This document shows positions 1 through 9,600 of a stretch of DNA of 9,600 nt, piece after piece. The position numbers and the translations under genes were made by a program. The stretch comes from a virus (Duplodnaviria; Heunggongvirae; Uroviricota; Caudoviricetes), in IMG/VR virus record IMGVR_UViG_2609460125_000002, positions 1 through 9,600 of that record. One strand, written 5' to 3'. How positions within the stretch are numbered: position 1 is the first letter of the stretch; the number at the start of each line of letters is the position of its first letter. Below the pieces are notes generated by a model, which had not been told where the DNA came from, did no database searches, and saw only the letters and a program-made list of their open reading frames with translations.

Positions 1-274
1 AACATCAATGTCGCGTAAAGGTAACTGTTACGACAACGCTCCGATGGAAAGCTTCTGGGGAACGCTGAAAAATGAGAGCCTGAGCCACTATCGTTTAATA
101 ACCGGGATGAAGCCATCTCAGTAATACGGGAATACATTGAGATTTTCTACAATCGTCAGCGTCGTCACTCTCGTCTGGGGAATATCTCCCCGGCAGCCTT
201 CAGGGAAAAATATCATCAGATGACTGCTTAAAAAAAGAACAAATGGTAGTGTCCGCTATTGCCAGTACACCTCA
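1..274 (+). mobile_element. 3' portion of an IS3-family insertion sequence (OrfB C-terminus plus right terminal region); exact IS not identified; right boundary approximate (269-274)
   Basis: Translation of 2..124 gives TSMSRKGNCYDNAPMESFWGTLKNESLSHYR, the conserved DDE-region signature of IS3-family OrfB. The adjacent integrase reading frame becomes non-integrase sequence at about 270-275. Terminal bases ...CAGTACA / ...CCTCA fit the TG...CA tips of IS3-family ends. Confidence 0.6.
2..231 (+). pseudogene. IS3-family transposase OrfB, C-terminal fragment with a frameshift
   Basis: Frame 2 reads ...GNCYDNAPMESFWGTLKNESLSHYRLITGMKPSQ* (stop 122-124). Frame 1 from 97 reads NNRDEAISVIREYIEIFYNRQRRHSRLGNISPAAFREKYHQMTA* (stop 229-231), the expected continuation of the same domain. 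A single missing base near 95-97 (cgttt-aataacc) joins the two. Confidence 0.6.
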
Positions 275-939
275 TCAAGGTCTGTAACGTTGGAACGGCG
301 AAGGCCTGTCGTGATTGCAAACATGACCACAGGGAAGAAATGAGGAGCAATTTCTGCAAACAGGCGCTTCGATTCCTCCTCTGTAAGCCATCTGATTCGT
401 CCATTCTTAACGCGTGGTGTTGATATTTTGGGCGCCCTGTCAAGCCATCCCCATTCAACAGCCATATTGAGAATAGCGCGAAGTATTGCCAGATGCCGCG
501 TCTTCGTTCCTTTGCTTGCCAGCTTTGGTTTATACTCCGGCACTGGCTTGCCAAGCCGCAAACACCTGTCCCGGCTCATTTCCCAGTTCAGGCGATGGCG
601 GCGGTTTTCCATCCCGTCTACCGCCTCCATTATTTTTTCTGTTGTTATGTCAGAGAGAATGGTTTCTCTGAAGTGCAACATCCAGAACGATATAATGCTC
701 TTGTCATCATCAATGGACTTCTTATCCGATTTCTCACGCAGCCACCGTATGCAGGCTTCCTTGAATAGCTTTTTCGGCGATTCCCCGAGATTTTTTACTC
801 TCCACGCTTCTGCTTTCAGACGATCGTGAAGTTCTTGCGCTTGCCTTTTGTCCGATGTTTCAAGAGAGCGTCTAACTCTTGATCCATCTGGCGCGACGAA
901 ATCGCAGTGCCACGTGCCACCGCGTAGTTTGATTGACAT
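256..939 (-). pseudogene. int: Phage tyrosine integrase, N-terminal fragment (227-aa ORF); catalytic C-terminal domain absent
   Basis: ATG at 939 preceded by AGGAGG (8 nt spacing). Protein has the N-terminal/core-binding region and ends just after a box-I-like motif AITTGLRRSNVTDL; no box II (HxxR...Y) follows. The last ~6 codons and the stop (256-258) appear to be supplied by the IS end. Confidence 0.7.
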
Positions 940-1235
940 GCTTTAACCTCCTGCACATCAACCGCATTCACCGCGCTATTGTGTCTCACAGACTTAAGCG
1001 CCGCAATGCAGTCTGACTTGCAAATGCGATATGGACTTTTAGGTTTATCTGGATTTATCTTTGCGGCCTGAAGTCGTCCACTTCGTATCCACTGTGTGAT
1101 AGTGCCTTTGTCTACCTTCAGATACGACGCAGCTTCTTCACGAGTGAAGATTTCTTCTTCCACCTGGAATCTCCATTTGTTGGATTGACATGATTGCGGT
1201 AGGTCTGGATATCTTGAGAAATGAACTGGCCTCAT
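816..1235 (-). CDS. xis: Excisionase-like helix-turn-helix protein (Xis/AlpA type); start uncertain (ATG 1235 with weak RBS, or GTG 1163 with GGAGA RBS)
   Basis: Motif FTREEAASYLKVDKGTITQWIRSGRLQAAKI resembles excisionase-family HTH domains; position immediately upstream of int. The 3' end overlaps int by 124 nt in another frame. Confidence 0.5.
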   Translation of the reverse strand: MRPVHFSRYPDLPQSCQSNKWRFQVEEEIFTREEAASYLKVDKGTITQWIRSGRLQAAKINPDKPKSPYRICKSDCIAALKSVRHNSAVNAVDVQEVKACQSNYAVARGTAISSRQMDQELDALLKHRTKGKRKNFTIV

Positions 1236-1262
1236 CGAGTGTGAGGCTGTGTGATTCCATAG

Positions 1263-1607
1263 TTAGTCCTTGCGTAGCTCGCTGATTCTTCTGTAAGTCT
1301 CTGGTGCTTTGTTTCCGTGTATCTTCATTTCAGACTTCAACAGAGCAACGAGGGAATCCCATTCGTTGAGGATGCCTTTGAATGCCGGAACGCGCTTTGC
1401 AACCTTGCCGAATGAATCTCTGATTTCTGGAATCTGCTCAACAAGTGCAACGCATCGTCTGAAATCGGCTGCGTCATGGGGAGCGCCGAAGTGATGACCA
1501 TAGATATTCTTTTTCAGGCCACATGCGATTGAGGCAAGAGTTGCGCTACTGATGCCAACATCGCCAGTCGATTGCCATTTCAAAACCTTCATAGCCAAAT
1601 CTGACAT
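1263..1607 (-). CDS. Hypothetical phage protein, 114 aa
   Basis: ATG at 1607 with GGAGA 6 nt upstream, directly downstream of a terminator hairpin. The ORF-track start at 1634 lies inside that hairpin and is probably an artefactual extension. Confidence 0.5.
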   Translation of the reverse strand: MSDLAMKVLKWQSTGDVGISSATLASIACGLKKNIYGHHFGAPHDAADFRRCVALVEQIPEIRDSFGKVAKRVPAFKGILNEWDSLVALLKSEMKIHGNKAPETYRRISELRKD

Positions 1608-1617
1608 TTCTTGTCTC

Positions 1618-1645
1618 CAATAAAAAACCGCCATCAGGCGGATTG
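1618..1645 (-). terminator. Intrinsic terminator (minus strand): stem CCGCC/GGCGG, loop UGAU, followed by U6
   Basis: Plus strand 1622-1641 aaaaaaCCGCCatcaGGCGG; on the minus strand the hairpin is followed by UUUUUU and then the RBS of the next gene. The loop contains the UGA stop (1634-1636) of the upstream 55-aa ORF. Confidence 0.5.
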
Positions 1646-1801
1646 GTGTTCTTTCAGTTCTTCAATTCGAATATTGGTTACTTCTGCATGTGCTATCTGC
1701 GCCCATATCATCCAGTGGTCATAGCAGTCGTTGATGTTCTCTGCTTCGATAACTCTGTTGAATGGCTCTCCATTCCATTCACCTGTGACTCGGAAGTGCA
1801 T
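1634..1801 (-). CDS. Small hypothetical protein, 55 aa (MHFRVTGEWNGEPFNRVIEAENINDCYDHWMIWAQIAHAEVTNIRIEELKEHQSA); not in ORF track
   Basis: ATG 1799-1801 preceded by GGAG (7 nt spacing), itself directly after a hairpin + U-rich terminator. The overlapping 61-aa track ORF (1708..1893) lacks such signals. Confidence 0.4.
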   Translation of the reverse strand: MHFRVTGEWNGEPFNRVIEAENINDCYDHWMIWAQIAHAEVTNIRIEELKEHQSA

Positions 1802-1810
1802 TTATCATCT

Positions 1811-1872
1811 CCATAAAACAAAACTCGCCGTAGCGAGTTCAGATAAAAGAAATCCCCGCGAGTGCGAGGATT
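1811..1872 (-). terminator. Tandem terminator-like hairpins (minus strand)
   Basis: Hairpin AACTCGC-cgta-GCGAGTT (1822-1839) followed on the minus strand by UUUGUUUUAU; second hairpin AATCC-N12-GGATT (1851-1872) followed by UCUUUUAU. Confidence 0.4.
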
Positions 1873-1901
1873 GTTATTCACCTTTGACGGCAAGTTGTAG
1901 G

Positions 1902-2435
1902 TTAGCCACGGTTAACCTCCTGAGGCGGTTCTGGTAGAGGCATCCAGTGGGTTACTCCATGCCATATACCAGTTAAGGTTTCAAACCTTGGCTCTCTGCC
2001 TTTCTGTGTCTTGGCATATTCATTCCTTGTATATACGCATTGTCTAACTGCATATCCATTCCATCCAATAACTGTTTGTCTAATTTCCGGCATCCGCTCA
2101 CTACAGCTTATCCAACCATCCGGAGTTACCGGCACTTGCTGGGCGGTATAAAGCGGTGTTATATCTGCCCGAAAATTACATGCTTTATGCAGCCGCACCC
2201 ACCGTTCGACTTCTGCTTTGTCAGAATACATACCAGTGAACGTGTTATATTCACGGTCAATTTGCGTGAATGTTACCTTCCACGCCACCGGCTCTGCTTC
2301 CAGCGATGCCAGTGCGATACGCAGGGCAGCCAGGATATTCCCCTGGTAATCATCAAGCCCGAAAGGAAGCTCATCACGAACGCTTTCATAATCGTTGATA
2401 GCCTGCTGCAGCCATTCTCTTGTGATAGTGCTCAT
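1902..2435 (-). CDS. DUF551-domain phage protein, 177 aa
   Basis: C-terminal region DGWISCSERMPE...GIWHGVTHWMPLPEPP matches the recalled DUF551 signature (W...THWMPLPEPP). ATG preceded by AGGAGAGG; start overlaps the upstream stop (ATGA). Confidence 0.65.
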   Translation of the reverse strand: MSTITREWLQQAINDYESVRDELPFGLDDYQGNILAALRIALASLEAEPVAWKVTFTQIDREYNTFTGMYSDKAEVERWVRLHKACNFRADITPLYTAQQVPVTPDGWISCSERMPEIRQTVIGWNGYAVRQCVYTRNEYAKTQKGREPRFETLTGIWHGVTHWMPLPEPPQEVNRG

Positions 2436-3166
2436 GATGCCTCTCCTTTACCTGCTTCGGTGACGTTTATTCCAGCGTTGTGCAGTGCCTCAAGAACCTG
2501 ATGCTGCCTGTAAACCATTTCAGTGTGGTAAGGCTTGTCAAAATCGACGCGATGCAACATGCTATAGCATTGCGGAAGCACAACCTCCCGCAACTCCAGC
2601 TCAGCAATGCGCTTCTCTGCGGCTTCCAGCTTCTCGCGCATATCGTCAACGTACTCGACCAGAGATCCGCCAGCAGGAATTTCGCATTCCTCGACCAGTT
2701 GGAAGTAGATATCAGCTGCGGCCCGTGTGTTGCTATGCCTAGCGTCGCCCATCTCACCTTCACGAAGAGCATCGCGTTCGGCGGTAAGATTGGCTATTTT
2801 GCTGTCTTTGCCTTCCAGCTCAACGCGCAGCCTCCCAACCGTAAGCGCAATATCCTCGTTCTCCTGGTCGCGTGATTTGATGTATTGCTGGTTTCTTTCC
2901 CGTTCATCCAGTAATGCCAGCACGGTAGCTGGACTGGCTGCTGCGATGAATTCAGCATTGGCCTGCTGTTCCATTTGGAAATCTTCATCGAAACCGCTTT
3001 CAGGATGCGCTCCTTCAATTCTGCAAATGGGAATATATCCAGCAACTTCTCGATGAATTAGCGCATCATCACCATCAAATTGGCCCTCTCCATATTCGAG
3101 CGACCACGCCCCACACGTTGCTTTCTCTGCCTTTTCACGCAGTGCCTGATAATCAATCTGGCTCAC
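2432..3166 (-). CDS. Ead/Ea22-like family phage protein, 244 aa, with central coiled-coil
   Basis: N-terminus [22 protein letters not shown]...ANAEFIAAASPATVLALLDERERNQQ resembles the Ead/Ea22-like N-terminal domain common in enterobacterial prophages. GTG start overlaps the upstream stop (GTGA). Confidence 0.6.
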   Translation of the reverse strand: MSQIDYQALREKAEKATCGAWSLEYGEGQFDGDDALIHREVAGYIPICRIEGAHPESGFDEDFQMEQQANAEFIAAASPATVLALLDERERNQQYIKSRDQENEDIALTVGRLRVELEGKDSKIANLTAERDALREGEMGDARHSNTRAAADIYFQLVEECEIPAGGSLVEYVDDMREKLEAAEKRIAELELREVVLPQCYSMLHRVDFDKPYHTEMVYRQHQVLEALHNAGINVTEAGKGEAS

Positions 3167-3408
3167 TGGTTGCCCCCCTGCTTTTCTGCCTTCAACACCA
3201 TGCGAGAACCATCATCCAACTCCCAAGCGATCTCACCACCTTCAGCCATGACCAGTCGCCACACCAATTGAGCAGCCTCATTGGTAACATCACGACCTGG
3301 ATCATTGCCAACGCGCATACGTCCACCTTCAACATCGCGCATTTTTGCCAGCATGATAGTTTTTGATAGCGGTGAAAAACCAAGCTGTAGTCGTGCTGAA
3401 TTACTCAC
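3163..3408 (-). CDS. Hypothetical phage protein, 81 aa
   Basis: GTG start at 3408 with AGGAGG 7 nt upstream; GTGA overlap with the upstream stop; ends ...QGGNQ. Confidence 0.5.
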
Positions 3409-3572
3409 TGGTTGCCTCCTTTGCGCAACATCGCATTCAGATATTTGTTTTGATTTACTGATGGAAAAGAATTTCTCTTAAGCAATTCCTCTCTCGATGG
3501 CATTGGCTTTACGCGTTGGCGAATAATCATTTTTGCCGGAAGAATGCCGGGATTGTATGCAAGTCCTCTCAT
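3405..3572 (-). CDS. Small hypothetical protein, 55 aa ([55 protein letters not shown])
   Basis: ATG at 3572 with GAGGAA 7 nt upstream, immediately after the stop of the 97-aa gene. The longer track ORF (to 3722) overlaps that gene by 140 nt and is probably an extension artefact. Confidence 0.4.
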
Positions 3573-3582
3573 GGTAAATTCC

Positions 3583-3876
3583 TCAGTCATTACTGATAGC
3601 GCCATAGCGTGAGCGGTAATTACGCAGGCGCGGGTCAATTTCAGGGAAGTGGGTGTATGTGGCTTTGCGGAATGGTCGGATTGATGTCTGGTAAATTCGC
3701 TCGCGTTCTTCTTTCTCTGCAAGCCATATACAGTGGCGAAATCCCTTTTCCTCTTTCGTTTCCTGCGGTAGCGACATTATCAGGTCGTAGTTTTTCCTGA
3801 ATTTATCCAGCACCTCCGATACGGAATTGCCGGAACAGCGGCGCGCGTCGTCCGCACCATATAGAGGCGCTGGCAT
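3583..3876 (-). CDS. Hypothetical phage protein, 97 aa
   Basis: ATG at 3876 with AGGAGAA 5 nt upstream; no recognisable motif. Confidence 0.5.
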
Positions 3877-3889
3877 GATTTTCTCCTGA

Positions 3890-4396
3890 TTAAATTGCGT
3901 GAATAGCGTGACGAGGGAAGGGGAGAGTTACTGGTGCAAAGGGTATATCGTCGTCAAAATCCATAGGAGGTTCGTTGTGTTGTGCTGGTGATGATTGCTG
4001 CTGTGGCTTCTGTGATTGCCTGCTGGCTGCTTGTTGTTTGCTGTCGCCAATGCCGCCAAGCATTTGCATCACGCCATTAATTCCGACATGAACCTCGGTT
4101 GTGTAACGGTCTTGCCCTGACTGGTCTTTCCACTTTCTGGTTCTCAGCATTCCCTCGAAATAAATCTGATCACCTTTTTTCACATACTGCCCCACGACCT
4201 CAGCCAGTTTCCCGGATACAGCAACACGATGCCATTCAGTCAATTCCTTTTGCTCGCCAGTATTTTTATCTCGCCATTGTTCTGATGTGGCTATTGTCAG
4301 GTTAGCGAACGCTGTTCCTGATGATGAGTATCGGACTTCCGGGTCTTGTCCTACCCGACCAAGGATAATCACCTTATTTACGCCTCTGCTTGCCAT
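3890..4396 (-). CDS. ssb: Single-stranded DNA-binding protein (SSB), 168 aa, with a 15-residue extension after the DDDIPF tail
   Basis: N-terminal OB-fold sequence [23 protein letters not shown]...TEWHRV...[12 protein letters not shown] and the acidic tail ...[13 protein letters not shown] are textbook SSB. The ORF then continues [15 protein letters not shown] before TAA at 3890-3892. Confidence 0.9.
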
Positions 4397-5104
4397 TTAT
4401 GCCACCTGTTTTAGTTCGTTAACTCTGATGTTCATTACCTGAACGCATTTAGCCTGCGCCTCCTCGTTGCCAGCCATTAATTGCCAGTCACGCTGATAAC
4501 GCTCGATGAGTTTTTTCTTGTCAGTTTCTGTTGACGCATAATCGCTGAAGTCTTTCAGGATTTGCTCGCAGTCAACCGATGGAGATTTCTGGTTGGTATT
4601 TTCTGGTGATGGTTTGTTATCTGATGCTGGGATTGCCCATCCCGGCAGCGATGGAGGGAGCCAGTAAAATCCTGTTCCATCCTTGAGTTTTGCCCTGTGC
4701 CATCCCTGCTTTTTATCGAGAGATGTTTGTGCGAAACCTTCCTCAAGGTTATACAGATACCGACCGATTCCCCACTGAACGGCAGCGCGCTTCATTGCAC
4801 CGGAACGACCACCTTTGACGGCTTCTACCTGCGTGTTTTCAGCAGCATCCCATTTGGTTACCCATTCGGAATCAATCTTGATTGATATGCCGCATTCAAC
4901 GCCGCCGTTGTTGGGAATATCGCGGTATTCATTGCGCCATCCTGCTTTGCCGCAAACATCGTCCAGGCGTTTCATGATTGCCCTGTTCGTGACATAAGCC
5001 AGCACCATAGCCCACACTTTTCCATCGCGTGTTTTACCGCTTTGCTGTATTCGCCATTCGATATCTTCAGGGCTGAATGGCTCATCGAATTTATTCAAAT
5101 CCAT
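4397..5104 (-). CDS. Rad52/Sak-type single-strand annealing protein (recombinase), 235 aa
   Basis: Motifs GAMKRAAVQWGIGRYLY and GKAGWRNEY resemble the Rad52 annealing-domain signature; sits immediately upstream of ssb (TAAATG junction), a typical phage recombination module. RBS GAGGTG. Confidence 0.65.
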   Translation of the reverse strand: MDLNKFDEPFSPEDIEWRIQQSGKTRDGKVWAMVLAYVTNRAIMKRLDDVCGKAGWRNEYRDIPNNGGVECGISIKIDSEWVTKWDAAENTQVEAVKGGRSGAMKRAAVQWGIGRYLYNLEEGFAQTSLDKKQGWHRAKLKDGTGFYWLPPSLPGWAIPASDNKPSPENTNQKSPSVDCEQILKDFSDYASTETDKKKLIERYQRDWQLMAGNEEAQAKCVQVMNIRVNELKQVA

Positions 5105-5203
5105 AATTCACCTCAGAATGGACATGGCCCAAGGAAATAACGCTGGTTTAATACTTCGACTCTGGACAAATTAAGGCATACCCGCATTCCTTCGCGGTCG
5201 CCA

Positions 5204-5362
5204 TTATGGCGATACCAGAGAGCTTTCTGCGTGTACATGCGTCTCTGTAACTTGCTCTCCTTCACTGTGGTTGCAAGTGACATGCATATCTCCTTCGTTA
5301 CCGATTAATTCTTTCATCTGACGAATGAATTCTTCGTCTGACCAGTTATCTGTAAAACTCAT
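5204..5362 (-). CDS. Small hypothetical protein, 52 aa (MSFTDNWSDEEFIRQMKELIGNEGDMHVTCNHSEGEQVTETHVHAESSLVSP); not in ORF track
   Basis: ATG overlaps the stop of the kil-like gene (ATGA) with AGGAA upstream. Lies between kil and the annealase, where P22 carries arf; no sequence evidence for that identity. Confidence 0.35.
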   Translation of the reverse strand: MSFTDNWSDEEFIRQMKELIGNEGDMHVTCNHSEGEQVTETHVHAESSLVSP

Positions 5363-5511
5363 TTCCTGCGATACCACGGAAGGTTGATAGCTGATTTCAT
5401 CGCTTTATTTGCTTCAAGCCACATTTTTGAATCACCAATAAATCTGGCTATTACTGCTTTGTTCTGTGCAGCACGAAGCATCTGGTGATTGATGGCTATT
5501 TCATTGCGCAT
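5359..5511 (-). CDS. kil: Kil-like host cell-division inhibitor, 50 aa (MRNEIAINHQMLRAAQNKAVIARFIGDSKMWLEANKAMKSAINLPWYRRK); not in ORF track
   Basis: Core VIARFIGDSKMW closely resembles lambda Kil (IATFIGDEKMF, as recalled); position directly downstream of the cIII-like gene as in lambda; GAGG 8 nt upstream of ATG. Confidence 0.5.
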   Translation of the reverse strand: MRNEIAINHQMLRAAQNKAVIARFIGDSKMWLEANKAMKSAINLPWYRRK

Positions 5512-5627
5512 AATAAGACCTCAACTCTTTTCCATCCGTCACGTAATTTACGGGTGATTCGCTCAAGTAAAGATTCATTTAGTTGGAAGGCACCCATGCG
5601 AGCGCCTCCCGCGATTGCGTAAATCAT
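5496..5627 (-). CDS. cIII: CIII-like FtsH protease inhibitor, 43 aa (MIYAIAGGARMGAFQLNESLLERITRKLRDGWKRVEVLLCAMK); not in ORF track
   Basis: Contains ESLLERITRKLRDGWKR, matching the essential central helix of lambda CIII as recalled, and an MxYAIAG N-terminus; AAGGAA RBS 7 nt upstream. Confidence 0.6.
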   Translation of the reverse strand: MIYAIAGGARMGAFQLNESLLERITRKLRDGWKRVEVLLCAMK

Positions 5628-5651
5628 GGGTGGTTCCTTATATTGGTTTTA

Positions 5652-6620
5652 TTAGTAGGTTATTTTTGTTGCGAATACTTCGCCTTTTACGATGGCTGTT
5701 ATGATATTTTTAGCAACATCTTCTGATGCACCAACCTTGATAAGGTCAACAAGTATTTTGTTATTTACTTCTTTCCGGTGAGCTTTATCTTTTGCTCTAC
5801 GCTCTTCTTCGTCCTTGATTCTTTTTTCTTCTGCTATTCTGGCTTGCTCTTTTGCTTCAGCCTCGCGACGGATTCGTTCAGCCTCCTCCTGTGCTTTTCT
5901 GCGTTCTGCTTCAATTGCCGCATGCTTTTCTCTTTCAGCTCGTTCCGCCGCCTCTTTTGCTTCGCGCTGTGCTCGTTGCTCGGCTTCAATGCGTTCACGC
6001 TCTGCTCGTTCCGCAGCGGCCTTAGCTTCTGCTTCTCGCCTTGCTGCTGCTTCAATTTCGGCTTTTGCCTTTGCTTCGGCTTCTGCTCTGACTTTCTCTT
6101 CAGCTTCTCTTTTTAAGCGTTCTTCATGCTCTCGCTTTTCCTGCTCCGCTTTGAGTCTTGCCTCTTCTCTTTGGCGGTCAAATTCGCGATCCATCAAAAT
6201 CGCTATTTCATGGTCAGACTCAATTTGCTTTGCGAGAGCTTCAGCTGCTGCCTTAGCTTCTTCTTCGGCTTTAATCCGCGCCTGCTCCTCCTCATAATCA
6301 GTAAGAGGCTGGCGCGCCTTGGCTTTCAGTTCATCAAGGCGATCACGCACTGTCTTGCGGTTGGCATCAATTAGCTTTGGAATTTCCTTCAGTTCAGCAA
6401 CAAGGTCTTTGCCAAGACCATCGAGATATGTTTTCGTCTGCGCAACTTTATACGCCAGAGAAGCGATCTCCTTTCTGCCCTTTGCCGTTGTGATATCAGG
6501 CACAAAGGACATAACTTCACGTTCAACCTTTTGGAGAATTTCTTCAATCTGGTCGGCAGACTTAAATACAGTCATTGCATTTGCTTTTTCAATAACAACT
6601 AAATCTGTTACTTCACTCAT
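5652..6620 (-). CDS. Hypothetical phage protein, 322 aa: N-terminal domain, ~150-residue E/A/K/R-rich coiled-coil (TolA-like low complexity), short C-terminal domain
   Basis: ATG at 6620 with GGAGG 5 nt upstream, directly after a terminator hairpin; the track start at 6674 reads through that terminator. The underlying DNA is repetitive and produces spurious plus-strand ORFs. Confidence 0.6.
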   Translation of the reverse strand: MSEVTDLVVIEKANAMTVFKSADQIEEILQKVEREVMSFVPDITTAKGRKEIASLAYKVAQTKTYLDGLGKDLVAELKEIPKLIDANRKTVRDRLDELKAKARQPLTDYEEEQARIKAEEEAKAAAEALAKQIESDHEIAILMDREFDRQREEARLKAEQEKREHEERLKREAEEKVRAEAEAKAKAEIEAAARREAEAKAAAERAERERIEAEQRAQREAKEAAERAEREKHAAIEAERRKAQEEAERIRREAEAKEQARIAEEKRIKDEEERRAKDKAHRKEVNNKILVDLIKVGASEDVAKNIITAIVKGEVFATKITY

Positions 6621-6630
6621 ATATCCTCCA

Positions 6631-6662
6631 TCAAAAAAATTGCCCTCACACTGGAGGGCAAA
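6631..6662 (-). terminator. Intrinsic terminator (minus strand): stem TGCCCTC/GAGGGCA, 6-nt loop, followed by U7
   Basis: Plus strand 6633-6660 aaaaaaaTTGCCCTCacactgGAGGGCA; on the minus strand the hairpin precedes UUUUUUU and then the GGAGG RBS of the 322-aa gene. Confidence 0.5.
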
Positions 6663-6721
6663 GAAGATTTCCAATAATCAGAACAAGTCGGCTCCTGTTT
6701 AGTTACGAGCGACATTGCTCC

Positions 6722-6749
6722 GTGTATTCACTCGTTGGAATGAATACAC
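6722..6749. repeat. Inverted repeat GTGTATTCA-N10-TGAATACAC
   Basis: Perfect 9-bp arms at 6722-6730 and 6741-6749 in the 134-bp intergenic gap between the 67-aa and 322-aa genes; not followed by a U-run. Confidence 0.4.
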
Positions 6750-6754
6750 AGTGC

Positions 6755-6958
6755 TTATTCGCGAGCTTTGAGCATTGCGTCTGCAAACTTATATGCAGCG
6801 CTTGCTGCATAATTAACAGCTCCATCAGAATCATTATCGATAATCGATGGATTGCTAATCATTGCTTGCATAGCCTTTGCCGCGAAGTAATCACGTAATG
6901 TCGCATCACTTGCCATTTCTGGGCGTTTGATATCTGCTTCATAAAACTCGCACATCAT
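6755..6958 (-). CDS. Hypothetical phage protein, 67 aa
   Basis: ATG overlaps the stop of the upstream 98-aa gene (ATGA) with GGGAGA upstream; no recognisable motif. Confidence 0.5.
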   Translation of the reverse strand: MMCEFYEADIKRPEMASDATLRDYFAAKAMQAMISNPSIIDNDSDGAVNYAASAAYKFADAMLKARE

Positions 6959-7251
6959 TCATCTCCCAGAGCCTTGCTGATTGCTGCAAGACCTTTATTA
7001 ACAGCTCCATACCATTCTGGATATGTTGTCGTTGTTCTATTTTTGGATTGCTTAAGTAATAACTGAAGTGCTTCGAGAAGGTCAGGTGCTGCCGCTATTA
7101 GATTGGCATCTTCAATACATTGAACTTCCTCACAGATTGCAATATACGAACGCCAGCCTGCGCCATTTTCAAGTGAGTCTGCCTGGATGATTTTAATCTC
7201 ATCGCCATCCATCATTATTTCCCACTTACCTTCAGTACCTTTAAATTCCAT
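6955..7251 (-). CDS. Hypothetical phage protein, 98 aa, sharing a short motif with the Ead/Ea22-like N-terminal domain
   Basis: ATG with AGAGG 6 nt upstream after a terminator; motif EDANLIAAAPDLLEALQ parallels ANAEFIAAASPATVLALL in the 244-aa protein. Confidence 0.55.
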   Translation of the reverse strand: MEFKGTEGKWEIMMDGDEIKIIQADSLENGAGWRSYIAICEEVQCIEDANLIAAAPDLLEALQLLLKQSKNRTTTTYPEWYGAVNKGLAAISKALGDE

Positions 7252-7271
7252 GTTAGCCTCTGTTGTTTATG

Positions 7272-7298
7272 CCAAAAATAAAGGCCGACTATGCGACC
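7272..7298 (-). terminator. Intrinsic terminator (minus strand): 5-bp stem with one G-U pair, loop CAUAGU, followed by UUUAUUUUU
   Basis: Plus strand 7274-7298 aaaaataaaGGCCGactatgCGACC; the loop contains the UAG stop (7289-7291) of the 207-aa gene. Confidence 0.4.
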
Positions 7299-7912
7299 TC
7301 GGAAGGAAGTCCAATCATCTTATTCAAATCTTCTACCCGTAAAGCAGGAAGTGCTGTACTTGCTTTATCTGCTTCTTTTGGTAGCAATTCTTTGCTTTCA
7401 GGCCAAACTTCAATAAGTCGCTTAACTGTTGTGACTGAGTTCAAAGCAGCCCATACATTTGATTCGATATCCTTTTTCTTGGCTTCAAGTTTTTGTTGCA
7501 ATGCGCAGATTTCATCAAACCTTTTTGTTATTTTGTGTTCTGCATCAAACATGCATTTATCTTTGGTTGGAGTAGGGAGAAATATATCTTCGCCATTGCC
7601 GTCTTTCCCATATGAATGCCATCCAACCCTTCTGCCAGATACAGTCAGATAAATTGAAGTAGAACGAAATTCGTATGAGTAAAATGAACATCCCATCTTT
7701 TCAAGTTCTTCACTTATAGCTACCAACTTGGATGATAACTGATCCACTTCCTCAGTTTTCTTTTTACCGCCAAACGCAATAACTCTGGCGTCAAGTGCAA
7801 GCTGGTTCTTTAACTTTGTTACTTCTTCAAGTTCAGTGAAAACCCCAGACTTAATTAAAGCGTTACGAGCGATTTCCTCTTTCATTCTCGTAGTTAAGCG
7901 GATTGATGACAT
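7289..7912 (-). CDS. Hypothetical phage protein, 207 aa, unknown function
   Basis: ATG at 7912 with GAGG 8 nt upstream, after a terminator hairpin; the track start (7927) is a TTG extension. No catalytic motif or strongly hydrophobic segment recognised. Confidence 0.55.
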   Translation of the reverse strand: MSSIRLTTRMKEEIARNALIKSGVFTELEEVTKLKNQLALDARVIAFGGKKKTEEVDQLSSKLVAISEELEKMGCSFYSYEFRSTSIYLTVSGRRVGWHSYGKDGNGEDIFLPTPTKDKCMFDAEHKITKRFDEICALQQKLEAKKKDIESNVWAALNSVTTVKRLIEVWPESKELLPKEADKASTALPALRVEDLNKMIGLPSEVA

Positions 7913-7936
7913 ATTAATTCCTCTCAAATAAGAAAA

Positions 7937-7962
7937 TAAAGGCCACCATCAGGCAGCCTTGT
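7937..7962 (-). terminator. Intrinsic terminator (minus strand): hairpin with UGAU loop followed by a U-rich tract
   Basis: Plus strand 7939-7960 AAGGCcaCCatcaGGcaGCCTT preceded by aaaataaa; the loop contains the UGA stop (7949-7951) of the ral-like gene; same loop sequence as the terminator at 1628-1641. Confidence 0.4.
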
Positions 7963-8143
7963 TGTTCTGTTTACCAAGTTCTCTGGCAATCATTGCCGTA
8001 GTTTGTATTGCCCATTTATCGACATATTTCCCATCTTCCATTACAGGAAACATTTCTTCAGGCTTAACCATGCATTCCGATTGCAGTTTGCATCCATTGC
8101 ATCGCTTGAATTGTCCACACCATTGATTTGTATCAATAGTCAT
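7949..8143 (-). CDS. ral: Ral-like restriction-alleviation protein, 64 aa, Cys-rich
   Basis: Four cysteines at residues 9, 15, 18 and 24; strongly resembles lambda Ral as recalled; located in the leftward operon downstream of the N-like gene, as ral is in lambda. Confidence 0.5.
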   Translation of the reverse strand: MTIDTNQWCGQFKRCNGCKLQSECMVKPEEMFPVMEDGKYVDKWAIQTTAMIARELGKQNNKAA

Positions 8144-8275
8144 ACGGATAGTCCTGGTATTGTTCCATCACATCCTGAGGATGCTCTTCGAACTCTTCAA
8201 ATTCTTCTTCCATATCTCACCTCAAATAAGTGGTTTGCTGCCAAAACAATGAACCATCCGGAAATTCCAGATAGT

Positions 8276-8503
8276 TCATAATTCACTCTTCAATACTTCC
8301 AACTTACTAATCGCCGATAGATATCCGCGCTGATAGGGCATCATCATTCCTTCGAGCTTGCCACTTCTTAACTCCTCCCTGAGCAATTGTATTGCTTGAT
8401 CAATAACCTCTGCCTTAGCGTCCTTTATGGCTTGCTTGCGGGGCTTTGCTTTCTGCTTTGGCAGATTTCTCAAGCATGATGGAATGTATGTCTGATTCAC
8501 CAC
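8276..8503 (-). CDS. Hypothetical phage protein, 75 aa (GTG start immediately after the N-like stop)
   Basis: ORF begins at a GTG directly abutting the TAA of the upstream gene (TAAGTG), with GAGG just upstream; lysine-rich, no recognised motif. Confidence 0.4.
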   Translation of the reverse strand: MVNQTYIPSCLRNLPKQKAKPRKQAIKDAKAEVIDQAIQLLREELRSGKLEGMMMPYQRGYLSAISKLEVLKSEL

Positions 8504-8776
8504 TTACCTCGCTGTCAGTTGTTTTGATTTCCGGTAGCCTGCCGCGTAAATGGCTACGTTTGGCAGGCAAATACTTCCACTGCATTCATCTGCCTTCTTG
8601 CAGCGAAGGCTTCCGAGTGATGCTGCTTTATCTGCTCTGACGCAACCAGAGAGCTTTAGCGCAATTTTTCGTGCCAGTCGCTGCTCTTGCATTGCCTGTT
8701 CACGTTGAGCCTGTCTGCGTGCTCTGCGGCGATTTCTGGCGTTATCGTCAGCCAGATATGTAATGACTACTGCCAT
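8504..8776 (-). CDS. N-like transcription antitermination protein, 90 aa, with an arginine-rich motif
   Basis: ATG at 8776 with GGAGGT 4 nt upstream; N-terminal DDNARNRRRARRQAQREQ resembles the arginine-rich boxB-binding motif of lambdoid N proteins; first gene of a terminator-punctuated leftward operon. Confidence 0.45.
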   Translation of the reverse strand: MAVVITYLADDNARNRRRARRQAQREQAMQEQRLARKIALKLSGCVRADKAASLGSLRCKKADECSGSICLPNVAIYAAGYRKSKQLTAR

Positions 8777-8934
8777 GTTGACCTCCGATGATTGACTTTG
8801 GCGGTGACGCGACGGGTGCTTATCTTCCGGTTGCTGTCGTGCAGCTGCACTTCACGTCACCCTGAAGTGGCACACTGAATTTGGCCACCTGAACAGAGGT
8901 GATATGCTCACCTCAGAACAACACAGGTGCTCCA

Positions 8935-9600
<666 letters not shown>

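Follow-up and report, generated by a model that had tools for sequence, protein, structure and literature searches.

An IS600 element interrupts the integrase gene (int) of a Shigella flexneri lambdoid prophage at the start of the 9,600-nucleotide stretch of DNA analyzed here (the window). The account that we consider highly probable as a whole is that IS600 transposed into int at codon 221/222, duplicating 3 bp (TGA), in a prophage with a P22/Sf6/mEp213-like early region and a thrW attachment site. The insertion split int between the first catalytic arginine (R214) and the remaining active-site residues (K241, H313, R316, W339, and Y348), and the upstream piece now stops once six codons taken from the IS600 inverted repeat have been read. 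Its downstream counterpart is intact but detached, lying upstream of the IS600 left end and pointing away from it; in this orientation no promoter for it is evident, and it is probably silent. The insertion is evolutionarily recent and is common to one S. flexneri lineage, in which the SfII gtrII serotype-conversion genes lie alongside.

Two assemblies placed the window in a longer context, namely scaffold KN150717.1 of GCA_000754175.1 (L002), which is identical to the window, and a 1.77-Mb contig of the independent, gap-free S. flexneri assembly GCA_900457225.1 (L003). The window is exactly one whole draft contig of KN150717.1, and its ends run into IS600 and IS911. Gaps of 100 N adjoin window base 1 and base 9600 in L002 (L002 10940–11039 and 1240–1339, respectively); by comparison with L003, the true length is ~800 nt for the IS600 gap and ~23 nt for the IS911 gap.

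The IS600 segment and its junction with int comprise the following features:
1–274, plus strand: right-hand end of IS600 (IS3 family), equal to element positions 991–1264, with the C-terminus of OrfB (DDE transposase) and the right inverted repeat
2–231, plus strand: 3' coding region of IS600 orfB, which by the translations uses frame 2 as far as approximately base 96 and frame 1 between base 94 and the stop codon at 229–231
94–96, plus strand: homopolymer TTT where IS600 has TTTT, a 1-nt deletion that shifts the OrfB frame and is of doubtful authenticity
245–274, plus strand: right terminal inverted repeat of IS600, reverse complement TGAGGTGTACTGGCAATAGCGGACACTACC, ending ...CA, read directly off the sequence
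275–277, either strand: the only copy within the window of the 3-bp target-site duplication, which reads TCA on the plus strand and TGA on the int strand

IS600 belongs to the IS3 family, was first described in Shigella sonnei, and is plentiful across Shigella genomes. A sequence-only reading of the window had proposed that an IS3-family element truncates int just past box I, and the element proved to be IS600: window 1–274 was 99.6% identical over 274/274 nt (E = 7e-139) to copies annotated as "IS3-like element IS600 family transposase". This segment had 6,195 matching places across 2,910 E. coli genomes, and rve_2 and rve_3 Pfam matches were found in the translated OrfB C-terminus of the fragment. 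The window segment equals the full copy in L003 except for 1 nt, and it differs from IS600 solely by the one T absent from the run of four. The L003 copy is 1264 bp long with imperfect TG...CA ends and a 3-bp target duplication, and it has the orfA/orfB frame arrangement of IS600, with HTH_Tnp_1, HTH_21, and rve domains on its product.

Matching to annotated genome copies placed the IS600 terminus at window base 274 (...CACCTCA). The right repeat is imperfectly complementary to the left repeat of the L003 copy, TGAGGTAGCCTGAGTTTAACGGACACTCC, and the TG...CA ends lie at L003 11929 on the left (TGAGGTAGCC...) and at window 274 on the right. By eye, the left and right repeats agree at ~20 of 29 positions; an exact-repeat search with a seed of 9 missed them, their longest exact run being 8.

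Integrase homology begins exactly at base 275, which sets the breakpoint between IS600 and int at 274/275. From this base on, the sequence was 98–99% identical to the integrase-excisionase region of thrW-associated E. coli prophages, such as that of strain HS. Two genes overlap at this end of the operon:
256–939, minus strand: truncated integrase ORF of 227 aa, with int codons 1–221 at 275–939 and six IS-derived codons plus a stop codon at 256–274
816–1163, minus strand: excisionase (HTH_17) gene, overlapping the start of int and apparently intact, assigned by PF12728 on the called product and by the annotation at the matching position

The earlier suggestion that the int ORF reads into the right end of the IS held, with exact coordinates of 939 to 256 rather than an end near 275: the right inverted repeat of IS600 supplies residues 222–227 (DEVYWQ) together with the stop codon. 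Alignment to full-length integrases showed that the 227-aa protein is incomplete and breaks off after residue 221. Int codons 1–221 cover the arm-binding and core-binding regions and the start of the catalytic domain, up to the box-I motif TGLRRSNVTDL (residues 211–221), in which the box-I arginine is R214, so that the integrase sequence ends seven residues past it. The 227-aa fragment gave no significant match to Pfam PF00589, compared with 1e-34 for a full-length relative. Of the catalytic residues of the family (R-K-H-R-H/W-Y, the tyrosine being the nucleophile), the window ORF has R214 alone, as the sequence-only reading had anticipated for the tyrosine; the rejoined gene has the complete set.

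Residues 1–221 were 99–100% identical to full-length integrases of 384–386 aa. Compared with the mEp213, E. coli HS thrW prophage, and SfX-type integrases, all tyrosine recombinases that integrate at the tRNA-Thr gene thrW, residues 1–221 of the window's int were identical (99% identity for the HS protein); the window gene differs from all of these in being split by IS600 and in keeping only R214 of the catalytic residues. The gene at the xis position in E. coli HS and mEp213 is annotated as a helix-turn-helix protein or excisionase, and the mEp213 record describes its excisionase as similar to that of S. flexneri phage X.

The other half of int lies directly past IS600. The full 1264-bp element occupies L003 10666–11929 and is flanked on both sides by TGA (...GACCTTGA[IS600]TGAGTGGTCACAGG..., or in short form ...CCTTGA[IS600]TGAGTGG...), while the uninterrupted int of E. 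coli HS has a single TGA (...GACCTTGAGTGGTCACAGG... and ...CCTTGAGTGG...). Immediately beyond the element, L003 has an open frame of 165 codons that runs to the natural stop of int and matches PF00589 (E = 1.9e-27). K241, H313, R316, W339, and Y348 (in RYAHL), located by aligning the protein with the structures of XerA and HP1 integrase, all lie in this 3' half, outside the window. In L002, the sequence past the gap at window base 1 likewise comprises the left end of IS600, TGA, and this int 3' half; this adjacency spans the 100-N scaffold gap in L002, whereas L003 is contiguous. Rejoined, the two halves give a protein of 386 aa that agrees with Int of mEp213, a viable phage, at 385 of 386 positions, the sole difference being V287I.

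Since the int frame resumes past IS600 and the halves rejoin to a near-mEp213 Int, the catalytic half has been separated, neither replaced nor lost, which corrects the earlier statement that the IS replaces the catalytic half and that this half is missing. IS600 is a textbook IS3-family simple insertion with a 3-bp duplication and no loss of target DNA. As judged from the sequence, the int gene shows no decay apart from the insertion, given the agreement of the rejoined protein with mEp213 Int. The further proposal that element and prophage are both decayed in an old, fixed arrangement finds no support in this agreement or in the 99.6% match of the IS to common IS600.

The claim that the prophage should be unable to excise stands in so far as active integrase can no longer be produced from this gene; the loss of excision itself is what the gene structure predicts. 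The upstream fragment is expected to be unable to cleave DNA and, with no active Int coming from the interrupted gene, the prophage would not catalyze its own excision. A related integrase acting in trans, from a co-resident or superinfecting phage, could still do so.

The exact 227-aa product was found by exact look-up on 14–20 contigs from independent samples, and NCBI names it as an S. flexneri protein (accessions KGA00170.1, SPZ89795.1, and CAM3316316.1). Full-length int alleles are also present in S. flexneri, so the IS600 insertion marks a lineage rather than the whole species. None of 5,426 complete E. coli genomes contained the IS600/int junction, and an exact-pattern scan for it in the contigs of species-representative genomes found none, the lineage evidently not being in that set.

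Beyond the split gene, L003 continues from the int stop codon into the 3' part of the tRNA-Thr gene thrW (the att core) and then gtrA-gtrB-gtrII. From exactly the int stop codon on, the L003 stretch was 99.9% identical to phage SfII (L003 12429–15435), while the int 3' half had no match to SfII int. The gtrA upstream region, the thrW 3' core, and the int 3' end are contiguous (L003 12420–12700, outside the window). This gtrA-att-int junction is of the same type as the gtrA-att-intX junction of a laboratory SfI/SfX tandem lysogen (PMC3306764, Additional file 1, panel F), and the intX sequence in that file is matched by the att core and the 3' end of int. The simplest reading of this order is that two prophages would lie in tandem at thrW, a reduced SfII-type prophage and the window's lambdoid prophage with its SfX-type integrase. 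The tandem locus is the SHI-O region, which in serotype 2a strains holds the gtr genes and little other remaining SfII sequence (PMC1550401). Neither PMC3306764 nor PMC1550401 describes this IS600 insertion in the neighboring integrase. Were the window's prophage to carry gtrX at its far end, serotype 2b would be predicted. Farther on, L003 carries an IS with DDE_Tnp_1, an 85-aa acyltransferase fragment, and Mu/P2-like baseplate and tail genes.

At the opposite end of the window, the left part of IS911 occupies 8863–9600 and continues past the window (L002 906–2077). Its insertion point at 8863, marked by a CCC duplication of 3 bp, falls between the immunity region and N, 88 nt ahead of the N start. 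This site is empty in an otherwise matching contig from another sample (L004), so IS911 is not fixed here and probably arrived later than IS600. In a lambda-like layout, an IS911 in this place would probably detach the whole early-left operon (N ... xis, int) from pL, cutting early-left transcription.

Other explanations for the structure at the start of the window were weighed against an insertion of IS600 into int. Seen by itself, the 9.6-kb window shows no int 3' half, as would be the case if the IS had replaced the catalytic half and this half were gone from the genome; the window, however, merely starts within the IS, and the 3' half stands directly past IS600 with the matching 3-bp duplication in both L002 and L003, which makes such a deletion very improbable. 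Since the window is a draft contig with both ends within multi-copy IS elements, an assembly chimera formed at a repeat could also have brought IS and int together. The identical junction and 227-aa product nevertheless recur on the 14–20 contigs of independent samples, among them the gap-free 1.77-Mb contig, and the clean target duplication on both IS600 flanks argues against a chimera, so that we give this origin practically no credence. An assembly chimera and an IS-mediated deletion were both ruled out by the clean target duplication together with the independent contiguous assembly.

Two further alternatives concern the state of the interrupted parts rather than how IS600 came to lie in int. 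The OrfB frameshift could be a genuine inactivating mutation that makes this IS600 copy immobile and decaying. The base is missing from both the window and L002, and the L002 gene calls match those of other assemblies in the unique region, which argues that the assembly is not generally error-ridden. Against this, the change is one of homopolymer length at a site 94 nt from the contig end, within a multi-copy repeat of a draft assembly to which reads from other copies contribute; the same insertion reads TTTT in L003, and TTT occurs at none of the 6,195 E. coli IS600 places (best identity 99.6%). The window's other IS segment also has a homopolymer deletion relative to L003: in IS911 orfA, window 9107–9110 reads CCCC where L003 has CCCCC, and the frameshift leaves an OrfA of 95 aa (ORF 8899–9186) instead of 100 aa. 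We view a genuine inactivating mutation as possible but less likely than not, the other option being an error of the assembly. Even a real frameshift would be private to the strain, and in either case it is not ancestral to the IS600 insertion. Of the earlier claim of a 1-base OrfB frameshift, its presence is confirmed and its reading as ancient decay is not, given its place near the contig end and its absence from L003; not being ancestral to the insertion, it gives no support to an old, fixed arrangement. The IS911 segment additionally has one substitution relative to L003, at about window 9457.

The truncated Int, with its arm-binding and core-binding domains and R214 but without the nucleophile, might conceivably have been retained because it binds att sites and acts as a dominant negative. 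Its reading frame is open, it matches the first 221 aa of a functional integrase without a difference, and the contigs with this fragment all keep it conserved. Such identity is equally expected under a recent insertion, however, and the IS911 upstream of N probably lowers transcription of the whole operon; we judge retention for this role to be most unlikely. If it were true, the truncated Int could poison the integrase of incoming SfX-type phages that share the thrW site, hampering their integration or excision there, and so affect the serotype conversions open to a gtrII strain.

Under the preferred explanation, a recent IS600 insertion that left both halves of int in place, the split is genome decay of an ordinary and well-understood kind. 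IS expansion, and prophages disabled by it, are familiar features of Shigella genomes; IS600, the integrase family, thrW tandem lysogeny, and IS-crippled Shigella prophages are all already known, and the finding carries little weight outside correct annotation. For annotation, a gene cut at an IS on a contig edge should not be called deleted until the other flank of the IS has been checked, and a one-base frameshift within an IS at the end of a draft contig is no ground for inferring decay. The loss of int and the IS911 upstream of N probably help to lock the prophage array beside the gtrII O-antigen modification genes. A locked array fits the established view that S. flexneri serotype-conversion loci become fixed while their phages degrade.

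The early-left operon holds, in addition to xis and int, the following genes, all apparently intact:
3583–3876, minus strand: Abc2 anti-RecBCD protein
3890–4396, minus strand: SSB
4397–5104, minus strand: Rad52/Erf-type annealing protein
7289–7927, minus strand: Nmad5-domain protein
7949–8143, minus strand: Ral antirestriction protein

The Kil and CIII genes are also in the operon and apparently intact. A look-up of the N protein gave matches only in unrelated E. coli lambdoid prophages, where this N is widespread. The early-left module is a mosaic, with 94–97% matches to mEp213, Sf6, and N7 over about half of its length. An ORF at 5652–6674 on the minus strand (322–340 aa) consists mostly of E/A/K/R repeats (AEAKAKAE..., REAEAK...) and probably forms a long charged helix; its counterpart is labelled "TolA" or hypothetical in the mEp213 and Sf6 records.

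Follow-up and report, generated by a model that had tools for sequence, protein, structure and literature searches.

A mosaic block of catalogued early genes between ssb and xis, probably the distal part of the early-left operon of a lambdoid prophage

The block described here lies in a window of 9,600 nt (the whole stretch of DNA that was analysed, positions 1 to 9,600 of the IMG/VR record IMGVR_UViG_2609460125_000002), in which one strand carries, in this order, N (PF25694), Ral, Nmad5, CIII, Kil, Rad52, SSB, the block itself, xis and int. It consists of seven minus-strand ORFs at 1263-3876, here called g1 to g7, with lengths of 97, 55, 81, 244, 177, 55 and 114 aa. The gene count, positions and sizes, as well as the flanking by ssb and xis, agree with the preliminary description of this DNA. 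In profile searches all seven ORFs matched a Pfam and/or a PHROG family (E 1e-16 to 1e-63), and judged by these matches they are real genes and not chance ORFs. The longest mechanical ORFs exceed the chosen ones in g2 (105 aa, with a TTG start) and in g7 (123 aa); the shorter starts, already chosen in the preliminary description, are backed by the profile matches, the N-termini of homologues and the PGAP annotation. The antisense and alternative-frame ORFs within g4 that match PHROGs 13760 and 27631 were read not as genes but as shadow ORFs, produced by the conserved coiled coil of Ea22. An extra copy of a 5' fragment of xis is also present in the window. Rfam and tRNA scans gave no matches, and no Chi sites were observed in the window (0.29 expected). 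The features of the locus are the following:

4397..5104, minus strand: Rad52/Rad22-family single-strand annealing protein of the recombination module (PF04098, E 5e-26)
3890..4396, minus strand: ssb, recombination module (from its translation; an E. coli prophage of nearly identical sequence has it annotated as ssb)
3583..3876, minus strand: g1, assigned to abc2, anti-RecBCD protein 2, 97 aa (PF11043 full length, E 4e-63; phrog_656)
3405..3572, minus strand: g2, DUF2737 protein, 55 aa, of the HK97 gp38 / HK620 hkaI type (PF10930, E 5e-31; phrog_1117)
3404..3416, minus strand: junction motif GGCAACCAGTGAG, copy 1 (SD plus GTGA stop/start overlap), at g2/g3
3163..3408, minus strand: g3, DUF7446 protein, 81 aa, with a GTG start overlapping the g2 stop (PF24233, E 6e-18; phrog_1578)
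3162..3174, minus strand: junction motif GGCAACCAGTGAG, copy 2, at g3/g4; HK620 and HK140 have nearly the same junction in front of their Ea22-like gene
2432..3166, minus strand: g4, Ead/Ea22-like protein, 244 aa, GTG start (PF13935, E 8e-31)
1902..2435, minus strand: g5, 177 aa, two domains, a predicted alpha/beta domain at the N-terminus and DUF551 at the C-terminus (PF04448 at residues 107-172, E 8e-16)
1821..1872, minus strand: two terminator-like hairpins in the g5/g6 gap, bounding the orf55 cassette on its upstream side and shared with lambda, HK140 and HF4s
1634..1801, minus strand: g6, assigned to orf55 of lambda / phage 434, 55 aa (phrog_676; 96% identical to lambdap35 and 434 ORF55)
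1628..1641, minus strand: intrinsic-terminator hairpin CCGCCTGATGGCGG followed by a T-run, across the g6 stop codon, conserved in lambda and HF4s
1263..1607, minus strand: g7, 114 aa, of the large unnamed phage family phrog_1229, with a predicted seven-helix fold (AF2 pLDDT 93.5)
816..1163, minus strand: xis, 115 aa from a GTG start, bounding the block on its downstream side (phrog_2907 excisionase over its full length, E 1.5e-52; HTH_17)

The genes had been described as chained by overlapping stop and start codons, and this holds for three of the six internal junctions, g2/g3 and g3/g4 (GTGA) and g4/g5 (ATGA), through which g2 to g5 are probably translationally coupled. The remaining three junctions are gaps of 10 nt (g1/g2), 100 nt (g5/g6, holding two terminator-like hairpins) and 26 nt (g6/g7, holding a terminator hairpin); these gaps contain ribosome-binding sites or the three hairpins. 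The 13-nt junction is duplicated and brackets g3. Its exact sequence is absent from the six phage loci compared, and the junctions of HK620 and HK140 differ from it by one A/G. Terminator-like sites were observed 10 times, against 3.1 expected. A consensus scan of 700-4500 found no sigma-70-like promoters (4.8 expected), and the same type of scan found no sigma-70 promoter upstream of g6 or g7 that could give either of them its own transcription, as in a moron. In an intact phage, transcription would start from pL and, by N-mediated antitermination, would run through the three intrinsic terminators of the block. In this genome an IS911 element is found 80 nt upstream of N, and int is interrupted by IS600; the operon would thus be cut off from its promoter and may be silent.

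The first gene of the block could be assigned from its sequence. The match of g1 to PF11043 covers residues 1-97 of 97 (209.9 bits, cut-off 25), and phrog_656, named 'abc2 anti-RecBCD', matches it at E 6e-54. Furthermore, along its whole length (97/97 residues) g1 shares about 90% identity with P22 Abc2 (PDB 8b1t chain A / 8b1u; E 3e-57 against 8b1t_A), whose structure has been solved on RecBCD and whose Pro68 engages the host PpiB. From 8b1t_A it differs by 9 substitutions in 97 residues; Pro68 is kept, and just two substitutions fall in residues 3-52, the ordered RecC-binding part. The Rad52 and SSB genes lie directly upstream. The Abc2 family is found without exception alongside a phage recombinase, and abc2 of HK620 is positioned after SSB. 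In HK620, stimulation of Sak4 recombineering by abc2 was not observed. On this sequence evidence g1 is Abc2, the final gene of a Rad52-SSB-Abc2 recombination module, rather than an ea gene. The earlier statement that no gene of the block could be assigned from sequence is therefore wrong for g1, and it is also undercut by g6, which matches lambda Orf55, and by g4, a member of the family of the pro-lysogenic lambda Ea22. [quoted passage not shown] The partners with which Abc2 acts in P22, namely Abc1, Arf and Erf, are all absent from this locus.

The genes g2, g3 and g5 belong to families of the DUF type. The DUF2737 score of g2 was 106.9 bits (gathering threshold 25), and the same slot after abc2 is occupied by such a gene in HK620, HK140 and E. 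coli prophages. For g3, DUF7446 scored 65 bits (gathering threshold 24.1); its family comprises 372 clusters, all of them from prophages or phages of Enterobacteriaceae, mostly of 81 aa and every one named hypothetical, and g3 is highly conserved rather than fast-evolving. The DUF551 label given earlier to g5 is correct according to the Pfam profile (59.2 bits, gathering threshold 22), and a 100% identical protein is annotated in Shigella flexneri and E. coli. The AF2 model of g5 was moderate (pLDDT 74.5, pTM 0.40) and had no significant fold match in the PDB by Foldseek; weak matches to IcmQ/HORMA-like folds (TM <=0.23) were not taken as evidence. Sequence searches of the PDB with g2 to g7 gave chance-level matches only.

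The Ead/Ea22 label of g4 is likewise correct, with 108 bits for PF13935 (cut-off 27). By BLASTP, residues 1-124 alone align to lambda Ea22, including LLDERERNQQYIK-RDQENEDIALTVG-LRVELE, so that the part common to both proteins is the conserved N-terminal segment plus the coiled coil. The C-terminal ~120 residues showed no alignment with the dimeric C-terminal domain of lambda Ea22 (NMR structure), and g4 had no sequence match in the PDB; HK140_035 and g4 have equal length. The Ead/Ea22 family is known for its variable C-terminal domains. A pro-lysogenic phenotype and tetramer formation have been published for the Ea22 of lambda and of Stx phages, and that role was demonstrated on proteins with other C-terminal domains than that of g4. 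By its profile and alignments g4 is thus a member of the Ead/Ea22 family with a C-terminus unrelated to that of lambda, and any developmental role would be transferred from its relatives.

The identity of g6 with lambda Orf55 reaches 96.4% over 55/55 residues, which identifies this gene, by homology, as orf55. The conservation extends to its surroundings: the cassette and its hairpins recur in lambda, HK140 and HF4s, where the conservation stops sharply at the edges, and the HK140 record annotates a hairpin identical to that at 1628..1641 as 'rho-independent terminator'. In the window, g7 is inserted between orf55 and xis. Orf55 has been considered as a T7 Gp2-like modulator or binder of RNAP, a speculative proposal from modelling only (PMC8614690).

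The last gene, g7, had no match in Pfam or NCBIfam. Its family counts no fewer than 2,842 clusters (clustered at 50% identity, E<=1e-3; a lower bound) and is highly conserved rather than fast-evolving, with invariant residues S20, P43, D45, D48, R51, C52 and W83 in a motif S...PxDxxDxxRC...W. Foldseek comparison of the g7 model with the PDB gave a best E of 3.8 and a TM of at most 0.30, comparison with BFVD returned uncharacterised homologues only, and the family profile found nothing among PDB sequences. Unnamed xis-adjacent genes in Stx1a/Stx2a phages, Huey and mEp234 are 95-99% identical to g7, and HK022 shares DNA with the g7 end of the block. The family extends to lambdoid, P22-like, N15-like, Mu-like, Vibrio and actinobacterial phages; the relatives in Vibrio, Yersinia PY54, Arthrobacter and Nonanavirus phages occupy other genomic positions. 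Neighbourhood analysis of 120 IMG/VR loci of the family, located by a degenerate motif scan, revealed no obligate partner; recombination genes (RdgC, PDDEXK exonuclease) were recurrent neighbours. Domain fusions of g7 relatives were rejected as a clue to function: they are heterogeneous, many of those in E. coli are evidently deletion fusions, and the fusion to a CCA-adding/HD enzyme is a singleton. The invariant polar constellation of Ser20-Ser21, Asp45, Asp48, Arg51, Cys52 and Trp83 could constitute a site for catalysis or for the binding of ligands or partners, through which g7 would act on DNA/RNA transactions of the host or the phage; g7 would then have a new enzymatic or host-takeover activity and would not be structural filler, a reading that we regard as improbable. 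The sole hints of such an activity are the RdgC/PDDEXK exonuclease neighbourhood and that one enzyme fusion.

Regarding the distribution of the block, pieces of it match 566 phage records (HF4s, HK140, HK106, HK620, HK022, Sf6 and Stx phages) and 5,242 of 5,426 E. coli genomes, and no matching record covers >=80% of it, which is the signature of mosaicism. The backbone order Abc2-(DUF5405)-DUF2737-X-Ea22-DUF551-...-xis recurs in HK620, HK140 and several genomes. This mosaic distribution argues against g2 to g7 acting together as one multi-protein system.

The preliminary description had placed the block in a region where anti-defence functions tend to sit, and had proposed it as a candidate location for an undescribed function. 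Searches with PADLOC, Pfam, PHROGs and NCBIfam linked no protein except Abc2 to defence or anti-defence, and among the structures to which Foldseek matched the predicted models of g7 and g5 there was no protein whose function is known. Could at least one of g2, g3, g5 and g7 nevertheless be, besides Abc2, a dedicated inhibitor of host immunity? RecBCD, the target of Abc2, is an immunity hub; Ral, an anti-restriction protein, is encoded in the same operon, and Lar-like genes occur in the corresponding region of relatives. Moreover, further counter-defence genes are enriched in accessory regions where one is already known, and regions with abc2 have been used in this way in a published screen; small, fast-swapping and early-expressed proteins would also suit such a role. 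However, neither sequence (Pfam, PHROGs, NCBIfam and PADLOC for g2, g3, g5 and g7) nor fold (g5 and g7) matched a characterised anti-defence protein, g3 and g7 are highly conserved and not fast-evolving, and the g7 family is also found where anti-defence neighbours are not seen. We consider a dedicated inhibitor unlikely. Far less probable, and disfavoured here, is a prophage system of defence or superinfection exclusion protecting the lysogen. Prophage accessory regions sometimes hold such systems, but the PADLOC scan of the seven proteins gave nothing meaningful (the best match was PbeC, on the coiled coil of g4, E 0.023, 11 bits), the block has neither an enzymatic or sensor domain nor a promoter of its own nor a conserved gene pairing, and its genes belong to an operon that a lysogen keeps repressed.

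A much stronger contender, to which we give somewhat less than an even chance, is that prophage decay has left the block in this genome as silent cargo, without current function. The IS600 in int, the IS911 between N and the expected pL site, and the duplicated 5' fragment of xis speak for this, as does the lack, within the window, of any promoter-like site in the block or upstream of it. Among the database relatives of g7, many are deletion fusions of the kind that prophage decay typically produces. Against this, all seven ORFs are full length in comparison with the functional HK620, HK140, lambda and P22. It should also be noted that the window ends within both IS elements, so the remaining prophage may still lie beyond.

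[quoted passage not shown] It would consist of two parts, g1 as the end of the recombination module and g2 to g7 as six mosaic accessory genes, which phages apparently exchange as cassettes by way of short conserved junctions. The preliminary view of a block mostly uncharacterised and without a positive sign of new function was borne out, with mosaicism as an added trait. Above all, the block does not point to a new system: it combines catalogued lambdoid early genes in a new mosaic, and for one of them, Abc2, the mechanism has been solved. It is ordinary apart from the large unnamed family of g7, a modest surprise; being large, conserved, structurally unmatched and unnamed, phrog_1229 is a reasonable target for phage accessory-gene screens. 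The practical value of the analysis is a corrected annotation, with abc2 in the recombination module, orf55 identified, and the terminators and cassette junctions located.

[quoted passage not shown] In contrast, orf60a, orf61, orf63, orf73 and ea8.5 are missing from it, DUF2737, DUF7446, DUF551 and g7 are present, and the C-terminal domain of its Ea22 is unrelated; to antagonise RecBCD it has Abc2, encoded after the recombinase, whereas lambda has Gam, encoded before it. The xis-adjacent genes of Stx1a/Stx2a phages, Huey and mEp234 resemble g7 at 95-99% identity, and none has been characterised. With P22 the block shares an Abc2 ~90% identical, and with HK620 (hkaD-hkaJ) and HK140 (genes 31-38) the order abc2, DUF2737, X, Ead/Ea22-like, DUF551, a DNA identity of 95-97% in pieces and the junction sequence upstream of the Ea22-like gene. 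Its recombinase is of the Rad52 type with SSB, instead of Erf (P22) or Sak4 (HK620), and it has no abc1 or arf. Between DUF2737 and Ea22 the block carries DUF7446 in place of the HK97 gp37-like gene, and before xis it has the orf55 cassette and g7.

The seven small minus-strand genes between ssb and xis, called here g1 to g7 in transcription order from the ssb side, form a block that works like, and belongs to, the lambdoid exo-xis/ea accessory region. The block is part of a complete lambdoid early-left operon, present in the window on one strand in the order N, Ral, Nmad5, a 340-aa coiled-coil protein, CIII, Kil, a Rad52-family protein, SSB, the block, xis and the 5' part of int. All the long conserved ORFs of the window are carried by the minus strand.

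Features of the early-left operon and its flanks (window coordinates)
about 8857-9600, IS911, 98% identity, orfA frameshifted in the ORF list
8504-8776, minus, N antiterminator
7949-8143, minus, Ral (anti-restriction)
7289-7927, minus, Nmad5 (nucleotide-modification-associated), directly downstream of ral
5652-6674, minus, 340-aa highly charged coiled-coil protein, between CIII and the upstream accessory genes
4397-5104, minus, Rad52-family annealing protein
3890-4396, minus, ssb, flanking the block beside g1
3583-3876, minus, g1, 97 aa, Abc2
3405-3572, minus, g2, 55 aa, DUF2737
3163-3408, minus, g3, 81 aa, GTG start, DUF7446
2432-3166, minus, g4, 244 aa, GTG start, Ead/Ea22
1902-2435, minus, g5, 177 aa, C-terminal DUF551
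1634-1801, minus, g6, 55 aa, lambda orf55
1263-1607, minus, g7, 114 aa, phrog_1229
816-1163, minus, xis, matching phrog_2907 over its full length
1-286, IS600, 98% identity, int interrupted at about 275-288

The preliminary description had cautiously placed these genes in a lambdoid accessory region, which proved sound. Its seven genes were confirmed with the same sizes (97, 55, 81, 244, 177, 55 and 114 aa), and they are genes and not chance ORFs, since each protein gave Pfam and/or PHROG family matches with E from 1e-16 to 1e-63. The shorter starts that it had chosen for g2 and g7 (105 and 123 aa in the mechanical ORF list) are also upheld, because the Pfam match of the long g2 form begins only at residue 51, all distant g7 homologues start with MSDLAMKVL, PGAP calls g7 at 114 aa, and the 123-aa start would fall within a terminator stem. 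The genes had further been described as chained by overlapping stop/start codons. This is the case for g2/g3 (GTGA), g3/g4 (GTGA) and g4/g5 (ATGA), but not for g1/g2 (gap of 10 nt), g5/g6 (100 nt, with two terminator-like hairpins) or g6/g7 (26 nt, with a GC hairpin and then a T-run). Between g7 and xis, a 40-aa ORF (1138-1260, minus) matches the first ~28 residues of the phrog_2907 excisionase family, and looks like a duplicated xis 5' fragment left by mosaic recombination.

The earlier statement that none of the genes could be assigned a function did not hold: g1 is an Abc2 with an established function, g6 is a lambda gene and g4 comes from a family for which a phenotype has been published. 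The identification of g1 as Abc2, made by sequence comparison, comes from a PF11043 match over its full length (209.9 bits), a match to phrog_656 "abc2 anti-RecBCD" and ~90% identity to the P22 Abc2 chain of the cryo-EM structures 8b1t/8b1u. Only two of the nine substitutions with respect to P22 Abc2 fall within residues 3-52, the part that is ordered on RecC, and g1 retains Pro68, which in Abc2 occupies the active site of the host PpiB. The mechanism of P22 Abc2 is known: RecBCD is made to serve phage recombination instead of degrading phage DNA. As Abc2-family genes never occur without a phage recombinase, and HK620 likewise has the order recombinase, SSB, abc2, this gene is best counted with the recombination module.

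For the following genes, family membership was found for DUF2737, DUF7446, Ead/Ea22, DUF551 and orf55, as for Abc2. The g2 product is of the HK97 gp38/HK620 hkaI type. The DUF7446 family of g3 comprises 372 clusters, restricted to Enterobacteriaceae prophages and phages, and every member is named hypothetical. The alignment of g4 with lambda Ea22 covers residues 1-124 and takes in the highly conserved LLDERERNQQYIK...RDQENEDIALTVG motif; over its C-terminal ~120 residues g4 bears no relation to the C-terminal domain of the lambda protein, and so lacks the lambda-type C-terminal domain of Ead/Ea22. This agrees with published work, in which the family combines a constant N-terminal/coiled-coil scaffold with C-terminal domains that can be exchanged. 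When Ea22-family genes are deleted from lambda and phi24B, host survival drops and lysogenisation is altered; the effect of the family is pro-lysogenic. Two ORFs at 2727-3056 (plus) and 2794-3045 (minus), antisense or in another frame to the Ea22 coiled-coil region, match PHROGs 13760 (E 8.5e-25) and 27631, families probably built from mis-called shadow ORFs. In g5, an N-terminal alpha/beta domain precedes DUF551, described in the literature as a portable domain found also in YfdS and some Ea22 variants; g5 has identical annotated counterparts in Shigella flexneri and E. coli. Finally, g6 is 96% identical to lambda orf55 (lambdap35) and phage 434 ORF55, for which binding to RNA polymerase in the manner of T7 Gp2 has been proposed in a published model.

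What little interest remains in the block lies in the family of g7: it is large and conserved, and has neither a name nor a structural match. Neither Pfam nor NCBIfam has a family for g7, which matched phrog_1229; no Pfam-A model matched any of 69 diverse members, and the family profile found nothing among PDB sequences. From 12 homologues, AlphaFold2 gave a confident model (pLDDT 93.5, pTM 0.87) with seven helices. Foldseek, proposed earlier as a check, gave no match to this model in the PDB (best E 3.8, TM at most 0.30), and its BFVD matches, among them proteins of Clavibacter phage CN1A and a Sylvanvirus, come from unrelated viruses and are uncharacterised. When 1.84 billion representatives were searched with a profile, at least 2,842 clusters (at 50% identity) passed E<=1e-3, and 639 passed E<=1e-10. 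By tblastn the family was present in 278 records of Proteobacteria and Actinobacteria phages, including Stx phages, P22-like Salmonella phages, Yersinia PY54, a Nonanavirus, ~150 Vibrio phages and Arthrobacter phages. Among 134 representatives (median 38% identity to g7), W11, G18, S20, S21, P43, D45, D48, R51, C52, L55, P60 and W83 are at least 95% conserved, with S20, P43, D45, D48, R51, C52 and W83 invariant. Some of the conserved residues look like helix caps, and the invariant Asp-Asp-Arg-Cys set suggests a functional site.

A degenerate DNA scan of IMG/VR for PxDPxDFxRC gave 120 loci in 95 clusters, all 120 verified by the family HMM. No obligate neighbour was found in these clusters, the commonest neighbour family occurring in 6 of the 95; those that recur are DNA-transaction and accessory genes of the early region (RdgC, PDDEXK exonuclease, Mu GemA, DUF3164, ASCH and DUF5131). 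In a single case, a 558-aa representative (P0411), a g7-like domain lies C-terminal to a CCA-adding/poly(A) polymerase head, an RNA-binding domain and an HD domain. Many E. coli "fusions", in which g7 is joined to an N-terminus of the Ea22, Erf, Kil or MazZ type, look as if they arose by deletion in decaying prophages, as g7 is the last pL gene before xis.

Nearer the promoter, Nmad5 and ral form a second accessory cluster. The 340-aa protein has no Pfam match; it is annotated "TolA" by PGAP and "similar to phi80 Agt / Gam antitoxin" in the HF4s record. A 98-aa ORF (6955-7251, minus) without Pfam match contains the motif ANLIAAAPDLLEAL. Similar stretches are ANAEFIAAASP in g4 and the N-terminal extension of P0376, a representative of the g7 family. 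With this ORF the operon may hold a second Ead-like N-terminal module that has diverged.

What the analysis itself shows is the identity and order of the genes, the hairpins and the overlaps. By analogy with lambda and P22, in an intact phage the block would be transcribed from pL once the repressor is lost, N-modified RNA polymerase would pass through its three intrinsic terminators, and g2-g5 would be translationally coupled. In this genome the operon is severed from pL, because IS911 begins just 80 nt upstream of the N start codon and a consensus scan found no sigma-70-like promoter upstream of N or in 700-4500 around the block. In 4400-9000, the scan gave only two weak consensus matches, below chance expectation. 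Both window ends fall inside IS elements, IS600 and IS911, which are typical of Shigella and E. coli.

Nothing points to a new system. The proposed defence-profile search, run with PADLOC on the seven proteins, gave no defence component, and in the tests applied the block genes qualified neither as known defence systems nor as autonomous morons. Parts of the block match 566 phage records, including HF4s, HK140, HK106, HK620, HK022, Sf6 and Stx phages, at 88-97% identity, and are present in 5,242 of 5,426 complete E. coli genomes; no single record among those searched covers 80% of it. The backbone abc2-(DUF5405)-DUF2737-X-Ead/Ea22-DUF551-...-xis recurs in HK620, HK140 and several genomes with identical g5. 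From these alignments, the composition is classical lambdoid mosaicism.

The 13-mer GGCAACCAGTGAG, a Shine-Dalgarno tail plus the GTGA overlap, occurs exactly twice, at g3/g4 (3162-3174, minus) and g2/g3 (3404-3416, minus), with a chance expectation of only 0.22 matches even allowing two mismatches. HK620 and HK140 have an almost identical junction, GGCAGCCAGTGAG, ahead of their Ea22-like gene, and there the upstream gene is HK97 gp37-like and ends in ...LRKGGSQ; g2 ends in ...LRKGGNQ and g3 in ...KQGGNQ. The 13-mer is a candidate cassette-exchange linker, and g3 lies between two copies of it, as expected if cassettes swap by recombination at such junctions. The orf55 cassette (~270 nt, about 1625-1880, minus), consisting of two upstream hairpins, orf55 and a downstream terminator, is nearly identical in the window, lambda (NC_001416, about 29100-29370), HK140 and HF4s, with similarity ending abruptly at both edges; the HK140 record labels the downstream hairpin "rho-independent terminator". 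The cassette combination is new only trivially, as in every lambdoid mosaic, and in comparison with lambda, g7 is an additional gene between the orf55 cassette and xis.

Follow-up and report, generated by a model that had tools for sequence, protein, structure and literature searches.

Between the early genes of this phage operon lie GC-rich hairpins, each followed by a U-run, and the preceding gene's stop codon repeatedly falls in the loop. Are these terminators, and is the placement of the stop codon itself a regulatory device? The window, meaning the whole 9,600-nt stretch of DNA analysed, carries in order N, ral, cIII, kil, a Rad52-like gene, ssb, abc2, ea genes and int. In gene order and DNA it matches the operons transcribed early and leftward in lambda, P22, Sf6, HK620-type and Stx phages, and by this comparison we identify the region as a mosaic P22/lambda-type pL operon. 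The first gene (8504..8776, minus strand) encodes a 90 aa N-family transcription antitermination protein (Pfam PF25694 N_peptide, E 2.1e-15; phrog_271, E 9e-34), and its DNA is 97-98% identical to N of N7, HZ41, mEp213 and HF4s.

A sequence-only reading had called the region a pL-type, N-antiterminated operon. This was right in kind, as the N-family first gene, the gene order and DNA, and the annotated homologous terminators all indicate, but it does not extend to full N antitermination in this copy, which lacks nutL. An IS3-family insertion sequence (8863..9600, plus strand; 98.6% identical to 'IS3 family transposase' loci of E. coli genomes and, from a reading of its protein, apparently IS911-like) lies between nutL and N, with no more than 86 nt separating it from the start of N downstream, and phage homology begins at 8862, bordering the element. 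Intact relatives have nutL (boxA GCTCTTTAACA, boxB CCCGCCGAAATGCGGG) immediately upstream of the point equivalent to 8863; neither box is present anywhere in the window, and pL and nutL are missing from its copy of the operon. At the opposite end, an IS600-family (IS3-like) element end (1..286, minus strand) truncates the integrase gene, and phage homology to mEp213 and ECP1 ends at 275. With IS3-family elements at both ends, one parting N from nutL, the copy is probably crippled and its N antitermination probably disabled. As IS elements have severed the operon from pL and nutL and from int, it probably belongs to a decaying prophage.

The five intervals originally noted do hold GC-rich hairpins with U-runs on the minus strand, six hairpins in all (T1, T2, T3, the tandem T4a and T4b, and T5). 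We scanned the phage part (1200-8862) under strict settings, accepting only unbroken stems of 5 bp or more that included three or more G-C pairs, with loops of 3-8 nt and six or more T in 8 bases. This gave seven hits on the coding (minus) strand against 0.32 +/- 0.58 expected (maximum 2 in 200 dinucleotide shuffles) and one on the plus strand. All seven minus-strand hits sit at gene junctions, and comprise the six noted hairpins plus one that had been missed, H0 (hairpin 8279-8249, with tail 8241..8279, minus strand), between orf75 and a small acidic ORF/ral. H0 is a 14-bp A/U-rich hairpin with a U-rich tail (UGUUUUGG; -18.6 kcal/mol, z -6.2), holds the orf75 stop TGA (8278-8276) in its 5' arm, and is identical in ECP1, PM7 and mEp213. 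Folding z-scores of the sites range from -2.4 to -6.2. Folding of the minus strand bore out T1, T3, T4a and T4b (-11.9 to -13.9 kcal/mol), while T2 and T5, the latter with a 5-bp stem, are marginal as predicted terminators. Each of the five noted sites also precedes the ribosome-binding site of the next gene, as had been proposed, with a Shine-Dalgarno-like sequence and ATG within 10-25 nt (ATGs at 7912 for T1, 7251 for T2, 6620 for T3, 1801 for T4b and 1607 for T5). Elements with ~95-100% identity to the hairpins are present in hundreds of lambdoid phages, lambda included. Covariation lends the stems little support. Counting each variant type once among these sequences, which are at least 95% alike, there are 86 stem-breaking, 51 pair-keeping and one double compensatory changes, and at this level of identity loops are ~1.5-fold more variable per nucleotide than stems. 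Comparison with annotated records indicates that the hairpins are already known as terminators of lambda/P22-type early-left operons, homologues of T1, T3 and T5 being annotated in mEp234, Sf6, P22 and L.

The ral (restriction alleviation) gene (7949..8143, minus strand; Pfam PF11058 Ral, E 2.9e-45) ends after ...NNKAA with its stop TGA (7951-7949) in the loop of T1 (hairpin 7960-7939, with U-run 7931..7960, minus strand; AAGGCUGCC-UGAU-GGUGGCCUU then UAUUUUCU; -13.9 kcal/mol, z -3.9), the homologue of which is labelled 'rho-independent terminator' in the mEp234 record. The unrelated gene H0090 of VT2-Sakai and mEp234 is also ended by this hairpin, and Ral and H0090 both terminate ...NKAA-stop inside its loop. 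Downstream of T1 lies an Nmad5-family gene cassette (7289..7912, minus strand; 207 aa; Pfam PF18757 Nmad5, E 7e-72). The Nmad5 domain stops at residue 203, and the final three codons (GAG GTC GCA) and the stop TAG (7291-7289) lie within T2, the stop in its loop. T2 (hairpin 7300-7281, with U-run 7273..7300, minus strand; GAGGUCG-CAUAGU-CGGCCUU then UAUUUUUG) is the weakest hairpin, with two G-U pairs in its stem (-8.3 kcal/mol, z -2.4; 7 of 200 shuffles fold equally well). T1 and T2 have in common an outer stem (GGC/GCCUU), the end of the 3' arm, the U-run and what lies downstream. T1 of lambda, HZ41 and VT2-Sakai leads straight into the sequence found here after T2, and the 3' half of T2, together with the sequence downstream, matches the stretch of lambda that begins right behind the ral hairpin. 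The block 7932-7259 is common as one unit to mEp235 and E. coli EC17GD31, the 41-bp island 7299-7259 containing T2 occurs alone behind five different upstream genes, and a gene of mEp213 ends KAA-TAG in T2.

The same arrangement recurs at the other end of the operon, where the window at 1877-1618 and lambda at 29361-29102 share 96.9% identity. Here two tandem terminator-like hairpins precede orf55, T4a (hairpin 1872-1851, with U-run 1843..1872, minus strand; -13.1 kcal/mol, z -4.8), which is also in lambda and shows the double compensatory change, U-A to G-C, and T4b (hairpin 1840-1821, with U-run 1813..1840, minus strand; -11.9 kcal/mol, z -5.1), directly before the orf55 ribosome-binding site. 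The lambda lambdap35 homologue orf55 (1634..1801, minus strand; phrog_676, E 3.5e-39) ends after ...EHQSA with its stop TGA (1636-1634) in the loop of T5 (hairpin 1641-1628, with U-run 1620..1641, minus strand; CCGCC-UGAU-GGCGG then U6AU; -9.6 kcal/mol, z -2.8). The likeness noted earlier between two hairpins with loop UGAU is real, T1 and T5 sharing GCC-UGAU-GG(U/C)GG. Terminators are annotated at the T5 homologue on the operon strand in the phage L record; the P22 record assigns the hairpin to the opposite strand as t'I, terminator of the antisense aI RNA.

Between T2 and T3 lie a variable cassette and a conserved block. The cassette (6755..7251, minus strand) consists of orf98 and orf67, overlapping by ATGA (phrog_1273, phrog_2201), and is absent from Sf6, N7, IME10, CUS-3 and lambda, in which the T1/T2 tail directly joins the block starting at 6754. 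The block 6754-6621 (134 bp) is present in 327 phage records and shares 96.3% identity with the ral-ea10 interval of lambda. It opens with an inverted repeat (6712..6752, minus strand; GUGUAUUCA...UGAAUACAC, lacking a U-run), 100% identical in 15/15 compared loci, lambda included, which forms the 5' edge of the recurrent breakpoint 6754/6755 and abuts the 5' end of a homologue of the lambda sRNA LPR1/PreS (6633..6721, minus strand; ~88 nt, the 5' end at 6721 being inferred from this length by counting back from the U-run). With the inverted repeat included, 6754-6633 folds at -46 kcal/mol. In lambda, LPR1/PreS is Hfq-dependent, lies between ea10 and ral, has forms of ~88 and ~68 nt and ends at tL2a. 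T3 (hairpin 6661-6640, with U7 6632..6661, minus strand; UUGCCCUC-CAGUGU-GAGGGCAA then U7; -13.2 kcal/mol) is by homology tL2a and the 3' end of the PreS/LPR1-like RNA. Its homologue is annotated 'terminator; homology to phage lambda; tL2A' in Sf6 and as a rho-independent terminator in mEp234, and common T3 variants retain the stem. An Rfam search that included DicF gave zero matches anywhere in the window. The sequence-only reading had recognised neither T3 as terminating a known sRNA nor the hairpins as mosaic joints.

T3 raises the possibility that the other hairpins, too, act mainly after transcription and set differential expression within the polycistronic RNA, either as exonuclease-protecting 3' stem-loops of the upstream cistron or by forming the Hfq-binding ends of additional sRNAs derived from 3' regions. 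Lambda provides exactly such a module in PreS, which Hfq binds and which ends at tL2a. Every site is a hairpin plus U-run, as is typical where Hfq sRNAs end, and in lytic growth the hairpins would mostly lie inside long RNAs because N-modified polymerase reads through. However, the lambda RIL-seq study named LPR1 as the sole sRNA of the early-left operon (LPR2 and 6S being in the late operon), and T1, T2 and T5 would be melted again and again by ribosomes that finish in their loops, so we regard this as a rather doubtful general account.

Homology among relatives repeatedly ends at the hairpins. In 13 loci, picked for overall similarity only, 48 of 126 homology ends (38%) fall within a hairpin and U-run +/-10 nt, which make up 5.1% of the sequence. 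A further 33 of the 126 fall at gene starts that lack a hairpin, which account for 7.8%, and junctions are counted here as non-independent events. Homology breaks at 7932/7933 (T1) in 8 of the 13 loci and at 1618-1622 (T5) in 7 of them. A set of 271 loci, gathered via anchors beside T1, T4b and T5, gives the same peaks. Contexts vary correspondingly, with at least 8 downstream of T1, ~10 different genes downstream of T3, 12 contexts upstream of T4a and ~8 downstream of T5. This concentration could mean that the inverted repeats are purely recombination linkers, short homologies for module exchange with no role in transcription; 'bsq' boundary sequences overlapping the hairpins are annotated in the Sf6 and CUS-3 records, and such sequences have been cited as a proposed mechanism of mosaicism (PMC3029335). 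Against this, all seven sites are operon-oriented with U-runs on the transcribed strand only (seven minus-strand hits to one plus), other hairpins take the place of T4a before T4b in some relatives with the U-run unchanged, high-frequency variants preserve stems, and tL2a is a known termination site. A role in recombination alone is thus highly improbable.

The three in-loop stop codons lie where the sequence-only reading had placed them, and the earlier proposal was that a terminating ribosome would cover the 5' arm of the stem. Coverage is expected, though of more than the 5' arm: since the 3' arm ends 9-13 nt past the first base of the stop, a ribosome with the stop in its A site would cover practically all of the hairpin. 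The stop lies within the hairpin or at most 6 nt upstream of it in every context seen, and the RNA 3' end is ~13-17 nt from the stop codon here, whereas the E. coli median from CDS end is far longer, at 48 nt (PMC12207403). At lambda tR2, placing a stop codon within a few bp lowered termination from ~0.9 to <0.1 via the leading ribosome (PMC4824070), and coupling of translation to termination at the present sites is plausible as an instance of this published effect. A stronger version holds that these are selected translation-gated terminators in which the stop is kept in the loop and upstream translation decides termination, giving N-independent control of downstream cassettes. It would accommodate the stops in three loops and in the 5' arm of H0, as well as the loop variant TGAT to TAAT, which keeps a stop. 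Yet hairpins occur with no ORF reading in (26/44 T2 copies, 35/180 T5 copies and up to 26/122 T1 copies), and in ~40% of sampled copies T1 is of the degenerate lambda type, weakened to -4.3 kcal/mol by two disruptive changes though ral still stops there, so T1 is not maintained everywhere. On both counts the comparative data argue against a dedicated, conserved design. The sites contain neither an alternative antiterminator structure nor regulatory codons, and an N-proficient phage overrides the terminators anyway. In lambda without N, transcription already stops upstream. Compactness and cassette fusion suffice without selection, and we consider translation gating unlikely.

The hairpins are, very probably, conserved Rho-independent terminators of the lambdoid (P22/lambda-type) early-left operon, placed at cassette joints, with the stop-in-loop arrangement mainly a by-product. 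In an intact phage, polymerase modified by N at nutL would pass them and unmodified polymerase would halt there; we infer termination at T1, T2, T4a, T4b and T5 on this model. They would set off from one another an N block, several small accessory cassettes (ral, the Nmad5 gene, orf98-orf67 and orf55) and a single long recombination block free of terminators. T3 has a second job, demonstrated in lambda, in that tL2a is both terminator and Hfq-binding 3' end of PreS/LPR1. The hairpin-plus-U-run units would also be the fixed elements beside which lambdoid phages swap genes, and because they recur at these joints, a gene fused upstream would often read a few codons into the 5' arm and stop in the loop. 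Given the clustering of breakpoints and the same hairpin behind unrelated genes, the stop-in-loop is best read as a structural side effect of fusing cassettes where the operon is very compact. For polymerase lacking N modification, a closely trailing ribosome is predicted to block the 5' arm and so prevent termination, and the terminators should therefore act chiefly on untranslated or uncoupled transcripts.

Known systems offer several parallels. The DicF sRNA of the dicBF operon of the Qin prophage ends at an intrinsic terminator in a lambdoid immunity-proximal operon with further genes following, and so resembles PreS/T3 as an sRNA ending at an intra-operon terminator, although its sequence is unrelated to the window. 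Morons, genes with their own promoter and terminator between phage genes, likewise place small accessory genes and a terminator between conserved neighbours; unlike morons, no cassette in the window is preceded by a promoter-like site, and with the next ribosome-binding site 10-25 nt past the U-run the cassettes would depend on upstream read-through. The lambda tR2 reporter (Li et al., 2016; PMC4824070) is similar in having a stop 0-6 nt from the hairpin or inside it, but was engineered with the stop upstream of the hairpin, whereas the window has in-loop stops at natural, predicted intra-operon terminators, where N antitermination would normally mask any such effect. The lambda pL operon has the same order N-ral-...-cIII-kil-recombination-ea-xis-int, carries T1, T4a, T4b, orf55 and T5, and holds tL2a and PreS in the ral-ea10 interval that is 96% identical to T3 and its surrounding 134-bp block. 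It differs in that the window has a TolA-like gene for ea10, Rad52-like/ssb/abc2 for gam/bet/exo, extra Nmad5 and orf98-orf67 cassettes, a T1 that is intact where that of lambda is degenerate, and no pL or nutL, through IS insertion. Another parallel is with the bsq elements of the P22-like phages HK620, Sf6 and CUS-3, conserved non-coding stretches at module junctions where breakpoints cluster; Sf6 bsq4 overlaps the homologue of the block comprising the inverted repeat, PreS and T3, and Sf6 bsq2 starts at the end of the T5 block. These are annotated as recombination linkers, whereas here most appear to be terminator hairpins with U-runs, and, unlike in the bsq annotations, the junctions of the window fall at or inside the hairpin or U-run.

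All of the hairpins proposed in the sequence-only reading were found where they had been placed, on the minus strand, the coding strand of the operon, each followed by a U-rich run, a Shine-Dalgarno sequence and the ATG of the next gene. Folded together with their tails, the listed sites yield -8.3 to -13.9 kcal/mol: T1 (7960-7939) -13.9 (z -3.9), T3 (6661-6640) -13.2 (z -3.8), T4a (1872-1851) -13.1 (z -4.8), T4b (1840-1821) -11.9 (z -5.1), T5 (1641-1628) -9.6 (z -2.8) and T2 (7300-7281) -8.3 (z -2.4), the last two being thermodynamically marginal. The stop codons that had been placed in three of the loops are indeed there in the ORF table (7951-7949, 7291-7289 and 1636-1634), and the kinship suspected between the two UGAU-loop hairpins is borne out by the string GCC-UGAU-GG(U/C)GG common to T1 and T5. 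A strict scan of the phage part of the window (uninterrupted stem of 5 bp or more that includes three or more G-C pairs, loop of 3-8 nt, and at least six T in eight bases counted from 0-2 nt past the stem) returned seven matches on the minus strand, all at gene junctions, versus one on the plus strand; 200 dinucleotide shuffles of the minus strand gave an expectation of 0.32 (sd 0.58, maximum 2). The hairpin observation is therefore correct and far above chance. Five to seven of the 8 nt after each hairpin are U, giving the GC-rich stem and U-tract of an intrinsic terminator, and T1, T2, T4a, T4b and T5 are predicted to be Rho-independent terminators; existing annotations of T1 and T5 homologues are likewise predictions. 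The T5 hairpin (1628-1641) also scores on the plus strand, where its tail in the window is T-poor (ATTGGTGTTC); in phage HF4s an upstream A-run would render it bidirectional.

One further hairpin, H0 (8279-8249, minus strand, with a tail to 8241), was missing from the original list. Its 14-bp A/U-rich stem (-18.6 kcal/mol, z -6.2; tail UGUUUUGG) holds the stop codon of orf75 in the 5' arm, and ECP1, PM7 and mEp213 carry the identical element. Two roles are conceivable for H0: that of the first terminator behind the N block, or that of a processing site of the RNase III type. Variation among 271 loci from IMG/VR and GenBank consists almost entirely of single changes, 86 breaking versus 51 keeping a stem when each is counted by variant type, in sequences too similar for a real covariation test. 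Frequent variants retain the stems while many singletons break them, and the one double compensatory change, U-A to G-C, falls in T4a; we therefore did not treat covariation as decisive either way. T1 of the lambda type, about 40% of sampled copies, is degenerate (-4.3 kcal/mol), with the ral stop still inside. Rfam returned no match across the whole window at E up to 1, so that neither the PreS-like RNA discussed below nor the hairpins belong to an Rfam family, and a DicF-like RNA is absent. Two other classes of hairpin were considered and set aside. Leader-peptide attenuators would need competing pairings, and the folds here are single isolated hairpins behind ordinary ORFs of 55-207 aa; integron attC-like sites do not fit hairpins that are short, GC-rich and followed by U-runs on one strand only, and no integrase other than the phage int is close by.

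From 1200 to 8862, almost every long ORF is on the minus strand. The first gene of the operon (8776-8504) encodes an N-family antiterminator (Pfam PF25694, E 2.1e-15; phrog_271, E 9e-34), and profile searches also identified Ral (8143-7949; PF11058, E 3e-45), an Nmad5-family protein (7912-7289; PF18757, E 7e-72) and a DUF551 protein. Annotation of near-identical relatives adds a TolA-like coiled-coil protein, CIII, Kil, a Rad52-like annealing protein, SSB, Abc2, Ead/Ea22-like proteins and integrase, completing a co-oriented early-left set (ral, cIII, kil, recombination genes, ea genes and xis/int) with terminators in between. Read along the minus strand, the hairpins divide the operon into blocks: N to orf75, followed by H0; a small acidic ORF and ral, followed by T1; the Nmad5 gene, followed by T2; orf98 and orf67, followed by a hairpin lacking a U-run (IR), a PreS-like RNA and T3; the genes from the TolA-like protein to DUF551, followed by T4a and T4b; orf55, followed by T5; and orf114 to int. 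Genes inside blocks abut or overlap, with ATGA/GTGA overlaps at 6958-6955, 3408-3405, 3166-3163 and 2435-2432, and the 4.7-kb block from the TolA-like to the DUF551 gene is free of any hairpin plus U-run in the strict scan. The acidic ORF (26 codons, very acidic, MEEEFEEFEEHPQDVMEQYQDYPYDY; 8132-8212, minus strand) lies between H0 and ral, overlapping the ral start, in the position of lambda orf28 and with its own Shine-Dalgarno-like GAGGTGAG. The DUF551 gene stops at a TAA (1904-1902, minus strand) that reads AAA in N7 (~8215), where the frame continues for eight codons to a TGA 6 nt before T4a; the stop in the window is either premature or a polymorphism of this copy.

Pieces of the operon occur at 94-98% identity in 615 phage records, including P22-like phages (N7, HZ41, Sf6, IME10, CUS-3 and HF4s), mEp phages, Stx phages and lambda, and in 4402 of 5426 complete E. 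coli genomes (megablast). No single record spans 80% of the operon region in either set, and by these alignments it reads as a new mosaic built from old parts. IS3-family elements interrupt this copy at both ends. An IS600-family end (1 to ~286) truncates int, and a second IS3-family element, IS911-like by its protein, running from 8863 to the window end at 9600, begins 86 nt upstream of the N start codon. Relatives carry nutL, with boxA GCTCTTTAACA and boxB CCCGCCGAAATGCGGG, just upstream of the point matching window position 8862, and the insertion point directly follows the place where they read ...GCTCTTTAACA...CCCGCCGAAATGCGGGAACCAAAGAGTAGTTGGCTTTG. Neither boxA nor boxB of nutL has a match anywhere in the window, which stops inside the IS element before the region expected to hold pL/OL; nutL may survive past the element, outside the window, in which case transcripts would first have to traverse more than 0.7 kb of antisense IS. 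The exact IS/N junction was absent from 185,579 representative genomes searched for an exact match. IS600 in company with an IS911-like element would fit a Shigella or E. coli host. The proposal of an N-antiterminated pL-type operon is thus right in kind, with N first and a co-oriented early-left set behind it, but fails for this IS-disrupted copy, with no nutL inside the window. The IS between nutL and N together with the truncated int points to a defective, decaying prophage in which the terminators are relics.

Several of the hairpins have annotated counterparts. In local BLAST comparisons of the window with 13 loci fetched by overall similarity, lambda was found to carry T1, which overlaps the ral stop, the entire ~134-bp block ending in T3 between ral and ea10 (96.3% identity over 135 nt), and T4a, T4b, orf55 (lambdap35) and T5 (96.9% identity). 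In the Sf6 record the counterpart of T3 carries the label 'terminator; homology to phage lambda; tL2A' and overlaps a feature called 'bsq4; boundary sequence'. Two 'rho-independent terminators' in the mEp234 record are the counterparts of T1 and T3, the first overlapping the end of the upstream CDS. At the T5 counterpart, the phage L record places terminators on the strand of the operon, and the P22 record assigns this hairpin to the opposite strand as t'I, which ends the antisense aI RNA. Lambda makes an Hfq-dependent sRNA of ~88 nt, processed to ~68 nt, named LPR1 or PreS, which regulates alaS as well as dnaN, raising the latter, and supports the lytic cycle, and whose conservation was defined by at least 92% identity and at most three gaps (10.1101/2024.10.31.621285). 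The block in the window matches the lambda LPR1/PreS region, lies downstream of ral-type genes and ends at the tL2a homologue, and on this alignment a PreS homologue occupies roughly 6721-6633 with T3 as its terminator. The identity of T3 with tL2a follows the Sf6 annotation and the citation of tL2a in the PreS preprint, and it is for T3 only, indirectly through lambda tL2a/PreS, that actual termination has support. Of the 327 phage records with a match to the block (6754-6621), 318 match 80% or more of it and 304 reach 95% identity. IR (GUGUAUUCA...UGAAUACAC; 6712-6752, minus strand) is 100% identical in 15 of 15 compared loci including lambda, and so more conserved than the adjacent genes (~95%). 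Because it ends exactly where an 88-nt PreS would start, IR may set the 5' end of the sRNA by processing. IR is followed by a boxA-like CGCTCGTAA (6711-6703; CGCUCGUAA), with CGCUCUUAA in its place in E. coli EC17GD31. This motif sits within the PreS-like RNA, and a nut-like role was dropped as nothing was found in its support. Phage mEp213 (~1150-1230) has two N genes, with a chimeric recombination joint upstream of the second that lies within two hairpins: the 5' portion of PreS extends as far as the 5' arm of T3 (TTGCCCTCC), and from there the sequence continues as the loop and 3' arm of the nutL boxB hairpin (GAAATGCGGG).

Such joints recur at the hairpins of the window. Across the 13 loci, segment ends repeatedly fall at 7932/7933 (just past the T1 U-run), 6754/6755 (the 5' edge of IR), 6621-6636 (just past T3), 1877-1880 (just before T4a), 1855/1856 (between T4a and T4b) and 1618-1622 (just past the T5 U-run), and a 41-bp island of homology (7299-7259) consists of T2 plus its U-run. 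The hairpins with their U-runs and 10 nt to either side make up 5.1% of the sequence and hold 48 of the 126 segment ends (38%); gene starts without a hairpin (7.8% of the sequence) hold 33. Segment ends are not independent events and nominal p-values are too strong, yet the ranking of hairpin junctions over plain gene boundaries over gene interiors is clear. The same peaks dominate in the 271 loci, a set partly anchored beside T1, T4b and T5, and include the un-anchored peaks at 6750 and 6630. One side of each hairpin is constant and the other varied, with at least eight downstream contexts for T1, five upstream genes for T2, ~10 downstream genes for T3, 12 upstream contexts for T4a and ~8 downstream contexts for T5. 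These are short conserved non-coding sequences with differing flanking genes and breakpoints at their edges, as in the bsq boundary sequences annotated in Sf6 and CUS-3. Some relatives fill the T4a slot with a different hairpin (e.g. AACCCGCCGAGTGCGGGTT) with the same U-run, TTTCTTTTAT. T1 and T2 share the outer stem AAGGC/GCCTT and the U-run, and in other phages the downstream sequence as well: lambda, HZ41, VT2-Sakai and mEp234 run from T1 directly into TGGCATAAA(C/T)AACAGAATAAACAC, the sequence that follows T2 in mEp235 and EC17GD31. For this reason the Nmad5 gene (7932-7300) has the look of a cassette that entered between two copies of one terminator half, and orf98-orf67 (7258-6755) resembles a second cassette, placed a few bases beyond that point. 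We considered whether these cassettes are morons, which would have their own promoters. A consensus scan placed none before any cassette; the single minus-strand sigma-70-like site (5356-5329) is far from them, the window having fewer such sites than its shuffles, and the moron reading was rejected.

The hairpin units often supply the last codons and stop of varied upstream genes. Ral ends in ...GKQNNKAA* and H0090 of VT2-Sakai/mEp234 in ...CNIYNKAA*, both from the AAG GCT GCC TGA of T1, and the two proteins give no BLASTP alignment at E up to 100. With T2, the Nmad5 gene closes as E-(V/A)-A-TAG and an mEp213 gene as K-A-A-TAG, and in the Sf6 gene 34 type a TAA stop precedes the T2 stem by 4 nt. 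T5 ends orf55 as Q-(A/S)-A-TGA, and its block is also present behind Sf6 gene 19 and P22 eaG, where it is a non-coding remnant. Among all collected copies, the loop stop closes an ORF of 40 codons or more in 96 cases for T1 (26 have no such ORF), 18 for T2 (26 without) and 143 for T5 (35 without). The arrangement is thus frequent but not obligatory, and hairpins persist without such an ORF. Given this, and the degenerate T1 of the lambda type, we read the stop-in-loop as a by-product of gene fusion to a common 3' unit in an operon that is very compact, rather than as a conserved regulatory design. The C-termini concerned (7952-7960, 7292-7300 and 1637-1645, minus strand, and homologues) are small and non-polar: -NKAA in Ral/H0090, -SE(V/A)A in Nmad5, -DKAA in the mEp213 protein and -HQ(A/S)A in orf55. 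GC-rich stems naturally encode Ala, but an Ala-Ala end is also similar to known C-terminal degradation signals such as the ssrA tag (...LAA).

A more elaborate alternative, which we consider improbable, is that T1, T2 and T5 are portable 3'-end modules as well as translation-sensitive insulators, with Ala-Ala possibly a turnover mark. Each could unite two or three final codons (typically x-Ala-Ala), a loop stop, a terminator and recombination homology in a single element, into which lambdoid phages could plug any accessory gene in frame. As insulators they would halt untranslated or leaky prophage transcription and pass translated or N-modified transcription. The Ala-Ala ending that they share could in addition mark the accessory proteins for rapid turnover.

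In lambda, N bound at nutL turns the polymerase terminator-resistant. In a functional phage, N-modified polymerase would accordingly be expected to pass the hairpins, as the literature and the boxA/boxB nutL of relatives suggest. For a polymerase not modified by N, distances matter. The first base of the stop codon lies 9-13 nt before the end of the 3' arm and ~17-21 nt before the expected release point, placing the CDS end ~13-17 nt from the expected RNA 3' end at the loop-stop sites of the window; the median for E. coli intrinsic terminators is 48 nt (PMC12207403). At lambda tR2, a stop 5-8 bp from the hairpin cuts termination from ~0.9 to <0.1, an effect that is lost when translation is abolished and fades beyond ~30 bp, and hairpin folding has been argued to need 10-15 nt of free RNA from the A site (Li et al., PMC4824070). 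On these distances, the loop-stop sites should be strongly sensitive to a closely following ribosome: untranslated or uncoupled transcripts would terminate there and coupled transcripts would pass. The sequence-only reading had a terminating ribosome covering the 5' arm of the stem. What holds of that picture is that a ribosome over the 5' arm matters, but it would be the approaching ribosome that counts at the decision point; one parked on the stop would cover the whole hairpin, and could hardly arrive before the polymerase departs. Translation coupling is a reasonable application of a known effect; as a conserved design we regard it as unsupported.

The main use of these results is in annotation: the window is the early-left operon of a decaying lambdoid prophage, with terminators common to lambda, P22, Sf6 and Stx phages, and it adds a copy of the recently described PreS sRNA. 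If the ribosome effect known from reporters also holds at these natural sites, it would account for the way in which intra-operon terminators can silence untranslated leak-through in a lysogen and leave expressed operons unhindered. Beyond the textbook account are the use of terminator hairpins with U-runs as preferred joints of pL-operon mosaicism, and unrelated genes with common hairpin-encoded C-terminal codons and a loop stop. Compared with known systems, the elements themselves, namely the lambda pL terminators, tL2a/PreS and the bsq boundary sequences, are already described; mildly new is that terminator units provide common in-frame 3' ends and are favoured as joints in recombination.

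Follow-up and report, generated by a model that had tools for sequence, protein, structure and literature searches.

[quoted passage not shown] The free carboxylate of its last residue, Phe, has been treated as indispensable for this partner docking. The C-terminal domain of Red-beta is also said to interact with E. coli SSB. An ionic contact to the carboxylate of the C-terminal Phe is common to the SSB-Ct pockets (PMC5872125). In phage HK620, the tail at the C-terminus of its SSB (HkaK) is a functional interaction element, its last six residues being required for the loading of Sak4 (PMC5928155). The SSB gene described here resembles that of HK620 in belonging to a recombination module and adjoining the gene of an annealing protein; HkaK is, however, an SSB of another type, whose terminus is NDYPPF with no extension behind it (PMC5928155).

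We analyzed a stretch of 9,600 nucleotides from a virus of the Caudoviricetes (positions 1 to 9,600 of IMG/VR record IMGVR_UViG_2609460125_000002), referred to as the window. Its ssb gene (Table 1) encodes a PF00436 SSB according to Pfam (residues 6-104, E=6e-36; unrounded, 6.1e-36), which is 60-70% identical to enterobacterial SSBs in the OB fold and matches the E. coli SSB structures 1eqq/4mz9 by phmmer (E=1e-56). In the AF2 model, the OB fold appears as a beta-barrel with strands between residues 8 and 113 and pLDDT of about 75-86. As in E. coli and other PF00436 SSBs, a disordered Gln/Pro-rich linker follows, which is unconserved in an alignment of relatives, and leads to an acidic tip with the same 11 residues as in E. 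coli SSB. Against the solved SSB chain 7f2n_A, this tip (motif D-F-D-D-D-I-P-F, within residues 143-153) aligns at the C-terminal end, and the relatives show little or no variation at its residues P143, P144, M145, D148-150, P152 and F153.

Whereas E. coli-type SSBs end at the tip Phe, the window protein adds 15 conserved residues, so that its last 26 residues comprise tip and extension. The codon after Phe153 (3935-3937) is GCA (Ala) instead of a stop, and the 15 extra codons occupy 3893-3937; the translation of 3890..4396 on the minus strand thus confirms the original prediction that the SSB runs 15 residues past DDDIPF. With Phe153 non-terminal, the free alpha-carboxylate that defines the end of PF00436 SSBs, and that every characterized partner pocket uses, is absent. 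The prediction had also placed the ribosome-binding site of the next gene within the extension, which proved wrong: AGGAG at 3883-3887 lies 3 nt past the ssb stop.

Table 1. Features of the extended ssb gene and its neighbors in the window.
Feature	Position	Strand	Basis
abc2, anti-RecBCD gene, directly downstream of ssb	3583..3876	minus	PF11043, E=4e-63
Shine-Dalgarno AGGAG of abc2	3883..3887	minus	3 nt downstream of ssb stop
ssb, 168-aa SSB with extended C-terminus, and stop codon	3890..4396	minus	ORF list
TAA stop of ssb	3890..3892	minus	codon table, 22 distinct nucleotide versions
Extension sub-motif 2, PRHAIHAI, aa 161-168, new hydrophobic C-terminus	3893..3916	minus	residue counts
Extension sub-motif 1, APVTLPF, aa 154-160	3917..3937	minus	counts, 44 distinct extensions
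Segment replaced by HNH endonuclease cassette in relatives	3936..3961	minus	window/Huey/Sf6 nucleotide alignment, translations
Acidic SSB-Ct tip (11 residues), aa 143-153, internal, not terminal	3938..3970	minus	translation
Gln/Ser-rich disordered linker, aa 114-142	3971..4057	minus	AF2 pLDDT <50
OB-fold ssDNA-binding domain, aa 6-104	4085..4381	minus	Pfam and AF2
Rad52-like SSAP gene, stop abuts ssb ATG	4397..5104	minus	PF04098, E=5e-26; gap 0 nt

The same extension recurs widely. It is identical in phages HK75, epsilon34 and ECP1, and identical 45-nt extension DNA is found within the annotated ssb genes of mEpX2, mEp235 and g341c; HK75, mEp235, epsilon34 and ECP1 are among the plaque-forming phages that carry it. 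Among SSB clusters, 111 of the best 120 have an extension (a count biased upward, the query itself having carried the extension), as do 297 of the 5,426 E. coli genomes that are complete (about 5%) and at least 116 IMG/VR loci. GTDB genomes with the extension include those of Providencia, Proteus, Moellerella, Pantoea, Kluyvera, Buttiauxella, Atlantibacter and others, and phages of Hafnia, Vibrio and Aeromonas carry it too, the Vibrio and Aeromonas elements having shorter relatives of 14 residues.

Plasmids form a second group of carriers: IncN conjugative plasmids, a Salmonella plasmid that bears phage-type genes as well, and further plasmids from Vibrio and Providencia. Of these, the IncC locus of Providencia resembles a prophage and encodes, upstream of ssb, an ATP-binding protein that is possibly Sak4-like. 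A type IV secretion signal on plasmid SSBs was considered (with PMC8406263) and dropped, since phage SSBs bear the same tail. Tip and extension together occur on three SSB scaffolds, namely classic PF00436, a short divergent PF00436 and the non-Pfam phrog_743. A HMMER search with the last 30 residues against 1.84 billion cluster representatives, whose clustering at 50% identity hides the tail, gave 13 matches, mostly fragments, which added a few variants and no new carrier families. One of these matches is a deletion fusion in which an unrelated N-terminal sequence is joined to the SSB tail.

Aligned, the extensions follow the consensus [AS]P[VI][TG]L[PQ][FY]P[R]Hx[IV][HY]x[IL], and P2, L5, F/Y7, H10, I/V12, H/Y13 and I/L15 are nearly fixed among 44 distinct versions. 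By positional counts, the end of the extension is [HY]-[AVSC]-[ILVM]-COOH preceded by R-H, within a second sub-motif of consensus P-[R]-H-x-[IV]-[HY]-x-[IL]-COOH, while the first sub-motif is the half that is also kept in Vibrio, Aeromonas and Hafnia elements (APIGLQY or APIGLMH). Across 22 distinct nucleotide versions, most of the 15 codons vary synonymously (pS 0.64, pN 0.19, pN/pS 0.30); the extension is under purifying selection as a protein, as judged from these sequences. In the Enterobacterales relatives, the ssb stop, TAA or TGA, always lies 15 codons past the IPF Phe. A programmed frameshift yielding both SSB forms was rejected, the junction CCC-TTT-G being unconserved at synonymous positions in relatives.

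A single open stretch of 15 codons proves nothing by itself; the case rests on its recurrence with the same stop in hundreds of independent sequences. The original prediction had envisaged a stop codon lost in a decaying gene, and had looked to relatives for a stop at the equivalent of 3935-3937; the rival considered here is a mutated stop after Phe in a degenerating prophage gene, or a sequencing error. Elsewhere the prophage in the window does show signs of decay, its integrase ORF being truncated and an IS being present as a fragment, and residue 25 of its SSB is Ser, in place of the Pro found in at least 90% of relatives. Against this, the remainder of ssb is undamaged, with 99.4% identity to its counterpart in phage HK75, and in none of the 22 Enterobacterales versions does the stop directly follow Phe. 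With length and sequence of the extension conserved in viable phages, plasmids and hundreds of independent genomes, with pN/pS at 0.30 and with a fixed stop, the gene does not behave as a pseudogene; the lost stop and the sequencing error are both refuted, and we consider the chance that either applies to be negligible. The relatives that share the extension as a conserved feature, in Enterobacterales and beyond, are those described above.

The junction between tip and extension is also a site of insertion. In Sf6, Huey and their relatives, a gene for an HNH endonuclease sits exactly at this junction, with the right end of the cassette at 3935|3936 in the alignment of window, Huey and Sf6. The insertion leaves a recoded SSB with a canonical end, and the extension becomes the C-terminus of the HNH protein. 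Homing cassettes typically bring a recoded copy of the disrupted end together with a stop codon, and the free-standing HNH genes Sf6 gp26 and Huey CDS0028 do so here, inserting at the junction with a recoded copy of the tip and a stop. The junction is presumed to be a homing site, and the window, in contrast to Sf6 and Huey, carries an uninterrupted, HNH-free allele, a putative homing target. Further uncalled HNH ORFs were found behind canonical-ended SSBs, and, among the search matches, HNH relatives without the tail end shortly after ...KPIY. Sf6, Huey, IME10 and N7 all carry the insertion and, with a canonical SSB, remain viable; at least in the laboratory, the extension is thus dispensable. 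These insertions provide natural extension-minus controls.

Such a junction could suggest that the 45 nt are a functionless translated spacer, kept at the DNA level as a mosaic boundary, through gene conversion at a homing site, or as the translation-initiation region of the next gene. [quoted passage not shown] Distant relatives, however, vary freely at the synonymous sites of the extension while peptide and stop are kept, the downstream gene differs between loci, and the same peptide is found on non-homologous SSB bodies and on plasmids. Furthermore, phiKp_30, whose HNH carrier gene is a pseudogene, has an altered tail that reads RHAAYAI. We regard a spacer without function, which the substitution pattern contradicts, as very improbable.

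The AF2 model assigns pLDDT <50 to residues 114-168 and thus predicts a disordered extension; no docking of the tail on the OB fold is predicted in this model of the SSB alone. Solved structures offer no counterpart: all 30 homologues align to residues 1-153 only, none of them reaching beyond IPF, and a PDB search with the tip-plus-extension peptide returned no match. In our literature searches, no paper was found that contains the extension peptide strings or describes an extended SSB tip.

We hypothesize, giving the idea about an even chance, that the 15 residues are a conserved and portable C-terminal module of gamma-proteobacterial mobile-element SSBs, acting as a partner-switching linear motif. 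The carriers to which this explanation refers are phages of the lambdoid and P22-like kinds, one plasmid that is phage-like, and conjugative plasmids, IncN among them. The module would be a disordered linear motif fused straight to the acidic tip and made of two parts, an extended hydrophobic stretch ([AS]P[VI][TG]L[PQ][FY]) and a short terminal segment of amphipathic character (P-R-H-x-[IV]-[HY]-x-[IL]-COOH). Judging from the domain match and the model, coating of ssDNA would be kept through the intact OB fold. Because Phe153 is peptide-bonded to Ala154, no free alpha-carboxylate would be available to the pockets of ExoI, RecO, PriA, chi and DnaG, and going by published structures, ssDNA under the extended SSB would for the most part escape the interactome of the host SSB. 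The conserved tip, together with an extension that supplies a hydrophobic C-terminus, would instead dock a different partner.

The original prediction had offered, as its second account, a natural variant that binds ssDNA and fails to recruit partners. This account points the right way: that the variant is natural is borne out, and it is widespread; as for recruitment, we infer a loss of host-partner binding from structures of other proteins, in which the pockets form a salt bridge to the Phe carboxylate (PMC5872125). A simply masked tip fits awkwardly with the internal conservation of DDDIPF, which shows that the tip is still used for something, and that both DDDIPF and the extension are so strongly conserved speaks for a new, specific interaction over a mere cap. 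Two further observations count against the partner-switching module as we propose it: the HNH-insertion phages live with a canonical SSB, and the frequent presence upstream of annealing proteins with one shared C-terminal domain, described below, makes a phage partner possible.

Natural SSBs of this kind form a large class that breaks the free-carboxylate rule, with the tip kept and buried under a conserved extension; the IncN plasmids that carry them are resistance plasmids. They provide material for asking what a non-terminal tip does, and how mobile elements insulate or redirect their ssDNA in recombination, conjugative entry and SOS avoidance. They are also relevant to recombineering toolkits built on pairs of single-strand annealing protein (SSAP) and SSB, and to defense systems triggered by phage SSBs. 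More tentatively, it is possible that a partner-switch tail common to gamma-proteobacterial mobile elements coats the element's own ssDNA, denies it to the host interactome and recruits one host factor. If so, the host functions denied would be RecO/RecA and SOS induction, ExoI, RecQ and possibly defense systems that sense the SSB tip, while the recruited factor might be, for example, the sliding clamp or an AAA+ machine. Temperate phages and conjugative plasmids would then share an unrecognized class of SSB-based host manipulation.

Disorder and transfer between proteins would suit a C-terminal degron for an AAA+ protease (ClpXP, ClpAP, Lon or FtsH), an explanation we find doubtful. It holds that a mobile-element SSB of potential toxicity, together with any HNH nuclease inheriting the tag, is short-lived after an early burst of expression. 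The unit is carried by three SSB scaffolds unrelated to one another, HNH endonucleases retain it in frame, and temperate phages and plasmid establishment regions are settings of transient expression. Basic residues are followed by the hydrophobic ending -x-[IV]-[HY]-x-[IL]-COOH, and the tails ...RHAIHAI, ...HSIYAL and ...RVYAL bear some resemblance to ...RRKKAI, a ClpX motif of the MuA type, and to ...YALAA, the ssrA tag. The likeness to these degrons is nevertheless loose and partial, the tail having neither LAA (ssrA) nor RRKKAI (MuA) as such. A degron would also leave unaccounted for both the internal conservation of DDDIPF and the N-terminal half of the extension, AP[IV]GL[QP][YF], which is its most widely conserved part. 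In addition, in-frame retention on HNH proteins fits termination-reinitiation coupling to the downstream gene equally well.

That N-terminal half invites comparison with the hexapeptide-type motif that binds the beta-clamp, and P-[VI]-[TG]-L-[PQ]-[FY] could in principle bring the clamp or a polymerase to the ssDNA of the element. Clamp motifs, of the type Q-L-x-L-x-[LF], include Hda QLSLPL, Pol IV QLVLGL and epsilon QTSMAF. Hexapeptide positions 2, 4 and 6 (aliphatic, Leu and aromatic) are conserved in the extension and fit x-phi-x-L-x-[FL]; the corresponding V/I, L and F/Y at extension positions 3, 5 and 7 lie in a disordered region, although so loose a pattern is weak evidence. The hexapeptide half is the part kept out to Vibrio and Aeromonas, and a host partner would suit the distribution over phages and plasmids. 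On the other hand, the hallmark Gln1 is replaced, extension position 2 being Pro in 43 of 44 versions, and the pattern is short and loose; clamp binding is improbable in our view. Like beta-clamp hexapeptides and ClpX tags, the extension is short, disordered, hydrophobic, C-terminal and transferable between proteins; it differs from them in missing Gln1, LAA or RRKKAI.

The genes around extended ssb differ between loci. Upstream, Rad52-like, Erf-like, Sak4, RecT, P-loop and other proteins are encoded; downstream, abc2, a DnaQ-like exonuclease gene and others are found. In most phage loci, the extended ssb directly follows an SSAP gene, to which it is probably translationally coupled. The Rad52-like, Erf-like and Sak4 cores are unrelated and share one C-terminal domain of roughly 60 aa ending ...ELKQAA, which AF2 predicts with confidence as a three-helix unit behind a disordered linker; an SSAP with this domain is encoded upstream in 68 of the 116 viral loci listed. 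The AF2 model of the window SSAP has the three-helix domain as well, and Foldseek matches this protein to Mgm101/RAD52; none of the 50 matches listed covers the three-helix domain, all being Rad52/Mgm101 matches to the N-terminal domain.

These arrangements raise the alternative that the extended tail is a handle by which the element's own SSAP is loaded, through its three-helix domain, onto SSB-coated ssDNA. The position of ssb behind the SSAP gene and the joining of one shared domain to three unrelated cores speak for it, and the tail of HK620 SSB offers a precedent in the loading of Sak4 (PMC5928155). E. coli SSB with the Red-beta C-terminal domain would be a second parallel. However, the extension is also found beside RecT, YqaJ-type exonuclease, P-loop, HD-like and other genes that lack the domain, and phages whose SSAP has the same domain function with a canonical SSB end once the HNH gene is inserted. 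Unlike the HK620 and Red-beta systems, moreover, window-type extensions occur on IncN plasmids with no annealing protein adjoining ssb. We hold docking of the SSAP to be unlikely. Returning to the partner-switching module, since several unrelated annealing proteins, and plasmids without any, go together with it, a host factor shared by Enterobacterales and Vibrionales is a likelier partner of the tail than any one particular phage protein. In the window, the SSAP gene and ssb lie in the same reading frame.

The ssb gene of the window continues for 15 codons past Phe153, the last residue of the acidic DDDIPF tip, as the original prediction had claimed from the sequence and as translation of the open reading frame confirms; the codon following Phe153 is GCA. 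The ribosome-binding site of the next gene had also been placed within this extension, but the Shine-Dalgarno sequence of that gene, the anti-RecBCD gene abc2, lies beyond the ssb stop. Together with the Rad52-like gene, ssb and abc2 make up the recombination module in an early-left operon of lambdoid or P22-like type, and the region is 97–98% identical to that of phage HK75. The encoded protein is a bona fide PF00436 SSB, resembling other members in its OB fold, linker and tip. It nevertheless fails one defining property, since the tip is terminal in characterised SSBs and internal here. Residue 25 (4322–4324) is Ser (RYSSSG), rarely seen at this almost invariant position of the OB fold, where HK75 has Pro, as do at least 90% of the relatives aligned.

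The ssb gene and its neighbours in the window
Feature	Position	Strand	Details
ssb	3890–4396	minus	168 aa; PF00436 SSB OB-fold, E=6e-36, residues 6–104
ssb extension	3893–3937	minus	15 codons past Phe153
ssb stop TAA	3890–3892	minus	sequence
Rad52-like annealing protein	4397–5104	minus	stop abuts ssb ATG
abc2 anti-RecBCD	3583–3876	minus	ssb neighbour, same strand
abc2 Shine-Dalgarno	3883–3887	minus	located past ssb stop

A stop codon lost in a decaying gene and a sequencing error, both envisaged in the original prediction, are refuted by the distribution of the extension. In the plaque-forming phages HK75, epsilon34 and ECP1, the SSB has precisely these 15 residues at its C-terminus, and identical 45-nt extension DNA underlies the annotated ssb genes of mEpX2, mEp235 and g341c. 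A search of 5.8 billion proteins gave a canonical end in 7 of the best 120 clusters (90% identity), a 15-residue extension after IPF in 111 and an otherwise altered end in 2, a count biased upward because the query included the extension. The 81-nt tip-plus-extension is present in 297 of 5,426 complete E. coli genomes (coverage ≥80%), where it is annotated as plain ssb. Using a degenerate back-translated pattern, we found the extension in at least 116 viral loci of IMG/VR and, in GTDB, in Providencia, Proteus, Moellerella, Trabulsiella, Lelliottia, Atlantibacter, Enterobacter, Kluyvera, Buttiauxella, Pantoea, Apirhabdus and Symbiopectobacterium. Outside Enterobacteriaceae, related extensions of 15 residues occur in Hafnia phage Pocitis76 (APIGLMHPTHAIFSI) and on a Vibrio plasmid (APIGLQHPALVHCMG), and of 14 residues in Vibrio phage K280 (APIGLQYPAIVHCM) and Aeromonas phage AsC4_1 (APIGLQYRSLLNAM).

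The extension is conserved and selected as a protein. Across 22 distinct nucleotide versions, 64% of synonymous versus 19% of non-synonymous sites differ within the 15 codons (pN/pS 0.30), with the synonymous codons of Ala, Pro, Val, Leu, Arg and Ile replacing one another; the stop, TAA or TGA, always lies exactly 15 codons past the Phe. The consensus of 44 distinct versions is [AS]-P-[VI]-[TG]-L-[PQ]-[FY]-P-[R]-H-x-[IV]-[HY]-x-[IL]. Because synonymous positions change freely while peptide pattern and stop position are kept, a DNA-level cause of the conservation is excluded. More locally, the 45 nt are almost invariant in E. coli and Salmonella phages, with flanks 10–20% different, a uniformity consistent with gene conversion where recombination or homing takes place.

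The extension is also portable between scaffolds: one tip-plus-extension is carried by classic SSBs, by a short divergent PF00436 SSB (MAINTITISGNVGKD...) and by a 243-aa phage SSB without Pfam match (phrog_743). The SSB of IncN conjugative plasmids such as pTR4 also has the extension at its end, its gene adjoining repA, a TrfB-related gene, an SprT-like protease gene and antirestriction genes; no annealing protein was seen near ssb in such loci. At two IncN loci (pTR4, 2005–3353; L055, 3539–4890), ssb is convergent with the gene for this zinc metalloprotease, whose family comprises DNA-dependent proteases. Variants are found on a Salmonella plasmid with phage-type genes and on Vibrio and Providencia plasmids, and a 219-kb E. 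coli MOBH plasmid (L063, 3018–3581) has a more divergent 16-residue extension; the class of extended tips may thus be wider and more diverse than the 15-residue family. In phage loci, ssb is preceded by the gene of an annealing protein, whose family varies, or of another protein altogether (Rad52-like, Erf-like, Sak4, RecT, P-loop, HNH, HD-like or YqaJ-type exonuclease), and the downstream gene is likewise variable. In everything examined, the extension is limited to mobile-element contexts. Many chimeric database ORFs of the module region (P0131, P0134, P0144, P0173, P0180, P0183 and P0319) join an SSB N-terminus to an HNH C-terminus, an HNH N-terminus to a DnaQ-like exonuclease, or unrelated N-terminal sequence to the SSB tail, which suggests that genes of the module have repeatedly been joined by deletion.

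Some relatives carry an HNH endonuclease gene at the tip/extension junction. In Sf6, SSB gp27 has a canonical end (...NFDDSDIPF, then stop), and the next gene, HNH gp26, carries the extension at its C-terminus and is directly followed by abc2; the Sf6 record flags 14 residues as identical to "E. coli SSB". In phage Huey, ssb is near-identical to that of the window, which allows exact mapping: an HNH cassette takes the place of window 3936–3961 (GATTTTGACGACGATATACCCTTTGC) and brings a recoded tip (NFDDEIPF) with its stop codon, followed by an RBS and by an HNH ORF that at its 3' end continues into ACCAGTAACT..., the former extension. The two HNH lineages (Huey L066, 608–1090; Sf6 L003, 2311–2790) are about 47% identical and share the insertion point, each with recoded tip and stop and each reading on into the orphaned extension. 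Canonical-ended SSBs of cluster P0013 are likewise followed by an uncalled HNH ORF running into the tail, and Klebsiella phage phiKp_30 (L005, 2350–2553) retains, in an unannotated gap, an internally deleted HNH remnant (start MKICSRCH...) whose orphaned tail, no longer within an intact ORF, has changed to RHAAYAI. Most HNH relatives in the search have a short, unrelated tail after ...WHKHNKPIY, so sequence comparison indicates that the extension originally belongs to SSB rather than to the HNH family. The junction looks like a homing-endonuclease target with co-converted flanks, and such highly conserved DNA is an attractive one. Plaque formation does not require the extension, as the natural alleles with the insertion show.

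AF2 (44-sequence alignment) modelled the OB fold and gave pLDDT <50 over residues 114–168, so the extension is predicted to be a linear motif that is disordered rather than folded into a cap. Alignment to the solved SSB homologues found never goes beyond IPF, and searching the PDB with the tip-plus-extension peptide gave no match. SSB-Ct pockets share a common architecture including a salt bridge to the C-terminal Phe carboxylate (PMC5872125); with Phe153 peptide-bonded, carboxylate-dependent docking of host partners would be lost or much weakened. Because DDDIPF and the extension are both conserved and move together between scaffolds, the two probably act as one composite peptide on which another partner docks. 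A phage SSB tail can serve as a handle for its cognate recombinase, as for HK620 SSB and Sak4 (PMC5928155), and phage SSB-like proteins with a canonical tip can trigger an ExoI-linked defence system (bioRxiv 10.64898/2026.04.29.721553). The spread of the extension over phages with differing recombinases and plasmids without any points to a host factor. Rival candidates are an AAA+ protease reading the extension as a degron and the beta clamp, whose hexapeptide binding motif the extension resembles but for the absent Gln. A further candidate is a three-helix C-terminal domain common to three families of single-strand annealing protein (SSAP), confidently predicted by AF2 and encoded ahead of ssb at 68 of the 116 IMG/VR viral loci listed. 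In the window SSAP this domain comprises the last ~60 aa (4400–4570, residues about 179–234; ...LKDF...W...Q.KC...R..ELKQAA), modelled as a three-helix unit behind a disordered linker. It recurs on three unrelated cores, Rad52-like, Erf-like (~207 aa) and Sak4/AAA_24, upstream of ssb in L023, L026, L032, L034, L036 and L012, and may be a shuffled partner-interaction domain.

Extended-tip SSBs are common and, as far as the available literature shows, undescribed: neither the extension peptide nor an extended SSB tip was found there, and according to a 2025 survey of lambdoid Rec modules, these "SSB-1" proteins had received no experimental study (PMC12315714). Natural HNH alleles, truncations and peptides make the function of the extended tip directly testable.

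Elsewhere in the window, the int ORF (256–939, minus) encodes 227 aa versus 386 aa in HK75, and homology to HK75 and ECP1 ends at position 275; the 3' part of int thus seems to have been cut off or exchanged, which suggests that the prophage is defective. The early-left operon also seems to be broken by an IS element: a 95-aa ORF (8899–9186, plus) with a transposase HTH_Tnp_1 domain resembles orfA of the IS3 family, presumably IS911-like, and apparently ends prematurely. A 212-aa protein (7289–7927, minus) matches Nmad5, nucleotide-modification-associated domain 5 (E=8e-72), and a 340-aa Glu/Ala/Lys/Arg-rich protein without Pfam match (5652–6674, minus), probably coiled-coil, recurs beside such recombination modules at other loci.

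What the first reader, a model, noticed from the sequence alone, without database searches (positions are those of the whole stretch)
5204..5627. cIII-like, kil-like and a third small gene missed by the ORF track
Three overlapping minus-strand ORFs of 43, 50 and 52 aa, each with its own RBS, fill a gap that has no ORF in the provided track. The first conserves ESLLERITRKLRDGWKR (the CIII core as recalled) and the second conserves IARFIGDSKMW (Kil-like). Order and position match lambda (cIII then kil, upstream of the recombination genes). A functional kil under a derepressed operon would be toxic, which bears on why the operon may be kept silent.
Basis: partly seen in the sequence, partly recalled or inferred. 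Interest (0 to 1): 0.4.

Follow-up and report, generated by a model that had tools for sequence, protein, structure and literature searches.

The report
Known phage cIII and kil genes
The gap holds the well-known small lambdoid-phage genes cIII (protease inhibitor) and kil (cell-division blocker) plus two small conserved genes of unknown function, all already annotated in phage Sf6, so the finding is correct but ordinary.

Summary
The three minus-strand ORFs exist exactly as described: cIII 5496-5627, kil 5359-5511, ORF3 5204-5362.

- **cIII:** it passes Pfam Lambda_CIII (56 bits, cut-off 25.7). It carries the 17-residue lambda core unchanged.
- **kil:** it passes Pfam Lambda_Kil (72.6 bits, cut-off 27.6). 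It keeps the Gly-Asp turn.
- **Match to Sf6:** the block is 98.5% identical in DNA to Shigella phage Sf6. There the same ORFs are annotated as genes 32 (cIII), 31 (kil) and 30. CIII and Kil are 100% identical in protein to the Sf6 products.
- **Why the gap:** it reflects only an ORF length cut-off.

It overlaps ORF3 by 80 nt and is the better-supported gene. Its family always sits 7-10 nt upstream of the phage strand-annealing or first recombination gene.

ORF3 has a conserved N-terminal helix and a variable tail. Its resemblance to P22 Arf is only a short motif and fails the profile tests.

The window is a gtrII-carrying prophage in a genome assembly, with two IS insertions. IS600 splits int. 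IS911 sits between pL/nutL and N. So the "silent operon" remark is plausible.

Verdict: correct, already known, low interest.

The parts
5496..5627 (-). cIII: 43-aa lambda-type CIII, an FtsH protease inhibitor that stabilises CII
   Evidence: Pfam Lambda_CIII 56 bits against a 25.7 cut-off, E=4e-15. phrog_550 E=1.6e-20. 69% identical to lambda CIII and 72% to P22 C3. 100% identical in protein to Sf6 gene 32. AAGGA lies 7 nt before the ATG, and this RBS region is conserved with lambda and P22.
5359..5511 (-). kil: 50-aa lambda-family Kil peptide (HK97/Sf6 subtype), an inhibitor of FtsZ-ring assembly
   Evidence: Pfam Lambda_Kil 72.6 bits against a 27.6 cut-off, E=1.7e-20. phrog_2055 E=1.2e-35. 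57% identical to lambda Kil over 30 aa, including the G-D turn. 100% identical in protein to Sf6 gene 31. Variable sites by codon position 5/3/15.
5204..5362 (-). ORF3: 52-aa acidic protein (pI 4.4), the Sf6 gene 30 / HK97 gp42.1 family. It has a conserved N-terminal helix (MSFTDNWSDEEFIRQMKELIG) and a variable, disordered tail.
   Evidence: phrog_2123 E=1.8e-41. 53 protein clusters. The frame stays open (52-56 aa) in diverged relatives, and a 35-aa version with the same N-terminus and a different tail occurs in phage Kapi1, which has no ORF4. AF2 model: helix 9-20 only, mean pLDDT 63. The start overlaps the kil stop (ATGA).
5113..5283 (-). ORF4 (not in the finding): 56-aa basic helical-hairpin protein, the Sf6 gene 29 / HK97 gp42 family. 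It lies immediately upstream of the strand-annealing gene.
   Evidence: phrog_1723 E=9.4e-36. 41-63% identical relatives in Erwinia and Enterobacter phages and in metagenome/genome contigs share invariant S10, A21, R25, G28, L37, E43, F50, P55, F56. Codon-position variation 10/4/23. AF2 mean pLDDT 88, helices 3-27 and 30-49. AAGGAG lies 6 nt before the ATG, and the stop TGA overlaps the GAGG of the next gene.
4397..5104 (-). Rad52-family single-strand annealing protein, the first gene of the recombination module
   Evidence: Pfam Rad52_Rad22 E=5e-26. Corresponds to Sf6 gene 28.
5652..6620 (-). 322-aa coiled-coil protein (Sf6 gene 33 homologue, often labelled 'TolA'), the gene upstream of cIII
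   Evidence: phrog_1376 and phrog_21365. Sf6 gene 33 is 969 nt. A 322-aa gene is called in the source genome.
6640..6661 (-). Terminator-like hairpin followed by a T-run, upstream of the gene-33 homologue. It sits where Sf6 annotates tL2A.
   Evidence: 8-bp stem, 5 G-C pairs, T7 tail. Sf6 annotates terminator tL2A just upstream of gene 33.
8504..8776 (-). N-type antiterminator gene (HK620 type), the first gene of the early-left operon
   Evidence: phrog_271 E=9e-34. 97.8% identical in DNA to the HK620 N region. Pfam N_peptide in the source-genome gene call.
8863..9600 (+). IS911 (left end and orfA/orfB, running off the window), inserted 86 nt upstream of the N start codon and 22 nt promoter-distal of nutL
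   Evidence: 98% identical to annotated IS911 copies. Sequence read directly. Phage homology stops at 8862. pL, OL1-3 and nutL, identical to the HK620 annotated sites, lie on the far side of the IS in the source genome.
1..280 (+). Right end of IS600, inserted into the phage integrase gene. The end point is approximate.
   Evidence: 98% identical to annotated IS600 copies over positions 1-286. Phage homology starts at 275. In the source genome int is split into a 227-aa part and a 97-174-aa Phage_integrase part either side of the IS.

Best explanation
Positions 5113-5627 (minus strand) hold the small-gene cluster of a lambdoid early-left (pL) operon: cIII, kil and two further small genes. It sits between a coiled-coil gene and the recombination module.

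Shown here:
- cIII is a lambda-type CIII and kil is a lambda-family Kil. Both are identical in protein to those of the viable phage Sf6.
- ORF4 is a real, conserved gene placed directly in front of the strand-annealing gene.
- ORF3 has a conserved N-terminal segment that starts at the kil stop codon.
- The window is part of a gtrII-carrying prophage in a sequenced genome, probably Shigella flexneri. IS600 splits int, and IS911 separates pL/nutL from N.

Inferred from work on lambda:
- After infection or induction, CIII forms an amphipathic helix that competitively inhibits the host FtsH protease. This stabilises CII and favours lysogeny.
[quoted passage not shown] The result is filamentation and, if expression is sustained, death.
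- Both need N-mediated antitermination from pL.
- In this prophage the CI repressor and the IS911 insertion should keep cIII and kil essentially unexpressed.

The functions of ORF3 and ORF4 are unknown. The most likely guess is an accessory role with the recombination module, as for P22 Arf.
For: - Family assignment: Pfam Lambda_CIII and Lambda_Kil both score above their gathering thresholds, with matching PHROGs and direct alignments to lambda and P22 proteins.
- CIII essentials: lambda residues 14-37 are essential and sufficient, and S17A, R24A, L26A, R27A and R32A each give a cIII- phenotype (PMC1838920). All five residues lie in the 17-residue block that is identical here.
- Kil essentials: residues 4-38 are modelled as a helix-turn-helix with a G19-D20 turn, and deleting either helix or the turn abolishes activity (PMC11762379). 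The G-D pair is conserved here.
- Kil phenotype: lambda kil expressed from a resident phage or a plasmid causes filamentation through ZipA-dependent FtsZ inhibition (PMC3961180).
- Prior annotation: the block is 98.5% identical in DNA to Sf6, where genes 29-32 are annotated, including kil and cIII. The same annotation appears in Sf101, CUS-3, mEp213 and HK97.
- No decay: all 7 nucleotide differences from Sf6 within cIII, kil and ORF4 are synonymous.
- Coding signal: third-codon-position bias in kil and ORF4.
- Gene order matches lambda and P22.
- Context: the window is 100% identical to NCBI GCA_000754175.1 scaffold KN150717.1. Beyond it lie cI and IS911 on one side, and IS600, the int remainder and gtrA/gtrB/gtrII on the other. 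pL, OL and nutL are intact beyond IS911. Four terminator-like hairpins lie between N and cIII.
Against: - No activity of these particular proteins has been measured. To my knowledge the HK97/Sf6 subtype of Kil (phrog_2055) has not been tested experimentally; the tested homologue, HK629 Kil, is lambda-like.
- This CIII is 43 aa against 54 aa in lambda. The last five residues of the essential region differ (VEVLL against LIDIL).
- Silence of the operon is inferred from structure, not measured. Read-through across IS911, or promoters that the simple scan missed, could allow some expression. That scan found only two weak sigma-70-like sites.
- The P22 'Kil' is a different, non-homologous family, so 'kil' names are not uniform across phages.
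Confidence: 0.9

Rival explanations
1. The ORFs are decaying remnants in a dead prophage. They can still be recognised by sequence but no longer encode functional products.
For: The prophage is defective: int is split by IS600 and IS911 lies between nutL and N. Many database relatives of ORF3/ORF4 carry frameshifts into either alternative frame.
Against: CIII, Kil and ORF4 are 100% identical in protein to those of the viable phage Sf6. All 7 nucleotide differences within them are synonymous. Starts, stops and ribosome-binding sites are intact.
Confidence: 0.05
2. ORF3 is not a real gene. Only ORF4 is translated. The conserved sequence between kil and ORF4 would then be a leader or translation-control region for ORF4.
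For: In the 80-nt overlap, variation follows the ORF4 frame (4/1/7 by codon position) and runs against the ORF3 frame (7/4/1). ORF3 lacks a properly spaced Shine-Dalgarno. The ORF3 model is mostly disordered. Gene callers on the same DNA pick either ORF3 or ORF4, never both.
Against: The ORF3 frame stays open at 52-56 aa in all variants, including an Enterobacter phage whose ORF3 product is only 35% identical. By my own count on the alignment, differences from that phage in the non-overlapping 26 codons fall 5/5/12 by codon position. A 35-aa protein with the same N-terminus and a different tail exists in Kapi1-type phages that have no ORF4. The ATGA overlap with kil is conserved.
Confidence: 0.25
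3. ORF3 is a divergent homologue of P22 Arf, the accessory recombination function that stimulates Erf-mediated recombination.
For: Both are small acidic proteins encoded between kil and the strand-annealing gene. They share an N-terminal (W/F)SDEEFI motif at the same position. One public source names a member of the ORF3 family 'accessory recombination function protein' (P0016).
Against: Pfam Phage_Arf (PF17585) scores P22 Arf at 121 bits but gives no hit for ORF3 at E<=1. The profile-profile comparison gives only 12.7% probability over 16 columns. The gene directly abutting the annealing gene, which is Arf's position in P22, is ORF4, not ORF3.
Confidence: 0.15

Closest known systems
Shigella phage Sf6 genes 29-32 (AF547987)
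   Same: The DNA is 98.5% identical across the whole block, with the same four overlapping ORFs. The CIII, Kil and gene-29 proteins are identical. Gene 30 differs by one residue (M26I). The flanking genes are also the same: the gene 33 homologue upstream and the Rad52-type gene 28 downstream.
   Different: Here the block sits in a chromosomal prophage with int split by IS600 and with IS911 between nutL and N. The N allele is HK620-like, not Sf6-like.
Phage lambda cIII and kil
   Same: Same families by HMM. Same order and overlapping arrangement in the pL operon, upstream of the recombination genes. The 17-residue CIII core is identical and the Kil G-D turn is conserved.
   Different: CIII is 43 aa against 54, with a different C-terminus. 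Kil is 50 aa against 47 and 57% identical over the core. Lambda has gam directly after kil, where this phage has ORF3 and ORF4 followed by a Rad52-type annealing protein.
Phage P22 c3-kil-arf-erf
   Same: Same operon layout: a small cIII-type gene, a 'kil', and a small accessory gene directly before the annealing protein. C3 is 72% identical to this CIII.
   Different: P22 Kil is not homologous to this Kil. Arf is not detectably homologous to ORF4 and shares only a 7-residue motif with ORF3.
Phage HK97 gp42 / gp42.1, gp43 (Kil), gp44 (CIII)
   Same: Same kil subtype and the same ORF3/ORF4 sequences.
   Different: HK97 has the HK022-type CIII rather than the lambda type. Two single-base insertions fuse the ORF3 N-terminus to the ORF4 C-terminus, giving one 83-aa protein.

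Membership tests
Lambda CIII (Pfam PF02061) | Sequence matches the family profile above the curated threshold | tested here: met
   56 bits against a 25.7 gathering score, E=4e-15, covering profile positions 1-33 of 42. phrog_550 E=1.6e-20.
Lambda CIII (Pfam PF02061) | The essential amphipathic region (lambda residues 14-37) is present, with the residues whose alanine substitution gives a cIII- phenotype (S17, R24, L26, R27, R32) | tested here: met
   ESLLERITRKLRDGWKR is identical to lambda residues 16-32 and contains all five residues (PMC1838920). The last five residues of the region differ (VEVLL against LIDIL).
Lambda CIII (Pfam PF02061) | Located in the N-dependent early-left operon, upstream of and overlapping kil | tested here: met
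   Order N ... cIII - kil - recombination genes, with a 16-nt cIII/kil overlap.
Lambda CIII (Pfam PF02061) | Inhibits FtsH and stabilises CII | not testable with these tools
   This needs complementation or in-vitro proteolysis assays.
Lambda Kil (Pfam PF06301) | Sequence matches the family profile above the curated threshold | tested here: met
   72.6 bits against a 27.6 gathering score, E=1.7e-20, covering the full profile 1-31. phrog_2055 E=1.2e-35.
Lambda Kil (Pfam PF06301) | Helix-turn-helix core with a Gly-Asp turn | tested here: inconclusive
   The G-D pair and flanking residues (FIGD.KM) are conserved in the alignment to lambda Kil (PMC11762379). The fold of this peptide was not modelled here.
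Lambda Kil (Pfam PF06301) | ZipA-dependent block of FtsZ-ring assembly, causing filamentation | not testable with these tools
   This needs expression and microscopy.
P22 Arf (Pfam PF17585), considered for ORF3 | Sequence matches the family profile | tested here: not met
   No Phage_Arf hit for ORF3 at E<=1, whereas P22 Arf scores 121 bits. hhalign gives 12.7% probability over 16 columns.
P22 Arf (Pfam PF17585), considered for ORF3 | Small gene directly abutting the 5' end of the strand-annealing gene | tested here: not met
   ORF4, not ORF3, abuts the Rad52-type gene.
Sf6 gene 30 / HK97 gp42.1 family (phrog_2123), for ORF3 | Full-length profile match | tested here: met
   E=1.8e-41 over profile positions 1-52 of 52. 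98% identical to the Sf6 protein.
Sf6 gene 29 / HK97 gp42 family (phrog_1723), for ORF4 | Full-length profile match, and a position immediately upstream of the recombination gene | tested here: met
   E=9.4e-36. 100% identical to the Sf6 protein. It lies 7-10 nt upstream of an Erf, Rad52, ATPase or HNH gene in every context examined with a downstream gene on the contig.

The most novel reading that the evidence does not exclude
ORF4, perhaps together with ORF3, is an unrecognised accessory component of lambdoid recombination modules.

The 56-aa helical hairpin ends in an invariant Pro-Phe. It is translationally linked to whichever strand-annealing or recombination gene follows it (Rad52-type, Erf, ATPase-type, or HNH plus Erf). 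It keeps that position even where kil and ORF3 are absent.

It may act as a functional analogue of P22 Arf. One speculative route is binding the annealing protein, or host SSB partners, through its C-terminal PF tip.
Probability: 0.25. Interest if true: 0.4.

Novelty: already known. Interest (0 to 1): 0.12.

Why it matters
The identification matters mainly for annotation quality. ORF tracks with a 60-aa cut-off miss four real genes here, two of which (cIII, kil) are harmful to the host when expressed.

It also documents an intact kil/cIII pair kept in an IS-disrupted serotype-converting prophage. Intact toxic genes cut off from their promoter fit the known pattern of how defective prophages are tolerated.

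The only open biology is the function of the ORF3/ORF4 pair. Its constant position in front of diverse recombinases suggests a testable accessory role in phage recombination, which could be relevant to recombineering systems.

Tried and rejected
- **Rfam:** a scan of the whole window at E<=1 found nothing, so no known RNA element accounts for the region.
- **IMG/VR loci:** 80 loci fetched with ORF4 all encoded identical ORF4 proteins and added little diversity. I used GenBank phages and encoding contigs instead.
- **Source genome:** an exact search for the IS911/N-leader junction in the species-representative genome collection found nothing. The source was then found through the truncated integrase.
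- **Arf homology of ORF3:** the Pfam profile gave no hit and hhalign was weak. I rejected it as a membership claim and kept it as a weak lead.
- **Arf against ORF4:** no alignment.
- **Fold search:** Foldseek of the confident ORF4 model against the PDB gave only generic helical hairpins at E>=3, which is uninformative.
- **Selected ORF3-ORF4 fusion or programmed frameshift:** HK97 gp42 and several 81-83-aa database proteins suggested this. I found nine distinct fusion junctions into the ORF4 frame. Frameshifts into the third frame are about as common (six or seven clusters). That pattern looks like random indels or assembly errors.
- **NCBIfam:** no model matches any of the four small proteins.
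- **SfII phage genome:** it shares gtrII with this prophage but has a different early-left region with no cIII or kil, so it is not the direct reference for this block.

Full report
**Observation**

The minus strand of 5204-5627 carries the three ORFs as described:
- 5496-5627, 43 aa
- 5359-5511, 50 aa
- 5204-5362, 52 aa from the internal ATG of a 57-aa GTG ORF

cIII and kil overlap by 16 nt. kil and ORF3 overlap by 4 nt (ATGA). With a 60-aa threshold nothing is listed on the minus strand between 5105 and 5651, so the "gap" is a length cut-off artefact. Short ORFs are frequent here by chance (26 of at least 30 aa in 1.7 kb), so the case rests on homology.

**Identity of cIII and kil**

- *cIII scores.* The 43-aa product scores 56 bits on Pfam Lambda_CIII (gathering score 25.7, E=4e-15).
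- *kil scores.* The 50-aa product scores 72.6 bits on Lambda_Kil (gathering score 27.6, E=1.7e-20). PHROGs agree: phrog_550 'CIII' and phrog_2055 'Kil'.
- *CIII alignments.* CIII is 69% identical to lambda CIII, with ESLLERITRKLRDGWKR unchanged. It is 72% identical to P22 C3.
- *CIII functional residues.* Kobiler et al. (PMC1838920) report that lambda residues 14-37 are essential and sufficient. They also report that S17A, R24A, L26A, R27A and R32A each give a cIII- phenotype. All five residues lie in the identical block.
- *Kil alignment.* Kil is 57% identical to lambda Kil over 30 residues, including FIGD.KM.
- *Kil functional core.* Naha et al. (PMC11762379) model residues 4-38 as a helix-turn-helix with a G19-D20 turn. 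Deleting either helix or the turn abolishes activity.
- *Kil phenotype.* Haeusser et al. (PMC3961180) showed ZipA-dependent inhibition of FtsZ assembly and filamentation.
- *Caveat on names.* P22 'Kil' belongs to a different, unrelated family.

**Already annotated**

The 651-nt block is 98.5% identical to Shigella phage Sf6. Casjens' Sf6 annotation lists:
- gene 32: 'similar to lambda cIII protein'
- gene 31: 'similar to lambda kil'
- gene 30: HK97 gp42.1-like
- gene 29: HK97 gp42-like

Sf101, CUS-3, mEp213, HK97 and many others carry the same annotation. CIII, Kil and the gene-29 product are identical in protein to Sf6. All 7 nucleotide differences within them are synonymous. ORF3 differs by M26I. 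The gene order cIII - kil - small gene(s) - strand-annealing gene matches lambda and P22.

**The third ORF and a fourth one**

It overlaps ORF3 by 80 nt in the +1 frame and has the best Shine-Dalgarno of the cluster (AAGGAG, 6 nt).

ORF4 is clearly a gene:
- Relatives at 41-63% identity occur in Erwinia and Enterobacter phages and in metagenome and genome contigs. They keep invariant S10, A21, R25, G28, L37, E43, F50, P55 and F56.
- Variable sites fall 10/4/23 by codon position.
- AlphaFold gives a confident helical hairpin (mean pLDDT 88).
- Foldseek finds no informative PDB match.
- The family is small: 16 cluster representatives at E<=0.001 among 1.84 billion.
- In every context I examined where the contig includes a downstream gene, it lies 7-10 nt upstream of the first recombination gene. 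That gene may be Rad52-type, Erf, an ATPase, or HNH followed by Erf, whatever lies upstream of ORF4.
- Its stop codon overlaps the GAGG of the next gene.

ORF3 is weaker but probably real:
- Its first 21-26 residues are conserved.
- The frame stays open (52-56 aa) in an Enterobacter phage whose ORF3 product is only 35% identical.
- By my count on the alignment, differences from that phage in the non-overlapping codons fall 5/5/12 by codon position.
- A 35-aa version with the same N-terminus and a different acidic tail exists in Kapi1-type phages without ORF4.
- Within the overlap, variation follows the ORF4 frame (4/1/7) and not the ORF3 frame (7/4/1).
- The ORF3 model is one helix (residues 9-20) plus disorder.

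So the ORF3 tail looks unconstrained. ORF3 has no well-spaced Shine-Dalgarno and is probably coupled to kil through the ATGA overlap.

**Arf**

P22 has arf between kil and erf. ORF3 shares (W/F)SDEEFI with the Arf N-terminus. One public source names an ORF3 relative 'accessory recombination function protein'. Against this, Pfam Phage_Arf does not hit ORF3, and the profile-profile comparison gives only 12.7% probability. I therefore do not file ORF3 under Arf. The molecular function of Arf is itself unknown (PMC12315714).

**Context**

- *Source.* The window is 100% identical to NCBI assembly GCA_000754175.1, scaffold KN150717.1.
- *Left end.* Positions 1 to about 280 are the end of IS600, inserted in int.
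- *Right end.* Positions 8863-9600 are IS911. It is inserted 86 nt upstream of the N start codon and 22 nt beyond nutL.
- *Beyond IS911.* In the source genome, OL1-3, pL and nutL lie on the far side of the IS and are identical to the HK620 annotated sites. They are followed by a 122-aa ORF and a 238-aa CI-type repressor gene (HTH_3 plus Peptidase_S24).
- *Beyond IS600.* The rest of int is followed by gtrA, gtrB and a glucosyltransferase 99.8% identical to SfII GtrII. This points to a Shigella flexneri serotype-2 converting prophage; the organism is my inference.
- *IS911-free copy.* A copy of the same prophage without IS911 exists in another sample (L098).
- *Terminators.* Four terminator-like hairpins lie between N and cIII.

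By analogy with lambda, cIII and kil need N-dependent read-through. Repressor control together with the IS911 insertion therefore makes expression unlikely. It does not show that kil toxicity selected for the insertion.

**Verdict**

The observation and interpretation are correct. The feature is already known and annotated in reference phages, so interest is low. The only open point is the function of the ORF3/ORF4 pair next to the recombinase gene.

Noticed in passing
window 8863-9600 (+): IS911 is inserted between nutL and the N gene, 86 nt upstream of the N start codon. pL, OL1-3, nutL and the cI repressor gene survive on the far side in the source genome. An otherwise 99.99% identical prophage without the IS exists in another sample.
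   Followed up: yes
window 1-280 (+) and 256-939 (-): IS600 splits the phage integrase gene. The 227-aa int ORF runs into the IS, and the catalytic-domain fragment lies beyond it. That fragment is followed by gtrA, gtrB and gtrII, which are serotype-conversion genes.
   Followed up: partly
window 5113-5283 (-): A fourth small gene (56 aa, Sf6 gene 29 family) overlaps ORF3 by 80 nt. It is conserved at 41-63% identity in distant phages and always lies directly upstream of the recombination gene. It has an invariant C-terminal Pro-Phe, and its stop codon overlaps the next gene's Shine-Dalgarno.
   Followed up: yes
L086 (HK97) 605-856; proteins P0007, P0014, P0017, P0023, P0030, P0037, P0046, P0049: In HK97, two single-base insertions fuse the ORF3 N-terminus to the ORF4 C-terminus (83-aa gp42). 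Many database variants carry frameshifts at different points of the overlap. They shift into the ORF4 frame or the third frame about equally often.
   Followed up: partly
window 5496-5520 (-): A mosaic junction lies inside the 3' end of cIII. Similarity to lambda and P22 cIII ends right after the GWKR codons. The last residues (LCAMK*) are encoded by the start region of the HK97-type kil module.
   Followed up: partly
window 5585-5610 (-): An 11-bp hairpin lies within cIII codons 6-15 (whole-segment fold z-score -2.1). It recalls the mRNA structures known to control lambda cIII translation.
   Followed up: no
L088 855-1004; L102 2855-3004: In the Erwinia phage EhrS59 and in related contigs, a 49-aa protein ends exactly at the ORF4 start. 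Its C-terminal motif DFDF(I/F)RALYEM aligns with the ORF3 N-terminal SDEEFIRQMKEL and with P22 Arf SDEEFIALISPE.
   Followed up: partly
window 7289-7927 (-): A 207-212-aa Nmad5-family (putative nucleotide-modification) protein is encoded between ral and the gene-33 homologue in the early-left operon.
   Followed up: no
L096 vs L097, gene calls at 5578-5736 / 5657-5827: Gene callers applied to the same DNA report either ORF3 or ORF4 but never both. One of the two is therefore systematically missing from annotations.
   Followed up: no
L109 (phage SfII KC736978) 24500-36000: The sequenced SfII phage shares gtrII with this prophage. Its early-left region is entirely different and has no cIII, kil or recombination module. 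The gtrII cassette therefore rides on different phage backbones.
   Followed up: partly

Follow-up and report, generated by a model that had tools for sequence, protein, structure and literature searches.

The variable slot between N/ral and cIII in the early-left operon of lambdoid phages raises a question of function: what do the small genes that occupy it do? The window, i.e. the whole stretch of 9,600 nucleotides analysed here (positions 1 to 9,600 of the IMG/VR record IMGVR_UViG_2609460125_000002, a member of the Caudoviricetes), carries three such genes downstream of ral, coding for proteins of 207, 98 and 67 aa. The original prediction, arguing from position, saw in them the most plausible place in the window for an anti-defence or exclusion function.

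Organization of the locus

The features considered are listed below with their coordinates, strand and nature.

6720..6751, minus strand: conserved 14-bp perfect stem-loop just 3' of the 67-aa stop codon, distal landmark of the slot
6755..6958, minus strand: 67-aa gene, small acidic two-helix domain, PHROG families only
6955..7251, minus strand: 98-aa gene, very likely Phage_P22_Y8K6 / XkdD-Y8K6 (PF27050, phrog_1273)
7281..7300, minus strand: weak hairpin and T-run over the Nmad5 stop codon (consensus scan)
7289..7912, minus strand: 207-aa Nmad5-family gene (PF18757, phrog_1965)
7939..7960, minus strand: terminator-like hairpin and U-run at the end of ral, just 5' of the Nmad5 gene (consensus scan)
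7949..8143, minus strand: Ral (restriction alleviation) gene, upstream neighbour (PF11058, E=2.9e-45; phrog_1055)
8863..9600, plus strand: IS911 (IS3 family), 98% identical to annotated IS911

The three open reading frames (ORFs) following ral were recovered on the minus strand at the coordinates first claimed (7912-7289, 7251-6955 and 6958-6755). The overlap of the last two was likewise verified: the 98-aa stop and the 67-aa start share ATGA (gaATGAtg). A second ATG directly follows the first ATG of the 67-aa gene, and translational coupling holds for either start. RefSeq annotates the same three coding sequences, 4-nt overlap included, in E. coli PD7. Since each has full-length homologues in other genera (30-70% identity), the three ORFs are real genes and not chance reading frames. 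The 207-aa gene starts with the ATG at 7912, preceded 7 nt upstream by GAGAGG, and the 98-aa gene has AGAGG 5 nt 5' of its start. The program-made ORF list starts the 207-aa gene further out, at TTG 7927.

On the 3' side of the 67-aa gene come a coiled-coil ORF, then cIII and kil. Pfam matches in the window are N, Ral, cIII, Kil, Rad52, Abc2, Ea22 and DUF551; one further ORF was identified as SSB by sequence inspection only, ssb being annotated by RefSeq in related loci. The three ORFs occupy the variable N/ral-to-cIII slot of a P22/HK97-type lambdoid early-left operon, and share this operon with cIII, kil and the genes of a Rad52-like recombinase, SSB and Abc2.

Family assignment of the three proteins

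The first reading of the locus had found no assignable motif in these proteins. This remains the case for the 67-aa protein, for which only PHROG families were obtained, and no longer applies to the 207-aa protein (Nmad5) and the 98-aa protein (Y8K6 family). Homology searches, as proposed at that time, gave the family names of these two; PDB sequence searches returned no meaningful match for any of the three, and no match was found in an NCBIfam search or with PADLOC-DB defence models at E<=0.1.

The 207-aa protein is an Nmad5 over its entire length (PF18757, E=7.9e-72; 242 bits, cut-off 27; positions 1-206 of the 206-position profile). It matches phrog_1965 (E=4e-83), and its RefSeq product is "Nmad5 family putative nucleotide modification protein". 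At 50% identity the family forms 2277 clusters, and it is found in 379 phage records; nearly all of the best 150 matches of an Nmad5 profile search of a 50%-identity representative library are stand-alone proteins of ~200 aa. The AF2 model of the 207-aa protein (pLDDT 86.4) is helical, with three long helices, then a beta-hairpin, then one further long helix, and a fold search with this model returned no enzyme-like fold and no solved structural relative. The C-terminal tail of the family is nearly invariant (K/R-L-I-x-x-W-P-E ... L-N-x-x-I-G-L-P), and the motif of distant members (T-x-K/R-x-L-I-x-x-W-P-E ... L-N-x-x-I/L-G-L/I-P) is present in the 207-aa protein. Residues T162, L166, W170, P171, E172, L196, N197, G201 and P203 are invariant with respect to Dhillonvirus, Yuavirus, Providencia and Serratia members. 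Invariant Nmad5 residues are mainly hydrophobic or structural, the polar ones across distant members being only R5, T162, E172 and N197; R165 immediately precedes the invariant L166 and W170-P171-E172. In view of the AF2 model and of the nature of these residues, Nmad5 is probably non-enzymatic, and would most likely act by binding a host or phage macromolecule.

Several types of phage carry Nmad5 among their early genes. Many prophages of E. coli and Cronobacter have it directly 3' of N; in the two prophage loci examined from Providencia and Serratia, it is the first gene called past the CI-like repressor. It frequently adjoins replication and recombination genes. Strictly lytic phages also carry it (Dhillonvirus, Yuavirus and Vibrio phages).

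To our knowledge no nucleotide-modification activity has been reported for Nmad5. The family owes its name to an association with modification genes, and RefSeq propagates the name; taken literally, the name would make Nmad5 a component of a pathway that modifies nucleotides or DNA bases, or an adaptor that targets such a pathway to DNA, with its small neighbours as helpers. The M6/Yuavirus-type Nmad5 (e.g. SN1_019), which belongs to the same family with about 31% identity over the C-terminal 100 residues, does lie inside a thymidine hypermodification cluster, among aGPT-Pplase, kinase, radical-SAM and PLP enzymes and a hydroxymethylase, and this keeps a DNA-related role open. In Yuavirus SN1 it sits between aGPT-Pplase1 and pyrimidine hydroxymethylase (PMC9476957). 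The window and other lambdoid loci differ in this respect: modification enzymes were found near Nmad5 in the Yuavirus locus only, and none in the window or in the Klebsiella, Pantoea, Cronobacter, Providencia and Serratia loci. The confident model without enzyme-like fold, the few conserved polar residues and the mostly stand-alone ~200-aa format also argue against a modification pathway, which we regard as improbable. The enzyme role implied by the name Nmad5 finds support neither in the structure model nor in the gene context of lambdoid loci. Being a matter of context, the missing modification genes have no bearing on homology to the family.

The 98-aa protein very likely belongs to Phage_P22_Y8K6, as suggested by precomputed PF27050 matches on cluster representatives 91-98% identical to it and by PHROG 1273 (E=7e-32). 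At the family level it would be matched to P22 Y8K6 and B. subtilis PBSX XkdD (PF27050), which are also small early-region proteins of temperate phages; a literature search on Y8K6, XkdD and the PHROG identifiers found nothing relevant. It is acidic (pI 4.4). In its AF2 model (pLDDT 72) the N-terminal beta region is of low confidence and a helical hairpin (45-95) is confident. The centre of the Y8K6 family is hypervariable and cassette-like, the window copy holding one particular cassette, and the N-terminal half is found in ~145-kb phages of Klebsiella, Salmonella and Cronobacter.

The 67-aa protein is acidic as well (pI 4.6). Its core reads TLRDYFAAKAM ... AY.ADAMLKARE, and it aligns with the C-terminal part of phrog_2201 and phrog_37111. 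Among 1400 homologues, the C-terminal ~48 aa are up to 100% identical across genera and the N-terminus is variable.

Independent assortment of the genes

The three genes had been presented as a block, and co-occurrence counts show no joint travel. The 82 loci whose Nmad5 is 93-98% identical include 10 with Y8K6, 2 with the 67-aa gene, 11 with Ral and 13 with the coiled-coil gene. An HMM recount on E. coli-type loci left 58 of 80 Nmad5 loci without any of the other three families; in these 80 loci Y8K6 and the coiled-coil gene occur together once, against 1.6 expected by chance. The 67-aa domain is nearby in only 8 of 80 Y8K6 loci, and in one locus (L013) the gene that comes after this same 98-aa gene is an unrelated one of 62 aa. 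Recombination breakpoints were located both inside genes (7101 and 6910) and at gene borders (6953 and 6761). These observations show that the three genes assort independently, by whole-gene swaps and by intragenic recombination. The idea of a single three- or four-gene system was rejected on these co-occurrence counts. A profile search of genome contigs for Nmad5 gave 4 loci, too few for statistics.

The four-gene form of this idea would have the Nmad5, Y8K6, 67-aa and coiled-coil proteins make up one co-functioning multi-gene module. All four families are adjacent in the window, as they are, with the genes in another order, in the divergent viral contigs L143 (Nmad5 57% identical, as measured on its identical protein P0018) and L160. 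The 98-aa and 67-aa genes are translationally coupled, and L091-L094 have a homologous pair of Y8K6 and a small gene; Nmad5 adjoins Y8K6 in Pantoea and Cronobacter prophages too. A shared insertion slot with a limited repertoire nevertheless explains this co-occurrence, and free assortment within E. coli-type loci makes a module quite improbable.

The 98-aa protein presents an apparent likeness to the N-terminus of the Ead/Ea22-like protein of the window (PF13935, ORF 3166-2432). The pattern G-x-W ... YI-x-IC ... AN-x-x-IAAA-P-x-x-L is common to both, its last element extending to AN-x-x-IAAA-(S)P-x-x-(L/V)L-x-(A/L)L; unlike the 98-aa protein, Ead/Ea22-like proteins are longer and their C-terminal part is coiled-coil. 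The likeness is striking by eye, yet profile tests fail to identify the 98-aa protein as an Ead/Ea22 N-terminal domain: no Ead_Ea22 match was found in a Pfam scan of 40 members of the 98-aa family, even at E<=10, hhalign gave a probability of 0.6%, and hmmsearch gave 1.8 bits against the Ea22-like ORF of the window.

Modulation of the lysis-lysogeny decision is reported for Ea22 and genes of the exo-xis region. The three genes could similarly be housekeeping-type early accessory factors (lysis-lysogeny, replication, recombination) with no immunity role, as the operon they share with recombination and cIII/kil functions, the Ea22-like pattern of the 98-aa protein and the frequent proximity of Nmad5 to replication and recombination genes would suggest. 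The Ea22 likeness is however without statistical support, and patchy presence among near-identical phages indicates dispensable genes, a better fit for niche-specific cargo than for core regulators. We consider this reading unlikely.

Expression signals and decay of the prophage

A consensus scan of the minus strand between 5500 and 8900, by which a weak or non-canonical promoter could be missed, detected no sigma-70-like site. Two hairpins with a U-run were found upstream of the three genes, one 3' of the 75-aa gene and one at 7939..7960, with an RNA fold of -13.9 kcal/mol (z=-3.2). The hairpin at 7281..7300 is doubtful as a terminator, its fold being of only -8.3 kcal/mol (z=-0.8). As no own promoter was detected for the genes and terminator-like hairpins precede them, their expression would depend on N-antiterminated transcription from pL and would be off in the lysogen. 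Only antitermination by N would carry transcripts from pL past both hairpins, the one following the 75-aa gene and the one at the end of ral, and in an intact phage the three products would be delayed-early lytic proteins.

The stem-loop at 6720..6751 folds at -21.7 kcal/mol (z=-7.0), without a U-run. It is present in 82 of the 191 fetched loci, usually ~48 nt past the Nmad5 stop where the Y8K6 and 67-aa genes are absent. An Rfam search across 5400-9000, this stem-loop included, gave no match.

In this genome the operon is cut off from pL/nutL by IS911, whose insertion lies 86 nt 5' of the start codon of N. Homology to intact relatives ends exactly at 8862, and a boxA/boxB-like nutL lies just beyond this point in the relatives. 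As a result of this separation and of the truncation of the integrase by IS600, the genes probably persist as silent passengers in a prophage that is decaying. The window ends within IS911; pL/nutL may lie just beyond it, with possible read-through into the operon.

These results bear on superinfection exclusion, one of the two functions initially put forward. Lambda and P22 carry sieB at roughly this interval, and defence genes are common in accessory slots of prophages; the three genes could by analogy be cargo expressed by the prophage to protect the lysogen. In none of the three proteins was a transmembrane segment detected (highest 19-residue Kyte-Doolittle means 0.61, 1.11 and 0.47), and this, with no own promoter found for any of the three, makes superinfection exclusion unlikely. 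The upstream hairpins and the negative PADLOC search also speak against the wider idea of lysogen protection, as do the presence of Nmad5 in strictly lytic phages and that of the Y8K6 N-terminal half in ~145-kb phages. We judge it highly improbable.

Proposed role in host takeover or counter-defence

All three genes would most likely serve early host takeover or counter-defence; less likely roles are nucleotide modification and superinfection exclusion. Like Nmad5, for which a binding mode is probable, the two small acidic proteins would act stoichiometrically, as binders or inhibitors. The complete explanation, i.e. separate promoterless slot genes acting most likely in host takeover or counter-defence and silent in this genome, is put forward tentatively, with a chance of being right that falls a little short of even.

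Four things underlie the counter-defence reading: the position of the genes, their small size, the acidity of the two smaller proteins, and an indirect result from an unrelated genus of phages. With respect to position, the data back the slot that the original prediction pointed to, its exclusion part having proved unlikely: Ral lies 5' and Abc2, an anti-RecBCD protein, 3' of the genes in the window, and this same slot in a related E. coli prophage (L092) contains a bona fide inhibitor of Gabija, Gad1 (PF25705, E=6.5e-68). Ral, Gad1, Abc2 and Gam resemble the three genes in being encoded in the same early-left operon as small or medium non-essential early proteins, but no sequence or fold similarity links them. 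Membership of a known anti-restriction or anti-defence family was not borne out, since no Pfam anti-defence family (Ral, ArdA, Ocr, Gad1, Abc2 and others) matches the three proteins. The Gad1 model, which detects the L092 protein, gives no match to them, and the coiled-coil gene, considered as a Gad1 analogue, has no similarity to it. A published screen of accessory genes for counter-defence (PMC12373910) has no match to these proteins in its supplementary tables.

The indirect result comes from Dhillonvirus, in which missense changes in Nmad5 let the phage escape the Tmn defence (PMC11846954). Nmad5 is the Tmn-escape locus of phages SM_S22 and SM_A8, with changes K216E and K296E; the gene can be deleted from the phage and is toxic to clone (PMC11846954). 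Since its deletion left Tmn sensitivity unchanged (PMC11846954), a simple role of Nmad5 as trigger of Tmn, or as its inhibitor, does not hold. The Dhillonvirus protein belongs to the same Pfam family as that of the window, is 32% identical to it in the C-terminal half (E=2e-13), has the invariant T...L...WPE...LN..G.P motif and is also encoded by a dispensable accessory gene. It differs by its length (254 aa), an extra mid-protein insert and a barely alignable N-terminal half, and its gene lies on the opposite strand among the head genes of a lytic siphovirus. The escape lysine K216/K296 aligns with R165 of the window protein. This single published result links the most conserved Nmad5 motif to Tmn escape.

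A more specific version of the host-takeover and counter-defence reading can be built on this alignment, and we consider it decidedly speculative and rather unlikely as a whole. Nmad5 would be a widespread non-enzymatic early effector, whose invariant K/R-LIxxWPE surface could directly engage a host immune or DNA-handling component, this interface being read by the KAP-NTPase defence Tmn. Y8K6 has a conserved helical hairpin with a cassette-like tip that is hypervariable, and the 67-aa protein combines a C-terminal module that is constant with an N-terminal one that varies; both could be arms-race inhibitors diversified in specificity. If this were true, Nmad5-bearing lambdoid prophages, present in many E. 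coli genomes, would be Tmn-sensitive in a manner switchable at R165.

Occurrence in E. coli and use of the locus

As sequence the locus holds nothing new, the same genes being already present in RefSeq and their families in Pfam or PHROG. Lambda-like prophages commonly carry the three as accessory genes, each shuffled independently of the others. A 1.55-kb query (6650-8200, ral included) found similarity to at least part of its length in 2247 of 5426 complete E. coli genomes. The value of the locus is that of a pointer for experiments and not of a discovery in itself: with Ral in this slot, and Gad1 in that of relatives, a screen for counter-defence genes could sensibly be aimed at it. The lambdoid Nmad5 copy also offers an easy genetic system, as natural phages with and without the gene exist (mEp235, HK542 and Stx1 phages).

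Gene content and family assignment

The window holds, on its minus strand, the early-left (pL) operon of a lambdoid prophage. Its elements around the three genes of interest are:

1-274, IS600, at the left end
6720-6751, minus strand, perfect 14-bp stem-loop lacking a U-run, directly 3' of the 67-aa gene (-21.7 kcal/mol, z=-7.0)
6958-6755, minus strand, 67-aa gene
7251-6955, minus strand, 98-aa gene
7281-7300, minus strand, weak hairpin at the stop of the 207-aa (Nmad5) gene
7912-7289, minus strand, 207-aa gene
7939-7960, minus strand, hairpin with U-run, after ral (-13.9 kcal/mol, z=-3.2)
8143-7949, minus strand, Ral (PF11058, E=2.9e-45)
between Ral and N, minus strand, 75-aa gene, followed by a hairpin with U-run (-20.3 kcal/mol)
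8776-8504, minus strand, N (PF25694)
8863-9600, IS911, its insertion point 86 nt 5' of the N start codon

Ral is followed, in order, by the three genes, a coiled-coil gene, cIII, Kil and a Rad52-like recombinase. Beyond the latter come a putative SSB ORF (from sequence inspection), Abc2 (anti-RecBCD), DUF7446, an Ead/Ea22-like gene and DUF551, then a putative excisionase and a putative truncated integrase, both assigned from position and sequence. The coordinates of the three ORFs agree exactly with the original prediction, and the ATGA overlap coupling translation of the 98- and 67-aa genes was also recovered. Each ORF is preceded by a Shine-Dalgarno sequence and the same three CDSs are annotated by RefSeq in E. 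coli PD7. They are real genes, since full-length homologues of all three proteins (30-70% identity) are found in other genera.

The three proteins had been described as lacking any assignable motif, which does not hold for two of them. The 207-aa protein consists of one entire Nmad5 domain (PF18757, 242 bits, profile 1-206 of 206); it also matches phrog_1965, and its RefSeq product is "Nmad5 family putative nucleotide modification protein". For the 98-aa protein the PHROG match is phrog_1273, and cluster representatives 91-98% identical to it carry PF27050, named Phage_P22_Y8K6 in contig look-ups (RefSeq term: "XkdD/Y8K6 family phage-associated protein"). The 67-aa protein has no Pfam family and aligns with the C-terminal portions of phrog_2201 and phrog_37111; across its 1400 homologues the core (TLRDYFAAKAM ... 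AY.ADAMLKARE) is constant and the N-terminus ahead of it is freely exchanged. Searches of NCBIfam, PADLOC and solved-structure sequences with all three proteins gave zero matches.

Both small proteins are acidic (pI 4.4 for the 98-aa and 4.6 for the 67-aa protein), with no transmembrane segment in either. The model of the 98-aa protein is moderate (pLDDT 72), with a confident helical hairpin (45-95) and a low-confidence N-terminal beta region. In the Y8K6 family alignment, conservation extends to about residue 63 and resumes over the last ~15 residues; in between, at residues ~64-85 around the predicted hairpin tip, members carry unrelated cassettes that differ in length. The N-terminal half is likewise present in ~145-kb phages of Klebsiella, Salmonella and Cronobacter. 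The 98-aa protein shares ordered motifs (K-x-T-x-G-x-W, YI-x-IC, AN-x-x-IAAA-(S)P-x-x-L) with the N-terminus of the Ead/Ea22-like protein of the window (2432-3166); the pattern resembles remote homology but was not supported by profile statistics.

The coiled-coil ORF (5652-6674, minus strand) falls in no Pfam family. Its probable start is the ATG at 6620 (MSEVTDL...) rather than the listed TTG at 6674, and a terminator-like hairpin (6661-6640) lies inside the TTG extension. RefSeq names its homologues "cell envelope biogenesis protein TolA" or "coiled-coil domain-containing protein"; one phage record has "Smchd1".

Assortment of the three genes

The distribution of the genes was analyzed in 80 fetched viral contigs whose Nmad5 is 93-98% identical, together with two annotated records. 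By tblastn, 13 of these loci have the coiled-coil gene, 11 have Ral, 10 have Y8K6 and 2 have the 67-aa gene, and an HMM recount agrees. The three genes do not form a block. In most loci cIII and/or kil lie directly 3' of Nmad5, and in one fetched locus (L013) an unrelated 62-aa gene is coupled to the same 98-aa gene. By DNA comparison, recombination joints fall between genes, at the borders 6953 and 6761, and within genes, at conserved motifs: 7101 (AAAPDLLEAL region) and 6910 (RDYFAAKAM region). The three are catalogued, independently assorting accessory genes, a finding which is real but ordinary.

A dedicated multi-gene system could be argued from two divergent prophage-like contigs, L143 (1454-4284) and L160 (2059-4216), in which the Nmad5, Y8K6, 67-aa-domain and coiled-coil families adjoin, the small genes being in reversed order relative to the window, and from Pantoea and Cronobacter prophages, where Nmad5 adjoins Y8K6. 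However, in E. coli-type loci gene combinations occur no more often than chance, and such a system is very improbable; we attribute the recurring neighbours to use of one common insertion slot by a small repertoire of genes.

Where present, the 6720-6751 stem-loop always lies at the distal edge of this slot, between N/ral and cIII, irrespective of the preceding gene. It is kept in 82 of the 191 fetched loci, usually about 48 nt 3' of Nmad5 where both small genes are missing. No Rfam match was found for it; it may serve in RNA processing, as a pause site or as a recombination linker. The sequences flanking the Nmad5 gene (7939-7960 and 7281-7300) both end in GGCCTTTATTTT, within a hairpin that includes the last codons of the preceding gene, and these flanking hairpins may be module-boundary linkers.

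Expression and prophage state

No sigma-70-like promoter was found on the coding strand across 5500-8900. This absence and the upstream hairpins fit delayed-early expression: in an intact phage the three genes would be transcribed from pL under N antitermination, and would be off in a lysogen. In this genome, homology to intact relatives ends exactly at 8862, and the relatives carry a boxA/boxB-like nutL just past the matching point. IS911 begins at 8863, and the operon is thus cut off from pL/nutL, at least by this element. IS600 cuts the integrase ORF (256-939) to 227 aa. Together the two elements suggest a remnant in an IS-rich host; this prophage is probably defective, and its three genes are probably silent here. 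Exactly this mosaic was found in no complete E. coli genome.

A possible counter-defence slot

A counter-defence or exclusion function had been proposed from position. The counter-defence part is a fair inference, with Ral upstream, Abc2 downstream and, in an E. coli prophage (CP146665.1; L092 5633-6607), a genuine Gad1 (Gabija anti-defence 1, PF25705, E=6.5e-68) directly following a Y8K6/70-aa pair and the conserved hairpin. The window has its coiled-coil gene at that position, and the two proteins are unrelated. This arrangement raises the prior for counter-defence but says nothing on the three proteins themselves. Superinfection exclusion, for which the position had also been cited, is disfavoured: it would call for activity in the lysogen, where pL/N-dependent expression is off, and we consider it extremely unlikely. 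Our preferred reading, held tentatively, is that the three are non-enzymatic early proteins which bind other molecules, in host takeover or counter-defence. Non-immune regulatory or recombination roles appear rather unlikely.

Nmad5 and Tmn escape

The AlphaFold model of Nmad5 is confident (pLDDT 86.4, pTM 0.72; 51-sequence alignment). In it, residues 8-72 form three long helices, 86-100 a beta-hairpin and 127-158 another long helix, with short helices at the C-terminal end; the final ~20 residues are modelled with low confidence, yet are almost invariant in sequence. A profile search gave 2277 clusters at 50% identity, of which the best 150 are nearly all stand-alone proteins of about 200 aa, and 379 phage records encode a homologue. 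In temperate enterobacterial phages Nmad5 either follows N immediately or is the first gene to be called after the repressor. In Dhillonvirus (L087 4030-4794, phage KS_S9) it is flanked by head-morphogenesis and scaffold genes and lies on the opposite strand, in the manner of an inserted accessory gene. SM_S22 carries this same 254-aa gene, annotated there at 334 aa through an extension of 80 codons at its upstream end.

Literal nucleotide modification would agree with Yuavirus SN1, where Nmad5 lies within a thymidine hypermodification cluster, but no modification enzyme is present in the lambdoid context. Among distant members, the conserved positions are for the most part hydrophobic or structural, with R5, T162, E172 and N197 as the polar exceptions, and nothing in this pattern suggests catalysis. 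We regard this role as improbable. As contexts differ between phage groups, the name is guilt by association, from one group.

In the Dhillonvirus phages SM_A8 and SM_S22, escape from the anti-phage defence Tmn maps to Nmad5 K216E and K296E; sensitivity returns once the wild-type residue is restored, deletion of nmad5 does not give escape, and the gene could not be cloned, being apparently toxic (PMC11846954). In both phage genes retrieved, the escape mutation changes the second K of DKK|LIKAWPE, a residue aligned with R165 of the window protein (VKR|LIEVWPE), just before the invariant L166 and W170-P171-E172. The alignment indicates that the same conserved surface is present on the lambdoid Nmad5. 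The R165/Tmn hypothesis is the most useful lead.

Follow-up and report, generated by a model that had tools for sequence, protein, structure and literature searches.

In a prophage of the HK620 type, an IS911 copy lies between pL/nutL and the antiterminator gene N and probably attenuates the leftward operon

The leader RNA of the lambda N gene is processed by RNase III, and the N protein is short-lived and acts stoichiometrically. In phage lambda, nutL is located ~200 bp upstream of N, the leader between the two is highly structured, and N bound at nutL together with Nus factors represses the translation of N itself (PMC5725501). In phage HK620 (AF335538.1; Clark et al, 2001), N heads the leftward early operon, 3' of pL and nutL, and a tL1 terminator is annotated after the first gene(s) past N. 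Phage Sf6 (AF547987.1) carries a copy of IS911 in ninG, and deletion of this element left the levels of late-gene transcripts unchanged (PMC5630979). The window, by which we mean the whole stretch of 9,600 nucleotides under analysis, is a contig comprising the entire early-left arm of a prophage between two IS3-family elements, and in it an N gene of the HK620 type stands next to an IS911 end (Table 1).

The 90-aa product of this gene matched the Pfam family PF25694 (“Transcriptional antitermination N peptide”, N_peptide) across residues 11–90, with 57.5 bits (E 2.1e-15) against a curated cutoff of 27.9 bits. The original prediction had recognised in the protein an arginine-rich motif typical of N antiterminators. 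This motif is present as NARNRRRARRQAQRE in the N-terminal part (about residues 11–26, with seven arginines in 15 residues as read from the translation), in agreement with the family match and with the 96.7% identity to the annotated N of HK620 that was obtained in a translated search of phage records. P22-type N shares ~57% identity with the protein across residues 47–90, which correspond to its C-terminal half. An exact-protein look-up identified the identical 90-aa sequence in thousands of assemblies of the E. coli type; none of the NCBIfam models matched N or the adjacent 75-aa ORF, and a PDB sequence search with N returned only chance matches to RNF168. In uninterrupted relatives, as in HK620, the leftward early operon opens with N, downstream of pL and nutL; in this prophage, it is located downstream of these elements only across IS911. 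Judged by all that sequence can tell (family profile, arginine-rich motif, position in the operon, and cognate nut sites in both early operons), the gene is a member of the lambdoid N family.

The start codon of N (ATG at 8776) and the first base of IS911 (8863) are separated by exactly 86 bp, the distance given at the outset. This remnant is collinear with the HK620 leader save for three substitutions and contains a Shine-Dalgarno sequence, GGAGG. It had been claimed to hold no boxA/boxB-like element and no convincing promoter, and both statements were borne out. The cognate boxA GCTCTTTAAC and boxB CCGCCGAAATGCGG, which we found on the far side of the element, occur neither in the 86 bp nor elsewhere in the window, where only chance-level near-matches were detected (at 7805 and 998). 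A consensus scan with a threshold of 9/12 matching positions identified no sigma-70-like promoter on either strand between 8200 and 9600. A more permissive scan of the N-coding strand between 8760 and 9600 (at least 8/12 matches, spacers of 15–19) returned one weak match, below the 4.2 ± 2.5 obtained in shuffled sequences; this sole match scored 8/12, with a -35 hexamer matching at 3/6 positions and a spacer of 19 nt. Rfam models gave nothing at the gathering threshold within the window. Between IS911 and N there is thus neither a promoter nor a nut site. As a separate observation, among 12 relatives only this prophage has the leader substitutions at window positions 8835 (G to A) and 8812 (G to T, both read on the N strand), the latter giving the remaining stem an extra A-U pair, although its N protein is identical to that of 10 of them.

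The region across the element was accessible on a scaffold, KN150717.1 (GCA_000754175.1; hereafter L010), which we retrieved by an exact look-up of the N protein and which matches the window exactly, in reverse complement, for 6 kb or more. Window position 9600 corresponds to L010 5177, and a 100-N scaffold gap (L010 5077–5176) starts exactly at the window end, which identifies the window as a whole contig ending within IS911. The two IS911 halves are accordingly connected by a scaffold join through the 100-N gap, beyond which lie the right 334 bp of IS911. Followed in the leftward direction of transcription, that side consists of a cI-type repressor gene, a 122-aa gene, a promoter-like TTTACA-17-TATTCT, boxA GCTCTTTAAC, the boxB hairpin CCGCCGAAATGCGG, 26 nt, and the IS end. 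The pL/oL and boxB hairpin that were to be sought beyond the element are thus in place, and they are of the HK620 type. The boxB is predicted to fold into a 6-bp stem with a 6-nt loop, CGAAAU. An identical pair of boxA and boxB recurs just 3' of cro, in the place expected for nutR, and two boxB matches were obtained in none of 200 shuffled sequences. A permissive Rfam scan across L010 2900–6400 returned one chance-level match (SCARNA7, 18.5 bits vs 65), and no nut or boxB family was noticed in it.

Table 1. Features of the locus. Positions refer to the window unless prefixed by L010, which denotes scaffold KN150717.1.
Feature	Position	Strand	Evidence or remarks
IS600 end	1 to ~285		about 98% identity to many copies
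Integrase ORF	256–939	(-)	227 aa, cut by IS600
kil	5359–5511	(-)	Pfam Lambda_Kil, 72.6 bits
cIII	5496–5627	(-)	Pfam Lambda_CIII, 56 bits
Coiled-coil protein gene	5652–6674	(-)	340 aa; no Pfam match
Nmad5 gene	7289–7927	(-)	212 aa; “Nucleotide modification associated domain 5”, 242 bits
ral	7949–8143		next to Nmad5 gene in early-left operon
tL1-like intrinsic terminator candidate	8249–8279	(-)	14-bp stem, then UUGUUUUGG; terminator scan; fold -20.8 kcal/mol
ORF directly 3' of N	8276–8503	(-)	75 aa; no family match
N antiterminator gene, HK620 type	8504–8776	(-)	90 aa, ATG at 8776; ORF list, Pfam, identity to HK620 N
Distal N leader kept beside the gene	8777–8862	(-)	sequence, fold, HK620 collinearity, negative motif and promoter scans
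Shine-Dalgarno sequence	8782–8786		GGAGG
3' arm of lower leader stem	about 8792–8802		left without partner
Upper stem-loop of leader hairpin	8803–8861		predicted fold -31.4 kcal/mol, z -2.25
CACTTCA heptamer	8848–8854	(+)	in target DNA, 8 bp from IS end
3-bp target-site duplication, one copy	8860–8862		CCC on (+), GGG on N strand; junction comparison
IS911, left 738 bp from IRL inward	8863–9600	(+)	98.4% identity to annotated E. coli IS911
IS911 orfA remnant	8935–9186	(+)	83 aa; Pfam HTH_Tnp_1
nutR-position boxA and boxB	L010 3005–3045	(-)	identical to nutL copy; just 3' of cro
nutL boxA and boxB	L010 4678–4716	(+)	across the IS from N
3-bp target-site duplication, second copy	L010 4740–4742		far side of IS; junction comparison
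IRR end with outward TTGACC	L010 4743–4760		TTGACC 6 nt from tip

The HK620 record annotates the sequences found beyond the element as OL1-3, pL, and nutL. Once IS911 and one copy of the target duplication are removed, L010 matches HK620 with 100% identity along a stretch that begins upstream of OL3 and includes pL and nutL; the remaining differences affect three positions of the distal leader and one of N codon 2. Comparison with uninterrupted relatives gave the same picture, since pL, nutL, the leader, and N are contiguous in 11 relatives and in HK620. In all of these, the sequence …GGCTTTGGGGTGACG… is continuous, with GGG present once, and the corresponding flanks in this prophage read …GGCTTTGGGG - IS - GGGTGACG…. 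The insertion point is located 83 nt 5' of the N start codon and about 24–26 nt 3' of the nutL boxB. A 3-bp target duplication (occasionally one of 4 bp) is the signature of IS911. By its junctions, the element is therefore a simple IS911 insertion with a 3-bp GGG duplication, and the claim that it separated N and its operon from pL and nutL stands, given that pL and nutL lie across the IS, that the duplication is present, and that the region is contiguous in relatives. Neither junction matched the GTDB species-representative genomes in an exact search, or the complete E. coli genomes of the collection searched, which indicates an insertion confined to the source lineage.

Terminal inverted repeats starting with TGAAGTGG, as expected of IS911, are found at both tips of the element (IRL at window 8863, IRR at L010 4743). 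The left end, TGAAGTGGCACACTGAATTTGG, begins at 8863 on the plus strand, and the direction of the transposase is also plus, divergent from N. The complete copy is ~1248 bp long. Across 738 bp, its IRL half differs from the IS911 of Sf6 by one 1-nt deletion and one substitution; relative to the E. coli IS911 reference, 12 positions differ in the IRL half and the 334 bp of the IRR half are 100% identical. The 1-nt deletion falls in a C run near 9106 and truncates OrfA. The same 83-aa OrfA is encoded by several IS911 copies at unrelated loci of two closed, IS-laden chromosomes of 4.5 Mb (CP026810.1 and LR861788.1), which argues that the deletion is real and not a read error. An intact orfA and orfB pair with the programmed -1 frameshift is accordingly not found here because of the orfA deletion, and 176 bp of orfB fall inside the scaffold gap. 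The copy is IS911 by its nucleotide sequence but probably non-autonomous. This defective variant has therefore multiplied, presumably through mobilisation in trans.

The target DNA contains the heptamer CACTTCA, which repeats the IS911 terminal TGAAGTG (8863–8869) in inverted form at all 7 nt. It predates the insertion, being found also in HK620 and other relatives, and only two further copies are present in the window outside the IS. IS911 reportedly tends to insert beside sequences that resemble its inverted repeats (a preference attributed to work by Loot and colleagues in 2002), of which this heptamer is reminiscent.

Because the contig ends inside the element and 100 N bridge the scaffold, we considered whether the two junctions might lie apart in the chromosome, through either a scaffold misjoin or a recombination between IS911 copies that followed the insertion and carried pL and nutL away from N; in either case, the operon would be fully cut off. 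Many IS911 copies are present in this type of genome, and the two halves of the element differ in their distance from the E. coli reference (12 differences in the IRL half and none in the IRR half). The latter disparity, however, simply reflects that the IRL half has the Shigella/Sf6 allele of IS911. Both junctions also occur in one assembly, show the 3-bp duplication without a mismatch, and when combined restore the HK620 sequence base for base, and the prophage genes on either side of the IS are collinear with those of HK620-like phages. We consequently regard separated junctions as very unlikely and retain the simple insertion.

A second possibility was that N is driven, independently of pL, by a promoter in IS911 or in the 86-bp remnant, and would be expressed constitutively or under control of the IS. 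No positive support for such a promoter emerged, although weak or non-consensus promoters may escape consensus scans. No site with 9/12 matches was detected on either strand, be it between 8200 and 9600 or in the full-length IS911, and the single 8/12 match described above compares with 4.2 expected. The IRR end carries a TTGACC facing outward, which serves as the -35 element of the IS911 circle-junction promoter. It is directed to pL and cI and points away from N, the wrong orientation for a hybrid promoter of N formed by the IS and its flank. Even if transcripts were to begin inside the IS, they would lack nutL and should halt at the tL1-like terminator, so that kil would be silent anyway. 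Expression of N from a promoter within this interval is, in our judgement, extremely unlikely, and pL remains the promoter that we assign to N.

Insertion at this point also affects the predicted structure of the leader. For the HK620 RNA from nutL to the ribosome-binding site, folding predicted a stem of 20 bp interrupted by a single bulge (-38.8 kcal/mol, z -3.05), a stability equalled by one of 200 shuffled sequences. IS911 sits in the 5' arm of this predicted hairpin. Beside N, only the upper portion remains able to fold, and the 3' arm of the lower stem is left without a partner. With at most three differing leader positions, the 12 relatives are too similar for a covariation analysis of this stem.

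We propose that a Shigella-type IS911 transposed into the untranslated N leader of a lambdoid prophage with the immunity region, oL/pL, and nutL of HK620. The resulting leftward order would be pL - boxA - boxB - 26 nt - IS911 (~1248 nt in antisense, IRR in and IRL out) - 86 nt - N, followed by the 75-aa ORF, the tL1-like terminator, ral, then cIII and kil, and finally int. After loss of the repressor, transcripts from pL would reach N only after crossing an untranslated antisense IS stretch of ~1.25 kb. This antisense RNA contains several C-rich, G-poor windows of 78 nt with C/G ratios of 1.4–1.7, values typical of Rho loading sites. From such C-rich untranslated RNA, Rho-dependent polarity on N is to be expected, and it should sharply lower the first round of N synthesis. 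The strong terminator predicted after the 75-aa ORF implies that ral, cIII, kil, and the genes beyond would need N-modified polymerase; the recombination genes past this terminator would likewise depend on N, as would delayed-early and late genes in the right operon. Polymerases initiating at any point 3' of nutL could not become N-modified. Since N is unstable, acts stoichiometrically, and is required by these later genes, the prophage should behave as a leaky N-minus mutant. Strong polar attenuation with such a phenotype is our preferred reading, to which we assign a probability of roughly 0.7, the polarity being deduced from the composition of the RNA.

The original prediction had gone further in proposing that the insertion silences the whole operon, including kil. 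Silencing is plausible in light of the expected polarity, but uncoupling is the weak part of that claim, as pL and nutL remain connected to N by a leader that is ~1.25 kb longer, and transcripts from pL, which still include nutL, could in principle continue through the IS into N. We found no strong intrinsic terminator on the antisense strand of IS911, where two weak hairpins with poor U tracts were no more than those of shuffled sequences, and no promoter-like site on either strand of the full-length element. nutL is intact and located in cis upstream of the IS, so any N that is made would let later polymerases cross it. For the left operon, we accordingly favour strong attenuation over absolute silencing.

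The same features raise the question of whether the block might be not only leaky but self-relieving. Here, a few unmodified transcripts from pL would produce some N, which would act at the nutL boxB and allow passage through the IS; the process would be autocatalytic, and the left operon, including kil, would be induced late or in some cells. The intact pL and nutL 5' of the IS, and the lack of a strong intrinsic terminator in antisense IS911, are consistent with this scenario, and N-modified complexes suppress the Rho-dependent polarity of IS insertions over kilobases. Sf6 offers a parallel: its N-dependent transcription has to pass an antisense IS911 to reach Q, and the viability of the phage and late transcripts that are not measurably affected by the element indicate that N-modified polymerase crosses it. 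Against this, a short-lived protein that acts stoichiometrically may stay below its threshold if the leak is small, 1.25 kb of C-rich untranslated RNA is a good Rho substrate, and the predicted leader hairpin beside the ribosome-binding site is disrupted. We therefore consider a self-relieving block, the main rival reading, unlikely, if worth bearing in mind, and favour persistent strong attenuation. A related and more doubtful idea concerns regulation. Since N would be needed for the very passage through the IS on which its own synthesis depends, the usual feed-forward step might become a positive-feedback loop with a threshold, autorepression mediated by nutL might be lost, and the lytic switch could be rewired by the IS into a delayed or bistable one instead of simply being destroyed; we think that this is improbable.

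Two further genes of the leftward arm are noted in their own right. The Nmad5 gene belongs to the early-left operon, and it is missing from the stretch of HK620 examined just 3' of N. Just 5' of cIII and kil is a gene for a highly charged coiled-coil protein rich in Glu, Ala, Lys, and Arg. Its relatives are named “TolA” or “coiled-coil domain-containing”, and in Sf6 the name is “similar to phage D3 Orf53”. The integrase ORF, located at the opposite window end, has been truncated by IS600 and gave no match to a Pfam integrase catalytic domain. Together with the insertion before N, this probably reflects IS-driven decay of a prophage in an IS-rich genome, probably of Shigella, an assignment suggested by the IS911 allele and the load of IS600 and IS911. 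The prophage should be called defective, with N probably blocked by polarity and int truncated, and its kil, cIII, and recombination genes are unlikely to be normally expressed upon SOS induction. Beyond annotation, the significance of the case is limited. It illustrates that when a nut site or promoter appears to be missing beside an IS, one should look across the element, and the arrangement nutL - antisense IS911 - N provides a natural construct for measuring N-independent transcription through an IS.

Among known systems, HK620 shares with this prophage the OL, pL, and nutL region without a difference, a highly similar N, and the same cI and 122-aa hkaS-like gene upstream. The two differ in that the ~1248-bp IS911 after nutL is present here only, and in the genes 3' of N, where the 75-aa ORF, ral, and the Nmad5 gene take the place of hkaQ and the sieB-like hkaP of HK620. 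The likeness to lambda lies in the order of promoter, boxA, boxB hairpin, a structured leader of 100–200 nt, N as the first gene, and then a terminator, and in a second nut site after cro, which here is identical to the first. However, the arginine-rich motif and the boxB sequence are unlike those of lambda (with a predicted loop CGAAAU here), and N has 90 aa compared with 107; the proteins belong to the same Pfam family, the C-terminal half being of the P22/HK620 type.

Sf6 carries a near-identical IS911 allele (two differences in 738 bp) that likewise occupies an N-antiterminated early operon past a nut site and has the same relative orientation as here, its transposase being antisense to pR transcription. 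This insertion lies far downstream of N, in the part of the nin region that separates nutR from Q, so that the supply of N is unaffected and the phage is viable. We rejected it for this reason as a model of an IS in the left operon and retained it as a comparator for read-through. In the prophage described here, by contrast, IS911 is 5' of N, and the antiterminator needed for crossing is encoded behind it. Adhya, Gottesman, and de Crombrugghe are reported to have described, in 1974, IS insertions that were polar on operons transcribed from pL and whose polarity N relieved. This locus resembles those classical cases in having an IS between a nut-bearing promoter and the genes downstream. All of its components are known (an HK620-type N, pL, and nutL; IS911; polar IS insertion in a prophage), and the finding is known in kind. 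Only the topology is mildly unusual: in the classical insertions, N was supplied from an intact gene, whereas here N is itself downstream of the IS, behind an obstacle that its own product could overcome.
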